The notes below the pieces were generated by a model. The model saw only the letters and a program-made list of their open reading frames with translations. It had not been told where the DNA came from and did not search any database. Position numbers and translations under genes: made by a program. From Wallemia ichthyophaga EXF-994 (lineage: Eukaryota; Fungi; Basidiomycota): a DNA stretch of 32,000 nt. The stretch covers positions 116,107-148,106 of the forward strand of contig NW_008806279.1 of assembly GCF_000400465.1 (NCBI RefSeq). Reading direction: 5' to 3'. Positions 1-32,000 of the stretch are shown here, piece by piece. How positions within the stretch are numbered: the stretch's first letter is position 1; every line of letters begins with the position of its first letter.

Positions 1-1367
1 CGACACATACAATCCCTACAACGCACCAGCAGTAGCAGCAGCAGCGCCAGCTAGCGTAGCACCGCCACCAACCAACAGCGCAGCTACAGGCCCTCCACCT
101 CAACGTCCAGCCTCACAAAGGAGGGATCTATCAGGGTGGAATGATGCGCCACCACCGCCACCACCTAAGCGCGAACGCGGCGCTACACCATCGAGCGGCA
201 GCAGAGCATCGCCAATCGTGCAGCCCTTAACAAGCCCATTCCCTAACTCTCCAGCACCTACACCAGGTATGGGCATGGGCATGGGTGGGGTAATGGGTGG
301 ACCGACACCAGCAGTGGGAGGGGTAGTGCCACCGCCACCAAAAGCAGGTGAGTGGTATGTGTTTTTGGTTTAATTAATGTTGCTAACATGAGAGTAACAG
401 GTCCTAGAAGCGTGCCACCGCCAGCAGCTGTTCCACCACCACCACCAAAAAGTCAGCCTGCACCGCCACCAGTAGCTGCACCACCACCACCACCACCAGC
501 TGGCTCAGGACCACCAGCCCCACCAGGCCCGCCAGGTAGAGTGGGTGTACCACCATTCGCTCAGCAGGTACCACCACCGGGACCGCAAGGTGGAGGTGGA
601 CCGCCATTCGCTCAGCAACAAGCGCCACCACCCCCAGGCCCACCAGGCCCACCACCAGCAAGGATGATGAGTCCTGGATTTGCACAGCAGCAGATGTCGC
701 CACCACCAGGTCCACCAGGATCAGCCCCCGGTGCAGCTCCAGTGCAGTCATTCGGTGCGGCAGCTAATGGAATACAGAGACCTGGATCAGTGAATGGGGT
801 GAATGGGGTGAATACAGCAGGAGGATACAGACAGACACCACCACCACCACCACCACCGCACGTGATTCAGCAGGCAATGCAACCACAACAACGAGGAGCG
901 CAGTCAGTCCACCACCTGTGGCTAGCCCACCAATGTCGAATGTAGCTGCATATACGGTGTCGAGACCAGGAAGTGTTGCTAGTCCGGGTGTGAGTGAAGC
1001 ACCAGCACCAGCACCAGCAGCACCCACATTCCCACCAGGCGACCGCAGCCATATACCACCAATCGACAGACCGATATTCGAAAGCCTGTCTCGGGAGATA
1101 GAGAAAGCACGCAGTGTAGCACAGCCAAACACCAGGAGAATGGTGGATGATACACAGAACAGACTGAACAGCTTGTTTGATGGGCTCAATGCGCAGAGCA
1201 TGCAGAGTGAAGCGGTGTTGAACAAATTGCGTAACGTAGCAGCTGCATTGACAGCGAGGGATTATCCCAACGCAATGAATATCGCAGTGGAAATTATGGG
1301 ATCTGGTGAAGCAGATATGAGATGGGCATTGGGATTGAAGCAGCTTATTAAAATATCAGAAAGATAG
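1..1367 (+). CDS. SEC31: COPII outer-coat protein Sec31, 3' part (Pro-rich region and C-terminal helical domain); 5'-truncated by the window edge; reading-frame discontinuity near 901-908
   Basis: Frame starting at nt 2 reads ...RRDLSGWNDAPPPPPPK (GWND motif). A GT-AG intron at 348-400 has a gctaac branch site. A long Pro-rich tract follows, then the C-terminal PPGDRSHIP...RRMVDDTQNRLNSLFDGLN...RWALGLKQLIK typical of Sec31. Stop at 1365-1367. Confidence 0.9.
790..816 (+). repeat. Short coding tandem repeat GTGAATGGG (about 3 units; VNG-VNG-VN) within Sec31
   Basis: gtgaatggg gtgaatggg gtgaataca is directly visible. Confidence 0.75.
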
Positions 1368-1872
1368 TGTTTTAAGAGTTTTATAATGAATTTGCTTTAT
1401 TCAAATATTTCTAGGGTTATCGGGTAGAAATTGAGTAGATCCGTCTAATCGTCTTCTTTACTCATACATTGAAGATTATTGTATTGGTTTGGTAGCAACC
1501 ACACCAAATCAATCTATCGTTCTTCATAGAGTGGACTTACGGAGATTCACTGAAAGTGTCTGTCTATCTTTGTGGCTGGCTCTTCAAAATTTCTTCGGAC
1601 ATGTTGTACAACAGATAAATATTTATGTGGTGTAATTATTATGTGTGTCGGAATCGCCGGGTGTGCTGAGATATTGTCTGATTTTATTACTCGTAATCGT
1701 CGCTGCCGTGCGTTGGATATACCAGAGCAGCCACGCAAAAGAAGAAAAGGAGATAGATTTGCCTGTAAATAGAACATCACACTCGAAATACATATGAATA
1801 TCATTTTTAAACTCTTGGAGCTGTCCACTCAGACCAATTGGTTCTGCCTCACGACCATCAGCATCTAAAGAA

Positions 1873-2243
1873 ATGTCATAGTGAGTGTGAGAGAGGGAGA
1901 TGACATGGAGATATTAACAAAACGTAGCAACATCGGTGGAATGAAGATTCTTAACGAGTACTTAGCGCTGTTAGTCGGTAGTTGAATAAAACGAACTCAA
2001 CTCACACTACACAGCGGCACAATGGGTATCACAGGTGGATTAGCAGCCTGGGCTTCATCTGGACCTTCAAAGCCAAAGCAAGCTGCACCAGAAGCTGCTG
2101 CTGGTAGTGCGAACCCATCGTGAGTTGTGGAGTTGTGAAGAGGCAGGCGGAAATGCTCACAATACACTCACAGAAAAGAGGAAGATGAATTCATTAAGAA
2201 CTTTGTCGCTGAATTTGAAAAGTCTGAAAAGGAGGGCAAGTAG
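1873..2243 (+). CDS. ATP19: Mitochondrial ATP synthase subunit k (Atp19), 4 exons; absent from the ORF track
   Basis: Exons 1873-1880, 1928-1969, 2015-2119 and 2174-2243 are joined by GT-AG introns of 47, 45 and 54 nt. The product is MSYNIGGMKILNEYLALGTMGITGGLAAWASSGPSKPKQAAPEAAAGSANPSKEEDEFIKNFVAEFEKSEKEGK*, with the subunit-k-like NEYLALGT and EEDEFIKNF motifs. Confidence 0.85.
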
Positions 2244-2353
2244 CTTGTTGTAGCTTGTGCGCGTAGATGAATATCCATTTGAACATATTGAGTACATTCG
2301 TATAGATATTTGAACATTTATTGGTACAGTATATATTTATTATACAAATTCAG

Positions 2354-2863
2354 TCAAGAACGCATTTTTATAATATCTTCAAGTGGTAGATCTCCCTATA
2401 ATCAATTGTTAGGAATGTTACCTTGTAGATACTCCAACACACCTTCCAAACTTCATCCAGCGCTTTATCGTATATATCCACCGTGTACACGTTGCGTGCT
2501 ATTTGATAGTACGCCAGTATATGTGCATCTGGGCCTGTAGCTAGGTTAATGACTTTATTTTTACCGCCCATTTATCCCACCTAGATACTGATCTTTACGC
2601 GCTTTGCCTACTGGTTCAGAGACATAATTCAAACCACCTGCATAATTCCAATCGCAATGAGCAGCGTAGTGGAGATAAATGAATTTATGCAAGTTGACAC
2701 CGCGATCAACGCTAATCAGTTCAGTTGCTCTATTGTCATATGAGAGCGGTAGATAGATGGATACCTTGGCAGGTGAAACGAATGCATCCACAGATGGATG
2801 CTTGCCCACTGACCAAGCCTTTGATTTATCGCCTCCCCACACGCGTTTATATTCCAATTCCAT
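2354..2863 (-). CDS. Hypothetical protein, about 140 aa, at least 3 exons; no family recognised
   Basis: ORF pieces 2561-2863 and 2368-2571 join in frame through GT-AG introns at 2535-2580 (46 nt) and 2396-2442 (47 nt). These are typical intron sizes here. The product ends ...[48 protein letters not shown]. The start codon is uncertain. Confidence 0.65.
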
Positions 2864-2964
2864 GGCCTGCTTTGCTTATCAAGTTTATTTAAATTTTCGC
2901 CTTTCAAGAATTTCAACTTGGCGACAGCCTTCTCTTTTCGCTACGAAAAAGTTCTTGACTTAAA

Positions 2965-3382
2965 ATGGTGTGTATTTGCAGCAGGCTATAAATCCACACT
3001 CACCCCACTCCCACAGCCAAAAGCCGCTGCCGCCAAACCACAACACAAGTTCGTCCTCGACTACTCGAAGCCTGCTGAAGATAAGGTCTTCGATGGTCAA
3101 GCGTTCGAACAATACCTTGTAGAGCGCATCAAGGTTGAGGGCAAGACTGGCCAGCTCGGCGACAACGTCAAGATTGGTAGATCAGGTGACAAGCTCATCG
3201 TTACCAGCAACATTCCTTTCTCAAAGCGCTACCTTAAGTACCTCACTAAGAAGTACCTCCGTAAGCAACAGCTTAAGGAGTGGCTTAGAGTTGTTGCTAC
3301 CTCAAAGGACACCTACTCTCTCCGCTTCTACTCTGTCGACTTCCCTGGTGCGGAAGACGAGGAGGAGGAAGATGAAGAGTAA
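2965..3382 (+). CDS. RPL22: 60S ribosomal protein L22 (eL22)
   Basis: ATG at 2965-2967, intron at 2968-3016, then [19 protein letters not shown]...[12 protein letters not shown]...[28 protein letters not shown], with an acidic tail. Confidence 0.97.
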
Positions 3383-3550
3383 GTGTAGCACTTGGTCTTT
3401 TTCGTCTTTGGGTTTTTACGAGCGTCCCAAATAAACAAGCTTGTGATAGCCTGGGCGACATTCCCAGAAGATAAATGAAATATTAGTACAACAGGGTATG
3501 GTGTGCGGTGTGCGAGAAGTGTGCGTCATGTATTTCTCCGTATCTAGTTG

Positions 3551-4884
3551 CTACTCCACCTCTTCCACCTCTCCAAACTCCCATTTGAAGCAATCAATGC
3601 AATCTTCTGGCGAGTGTGTTAGTGCAGCTAATAGTGAAAATCCCTCGCACCCTCCGAAGTTGGCTTTGGGACATAAGCCACGCCATCGTCGTCCTCCCAT
3701 TCTTGCTCGAGAATTTCTTTTATAACAGTAAGGATGCGATGATGTCTAAGATCGACAGCCCAACCGAGTTTAGACACTGTATCATAAACAATGCTCATAC
3801 CCGTATGGCAGCGAGTTTCAAGAGCGAAGCCTACGGCGTTGCACGGTGAGAGTAAGCCATTACACGTGCCCTGCGCGACGGGGTCAGCAGTATGATAGAC
3901 GTGCCACACCGCCGTCAACTCGGGAGGTATAGAAGGGAGGTGAAGGCGTTGCGCGGGAATCCTATCGCCCGGTGTCTCGAAAGTAACAGCCGGAAGGCCA
4001 AAAGTGAGCCCTAGCATGGAAGCGAGGGCGCCGCCGAGACTGTGCCCCGTCAACCAGATATCGGCATGCGGGTAGGCAAAGCTGATACGGTCGAGCAGCT
4101 GCGTTGCGTCCGGGTAGTACACACTGTCCGCTTGCACTGCCCGCTCGAGACATTGCTCACGACACGCCCACCTTCCCGCGTAGCAGTCGCACACGGGCGT
4201 CCATGTCCAGCTCACGCGCGCACAGCAGCAGCTGAACAGGAGGTTATCCTGTGGAGGTGAGTGTGAGTGTGTGTATCGTCGAGAATCACCACCTCCACTC
4301 ACATTGAACTTGTCATTCTTCGCAGAGGGTCCTCCGCCCCCAATCAACCCCGCGGATGTGCCCTTGATGGACACGACTACGCTGCTGTTGTCAGATGAGG
4401 CGAATATGTGCCCGCGTAGCCCGTCGTCGCTGTTACGCCACCCGAAGGACTCCACCGTCGTGAGTGGACTCGGTGGTGGTATCCAGCTTTCGTCGGATGG
4501 CGTCACATAGGCATTCTGTGCTAGCCGAGCCATCGTTAGCAGCGTCTGCCTGTCTGTGACGTTTGGGACTTTCACATCAATATCGTCGAATATTGTTGTG
4601 GTGAGTGTGTCGTGGGTGCTTGTGTGTATTGGTCGGCGGATTTTCTTGCGCGTTGATTTGAGATTTGGTGTGTGTGTGTCGTTTGCTTCGTATGCGTCGT
4701 ATGCGTCGTATGCGTCGTGTGTTCCCCTTAGCAGCAACAAATCCAAATCGACCGCATCGATAGCGATCCTCTTGTAGTCGTAAAGCAGCCACGTCAATGC
4801 CACAGTCATTGCTACTGCCACTGCAATCGCTCGTCTCCGCACTATCGCCATCGTTATCATCGACATCATCGACATCATCGTCAT
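3551..4884 (-). CDS. ATG15: Vacuolar/autophagy lipase Atg15 (class 3 lipase fold)
   Basis: Has an N-terminal TM segment, FGW...GLRGHIF, VVSIKGTS, DKFN/DNLLFSCCCARVSWTW and the GHSLGG nucleophile motif. Introns at 4249-4302 and 3607-3650; the last exon reads EDCIDCFKWEFGEVEEVE*. Several tandem ATGs make the start uncertain. Confidence 0.93.
4688..4717 (-). repeat. 9-bp coding tandem repeat (DAY x3) in the ATG15 N-terminal region
   Basis: tcgtatgcg repeated three times on the + strand. Confidence 0.75.
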
Positions 4885-4962
4885 AGTTGAAGATAACGAT
4901 ATTTATCCACATGCACATGAATTTTATGTATCAACTTGCATTTATTCTCCTTGAGAAATTTT

Positions 4963-5781
4963 CTACAACATACGTCTAATCTTACGACAGATTCTATAGA
5001 ACCAGTGGAGGTTGAGGGTATTGAGTGTGATATTGCCTACGACATACAATCCAACTATATGTCCAGGCAGGCTGTCGTAGTTTTCCCTGATGCTTTCGAA
5101 GAAGACAGCGCTCATATAGCCACCGAAGGCGATGCGCGCGAGGAAGAAGGAAGCAGTGAGAGCGATACCATTAGCCACGTACCACATAGAGGTTCTTTTA
5201 TGAGTGCGATCGAGGAACCTGCGATGAGGAACGACGTCAGCCACGTGTTACACCACCACGCATTCACCTACCAATTGAGATTCACAAACGGTGTGCTCGC
5301 CTCCCACAGCAGAAACGCCGGTCCAAGATTCATGAACATTGGGGTGAAGCTGTACAGATAAGCTAACCCGCTGAACGCGCCATGCGCGACAAAGACGGCA
5401 GAGCGGGTATACAATTCATACAGCACATCCCAGGCGAAATAGCCCAGTGAGAAGGCGTGCAAACTTCCTATCAGCCTGTCGTATCCGTGTATATTGCGAC
5501 TGAGCGCTAGCGGTGAGGCGCGCAACACGTAGAGCGATGCGGGCGCTGTAAGGAGTGAATGCACTAGCGATACACTGTGTGCATTCCAATCCAGCTTGTC
5601 TGTGCTGCTCAGCTGCCTATAAACCTTGGAATAGCGACGTGACACTACATCCGATAGCTTCGAAACGCCGTAACACCCCACGAAGCATATGGCGAATGGT
5701 GCTAGACCTGTTAGTTGCGCTCAGTTCATTCTCCTCCTCCCACCCACGCCAATGGTCCTGAAAATATTGCGGTAACAACAT
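4963..5781 (-). CDS. TLC (TRAM/LAG1/CLN8)-domain membrane protein, TMEM56/Tda4-like
   Basis: Motifs WNAHSVSLVHS, GYFAWD, FVAHG, LLWEASTPFVNLNW/FLD, FFLARI and LNTLNLHWF. Intron at 5219-5271 and another at about 5708-5747. The start codon is approximate. Confidence 0.85.
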
Positions 5782-5944
5782 AATCCTCGTGATCGTCAGA
5801 AGCAACAACGTCATTGGAGATTTGATAGGATAATCGTGATGATATATATTACAAGTTGCTTGGGTATAGCTGTACGTTGCGATGAAGGGTGTTAAGGCTT
5901 GCATGTTTCAGTGTCTTGTTATCTTTTAGACCACTTTTAGACCA

Positions 5945-6970
5945 TCAGTCAAAGCACTGACAGTGCTTACTGCCAGCCTTATGTTGACCGCCACAAGCAT
6001 GTTCGTTGATGAAAGATGGTTGATTGCCTGTATCTTTGTTAGCTCTATCGCATTCCTACAAAAACCACCCACAGTCAAATATCACAGGCCAGGACCTTTC
6101 GAGCGAGTGGCCGATGAATGGATTGCTGGGGTCGTTCTTGTTCGCAAACCACCATTGCGTCTCGTCATGTATAGCATCACCGGATGGAGCCTCGATCAGG
6201 TTGAGCATCTCAACATACCTCCCAAGTGGATTGTTGAGTATCCTATCCTGCGACACGAGAAACTGACCAGCCCATGTGACCAACTGGTCCTGATCATCTG
6301 GACACTCCGTGCCTGTAAACAGCTGATAGATACTTTTCATTTGCGGCAGGGTATGTCCTTCAGTTACGCCGCAGTTGCCTCTGACGTAAGGACCTAGACT
6401 GAGAAATGCAGATGACGGGAGAATGAAGTTGAGTCTGTCGTACATAATCCAATACCAGGCTGGGTGTGGCTGCAGAAACAGTGTTTTGTCTGCAAGGACG
6501 AGATCTTGTGAAGTGTTGAGATTGTCGGGGAAGATAGTTGCTTTGTAGCGCTGTATTATATGGTGGAGGTATGTGCCACCCTCTCTTCCGACATTTGGGA
6601 GGTAGACTACGTTATCAACTATCTTGCCAAGCTTCTTGCTTAGCTCATCACTCGGTTCCTGCTTCACGTAGACAGTATCAGACAGCTTGAACCTCCAGTG
6701 CAGGCGCTGTCTGATAAGATTAGCAAAGCCGCTAAACTTGTCGATATCCTCGTTGTAGTACGCGTATACTATCTCCAGCGTAGGCCTTCTAAGCAGCTGC
6801 AAAGATATCTTCCAGACTATAACCAGAACAAGTGTCAATAATAGCGCTATGAGTATCCGCTTCATCTTTGGTTTCTTCTGGCTGTTAGTTCTAGACGACT
6901 GTGTCGATTGCGGCTGCTTTATATGCTTCGATGGACTCAGTGGTGGTGACAGCGGTGGCGTATTATACAT
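5945..6970 (-). CDS. Type II membrane protein of the DUF3431-like family (glycosyltransferase-like)
   Basis: A TM segment (ILIALLLTLVLVIVW) is followed by LPNVGREGGTYLHHII, TLFLQPH and GHSLERSWPVIFDC. An intron at 6028-6072 gives a Cys-rich final exon ...CGGQHKAGSKHCQCFD*. Confidence 0.75.
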
Positions 6971-7161
6971 TGCACAACTATATTTTCTTCTTGATCGTCG
7001 CGCCGGAAGGATAGGCTGGTATGCCTGGAACACAACTCCATGTAATCAAATATTAATTCCCTATCAAGTAATACATATGCAAGTACAATGTAATTTATAT
7101 TAAGATGGTGCTTATGATATTGAATACATCAAGGAAATTCCAGGTACTCCGTTTGATCGCG

Positions 7162-7785
7162 CTAGTGCAGCTCTTGACACAATAGCTTAACGTTTATAAT
7201 CCCTGTGTCAAGACCTCTTATTGGTATAATCTCTGAGCCACTGGGGGTGTTTGCAGTAGCCATCCACGCCTTGTTGTCCTGGGTTATGTCATCCTTCATT
7301 TCCAACAGAACTGCAAATGTCAAGTCTTCTTGCTCACTTATTGGTTCAAGCAAAGCGTCTAAGCTCGACAACCTCACCAGTATTGATCTTGCGTAGTTGC
7401 CAATCTCAGACTTTTTCAAACCGCCGACAAATTCTTCGTCTTTGAGATTTTCCGGTATTTCACCTGCGACTACATTTGAGATATTGAATATGAATCTCTC
7501 GATCGGTACATCTTGCGTGTTCTTTATTAGTATGATTACATTCTCCACGTTATCCTCGTGCAGCTCCACCTTGACGCATCTGATTAGCTCTGCTATATAG
7601 CTCTGTACCACTGCCACTCTACTCTTGTACACAATTGCTCCCCACTTCTGCTTCCTCTCGAATGTGAATTGTGGATACACTTGCCGTATCTGTAGGATGG
7701 AGTGCAGGCTAATCTCTATAATATCCCCAATGAGTTCCACGTTTTCATTGTAGCTGAGTGAATTTTCTTGGGTGCTATCAACCAT
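7162..7785 (-). CDS. REV7: HORMA-domain protein Rev7/Mad2B (DNA polymerase zeta accessory subunit)
   Basis: IEISLHSILQIRQVYPQFTFERKQKWGAIVYKSR, PIERFIF, and LLEPI...LTFAVLLEM. Confidence 0.85.
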   Translation of the reverse strand: MVDSTQENSLSYNENVELIGDIIEISLHSILQIRQVYPQFTFERKQKWGAIVYKSRVAVVQSYIAELIRCVKVELHEDNVENVIILIKNTQDVPIERFIFNISNVVAGEIPENLKDEEFVGGLKKSEIGNYARSILVRLSSLDALLEPISEQEDLTFAVLLEMKDDITQDNKAWMATANTPSGSEIIPIRGLDTGIINVKLLCQELH

Positions 7786-7978
7786 TGGGTTATTGTGGGT
7801 GATAGGTGATGTAAGGTGCAAGTCGTTCAAATTAAGAGATGGGTGAGTAAAATAAGAGATTTGAGTAGATTAGCCACTACCGCATCAAATCACCTCAACC
7901 ATTTCCCACTCCGCCTCCTCCTTCCTTTTTCCGGTATAAAACCACTTCTTAATCCGTTACAGTCACCAGCAAATTACT

Positions 7979-8672
7979 ATGTCACAAACGACTAGCCCAG
8001 TTACCTCAGCACCAACATCGCCCTCCAAGCAATGGCCAAACCCAATGGAGGTGGGTGTCGCTATGCGCTGTGCGTAGCCACCACTAACCAACGCCCCTCA
8101 GAACGTGCAAACTCCACTCGACAAGGATGAAGTGCACCAAGTGATTGGTAAACACGCGCAACCAAATTCTAACAAAATTTTAAGTGAGTGCAGTTCACTA
8201 TCTACTACGCCCGCCTAACACCTCCCCAGTCGGTTGGAAAAACTCCCCAGAAGGAAACAAAGCGCTGGATCACTACCTCAACAAGGTCTGCAGACAAGGC
8301 GACCACGTCATCCTCCTCGTTGTTCTCCCTACGTCCCTCTTCAAGACTTCTGGCTTCGGCACGGATGATAGAAAAATGGAGCGTAAGGCTTTGCGTGATA
8401 TGCAGGAGCACGCACAGACACTATCCGTTGAGAAGATAAAGCTTATTGAGGAGAAGGGTGCAACGGCATCCCTCGAAATCGTTCACGGAGAGCGTAGATA
8501 TGTTATTGAGTGGCTCGCTCACAGACGCTCTGTCGATCTCATCATCCTCGGCAGAAAGAAGGGTCATGCTCCTGCAAAGGGTCTCTCAAAGGTGTTCATG
8601 GGTCACCCTGTTGGATCTACCGTGCAGCACGTCCTTCACAAGGTCTCAGTGCCCGTTTTGGTTGTCAACTAA
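7979..8672 (+). CDS. Universal stress protein (USP/UspA) domain protein
   Basis: Exons 7979-8050, 8102-8183 and 8230-8672. Motifs KILIGWKNSPEGNKALDHYL, DLIILGRK and GSTVQHVLHKVSVPVLVV. Confidence 0.85.
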
Positions 8673-8823
8673 GCGTTGAGCAGTTGTTTGTCTGCGGATT
8701 GGATTCTTTTCTCTTATATTCTACTTCTACTTCGTATAATTATACATGTCACTTTACTTTAACGCGTAGCTGATACAAGATGGTGAGATTCATGATTCTT
8801 TGTGCTCTACCCATTACAACCAT

Positions 8824-9906
8824 TCAAAGCTTAGACTGGGGTATGTCGCGCTTCTTCCTCGCATACCCCATTCCCAAGACAACCTTTCCTGCCTGACTGT
8901 CGTTCTTCATTTCAAACGCCAGCACCTCACCAAGATCCCAGATACGCGTGGAGAGAGTATCGCCTGGGGAGACAGGTGAAGTGAATCTAGCGCCAACAGC
9001 GACGATAGCGCCGGGATCCCCACCGCCGATACCAACGATAAGGGCGCGAGTTGCGATACCATAAGTTGCGAGACCGTGCAAAATGGGTGCTTTGAAACCA
9101 GCCATCTTTGCCATAGCGGGATCGATGTGAAGGGGGTTATAATCACCGCTGAGTCGGTAGAGCGCTGCCTGGTCTTTGGACGTCTGCTCGGTGATGACGA
9201 CATCGGCGTCGCGCGCTGGCACGGGCGGTGCGGCAGGAGGACCAGCTACAGCGCGCGAGAAACGCGTTCCTGTCTTTGCACCGACATTGAATGTGGAAGA
9301 CTGCACGAACAAGTGGATTGGGTGCGTTAGTGAGTGGGATTTGGAATATGAGAGTATGTCCCACTCACAAACATCCTGGCGTACACGTTACTGCCGTTGC
9401 AGAGAGTGGATTCAGTATCGACGACAATCCCTTTGGCTGGCGTTGGTGTTAGATAGTGGATAAATCAATACCACCGCTACCGACCATTCTCGTGGACACC
9501 GACGATGCGCTTCTTCATCACAAATACGTCACCGTCGTCGCGGCTGTCGAGAGGCAGGGGCTTGAGCATCTCGCAGTACTGAGAGCCGTGCAATATCCGC
9601 CCTGGATCCATCTCAGGCAGACCGGGTACATTGCCGGACATCTTGCTGGCATAAGCGAAGAAATCAACGACGGTGCTGCTGTCACCTTTGAAATTAAGCA
9701 CAACGGGATACGTGGGGAGTGCAGCAAACGCTGCGTCGTTCTCGTAGACGAGACTTAATTCGCTGGCTTTGGATCCCACCCCGAGTGCGTATACTGTTCT
9801 TGTCGTTAGCTGTGTATTATTATTTACTGCCAAGCTCACATAGCAAATCACGCGTATTCCAGCTCACTTTCTCGTCCTCGAATTTGAAATCAAGTGCTTT
9901 GTCCAT
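8824..9906 (-). CDS. MaoC-like (hot-dog fold) enoyl-CoA hydratase 2 / peroxisomal dehydratase
   Basis: Spliced product begins MDKALDFKFEDEKVSWNTRDLLLYALGVG and includes LPTYPVVL, RILHGSQ and the hydratase-2 motif LYRLSGDYNPLHIDP...PILHGL. It has three GT-AG introns and ends in -SKL (PTS1). Confidence 0.92.
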
Positions 9907-10061
9907 CGTTTTGGTTTAAGCGCTTGTAAGCGGTGGAATCGCAATTACCTACCAATAGCAAACCAACCAATTTATGCCAGGGAATTTACTACATAAACAT
10001 TCTATTCAATACAAATTCAATAATAATATTATTTCTCTTTAAAGTGAAAAACTTCACTTCC

Positions 10062-11132
10062 TCACTCACGAGTATCAAACGCTTTGACTAGTCCATACGC
10101 TGATCCGGCGGCAAGTCCACCCACTGCTACCATGCTTACACCACCATACAAATAACCTCCAACTCCGCCCTGAAAGAGTGAGTTAGCAAAGTTCAAAGCA
10201 TTTAAAAAGCATCAATCACTCACTGTACCACCCGTGAAATGTTGCTTCAAGACTCCAAACATAAAGAGAACCAGGCCTGTAACCAGAATGGACACTCTAA
10301 AGGCTTCGTGTGCCTCCTCGATGAAGAAGAAGGGGAGAAGTGGCCACATACCCCCAAGAGCATAACCCATGCCGACGGTGAGAGCAGATTTGATCAGTTT
10401 GGAGGTGGGTACCTCTTCGACATTCTCGCCATACTTGAGAAGGAAAGCGGTGAGGCCGTGCTCATCAGACCATCTAAGATTGGTGGTTGGGAGAGGCGTA
10501 GGTTTCCTACCAAACTTGATAGCGAGCGATCTGAGGAAAGAGGGCGGTTGAGGTGGTGCAGGTGGTTCCAGTTGGGAGAGCTGTGCAGCGACGCCATTGG
10601 ACAACTCCTGCGATACACCCACAGCGCCGAGAACATCATGAACCTCGCGCTCCATCTCACCCGCACAGCTACGCGCAACTCTCTGACGCGTAACTCTGCG
10701 CAGGTATTTAAAGTGATTCATTTCAGCCTCTGAACTGAGAAAGCCACCCAGCCCCATGGAAATGGATCCAGCTAGCACCTCACTGAGACCACCGAGAATA
10801 ACGAGCTTCGAATCGCCCAAACCGGCCAAACCAGCAACTAGCGCAGGCGGTACAGCCAAACCATCACTCAAACCTATGACAAGATCTGAGACTGTGTCGG
10901 GATCAATCCACAAATCGCGTTCGTCTTCGCCTTTCAATTCTCTACAGCACACGCCGCGCGCGTGCTTGTCGCATTTGTTGGGGTCGTCGTTGTCGTCGCT
11001 CGCGTCGTTACCGTGGCTGGTCATCCACACTGGCTCATTCTCCACTCTCTCAACGACATCCTGGCTCCTTTTTGGCAGCTTATTCTGCAGGCAAGATCCG
11101 CCGCAACAATCTTTTGGATTTTCGCAGGCCAT
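10062..11132 (-). CDS. CCC1: Vacuolar iron/manganese transporter, VIT1/Ccc1 family
   Basis: VIGLSDGL, SEVLAGSISMGLGGFL, RSCAGEMEREV and GGMWPLLPFF. An intron at 10170-10223 adds the final TM exon GGVGGYLYGGVSMVAVGGLAAGSAYGLVKAFDTRE*. Confidence 0.93.
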
Positions 11133-11239
11133 TTGGTGGTGGTGGTGTTGGTGATGGAGAAGATAAAGGGAGATAAAATATAAAAATATTCAAATGGCTT
11201 GTAATTTATTCATATCTTATACCTACCCATCTCACCACC

Positions 11240-12644
11240 ATGACTTCACTCTCCACGTTATTCACAACCGGCGCACACAGCAAGGCGCACGACGCGCTGA
11301 TAGGCAGGCTGGAAGAATCCGATGCGGGATCTTCCGAAGCCCAGCGGGAGAAAGCGGCGCTGCTGCAGTTGCTCGCTGGCCAGACGGAGAGTGGGCAGAT
11401 AAGCGAGATACTAATAATGCTAATGAACGCGGATATCTACGACAACACGCGCGGCACATACGACACCATGCATAGCGCACTATACCCCGCCATATCACTA
11501 GCAGAGCGGGGCACACTGCGCGAGAAGCGTGTGGGATATATGTACATAGCACAGTATGGGCAGGCGCACACGGACGATCTCCTGCTGCTCGTCAACACAC
11601 TCTCGAAGGATCTGAGTAGCGGGTGCATTCCGCGCGTACTAATGGCACTGCACCTCGTTATACACCGCCCTTTCTCGCAAGTCGTCCCGGCCGTGAGCAA
11701 GACGATGGTGGCGCTGCTCCATCACTCCACCTCTTTAGTGCGAATACGCACCGCGCAGGCCATATCCCGCCTTTTGTCTGTAGGCGACGGCGGGTTTGAC
11801 GGGGATATTCTGCGTGAATGGTGTGATGATAACGAGGATAATAACGGTAACGATAACGATAATGATAACGATAACGATAACGATAACGTTCATGAGAATG
11901 AGATTGGCGACGGCTGGTTGGTAGCGAAACTCCACCTCAGACGACAACTAGATGAGCAGCCCAGACAGGCGATATACGCACGCAAATTACGTCATCTAAT
12001 AGATAGCCGGGATAGTCACGATAGTCACGATAACCAACAAAACAACAGAGACACTCTCGCACTACATCCTCTCTACACACTGCACCTCTTACACACACTT
12101 GCACGACGCCTTGAGCAGCCAGTGCAACCTGGGCAAAATGAGGAGCTCGCAACGATACCCACAAAGGAGCTCCTGGAGCAGCTGAGTACGACCGCCTCGC
12201 CCTACAAACACGCTATAGGAGTGGAAGTGATGAAGGTGATAGCGATGGTAGCGGTGAGGGGAAATGCAGCGGACAACGCGGCTTTTCTCCCTCTTCTCTC
12301 CACCTACATCGCCCAGTTAGTGGGAGACACACGCGCAAACACCCCCAACCACAGACACGGTGTGCTGGCACACATACTCGCCCTCCCGCCCCACACTGCC
12401 AACAGTATCCTGGGCGAGAAGGAAACAGTGTATGTGATGGAGACTCTCGATCACCCCGATTACAGCTTGCGCAGGAAGGTATTATGGACGCTAGTGCTAA
12501 ACATTCACACTCACACTCGCACAGGCCGCACATGTGCTCAAACATGTCAACATACACATCCTCACTCAATACCATCGCCTCCTCCACGCTGCCAACCCGC
12601 AACGGGCGGCGGAGCTGAGCGATCTTGTGTGCACAACCGAATAG
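11240..12644 (+). CDS. Adaptin N-terminal (ARM/HEAT) protein resembling a truncated AP-4 epsilon subunit
   Basis: EKRVGYMYIAQ and DLLLLVNTLSKDLSS...VLMAL resemble AP-4 epsilon (EKRVGYL...LLLLVNT..KDL.S). Intron 12479-12524 gives the end RRKAAHVLKHVNIHILTQYHRLL...VCTTE*, rather than the read-through ORF end at 12706. Confidence 0.65.
11826..11888 (+). repeat. GATAAC/GATAAT hexamer microsatellite encoding an Asn/Asp tract
   Basis: gataacgaggataataacggtaacgataacgataatgataacgataacgataacgataac; translates as DNEDNNGNDNDNDNDNDNDN. Confidence 0.85.
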
Positions 12645-12741
12645 AGACGCTGTGTGCATATATCGTAACGATTGTGTACTTTGTTGAGGTATATAATATA
12701 AAATAGTAGATAGTCATGCTAGTCGTGCTAATTAGTGAGGA

Positions 12742-15436
12742 CTAAAACTTGTCCAGATCAATCAGCTCGAATTTGAGAGGCTCGAATGGATAACCCTCAG
12801 CCTTATAATGTTTGCCATTAGCCTCGACCCTGCAAGCACGAGTGAGTGAGGGATGCGCAGAATAATAAAATATCCAACCTACCAATGCAGACGGAGAGCG
12901 TGCAAAAAGGCAGACATGCCCTCCATGAGACAGAGGATAGCGATAGTGAGTACGAACCAGAATGTACCAGCGAGGGCAAGAGCTACAGCCCCCTTCACCC
13001 CACTGGTCGCCAAAGCTGGTGCGAGTATCATAGTCCACAAGACCTCACTGAGCTGGGCGTGCGCGAGCGACAATGCCCATAAACGTAAATAAGATGCCTG
13101 ACGGGGGAGTGTGAGTGCGTGTTAGGAAAGAAAATAGCCCACCAACAGTATTGGAGATGCAACCCAGGACGAATTCGATAGTGTGGATGATCTGATGGAT
13201 AGCCACATCGCCAATTGCAAACTCGTGCGCATGGTCGTGATCACCATCGCCGCGCTCACTCGCAGCTGAGGAACGGAGGTCGTCGGCGTCTGCTCCTGCA
13301 TCCTCACCCTCACTGACACCCGCATAGCCCGCACCCGTCGTCCGCACATGCTCCTTCCATTCAAGGTAGGGCTTCGCGAGAAGCATCCACGGTACGCACA
13401 CGGCCGCAATGAGAAGCAGAACCACTTGCACAAAACCTTGTCCGCGGAACAGCTGCTGCGAAGGATCGAGACTGCCAGGACTAAGGAACATGTAAATAAG
13501 CATGTTGAGCAGCCCCGGTGGGCCGTGCTCAGAGCTACTCCAGTCTGTGCACCACTTCACCACTATACATACCACCAGATAACCGAAAATTGAATTGAGG
13601 AAAAGCATCTGCGGAAGCCACTCAGCTACGATGTACTCCGGCTTCTTCTCGCGCAGGTAATTGGGTATGTTGAGACATATGGCGAATGACATGTGGATCA
13701 CCCCCATTACTATCGACATCTTCATCTTGAGCGAGTTGGTAAATACTAGACTGTTCTCCGCTCCGTGCCAAGCTGGGTCTAGACCGAATATGTACGGGTC
13801 GCGTACTTGGTCGGCTTCAACTGTGCTCTGACCGGGTGATGGATCCGGGAAGCTGAACGCTGACGTGAAAATGTGCAGGCTGCGACTGAACATGTCATTG
13901 TAGAGCAGTCCAGTGTAGATGGAAAATGCACCCATGAGGAGAATAATATAGCGGCCGCCAAAGAAAGTCTCTGACATTTCATCCAATTTTCTCTTGGATA
14001 TACTCTTCTCAAAGTAAACCAATATTGCCGCGGTGAGAAAGACAAGTATACCATGACCGATATCACCAAACATGACGGCGAATAGGAAGGGGAAAGTGAT
14101 AATAGTGTACAGACCAGGATTTACCTCCTGGTAAGTAGCGATACCGTATGCGTCGACAATGTTTTGGAAACCCTGAGTGAATTTGTTGGTACGGTGGTAA
14201 GTAGGTGGCATACGCTTTGCTTTGATTTCGTCGACGATGGGAGACACATTGGAGTTAACGTTGGATGAAGCCCTCTTAAGAGCCTGCTGGACAGCGGTAA
14301 TTTCATGAGATGGGACCCAACCTTCTGCCAGTAAAGTGTGGTGTCTTTCATCGTAGTGAAAAAGATTCAAAGTCGCGTATACAGTCTTCTCCTTTCTGAC
14401 AATTGAAGACCAGGTCGCGATGTCAGAAGCGATAGTAGACAATTCAGTGCGACGAGATTGAGCAGTGTGGTAAAGGATAGTGTGCATATCCTCAATTTGC
14501 TGATTGAGTAGAGACAAAGCTTCAGAACGACGATCAGAGTTTGAAGAGATGGAAAAGGTAGTTGCACCCATTCCATCACCAACTTTACGAATTTTGTTGA
14601 GTAGCTCTTGACCATCAGCGAAAATGATGAAGATAGATTTGTTTGAATTGTCTTGTGCGCTATTTGCACCGTAAGGGAGGGTGATTTGATCCAAGTCATT
14701 GTGAGTCATGTAGAGGTTACCTCTAAGGACTCTCCAAAGAATACGTTCAAAGGTAGCCAATTTTGATCTATCGATCGTACCAACGACGAAATCCAATTCA
14801 AGGTTAGCAAAGTGGCTGGATTCAGATTGAATATCATTATCGTGGTTTAATAAAGGACTGCTGTCTTCGTGGAGAGAGGAGTCATCGATAGAAGATCTAA
14901 TATCGTCTTTATAGTTGCTATTAACGTTGTTAAAGAAGGTAGAAACTTCTCTAATTGCTTGTCTAGTCTCCTGTAGCTTGTAGCAATCCAAGCTGAGAGA
15001 TTCAAATGACGTATTGAGCTGTGATAGTCTATTATCGTGATCACCCAGTTTAACATGAATCTCATCAAGCAATTGAGGACCTTGGTGGGATCTATCCAAT
15101 TCGATCGACTGATCAAGGTCAAATTCGAGAATATTCTCAATTTGACGAATTTTAACGTTATCTTTGTGGATTTGAGAGATAAAAAAACGTAAAGATGTCT
15201 CCATTTGATCAATACGCCTAATTTCGTTCGTAAAGCTGCGTTGGAATGGATTTAAGTCTGGATTGAGATCTCTGAACTGGACTAAACCGAGATCTCCCAA
15301 GTGAAGTACGCTATCGTGAGCAATCTCTGTGGGTACGTAGAACTGAACAAGACTGATATCTTCTGAGCCTGGAGATGGAGATGAATAAAGAGATGAAATA
15401 AATAATTAAAATCTTACGAAATAAAGCGGGTGGCAT
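12742..15436 (-). CDS. VPH1: V-type proton ATPase V0 subunit a (Vph1/Stv1 family)
   Basis: Spliced start [17 protein letters not shown]; motifs [64 protein letters not shown] and [10 protein letters not shown]. Introns at 15369-15417, 13098-13146 and 12830-12884. Confidence 0.97.
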
Positions 15437-15525
15437 ATCCATCATCAGCTAACCCAGATGAACGTGTCGAGTCAACCACCAACTAGTTTTGAAAGATAAA
15501 ATTTAAAATCAATTATAACCTGGGA

Positions 15526-16683
15526 ATGGAAGAGTTTATTAAATTGGCTAAAAACAAAAAATTAAATTTACCCGCAGAGGCTTTTAATGATAGTCCATTT
15601 ATGGCTATTTGTGGGATTCTTGCAATTCACAAGCGAGCGCTGAGTCCATTAGAGATTGCAAAGGAGCTTAAACAGAGGAATTGGAGTGGATTTAGTGGAA
15701 ACGCACCAGCTACCTCGATAAATAATATATTTCGTCACAGGGAATCAACAAATATTATCAGAAAGCATAAATTATCTGGTACTGCGAATGATGATAAAAT
15801 TCTCCCTCACATTGGCATCTCTTCAAACGTATCTACTAAATCAAATAGAGCAGGCGTAATTTACTTTTTAAACTGTGAAATTTTTGATCAGAAATCTCCT
15901 TGGGAAGCCGCAGGTGTTATAGATCCATATAGGAGCTCCAAACCTACACACAGTTCAAACCCTTCAAATCCAACAAAGAGAAGATTTTCAGACAGAATAA
16001 CTAATCAACCAATCAAATCTAGAAAATTAACGAAGTACCCGATTTCACCTGCTAACAGTGATCATGAAGATAAAAACCCACAAACACATCGTAGACTGAG
16101 ATCTAATCACACCGTCGACATGAACCTTGACCTCTTGGATGACTTACCAAAACCATCCTCAAAACCTAAGAATAGGTCAAATAAACCTGCAGTCGTCAGT
16201 GATAATCCTGTTCTTACTCCTCCTTCACCTCCCCAATCTCAAACTTCTCAACAACAAGACGATGACTTTCTGGTTTCAATCATGTCACCTTCGGATAACT
16301 TTTCAGATCCACCAGGCTCACCAGACTTACCAAAGTCACCAGGAAGCACCGACCAAAACGCCCACCAAAACACCAATTACCAACCACATAAATCTACAAA
16401 ACTTGCCAGCATGTCATCACTCGAGAAAGAACTCGATGAACTATCACCGCTATCCAACCAAATGGATTGCGTTGAGTCGAAAGATGACGTCATATGCAAC
16501 TTAGCCACTCCACCACTGTCACCAAGACTATCTGACGATTTATCAGTCGATGCTCTCGAAGAGCTAGACACTCTTTGGACACACCAAGTTAATCGCACTC
16601 GCAGAGCAGATAGCTTGGTTGACAGAGACCTTTTCAACAGCTTGAACTATGTTGAATCTATCAGAGCTGCAGCTAGGCAGTAA
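15526..16683 (+). CDS. GDS1-like protein: N-terminal winged-helix (HARE-HTH-like) domain with a Ser/Pro-rich disordered tail
   Basis: AICGILAIHKRALSPLEIAKELKQRNW...APATSINNIF and KHKLSGTANDD...AGVIYFL resemble basidiomycete Gds1-type WH domains (recognised from memory). Basic NLS-like segments are present. Confidence 0.55.
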   Translation: MEEFIKLAKNKKLNLPAEAFNDSPFMAICGILAIHKRALSPLEIAKELKQRNWSGFSGNAPATSINNIFRHRESTNIIRKHKLSGTANDDKILPHIGISSNVSTKSNRAGVIYFLNCEIFDQKSPWEAAGVIDPYRSSKPTHSSNPSNPTKRRFSDRITNQPIKSRKLTKYPISPANSDHEDKNPQTHRRLRSNHTVDMNLDLLDDLPKPSSKPKNRSNKPAVVSDNPVLTPPSPPQSQTSQQQDDDFLVSIMSPSDNFSDPPGSPDLPKSPGSTDQNAHQNTNYQPHKSTKLASMSSLEKELDELSPLSNQMDCVESKDDVICNLATPPLSPRLSDDLSVDALEELDTLWTHQVNRTRRADSLVDRDLFNSLNYVESIRAAARQ

Positions 16684-16874
16684 TGGTAGTGTATTACTAC
16701 GACATGATGCTTATTATTTATGACTATGACAGATTATGACAGAATATATACTAGATCACTACTCCAGCTTAAACCAATTTGTATTGCACTCTGTATAACA
16801 AACAATTGACTCTATTTGATTCTTGTATAACATGATTCAAAAAACAAATCAATGAGCTTCTTCATTATTTCAGC

Positions 16875-17379
16875 TTAGCTAGTCAGAACTGTTGTGAGGG
16901 TTGTTTGTGAGTGTGTGAGAGCAGAAGCCAGCCAGCACTCACGCGTAAGAACGACGTCTCCGTGGAGTTTAGCCTGTGTGAGAGTGTGAGATGAGCCCGC
17001 TTATCCCACAGACAACTCATTGATGTAAATTTCGAGGTCCTGCGCTTGTCTCAGTTTGTGCTCTCCTCGTCTTCTAGCTTTCTGCTTACCAAGTTGAGAT
17101 CGAGACGCAGTCCGAGTGCATCATCTCTCTCTTCCTCCTGCGTGACATTTCTACTCTCTTTGAGTGGCCCGCCGTTCTTGTCGGCGGTGAGGTCCGTGTG
17201 TGTGGGACCGATAGCCTGTCTGCCGAGTTCTGCGTAGCTGTCGGAGTGTGAGCGTGTACTTGTGCATTGAAGTATGCCTATGTGATCCTATTCGTACTCC
17301 ACACTCACCTTTCCATCAATCCCCTGTCGATTCTGCTAACATCGACATTCTCTTTCTGTTTGCCTTTCTCAAGCGACAT
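16875..17379 (-). CDS. Uncharacterised small protein (about 94 aa), paralogue A, 5 exons, contains an AT-AC intron; absent from the ORF track
   Basis: Exons 17379-17309, 17237-17090, 17039-17021, 16975-16943 and 16888-16875. Three introns are GT-AG and one is AT-AC. Product: MSLEKGKQKENVDVSRIDRGLMESYAELGRQAIGPTHTDLTADKNGGPLKESRNVTQEEERDDALGLRLDLNLDLEIYIKAKLHGDVVLTLLTS*. Confidence 0.8.
16976..17020 (-). other. Predicted AT-AC intron (45 nt) with a U2-like donor
   Basis: Minus-strand sequence ATGAGTtgtctgtgggataagcgggctcatctcacactctcacAC. Removing it gives atc a|ag gct aaa ctc cac gga gac (IKAKLHGD). Confidence 0.8.
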
Positions 17380-17557
17380 GCTTCTGCTTAGCGTATTGAT
17401 GCTTGCTAATGGCTAAAAAGCGTCTGGAAGTTCCCCTCGGCCAAGGCAGGGGGGTGACGTACAGGATGTGAAAAATTGACTTCATTTGAACGAAGGAATA
17501 AATCATCAATGTCATGCCTAAATCGTTACAAATGTGGTGCTATAGCTATCCTTGAGC

Positions 17558-18160
17558 CTATGCGAGAAGCTTGAGGCACACATCGCCGTGCAGTTTCGCC
17601 TGTGAAGTGATATGAGTGAGAAGGAGGCTGTGCAGCGCAGCACTTATTGATGAATATCTCCAATTCTAAATTGAGGTCTGTGTCTATGTGAATATGTGCG
17701 TTGATACAATCTACTCACACCCACCGAGTCTCAGCGATATGGGATTGTTGCCTTTGTCGTTCTTTTTGCCGGTCTGAACGGCACCTTGAACGCCCTGGAC
17801 TGCTTGTACGGCTGGCTGAGCAACACTGGTAGCTTCTTTAAGAACGTCCAGTGGCTGCTGAGTTACATCGACCGTCTTGCTGGCTGTGTCGACGACTTGG
17901 CCAGTCGTGTTGATAACGTTGGTGGCATCAGAGAATGTCCCAGGAGCTGATTTCTTGCGTTGCTTGCGTGGTGCATTCTTCTTGGCTGGCTGGGTTGGCT
18001 GCGATGGGTTTCCTTGCTGTGAATCCTCTACAGTCTCAGCAGCCGCCTCAACCGTCTGGTTCGGTGAAACAAGCGTCTCATTTACCTCATACTCGCTATC
18101 AGATGCACTTAAAGAGTAGTCGACTTCTTCTGCCATTTCTGTCTTACCGTTTGAGCTCAT
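17558..18160 (-). CDS. Uncharacterised protein (about 169 aa), paralogue B, 3 exons, contains an AT-AC intron; low-complexity N-terminus
   Basis: Exons 18160-17725, 17677-17648 and 17601-17558, with a GT-AG intron at 17678-17724. The C-terminus ...ISLRLDLNLELEIFIKAKLHGDVCLKLLA* matches paralogue A. Confidence 0.8.
17602..17647 (-). other. Predicted AT-AC intron (46 nt) with a U2-like donor
   Basis: Minus-strand sequence ATAAGTgctgcgctgcacagcctccttctcactcatatcacttcAC. Removing it gives atc a|ag gcg aaa ctg cac ggc gat (IKAKLHGD). Confidence 0.8.
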
Positions 18161-18477
18161 CGATGCGGGTGAAACAGAAGGAAAAGTGAGAAGATATTGG
18201 TATGATAGAATTATATTCGACTAATTGTACAACAATGCATGTCTTGAATGCATGGGATGTGTGGGTGTGTATGAGTGATCATGTATCTGTCTGTCACGTC
18301 AGCAATGCCGCCATATACCTCCTTCAACCACAGCAACGCAAGTAGTTCAGACGGAAGGCAACAGTTTACGGGTGGTCCACATGGGGTTTTGCGCTCTTGG
18401 TTTTACATCCGTGTATTAACATCCTCACATACGTGCTGTGGTGGGTGGAGTGAAAAATTTCACTCACAATGGATAAA

Positions 18478-18829
18478 CTAGAAACCAGTTGGATTAGTGC
18501 GCTGAGTGAGTCTAGTCCACTTGGGCACCTTATGAACACCTTTACGATAAGTGGGGGAGTTCTTGTTGAATGTAAAGTACTTGTCACGAGGAGGCATGCT
18601 AGACTCAGAGGGAAGACCACTAGCTACGTCGAGCTGCCTGAACTGCACGCCAGAGTCTTTAATAGCTTGAATGTTTTCATCGACATCCCTCAGTCTCTCC
18701 CTGACTCTAAATTTCCTAGTGGATGACAACCTCCATGGAATTTTCCTGGGCTAGCTGTGAGCGTGGTGTGGGTGCGTACACACCAACTCACCTAACTAGC
18801 CCGCCTAAGTTTACACTTGTGGAGAACAT
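18478..18829 (-). CDS. MRPL31: Mitochondrial large-subunit ribosomal protein L31 (mL60)
   Basis: With the intron at 18746-18791 removed: MFSTSVNLGGLVRKIPWRLSSTRK...PRDKYFTF...YRKGVHKVPKWTRLTQRTNPTGF*. Confidence 0.92.
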
Positions 18830-18904
18830 GGCTGTTGATGGACAAGAAGAAGTCGGTGATACTTCAAAACTTCAAATAAAACCATCATTAGGGTTAAATT
18901 GAAA

Positions 18905-19252
18905 ATGATTAGAAATTTACTTGGAAGGCGGCTATTTTCCACTAGCAGAGCTTGCTGTGAGTGGCGTGTATTGGTGTAGTGTACTCAAACTCACACAGAT
19001 GCCCCAGTCGACACACAGAAATCAAGCTGCGTTGCGGGCACACCACTGCCTGGATTACAGATACTCAAGGATGACGTCGAAAAGGTCGCCAAGGAAGACG
19101 AAGCGTATCCTGATTGGCTGTGGACTGTACTTGAACCTAAAGATGCCACTGCCCCAGGCGATCAGACCTTCAATCCCGCGGAAGAACGCAAAAAGATCAA
19201 TAAACAGCATAAAATAGACATAAAAGCAAAGAATTTCTTAAAATCTACATAG
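18905..19252 (+). CDS. MRPL37: Mitochondrial large-subunit ribosomal protein L37 (mL54)
   Basis: With the intron at 18957-18998 removed: a presequence, then KSSCVAGTPLPGLQILKD...DEAYPDWLWTVL...IKAKNFLKST*. Confidence 0.88.
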
Positions 19253-19278
19253 ATTTGTACTTTTATTCAAAAACACTG

Positions 19279-20187
19279 ATGAGCTTGATTTTGGGATGTT
19301 TTAGAGCTGCACGTAGCACACATGCACGCTCTTTCTCCACAGCTTCCACTCTCCTCAAAAAGAAAGCCGTAAAGACCTCAGCTGCGAAATCTACAAAGAA
19401 TGACGCCGTCAGGGCAGATTCCACCGTCGTACTCCCAACTAAAGGGAAGAAACAAGACAAGTCACGAGACTGGGAGGAGGCTAAAGTAGAAACCACCCAC
19501 CAGCAGGAGGAAGCTGAGGGTTCCTTCGATCTCAGTTTCAATGACTTCACCTCGAAGCAGAACGATATCACAGCCAAGTGTAAAAAGGATCTCGAAATAC
19601 TGGTTAATAGGGTCGGAAGAGTCACCCCTGATCTCCTCGACTCTGTTCGTGTTGAAATTGATAAAGAAATGTTTAATTTGCAGTCGGTAGCTTCTGTATC
19701 CGTCAAGGATGGCAGTAGTTTGCTAGTGTCGGTGTTCGATTCTTCTGTGGGTTGATATGGGCTGCTATAGGCTGCTATATTCTGCCAGCCATTACTTACA
19801 ACCCAAAAGATGATCAGGGACGTAGAAAAGGCCATATTCGCTGCTAATCTAGGTCTCACACCTCAAAAGATTGCCGAAAACGTCCTCAAATGTCCGGTGC
19901 CCAAGTGAGTCGCCACTACACATCACACGCAAACTGATTACTTACCCAACAGACCTGCAGCCGACACAAAAAGTAAATTGGCCAAGGAGGCAGCAGGAAT
20001 AGCTGAGAACGCTCGCATCGCCTTGAGGCTACGCAGGCAAGCCTTGCAAAAGACAATAAGCAAGCAAAAAGATGGCAAAGCGTCCGGAGATTTGCGCACA
20101 ATCGACAAAATGATGGACGAGGCGACTATTGCACACTCCAAAGCGGTTGACGATCTTGTACACAAAGCTCAAGCTGCACTTGCATAG
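19279..20187 (+). CDS. RRF1: Mitochondrial ribosome recycling factor
   Basis: Has a presequence, GRVTPDLLDSVRV, LLVSVFD/MIRDVEKAIFAANLGLTPQ, PVPK/PAAD and ENARIALR. Introns at 19747-19809 and 19905-19952. Confidence 0.88.
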
Positions 20188-20830
20188 CTTCTTATAATAA
20201 ATAGTTAAAATATCTCTCACCTGCCTCTTTTGGCATTTTAAAAAAACCGCTCACCCATTTCCACACCCCCAATCCTGAGAATCTCGGTTCGCGAATGCCA
20301 GCAGTGATGCGTAATAAAGAAGTAGAAAGACTAAGGTCGTAGAAAATAGGCTTTTAAAAATAGCTCATCTTCGGCATCTCTTTGGTGTATATTTCGTTGG
20401 TATTGGTGAAGATATCACAGACTTTGGCTCTTACTCTGATTATCCGTTATACGTCGCACACGTTTGGGAATTGTGTGGATACTGGTGCGTTGCACACTTT
20501 ATGCGCACTCAAAGGTGCTATGTACATCAAATCTGACAAACTAGACGATCTGATGGGCACGCAATCTGACTGAGACATTGTCTGGAACTTGAAACAATAG
20601 AACGCTGCAAAGTAATTTTCATGACCCTTATATTAAATTTGAGTAGGCCGCGAACTTTCTTCAGATCAGCCATCTCGCAAAAAGCTATATGGCAGTTTGC
20701 GTAAAACCCTTTGTGTCCTATTGCCCTAGCAGCGACGAAAGGAAATCTGCAACAGCAGACCGTGATAGCTGGTATGATGCTGTGAGCGAGACGCTCCGAG
20801 CCATTCAATCGACATATTAATCAAAACCAA

Positions 20831-22561
20831 ATGCAGCCAAAATGGGCATTAGCAGTAGCCATGTGTTTCACCGCGATACTCATCGTTGTGATAATTATTC
20901 AAGCTATCAAGCACGTCTCTCTCTCCTCTAGACGCGTCATGAAAAGCGGCTGGGGTGGCCCCTATGGTTGTTTTGTCAAGATGGCAGCACTGGCTCGCGC
21001 GCTACACTACCACCGCTTTAAAATCAGGTCTTACTTTTTACCCTACAGCTTTCCACTAATTCTCGTTACGTTTATGTTCACTTGGATCACAATTTGGACT
21101 TTCGTGACGTTTCCTTATTATCGACCGGGTATGGAATATGGGTAATTCGAAAACATTACCAATGAAACCAACTAACAAAAATTTCATAGGTCGCCCCCAT
21201 TAGGCGTACGCGCAGGCTACATTGCCACCGCCCTCGTTCCTCTCGTATTCGCTCTCGGGTCTCGCGTCAATCCTGTCACGTTCCTTACTGGCATCTCGCA
21301 CGAGCGTCTGCAAGTATACCATCAATATGGTGCACGTTTTATACTGTTCATGTCAATCGTGCACACTATTCCATTCATTGTGGCCCCTTACCAACAAGGA
21401 CTGGAATATGATGGCAGTCGTGAGACTGCACGATACTTCTTGCAGTACTACTATGACCAAACAGAACAATTCTGGAACGGTATACCACCACTCGTTGCAT
21501 TGGTCTGGATTATTATCTCCAGCATGGGATACTTCAGAAGATTTTCATACGAATTCTTTGTCATTCAGCACGTCATCTCTACTCTCTTCTTCCTAGTTTG
21601 GATGCTCATTCACGTGCAGGTATCCCTCTTAAGCGCTTGGTACTACTGTTTTGTCGCTGTTGGAACGATGATCTGGTCTTGGTTCGGGCGAGTTTTGTGG
21701 ACGCTCTGGGCCAATGAATTCAAGCTCAACAGAGCAACACTGGAGCCTCTTCCAGAGGGTATAACTCGCGTAAGGATCGTCACGCCGGTTCGATGGACAC
21801 CCGCACAGAGCGTATATCTTAGATTCCCGACGATGAAATGTTTCCAGTCACACCCCTTTACCATTGCCTCTGTCCCTAACGTTGATGTTCATAGCAACAC
21901 TAATGTCATGCAGCTGCTCATCAGAGGCAAGGGTGGTATTACGAAAGATATCCATGATAAAGCCAAAAACGGTGTATCCTCCACCTACTGTTTAATTGAT
22001 GGACCATACGGTGGCTTGTCTAATCCAATCGACAATTACAAGCATGTTACCCTGATCTCAGGAGGCACTGGTATCAACGCCACGGTCGGAATACTGCTCG
22101 ATCTCGTGCGCAAGATGGAAAAAGGCGAGACGCTGGTAGAACACATAGACTTCGTTTGGACTATTAGATCTATCGGATCGATGGAGTGGTTTAACGACAC
22201 CTTCAAGTCTTTGTCAACACACAGCACTTTCAGCAACGTCAATCTTGTCATCCACGTCACAGGTTCCAATCCAGCGGAGACTGTGGCGGTCGAGAAGAGC
22301 GAGTCCAGATATTCGAATGAACCCGTCGCTTATGATGAGCAACTGTACAACTTCGCCAAAGGCAGGCCGGATGTGAAAGATATCGTGAAAGAGTCTACAA
22401 AAGCTGCACAAGGAGTGGATCTCGCTGTTGTGGTGTGTGGTCCATCTATCATGAACTTTAGCGTCATGAATACTTGTGCTGCAATCGAGCTGAAAATCGC
22501 TGCTGGAGAGAGTGAACTTCCAAGAAGTCTTTTCGCTCATTCTGAATCGTTTGAATTGTAG
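20831..22561 (+). CDS. Ferric/cupric-chelate reductase (FRE family), copy 1
   Basis: Intron at 21142-21189. Motifs PPLGVRAG, TGISHERLQVYH (heme His), HPFTIAS (FAD), DGPYGG, LISGGTGI (NADPH), VCGP and C-terminal ESFEL. Confidence 0.93.
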
Positions 22562-22672
22562 ACGTGATTTTTTTTTTTTGCTTTATTTTTGGACATTGTA
22601 TACACCACTCATTATCAATCAAAAATCAAGACAGATATGCTTGAACATGGGTGTGTTGAATTCTAGAATTAA

Positions 22673-22772
22673 ATATCTCAATTGTAAATAGTTCATCCCA
22701 TATCATATCTCAAACCAGGAAGCGGAATCGGAATCGGAATCGGTACATGCCATACCGCGTCGCATATCTCAA
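22673..22772. promoter_or_regulatory. Candidate cis-element cluster upstream of ferric reductase copy 2: three ATATCTCAA copies and (CGGAAT)x3
   Basis: ATATCTCAA at 22673-22681, 22705-22713 and 22764-22772; CGGAAT tandem at 22723-22740. The function is inferred only. Confidence 0.35.
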
Positions 22773-22946
22773 CAGAAGTATGAGGACTGTGGCTGAACGG
22801 GAGAGCAGATCGTCGTACCTCTTTAATCACTCTGATGGCTATAAATAAACGGGGAGAAGTTTGTATTGTCAATTATTGCTGCAAAGGATGGAGATGCAAC
22901 TACAAAGATTTGTCTCACCAGGATGCAGCTGTGGGTTGATTGTAAG

Positions 22947-24778
22947 ATGATCATGAGCCATTCTAACGACCCTCAAAAGCCCATATACGGACTGGTTGTT
23001 GGGTTGGCGCTGCTTGGATTGGTGTTGTTTGTTGTAATACTGCAGCAGACCAAGTACTACCTGGCTAAGCATCCGTAGGCTGAGATTATAAACTCTCAAC
23101 CCTCCTCACACCACCAACAGCCAGAGAAAGAAGCAGATACCGTCATTCTTACGACAAATAGCAGCTGTCTGCAGAGCAGGAAAGTACCACCAGATTAAAA
23201 TCCACAAATGGTACCTACCACACACTATTCCTCTCGTAGGAATCATTCTCCTTTTCATATGGCTCGCTGTGTGGCCACTGGCGACGCTTCCATATTACAC
23301 AGACAATTTCCTCGCAGAAAAACCACCACTGGCGACACGAGCAGGATCACTAGCGATGGCGCTAGTGCCGTTCATATTCACACTCGGTAGCCGAGTCAAT
23401 CCCATCTCGCTAGCAACGGGTATATCGCACGAGAAGCTTCAGACGTACCACCAGTACGGATCGAGGCTGCTGCTTTTCATAAGCCTGGTACACGGCGTAC
23501 CGATGCTTCTGGCGCCCTATTTCGAAGGCTACAGAACAGGTGGGAACGCAGCTGGACGGACTGCACTGCAATACGCATGGGACAACAACGCCCACTTTGA
23601 ATCAGGCACGGTTCTTATCGTATTTCTCGTATGGATCAACATCAGCACCCTCAGGATATTCCGGCGGATAAGCTACGAGTTTTTCGTGTTCCAGCACATT
23701 GTCACTACAATCGCCTTCCTGGCCAACTTGTTCCCTCATGTGAACGTGACATACATGGACGCGTGGAACTATCTCTTCGCGACTGTCGCACTGGTGCTGT
23801 ACAGCTGGTTCGGGAGGCTGGTAATAACAATCTATTCGAACAAGCTGTCGACGTCGCACGCGCAGTTGGAGAATCTCACCGAGGGCATGACGCGTCTATC
23901 GATCAAGACCAAAATACGGTGGAGTCCAGGCCAACACATATACATCCGATTCCCCTTCCTGAAGCCGCTCCAGTCGCATCCGTTCACTATAACCAGCATC
24001 CCATCGACTGACTCGGAGCACTCGGTCATACAGCTACTAGCTCGTGCCAAGAAAGGCGTGACCAAGATACTGCACGAGCGCGCTCAGCAGGGCAATACGT
24101 ACATACCATGCTTTGTCGACGGGAGCTATGGCGGGGCGGTGCCGCTAGATGGTTATAGGAATGTCTTGCTGTTGTCGGGGGGTACTGGTATAACATGCAA
24201 CATGCCACTCCTGCTAGATCTTGTGCAGCGCATGGAAACACGAGCCACCATCTGTGAGCATATAACGCTCGTATGGAGTATAAGGAGCAAGAGTGAGTGG
24301 GTCATTTCCAGGCACACACATCTGACATGTCATCACTACCCCAGAATCGCTGGAATGGTTTGACGCGACATTCAGAGCATTATCGCGGCTGGCGAGCTAC
24401 GACAATGTAAGAGTTCGCATCTTTTTGAGTGGGGACAAGACTGAGCCGGCGACGTCATCATCTATCACTTCATTGGCATCCACCGACAGCTCATCCTCTA
24501 TAACAGAGAAGAAGGTTTATGAGATAACAACGGGGAGGCCGGATCTGGAAAAGTTGCTCAATGAAGCTGCGAGACATTCGGCAGGCACCACCCTGGGCCT
24601 GAGTGGTGCGTACCTGAATGAGATATCGAATATTACTAACGAGTAAAAAGTTTGCGGGCCGAAGCTGTTTAATTGGAAGGTGATGAATAAGGTGGCAGAG
24701 ATGGAGCTGCAGATCGCTGCTCAGGATAGTTGTATGCCCACGACGCTCTACGCGCATTCGGAAAACTTTGCGAGCTGA
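22947..24778 (+). CDS. Ferric/cupric-chelate reductase (FRE family), copy 2
   Basis: Introns at 23075-23120, 24293-24344 and 24606-24650. Motifs PPLATRAG, TGISHEKLQTYH, HPFTITS, DGSYGG, LLSGGTGI, VCGP and ENFAS*. The start is at 22947 or 22953. Confidence 0.92.
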
Positions 24779-24969
24779 AATGGTATATGGACAGGTTACA
24801 TAAAGAGGCACGTATTATTTGTAAGAATATTTTCACAGCTTTGTTATTTTTACTTTCGTGCGAAATCCAGGGGGCCGACTGGCGGAAAGCGGTGAGGGGA
24901 TGACCGGGTGTTTTTGAAGCGATCGATTTATAAGCGTTTGGAGTAAACGATCATCACTGAAAAATAAAA

Positions 24970-26766
24970 ATGAGAGCAGCGCTGGAGATATACACACAGA
25001 ACACGCCTTCGCTCACGTCTGCCAGCGCTGATGAATCCACAGATGAGGATCAGAGGGTGGGTGGCTGTTTATTCACATATAAACCTTTCTAACAGGCCAA
25101 ATCGCAGCACGCGCGTTCTACTCCCTCCAGGTTCATATTCGATAAGCCTATCATTCGCCAGTTTGACAAAAAGTCCAAATTACACCCGATTCACGGTTGG
25201 AAGAGGCGTCTGCACTCGAATACCCCTTCTCCTCGTTCTCCTGCATCCTCCTCTTCCCTACACAGCTATGATACCGATGATTCATGCAATTTGGGTGAGG
25301 AACACGCACATTTGAACAGAAAGTACGGCAAATGGGTCAAAACTCTTGGCACAGGTGCAGGTGGCACCGTTAGGCTGATTGCCAAAAAGTCTCGCTCCTT
25401 GTCGCACTCTCTGTCCCGCTCTTCTTCAACTCGGTCCAATCGGCTCAACTCATCATCCGTATACGCTGTAAAGGAGTTTAGACAGCGCAGAAACGGCGAA
25501 AGTCAAAAGGAATACGTAAAGAAAGTCACCGCAGAGTTTTGCGTTGGGGTCACCCTCAAGCACAGAAACATAATCGAAACAGTCGATATTATTTCTGAAC
25601 GTGGTCACTATTACGAGATCATGGAATATGCTCCATACGATTTATTCAGCGTTGTCATGTCAGGCAAAATGTCAAGAGGCGAGATATACTGCGTGTTCAA
25701 ACAGATAGTCGACGGCGTCGATTATCTTCACAATATGGGCCTGGCACACAGAGATTTGAAATTGGATAACTGCGTCTTGACCGATAACTCTACCGTCAAA
25801 CTCATCGATTTCGGTACAGCTACGGTATTCAAGTATCCTGGAAAACGGACAGTGAAAGCTACCGGAGTAGTTGGATCTGATCCTTACCTAGCACCTGAAG
25901 TTCTCTATTCATCTACAGAAAAAGCTAAGCGGGAACACAAGAACGAGTATGATCCAAGATTAGCTGATATTTGGTCAATTGGTATCATATTCATTTGCAT
26001 GCTTTTGAGAAGATTCCCTTGGAAGATACCTGACGAAACATCAGATCAATCTTACGCTCTATTCCTCAAAACACATCCAGAATTATGCTGTCCAGTTGTT
26101 GAGGATGAGGAGAGTGGAGTAAAGTCACCTAACCTGGATGACAAACCAGAGTGGACAGAGCTACAGAAAACGTTTGAGGAGTATAACATTAGCGGCTGCA
26201 GCACTGCTGATGCCGCAGATGAGAGAGACAAAGATCTCAGCGATAGAATATTCCCTAAGCCATGCCAAGAACCAACAAGTCTACCTGCTTCGCCTAAAGA
26301 GAGTAAGGTTGACGATCTTCGCTCTGCTGCACAGGTGCGCTCGATGACGATATCGAATATGGGCAGAGTAAATGAAGTGCAACCAAAATCGATACCAAAG
26401 AGACCATCGATCAAGGACAGGACAGCTTCACAGACGACTTATGTCAATGGTAGTTCAGATTCCATGTTCAAACTGCTGCCACGCGAAGCTAGGGATTGCC
26501 TGCAGAGGATGATCTGTCCCGAGCCAAAGAGAAGATCGACGCTGAATGAGCTACTGAGAGGAGGTGAAGAAATTCTTGACGCGACAGAAGGTTTGGATTT
26601 GTATGGTGAATTGTCCAAACCAGATTCAGAGTCTGCAGATCAGAGAGCAAGACGGAGTGATTATGTTAGCGATAAGTGGTTGCAGTCGTTGGATAGTTGC
26701 GCAATTAGACCGTCTTCAAACCATACTCACACGGTAGTTGAGGCGATCGCAGACGCGAAAAAATAA
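24970..26766 (+). CDS. Ser/Thr protein kinase, fungal Hal4/Hrk1/Npr1 (transporter-regulating) family
   Basis: First exon 24970-25056, then a 39-nt intron at 25057-25095. Motifs [41 protein letters not shown] and ADIWS. Confidence 0.9.
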
Positions 26767-26815
26767 AAATAAGAGAAACAACGTATGCTTTGTAATAATA
26801 TATTTATATTTTGGG

Positions 26816-27344
26816 TCATGTCTTTTTGAGTCTACTAAACCAGCTAGAGTTGGGTATCAGAGGAGCTTCTTGACTTTTCTTGCGTCTCAGAGTTTGTTCG
26901 TTGACTGTGGCGTGTGAGAAAGTGAAAGAGTTTAGTGCAATGTATCATACCATTGTTCACAATCTGATTCACGTTGGTTTCGATGACAAGACCACCTTGA
27001 ATAATTTCATCAACAATAAAGTGGACCTGATCGAAATGAAAAACAAGGTCTAGTTCGCAGACTGACTCAAACAACCTATCCAACGCCTCAACCATAACCT
27101 GAATCAAGTCGAGTATACCAAGATTTGATTCATTTGAATCGATCACCAAGCAAAAGAAGAGAGTAGCGTAATTTCTATAAACTAGCGTATAATCACCGAG
27201 GCTTACAAAGTTACAAGCCTGGTTCCTATCTTGGACGAGCTTAAATGATTGATTCACAAGTTGAGAGTTGTTTAGAGTTTTGTTAAAATTCTTTACAAGC
27301 CGTGGTTTTCCTTGTTGGTTGAAAATAAGCACAGATTGAATCAT
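26816..27344 (-). CDS. APS3: AP-3 adaptor complex sigma subunit
   Basis: MIQSVLIFNQQGKPRL, VYRNYATLFF, ESNLGILDLIQVMVEALD and VCELDLVFHFD. An intron at 26905-26950 gives the end ...SSWFSRLKKT*. Confidence 0.9.
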
Positions 27345-27378
27345 TTGAATGTGTCTATTATTTGGTTATGAGCTAGCC

Positions 27379-28236
27379 ATGCTTCCCACCTTCATCCGCA
27401 CATCAATAAGGAAATTCTCATCAGCGGTGCCATTAGCGATGAGTATGCAGATGAATATGGATATACCCATCTCTATTGATGAATTGCTTGAGATACACGC
27501 TCAATCCATGGCCAGTCAAGCGTTTCTAGCCAGATCTGACCATTTCGTTATGGGTGACGATATCAGTGTTCTTGATTATGGCTGTGGGGATGGAATTGTG
27601 AGTGAATCGCTGCAATTCAACAGTCGATCTATCACCGGTGGGTGGAGTGATAGCGTGTTGTGTTGGTGTTGTTGCTGATCCCTCTCTTCTTTCTTCCTTT
27701 TCCCTTCTTCTCAGGCGTGGACAGCAACTCCGATTTAGTTAACGCCTTCAATCGCAAATTTAGAGACAGAGGCATATCGTCTGACAAGTTGGAAGCACAT
27801 ACTTGTATTCCTCCTGACAGTAAGTTTGACGTAATTGTGGTGAGTCTGCTTTGTGTTTGTTGGTGGGTATAGATGTTTATAAGGTATACGACAGTGCACA
27901 CAACTTCTTCACAAACTCAACGATGTCGATGGAGTGATAAACACTCTATCTCAACACCTAAACAGCGACGGAGAGTTGCTTATCGTAGACTACAGTAATC
28001 AGCCTTTCTCAGATTCAGCTGTTCTCAACTCCACCTTCACTGGAGAGCACATCGATAAGCCTTCACCCAACACTCATCCTCACCGACACGCGATATCATC
28101 ACAAAAAGTGCAGTCGGCTATCACCAAAGCTGGTCTGATAGATTATTCGTGTAGGCCGGCATTTTTGCTAGACTATGAAGAGACTGGTGGTTTGAGTAGG
28201 ATTCCCTTTTTCATAGCAACCGGGCTGAAGAAGTAG
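27379..28236 (+). CDS. Class I SAM-dependent methyltransferase, possibly mitochondrial
   Basis: Motif I VLDYGCGDG, ITG/VDSN, FDVIV/CTQLLH and LNSDGELLIVDY. Introns at 27638-27714 and 27840-27894. The N-terminus MLPTFIRTSIRKFSS resembles a presequence. Confidence 0.82.
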
Positions 28237-28308
28237 GTCGATTAAGTAAATCTATAGAAAACCCAATGCATGAAATAATGTAATGATGCTATGAACTTGA
28301 AACAATTG

Positions 28309-29559
28309 TTAGCTTTGCTTAGGTACACCATGACCTCTTATCCTTTTGTGTCGTATAAGCGCATCCTTCCTCGAAAACACATAACCGCAACCCTCTTCGC
28401 CATCGCATTTGTAAACCTGCACAGCGACCAATTTCTCAGCCTTTTTCGGATCTTTTTCAGCCTCTTCGAGATCTTTGGCTAGACCAGGTATGGTGATTTG
28501 AGCAGGAGAGATTTTACCACTTCTCACCAACTGAGCCTCGTCTCTTGAGTGAATGGTCTCTACATGCCTGGCTAAATCGTAAGGACGCTGGAAGGAAGTT
28601 TTACACTTTTTATGAGGAGGTACTGGGGAGGAGTAGGTGCATCTAACGAGACTATCATCAGTCAATTCAAAAGCATATGGTATGTGTTTTGTGTCAATCT
28701 GATCGAGAGCTATTTTTTGATTTCTTTGTGTTTTACTTGTGCTGCTTTGCCTTCGTCTCTGTCTTGTAGGTTGTGCTCCGTAGCTGTCGTCGTATTCATC
28801 TTCTGAAGATTCATAGCCAGGTGAAGATGGAGGTGTGTATTTGTCGACGTCTTGGGATTGAGATTGAATATTTTGTTCAGTATGAGCGGTTGATTGCCGT
28901 CTTGAATGTGGTTTAGATTGAGAGTATGAGTGAGTATGTGGATGTGAATGTGTTTCAGCATGTGGACGTTTGTGTGTGTTTGAAGATGGAGAAGGAGGGG
29001 ATGGCTGTGTTGGTTGTTTTGGTTGTGTGAGTTGCGTGGGCTGCTGAACAGAGTTGAAGCTAGTTTCTTCATCGCTATCGCTAGAAGAAGAGTTGAAAGC
29101 TGATAAATGGGGTCTATCGACAGCAGAATCAACTTTTGGCTTAAACAAAGGTTGGAGATATTCCACATTTCCCGTATTTTCCCCCTTATTCTCATTAAAG
29201 TTGGCTAAAGCAGCAGTTGCAGGACTAGATGTCTTAATTGAAGTCTGAGGAAAATCTGAAGTAGATTGAGTTGGTGTCCAATCAAGGCTTACTTGCTGTG
29301 GTGAAACTGTTTGTAGATTATTCCAATTCTGGCTGAATAAGTTGGATAAATGATGTTGTTGTGGATCTTGTGATTGATTTAAAGGTGATTTATCCAAATT
29401 ATCCAATAAATTTCCTTTTTCCTTATCGTTATCGTTATCTTGCTTATCTTTCTCTCTAAATGACCAAATGGGATCTTCAATTAGCTGGAAATCAGGCTTT
29501 AGATCGTCTTCACCGGCGTTATAACTGAATCGCTCAAATTCATCCAGTGGATTCGACAT
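28309..29559 (-). CDS. C2H2 zinc-finger transcription factor, Rpn4-like
   Basis: Two fingers: C...CKTSFQRPYDLARHVETIH and CDGEEGCGYVFSRKDALIRHKRIRGH. These resemble the Rpn4 F.R.YDL.RH..TIH / FSR.DAL.RH signature. The N-terminus is acidic and disordered. Confidence 0.75.
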   Translation of the reverse strand: MSNPLDEFERFSYNAGEDDLKPDFQLIEDPIWSFREKDKQDNDNDKEKGNLLDNLDKSPLNQSQDPQQHHLSNLFSQNWNNLQTVSPQQVSLDWTPTQSTSDFPQTSIKTSSPATAALANFNENKGENTGNVEYLQPLFKPKVDSAVDRPHLSAFNSSSSDSDEETSFNSVQQPTQLTQPKQPTQPSPPSPSSNTHKRPHAETHSHPHTHSYSQSKPHSRRQSTAHTEQNIQSQSQDVDKYTPPSSPGYESSEDEYDDSYGAQPTRQRRRQSSTSKTQRNQKIALDQIDTKHIPYAFELTDDSLVRCTYSSPVPPHKKCKTSFQRPYDLARHVETIHSRDEAQLVRSGKISPAQITIPGLAKDLEEAEKDPKKAEKLVAVQVYKCDGEEGCGYVFSRKDALIRHKRIRGHGVPKQS

Positions 29560-29808
29560 TTTCTTTTTTCTTATTCAAAATACTTGTTGGTCGCTGAAAG
29601 GATGATGGTTTGGCACGACACGATGGTGCTTCGTGATTACGTCAGAATCTTTATTCTTTAATTTGAGTGGTTAAATAGGTAATAAATATCATTTGAATCA
29701 TGAAGGTTCTTTTGAACCTCTCAATTCCCTTTCCATCTATATAGAAAATTTTCATACAACTTCTCACGCATCATATATACGCGTGATATCTCTACAACCT
29801 ATGCAGTC

Positions 29809-30430
29809 ATGACACACAGAAGAAGGCAATCATCTATCGATTTTCATTCTGCCTTGAATGCAGCAGCTGTTTCAAATGATGCATCCTCGTTATCACCAAT
29901 TGTTGAGAAGTTCCCAAGTGCAGGTTTTCTTTCGACGCCTTCAAGAAAGATTTTGTTAGCATTTAATGGCACTGAGGAGGCTATTCATACGCTGAACTAC
30001 TTGAAGAATAAGATTCTCAGGAATGGTGATCATTTGTTCATCGCTCACATATTGGAAATGCCAGCAGATGATCAACAAACACACGAATCTAATCTTATTC
30101 AATTAAAGCAAATTCGTGACCACGTCTTAGATAATCTACGGGCTATTTCAAATGATATCCTCCACTCTAACCTCCATGTTTGTCTATTTTGAAACATTTT
30201 TGAACAATTTTCACTCACAAACGACACAGATCACTACCACTCTTCTAGTTATTAACCACGCTGATGCTAAAATAGCTATTTGTAGAATAGCTGATCATCA
30301 CGCCGTTGATTTGATTGTCGTAGGTAGAAGAAGACGCGATGAAGGTGGTGGAGGTATACCAGGTGCATGTTCAACTTATATACTTAAACAATCACGCAAT
30401 CCAGTTTTAATTGTTAACAAGTCTACTTGA
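29809..30430 (+). CDS. Universal stress protein (USP) domain protein
   Basis: RKILLAFNGTEEAIHTLNY and GDHLFIAHI; after intron 30178-30229, DAKIAICRIA...VDLIVVGRR...STYILKQSRNPVLIV. Confidence 0.82.
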
Positions 30431-30453
30431 TTTGATATAAATTACATAGTGTT

Positions 30454-31557
30454 TCAGTTGACACGGTTAAATGCTTTTTGCAGTTTCATTGCGAGGTTGA
30501 GCATTTGAAGCTCATCATCTGCTCCATCGGTTAGCGCTTTGTCTGCTTCTGCGATGGCTAACACTGATTTAGCTTTTGAGGAGTCAGCTATACTAGAACT
30601 GTCTATAACTTTGTCATGGAGCTGTGCAAGTATCTGAGCTGAAGCATAACCATTCAAATGGATTTGCTTGAGTGTGCTCTGTACCTCCTTAAAATTCTTT
30701 TTGTTCGAACAAACAGACACTATGTTATCAATTATGTGTTGAGGTATAGTACCGGCAATTTCAGTAATCGTATCTGGAATTATTTTTGTCGATGTTGCTT
30801 GATGTAAGCGTGTAGCTGATTGAAGGTATGTGATAGCCTGTCTGAGGTCGCCATGGGTTGTGCTTATGAGTGCATCAATTACACCATCCTCATAATCAAT
30901 ATGCTCCTCTTTAGCGATAAATTCGAGTCTAGCTTTGGTATCAGTATCGTCAAGTGGCTTAAAGCGGAATTTTGAACAACGAGAAGCGACAGGTTCGATG
31001 ATTCTAAAGGGATTTAAGCCTAGAAAGCATTAAAATGCTTTTTTCCCACCTAGTAACGTAATTACAGACTAAGCAGAATCTAGTCGACTTGGAATAAGTT
31101 TCCATTGTACGCCTCAAAGCAGATTGAGCATCTTGAGTCATAGAATCAGCTTCATCGAGTATAATAATCTTGTAAGAAGGAGTATTGGATGAAGAAGAAG
31201 CCTTTGGTGCTTGTTTTGCAAAGTTTTTAATTTTATCGCGAACAACGCTAATACCACGCTCATCAGACGCGTTTAACTCGAGTACGCGACTATTTACGAG
31301 ATCCTGGCTTCAATTGGGGGTGAGTGGGTGTATAAAATTAAAACAACCAATCCCCACCCAAATAATTGCCTGGATAAAGCGAGAATAGTGGATGTTTTAC
31401 CAGTACCAGGTGGACCATAGAATAACATATGTGGTAAATTAGCGTTGTTGAGTTGTTTGTTAAGAACTCGTATTGTATGATCCTGTGCAGCTACGTCATT
31501 GATAGTGCGTGGTCTATATTTCTCTATCCAAGGTTTCAATGATTCGTTGGCTGGCAT
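30454..31557 (-). CDS. RFC2: Replication factor C small subunit (yeast Rfc2 / human RFC4 orthologue)
   Basis: PWIEKYRP, Walker [56 protein letters not shown] and SRCSKFRF. Introns at 31308-31357 and 31004-31049. Confidence 0.95.
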
Positions 31558-31604
31558 GGCTGTTGGGAGTAACGATCAACGGTAATATAAAATTATTTTA
31601 TAAA

Positions 31605-32000
<396 letters not shown>

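What the first reader, a model, noticed from the sequence alone, without database searches (positions are those of the whole stretch)
16875..18160. Tandem paralogues both need an AT-AC intron with a U2-type donor at the same codon
Two adjacent minus-strand genes share the C-terminal motif LRLDLNL(D/E)LEI(Y/F)IKAKLHGDVxLxLL. In both, the Lys codon is split a|ag by an intron that starts AT and ends AC (45 and 46 nt, normal sizes here). No GT-AG or slid junction restores the frame. The donors ATGAGT and ATAAGT match the usual GTGAGT/GTAAGT except at the first base, and they lack the U12 consensus ATATCCTT. The minor spliceosome is generally considered absent from Dikarya, so these would be major-spliceosome AT-AC introns, a very rare class. 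The intron interiors have diverged and no other intron position is shared between the copies, yet both AT and AC termini are kept. That argues for selection on the non-canonical ends rather than sequencing error. This is the best candidate for an undescribed system in the window.
Basis: partly seen in the sequence, partly recalled or inferred. Interest (0 to 1): 0.9.

Follow-up and report, generated by a model that had tools for sequence, protein, structure and literature searches.

The report
Conserved AT-AC introns in Wallemia genes
Two neighbouring genes of the salt-loving fungus Wallemia ichthyophaga each contain a short intron that starts with AT and ends with AC instead of GT and AG; it is real and conserved, but it belongs to a rare intron class that is already described, and its main practical effect is to break automatic gene annotation.

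Summary
The window is Wallemia ichthyophaga EXF-994. Both minus-strand genes exist as described. Each needs a 45- or 46-nt AT...AC intron (17020-16976 and 17647-17602) that splits a Lys codon a|ag.

I found the same intron in 13 distinct copies from 7 Wallemia-type lineages. All read A|AT..GT...AC|AG, while the intron interiors are close to random similarity. Third codon positions vary in both flanking exons, and the encoded peptide does not.

Only the AT-AC junction gives the fixed 9-residue spacing (..LKAK.HGD) seen in 122 of 129 homologues from across fungi. One relative has an intron-less copy that reads FVKAKIHGD without interruption. The deposited W. mellicola models of both genes use this junction.

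The donors are mostly ATAAGT, a near-perfect U1/U6 match, and differ from the U12 donor at 4-5 of 8 positions. Published surveys find no minor spliceosome in Basidiomycota. These are therefore type II (U2-dependent) AT-AC introns, a rare but described class.

One claim is wrong. A 36-nt GT-AG intron does restore the frame in gene B, and GenBank uses it, but it is not conserved.

No cDNA could be examined. Verdict: a new member of a known kind, of modest interest.

The parts
17558..18160 (-). Gene A (GenBank J056_003891, mis-modelled there): 169-aa protein with a disordered N-terminus and the conserved C-terminal block ISLRLDLNLELEIFIKAKLHGDVCLKLLA. Exons 18160-17725, 17677-17648 and 17601-17558.
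   Evidence: Spliced translation. The orthologous W. mellicola model of 171 aa has the same structure. The GenBank model P0007 retains the AT-AC intron and has a frameshifted tail.
17678..17724 (-). Gene A intron 1: ordinary GT-AG intron of 47 nt (GTGGGT...CAG), phase 1 in the Asp codon of LRL|D.
   Evidence: It is present in all 7 lineages.
17648..17677 (-). Gene A 30-nt micro-exon encoding (D)LNLELEIFI(K).
   Evidence: Variation in the upstream coding stretch tested (the last 18 nt before the split Lys codon, both copies pooled) is concentrated at third codon positions.
17602..17647 (-). Gene A AT-AC intron of 46 nt: ATAAGTGCTGCGCTGCACAGCCTCCTTCTCACTCATATCACTTCAC. It splits the Lys codon a|ag. 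Branch-like CTCAC/CTCAT lies at 17620-17612, with the A 15 or 11 nt from the 3' end.
17558..17601 (-). Gene A last exon: (K)AKLHGDVCLKLLA plus the stop codon.
   Evidence: The peptide AKLHGDV is invariant, and 7 of the 8 variable columns are third codon positions.
16875..17379 (-). Gene B (GenBank J056_003890, mis-modelled there): 94-aa protein ending ...LGLRLDLNLDLEIYIKAKLHGDVVLTLLTS. Exons 17379-17309, 17237-17090, 17039-17021, 16975-16943 and 16888-16875.
   Evidence: The orthologous W. mellicola model P0002 is reproduced exactly with the AT-AC junction.
17021..17039 (-). Gene B 19-nt micro-exon encoding DLEIYI(K).
16976..17020 (-). Gene B AT-AC intron of 45 nt: ATGAGTTGTCTGTGGGATAAGCGGGCTCATCTCACACTCTCACAC. 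It splits the Lys codon a|ag. Branch-like CTCAT/CTCAC lies at 16995-16986, with the A 16 or 11 nt from the 3' end.
16974..17009 (-). Competing 36-nt GT-AG intron used by the GenBank annotation of gene B. It gives ...IYINELSAKLHGD. It is probably not the real junction.
   Evidence: Reproduced. The GT is not conserved, and W. mellicola has an in-frame TAG there. It would give a 12-residue spacing against the family's 9.
16889..16942 (-). Gene B last intron: ordinary GT-AG intron of 54 nt.

Best explanation
Both genes carry a true spliceosomal intron with AT-AC termini of the U2-dependent ('type II') kind.

Shown: the intron sits at the same codon in both tandem copies. Its AT and AC ends are invariant in 13 copies from 7 Wallemia-type lineages, while the interior drifts freely. 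Removing it at A|AT...AC|AG is the only junction that keeps both flanking coding frames and also the fixed spacing of the protein family.

Inferred mechanism: U1, and later U6, pair with positions +2 to +6 of the donor. These read UAAGU in 10 of 13 copies, a better match than the GT donors of the same genes, much as GC-AG introns compensate for their weak +2 position. U2 pairs with a YUNAY branch site whose A lies 10-11 nt upstream of the 3' end in the twelve 44-47-nt introns. In the second catalytic step, the non-Watson-Crick contact normally made by the first and last G of an intron is replaced by an A-C contact. As a result, an intron that starts with A ligates at the AC rather than at the AG 2 nt downstream.

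The intron was most likely already present when the C-terminal domain was duplicated in tandem in the Wallemia lineage. It is absent from the agaricomycete homologues and the one intronless homologue that I examined.
For: (1): only these junctions give the 169-aa and 94-aa proteins that end in the shared motif.
(2): W. mellicola, W. hederae, two further genomic lineages (Logan assemblies) and two lineages from metagenome assemblies all have A|AT[AGT][AGT]GT...AC|AG in copy B and, in six lineages, also in copy A. That makes 13 distinct introns of 44-77 nt.
(3): interior identity is 0.58-0.66, against 0.52 +/- 0.06 for shuffled sequence. Flanking exons are 0.77-0.83 identical.
(4): variable columns by codon position are 1/1/6 upstream and 1/0/7 downstream, with the peptides unchanged.
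(5): among all in-frame, stop-free junction offsets, only (0,0) AT-AC, and its 1-nt slide that gives the same mRNA, has invariant termini and leaves the length unchanged.
(6): 122 of 129 motif-bearing proteins have exactly 9 residues between LNL and [ILV]HGD, mostly ..LKAK. AT-AC gives 9 with K, AA-AG gives 8, and the GenBank GT-AG gives 12.
(7): the intron-less copy A of a divergent relative reads GTC AAA GCT AAA ATT CAT (FVKAKIHGD) without interruption.
(8): the deposited W. mellicola CBS 633.66 model of gene B is reproduced exactly with the AT-AC junction, and the gene A model of 171 aa matches it in length and span.
(9): donors are xTAAGT in 10 of 13 AT-AC introns against 2 of 26 GT-AG introns of the same genes (Fisher p=2e-5; not corrected for shared ancestry). 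There are 4-5 mismatches of 8 to the U12 donor ATATCCTT, and no TCCTTAAC branch motif.
(10) PMC10639083 and PMC11347168: no minor introns or minor snRNAs in Basidiomycota.
(11) PMC1557818: a G1-to-A change is rescued by changing the last G to C in yeast and human U2-type introns. Natural type II AT-AC introns exist and are retained in paralogous gene families.
Against: No cDNA or RNA-seq junction could be inspected with these tools. No transcript-derived protein with the spliced sequence is in the searched collection. I could not verify that the W. mellicola models rest on ESTs. cDNA alone cannot tell A|AT..AC|AG from AA|TA..CA|G. The minor spliceosome was excluded from the intron sequences and from published surveys, not by scanning the whole Wallemia genome. 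The counts across lineages are not phylogenetically independent.
Confidence: 0.8

Rival explanations
1. The introns are U12-type AT-AC introns, removed by a minor spliceosome that survives in Wallemiomycetes.
For: The AT-AC termini are typical of one subclass of minor introns. The branch-like A lies 10-11 nt from the 3' end, which falls in the range usual for U12 introns.
Against: The donors differ from ATATCCTT at 4-5 of 8 positions. The best matches to TCCTTAAC have 2-4 mismatches and lie at inconsistent distances. GT-AG introns in the same genes have similarly short branch-to-3' distances. Two surveys found no minor introns or minor snRNAs in Basidiomycota. Rfam found no snRNA in the window, though that is uninformative for the genome as a whole.
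Confidence: 0.02
2. The database gene models are right and there is no AT-AC intron. Gene B uses the 36-nt GT-AG intron 17009-16974. Gene A retains the sequence and ends in a different tail.
For: The GenBank models P0001 and P0007 are reproduced exactly by these structures.
Against: That annotation came from GeneMark-ES ab initio prediction (PMC3849046). The GT is present in only one of the 13 introns. W. mellicola has an in-frame TAG before any GT, and 6 of 12 introns have no canonical in-frame alternative at all. The resulting INELS insertion gives a spacing of 12 rather than 9. The frameshifted tail of gene A discards an exon whose peptide is invariant while its third positions vary.
Confidence: 0.03
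3. A different non-canonical junction is used: AA-AG (3 nt longer, which drops the Lys), a 2-nt slide that gives Asn instead of Lys, or the TA-CA description of the same mRNA.
For: AA-AG termini are also invariant in 12 of 12 introns, and the intron would end in a normal CAG. TA-CA cannot be told apart from AT-AC at the cDNA level.
Against: AA-AG gives an 8-residue spacing, against 9 in 122 of 129 homologues, and its donor would be AATAAG. The 2-nt slide has variable donor dinucleotides (AA, GA, AG, AT). The W. mellicola models and the intron-less copy have Lys at this position. The invariant G at +5 and T at +6 fit the U1/U6 register only if cleavage is at A|AT.
Confidence: 0.05
4. The pattern is a sequencing or assembly artefact, or the genes are decaying pseudogenes whose last exons are no longer used.
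For: None beyond the unusual termini.
Against: The same termini occur in independent assemblies of seven lineages. These include isolate genomes, Logan assemblies and metagenome assemblies from different samples, one of which carries a single nucleotide change inside the intron. The downstream exon is under clear purifying selection.
Confidence: 0.01
5. The sequence is a non-spliceosomal or structure-guided intron, as in euglenid nonconventional introns, whose ends are brought together by RNA pairing.
For: The termini are non-canonical.
Against: The folding energy of the introns with 10-nt flanks is no better than that of shuffled sequence (mean z = -0.25; GT-AG control introns -1.17), and no shared stem joins the ends. 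The donor and branch motifs are of the spliceosomal type.
Confidence: 0.01

Closest known systems
Type II (U2-dependent) AT-AC introns, e.g. human SCN4A/SCN5A and human/Drosophila TAF2 (Sheth et al. 2006, PMC1557818)
   Same: AT and AC termini on an otherwise ordinary U2-type donor (/ATAAGT). No U12 motifs. Conserved in orthologues and kept in paralogous copies after gene duplication. Very rare, at 0.003-0.008% of introns in animals.
   Different: The host is a basidiomycete with very short introns (44-47 nt, and 77 nt in one relative), most of which lack a polypyrimidine tract. The AC is always followed by an exonic AG. Dependence on the major spliceosome is inferred here, not shown.
AT-AC junctions reported in other Dikarya: about 0.03% of introns in RNA-seq-guided models reported for A. 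niger, P. chrysosporium and T. lanuginosus (PMC4084796), and hypothesised AT-AC II introns in fungal xylanase genes (PMC1557818)
   Same: The same class in the same fungal subkingdom, which has no minor spliceosome.
   Different: Those are counts or single-gene suggestions. Here the same intron is followed through 13 copies and 7 lineages and is tied to a conserved peptide spacing.
Yeast and mammalian splice-site suppression genetics: a G1-to-A block of the second step is rescued by changing the last G to C (cited in PMC1557818)
   Same: It gives the mechanism by which an A...C pair of terminal nucleotides can replace G...G in the major spliceosome.
   Different: Those were engineered mutants that splice less efficiently. 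These are natural introns maintained by selection.
U12-type AT-AC introns
   Same: The terminal dinucleotides.
   Different: The donor (/ATATCCTT) and branch (TCCTTAAC) motifs are absent, and the machinery is reported to be absent from Basidiomycota.
GC-AG introns
   Same: A non-consensus donor dinucleotide is compensated by a stronger match over the rest of the 5' splice site (xTAAGT in 10 of 13 here).
   Different: GC-AG introns keep G at +1 and AG at the 3' end, so no change of the terminal nucleotide pair is needed.

Membership tests
Type II (U2-dependent) AT-AC introns | The intron begins with AT and ends with AC at the junction that gives the functional mRNA. | tested here: met
   Searches show it is the only junction with invariant termini and unchanged length. 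Searches show that the family spacing and the intron-less copy require it. One search shows the deposited W. mellicola models use it. It was not verified on cDNA.
Type II (U2-dependent) AT-AC introns | The 5' splice site matches the U2-type consensus apart from position +1. | tested here: met
   ATAAGT 10 times, and ATGAGT, ATAGGT and ATATGT once each. G at +5 and T at +6 are invariant.
Type II (U2-dependent) AT-AC introns | No U12-type donor or branch-point motif. | tested here: met
   4-5 of 8 mismatches to ATATCCTT, and no consistent TCCTTAAC match.
Type II (U2-dependent) AT-AC introns | The termini are conserved in orthologous genes. | tested here: met
   13 distinct introns in 7 lineages.
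Type II (U2-dependent) AT-AC introns | Splicing depends on U1, U2, U4 and U6 and not on U11, U12, U4atac or U6atac. | not testable with these tools
   This is inferred from the motifs and from the published absence of the minor spliceosome in Basidiomycota.
U12-type (minor) AT-AC introns | A highly conserved /ATATCCTT donor. | tested here: not met
U12-type (minor) AT-AC introns | A TCCTTAAC branch site 10-15 nt from the 3' end. | tested here: not met
   the best matches have 2-4 mismatches and lie at scattered distances.
U12-type (minor) AT-AC introns | Minor snRNAs and minor-specific proteins are encoded in the genome. | not testable with these tools
   Only the window and short loci could be scanned (nothing found). 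The literature reports none in Basidiomycota.
Euglenid-type nonconventional introns | The intron ends are brought together by a stable RNA secondary structure. | tested here: not met
   mean z = -0.25, and no shared end-joining stem.

The most novel reading that the evidence does not exclude
The arrangement may be more than a passive rare variant. In all 13 copies the AC is followed by an exonic AG: the split Lys codon is AAG 13 of 13 times, while the next Lys codon is AAA 9 times and AAG 4 times. The donor is also held at the optimal UAAGU. This could mean the 3' end works as a two-part signal, with a normal YAG used for early recognition and the AC 2 nt upstream chosen at ligation because the intron starts with A. 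If so, the intron would be an inherently slow or checkpointed splicing event. It may have been preserved since before the tandem duplication because it regulates output of a conserved pan-fungal small protein, for example under osmotic stress in these xerophilic and halophilic fungi.
Probability: 0.15. Interest if true: 0.55.

Novelty: new member of a known kind. Interest (0 to 1): 0.3.

Why it matters
The finding gives a clean, comparatively well-supported natural example of a major-spliceosome AT-AC intron in a basidiomycete. It is retained in two tandem paralogues and through the divergence of the genus. That makes it a convenient natural substrate for asking how a short-intron fungal spliceosome selects AC over an AG 2 nt away.

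In practice it explains why every ab initio annotation of these two genes is wrong. The reference W. ichthyophaga annotation and dozens of W. ichthyophaga and W. mellicola strain annotations show an inserted peptide, a frameshifted tail, a skipped micro-exon or an A-B fusion protein. This shows that gene finders for fungi should allow AT-AC junctions.

It also brings to light an uncharacterised small-protein family, found across fungi, with a nearly invariant 26-residue C-terminus and no Pfam model.

Tried and rejected
- Pfam scans of both window proteins and of five family members found no family.
- The Rfam and tRNA scans of the window found nothing.
- I looked for transcript-derived proteins that carry the spliced junction. 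None is in the 90%-identity clusters or among their members, so there is no direct cDNA evidence.
I used deposited Wallemia models instead.
- A 32-aa motif alignment was too short for the word-indexed search. I repeated it with 46-aa segments.
- A full-text search for the peptide motif found no paper.
- The supplements of the W. ichthyophaga genome paper do not list these genes.
- An AlphaFold model of the W. mellicola gene B protein with a 50-sequence alignment was of low confidence (pLDDT 56, pTM 0.17). It showed no regular structure in the conserved C-terminus, so I did no fold search.
- Folding of the intron RNA showed no special structure.
- I considered scanning the window for further ATRAGT...AC introns and dropped the idea. 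Without transcripts or homology, the expected chance matches (my rough estimate is tens per 64 kb of both strands) could not be separated from real introns.
- I rejected recent gene conversion between copies A and B as the reason for the shared termini, because A-versus-B interior identity is at the shuffled level.
Full report
**Identity of the window.** Both genes match Wallemia ichthyophaga EXF-994 (GCA_000400465.1, scaffold KE007229.1) base for base. The closest proteins are the hypothetical proteins J056_003890 and J056_003891 of that genome, followed by homologues from W. mellicola and W. hederae.

**What is in the sequence.** The coordinates below are for the minus strand.
- Gene A has exons 18160-17725, 17677-17648 and 17601-17558 and encodes 169 aa ending ISLRLDLNLELEIFIKAKLHGDVCLKLLA.
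- Gene B has exons 17379-17309, 17237-17090, 17039-17021, 16975-16943 and 16888-16875 and encodes 94 aa ending LGLRLDLNLDLEIYIKAKLHGDVVLTLLTS.
- The two proteins are related only in this C-terminal block: 22 of 31 residues are identical, E=3e-14.
- To join ..EI[FY]I to AKLHGD.. in frame, each gene needs an intron that begins AT and ends AC. In gene A it is 17647-17602 (46 nt). In gene B it is 17020-16976 (45 nt). Both split a Lys codon a|ag.
- The other introns of the two genes are ordinary GT-AG introns at positions the copies do not share. Gene A is split in LRL|D at phase 1, and gene B after LNL at phase 0.

In gene B a 36-nt GT-AG intron (17009-16974) also restores the frame. It is exactly the structure behind the GenBank protein, which reads ..IYINELSAKLHGD.. 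(P0001, reproduced). The GenBank model of gene A simply retains the AT-AC intron and runs into a frameshifted tail (P0007). That annotation was made ab initio with GeneMark-ES (PMC3849046). In addition, the intron starts with A and the next exon also starts with A, so A|AT..AC|AG and AA|TA..CA|G give the same mRNA. AA-AG junctions are also in frame. The real question is therefore which in-frame junction is used.

**Comparative evidence.** I fetched the orthologous tandem locus from these sources:
- W. mellicola CBS 633.66 (L001) and W. hederae (L002);
- two further genomic lineages from Logan assemblies (L004, L005-7);
- two lineages from metagenome assemblies (L008/9, and the more divergent, AT-rich L014/15).

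Every copy B, and copy A in six of the seven lineages, has A|AT[AGT][AGT]GT...AC|AG at the same codon. That makes 13 distinct introns, of 44-47 nt and 77 nt in L014.

The intron interiors are barely more similar than shuffled sequence. Orthologue identity is 0.58-0.66 and A-versus-B identity is 0.58, against 0.52 +/- 0.06 for shuffles. The flanking exons are 0.77-0.83 identical. In the flanking exons the variable columns fall at codon positions 1/2/3 as 1/1/6 upstream and 1/0/7 downstream, while the peptides do not change. Both flanks are therefore translated in the stated frames, and sequencing error and pseudogene decay are excluded.

I then enumerated every donor and acceptor offset that is in frame and stop-free in all 12 Wallemia introns. 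Only AT-AC (with its 1-nt slide that gives the same mRNA) has invariant terminal dinucleotides and leaves the product length unchanged. Canonical GT-AG or GC-AG alternatives exist in only 6 of 12 introns and add 3 or more residues, which breaks the family spacing described below.

**Evidence from the protein family.** A profile search of 1.84 billion representative proteins found 146 members at E<=0.001. A second search attached names from Rhizopus, Sporodiniella, Hypoxylon, Coprinopsis, Armillaria, Lentinula and Guyanagaster, so the family spans the fungi. It has no Pfam model, and the text search found no literature on it.
- In 122 of 129 motif-bearing proteins the distance between LNL and [ILV]HGD is exactly 9 residues, usually ..x[LI]KA[KR]. 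The exceptions include the mis-modelled Wallemia entries, with spacings of 2 and 12.
- The AT-AC junction gives 9 residues with Lys in the consensus position. AA-AG gives 8, and the GenBank GT-AG gives 12.
- Three agaricomycete homologues have no intron at this codon. Their only intron is a GT-AG intron just after LL. One further homologue (GCA_016758985.1, organism not identified here) is intronless.
- In the divergent relative L014, copy A has lost or never had the intron and reads GTC AAA GCT AAA ATT CAT = FVKAKIHGD without interruption. Its copy B keeps a 77-nt AT-AC intron.
- The deposited W. mellicola CBS 633.66 model of gene B is reproduced exactly only with the AT-AC junction. The gene A model (171 aa, 606-nt span) fits two 45-nt introns, one of them AT-AC.

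**Which spliceosome.**
- The donors are ATAAGT (10 of 13), ATGAGT, ATAGGT and ATATGT. G at +5 and T at +6 are invariant.
- They differ from the U12 donor ATATCCTT at 4-5 of 8 positions, and no TCCTTAAC branch motif is present.
- A YTNAY element with its A 10-11 nt from the AC is present in the twelve Wallemia introns. L014 has a CTTAC followed by a long pyrimidine tract.
- The donors match xTAAGT much more often than the 26 GT-AG donors of the same genes (10 of 13 against 2 of 26, p=2e-5, not corrected for shared ancestry). This is the same kind of compensation described for GC-AG introns (PMC1557818).
- Two pan-eukaryotic surveys report no minor introns or minor snRNAs in Basidiomycota (PMC10639083; PMC11347168).
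- The introns have no special secondary structure.

The best reading is therefore splicing by the major spliceosome, with an A-C pair of terminal nucleotides replacing the usual G-G pair in the second step. That substitution is known to work in yeast and human U2-type introns (cited in PMC1557818). This step is inferred, not shown.

**Comparison with what is known.** Type II (U2-dependent) AT-AC introns are an established, very rare class. There are 15 in human, 6 in mouse and 3 in Drosophila. They are conserved in orthologues, and most of the human ones lie in a single expanded paralogous gene family. They have been hypothesised in xylanase genes of filamentous fungi (PMC1557818). RNA-seq-guided models of three fungi, one of them the basidiomycete P. 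chrysosporium, contain about 0.03% AT-AC junctions (PMC4084796). A survey of fungal annotations also lists AT-AC as a rare combination (PMC7072748). This is therefore not an undescribed system. It is a new, unusually well-documented member of a known kind.

**Origin.** The intron is shared by both tandem copies in six lineages. It is absent from the agaricomycete homologues and the one intronless homologue that I examined. It most likely arose in the Wallemia lineage before the C-terminal domain was duplicated, and was later lost from copy A in the L014 lineage. Transfer by gene conversion cannot be excluded, but nothing in the intron interiors suggests a recent event.

**What remains open.** No transcript data could be examined. 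The split Lys codon is AAG in 13 of 13 introns, whereas the next Lys codon is AAA 9 times and AAG 4 times. This hints that the AG right after the AC is itself constrained, but the sample is small and not phylogenetically independent. The function of the protein family is unknown. A structure prediction was uninformative.

**Verdict.** The interpretation as major-spliceosome AT-AC introns is well supported. The claim of novelty is not supported. Interest is modest: a useful natural example and a clear cause of recurrent mis-annotation.

Noticed in passing
window 16875-18160; proteins P0001, P0007-P0013 and P0263-P0279: Every ab initio annotation of these two genes is wrong in a different way. 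The reference has an INELS insertion in gene B and a frameshifted tail in gene A. Dozens of W. ichthyophaga and W. mellicola strain annotations skip the micro-exon (..LDLNLAKLHGD..) or fuse A and B into chimeras of 221-282 aa.
   Followed up: yes
window 17558-17677 and 16943-17039 (the C-terminal motif); homologues P0016-P0262: The genes belong to an uncharacterised small-protein family found across fungi. Members have a low-complexity N-terminus and a nearly invariant C-terminal L[RK]LRLDLNLD.E..LKA[KR]IHGD.TL.LL with fixed spacing. There is no Pfam model and no paper was found. AlphaFold gave only a low-confidence model.
   Followed up: partly
window 17021-17039 and 17648-17677; L014 1545-1556 and 1706-1716: The AT-AC intron is flanked by very small exons. 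They are 19 nt in gene B and 30 nt in gene A, and 12 nt and 11 nt in copy B of the divergent relative. These genes are therefore cut into micro-exons by introns of about 45-77 nt.
   Followed up: partly
window 17601-17600 and 16975-16974 (first two exon bases after the AC): The split Lys codon is AAG in all 13 intron-bearing copies. The next Lys codon, two codons on, is AAA 9 times and AAG 4 times, and the intron-less copy uses AAA. The AG just after the AC may therefore be under selection as part of the 3' splice signal.
   Followed up: partly
L014 585-1120 and 1272-1873 (also L015, L016): This is an AT-rich relative (31% GC over the contig) known only from metagenome assemblies, and it has the same tandem pair. 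Its copy A has no intron at the Lys codon. Its copy B has a 77-nt AT-AC intron with a long pyrimidine tract and extra GT-AG introns. The organism was not identified.
   Followed up: partly
L011 1710-1776, L012 1725-1773, L013 1740-1806: The three agaricomycete homologues examined have a GT-AG intron in the second Leu codon of the terminal LL, a few bases before the stop. Many metagenome ORF calls for family members end ..LLYV or ..LLSV, which suggests that they read into such an intron. The last intron of Wallemia gene B lies 4 nt away from that position.
   Followed up: no
window 15526-16683 (+): An uninterrupted 385-aa ORF lies convergent with gene B, with the 3' ends about 190 nt apart. Its W. 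mellicola counterpart carries a weak PF25318 (WHD_GDS1) hit. The flanking synteny (RRF, L37, L31, gene A, gene B, GDS1-like gene, V-ATPase subunit a) is the same in the W. ichthyophaga and W. mellicola loci, and the W. hederae and other Wallemia loci are consistent with it where genes were called.
   Followed up: no
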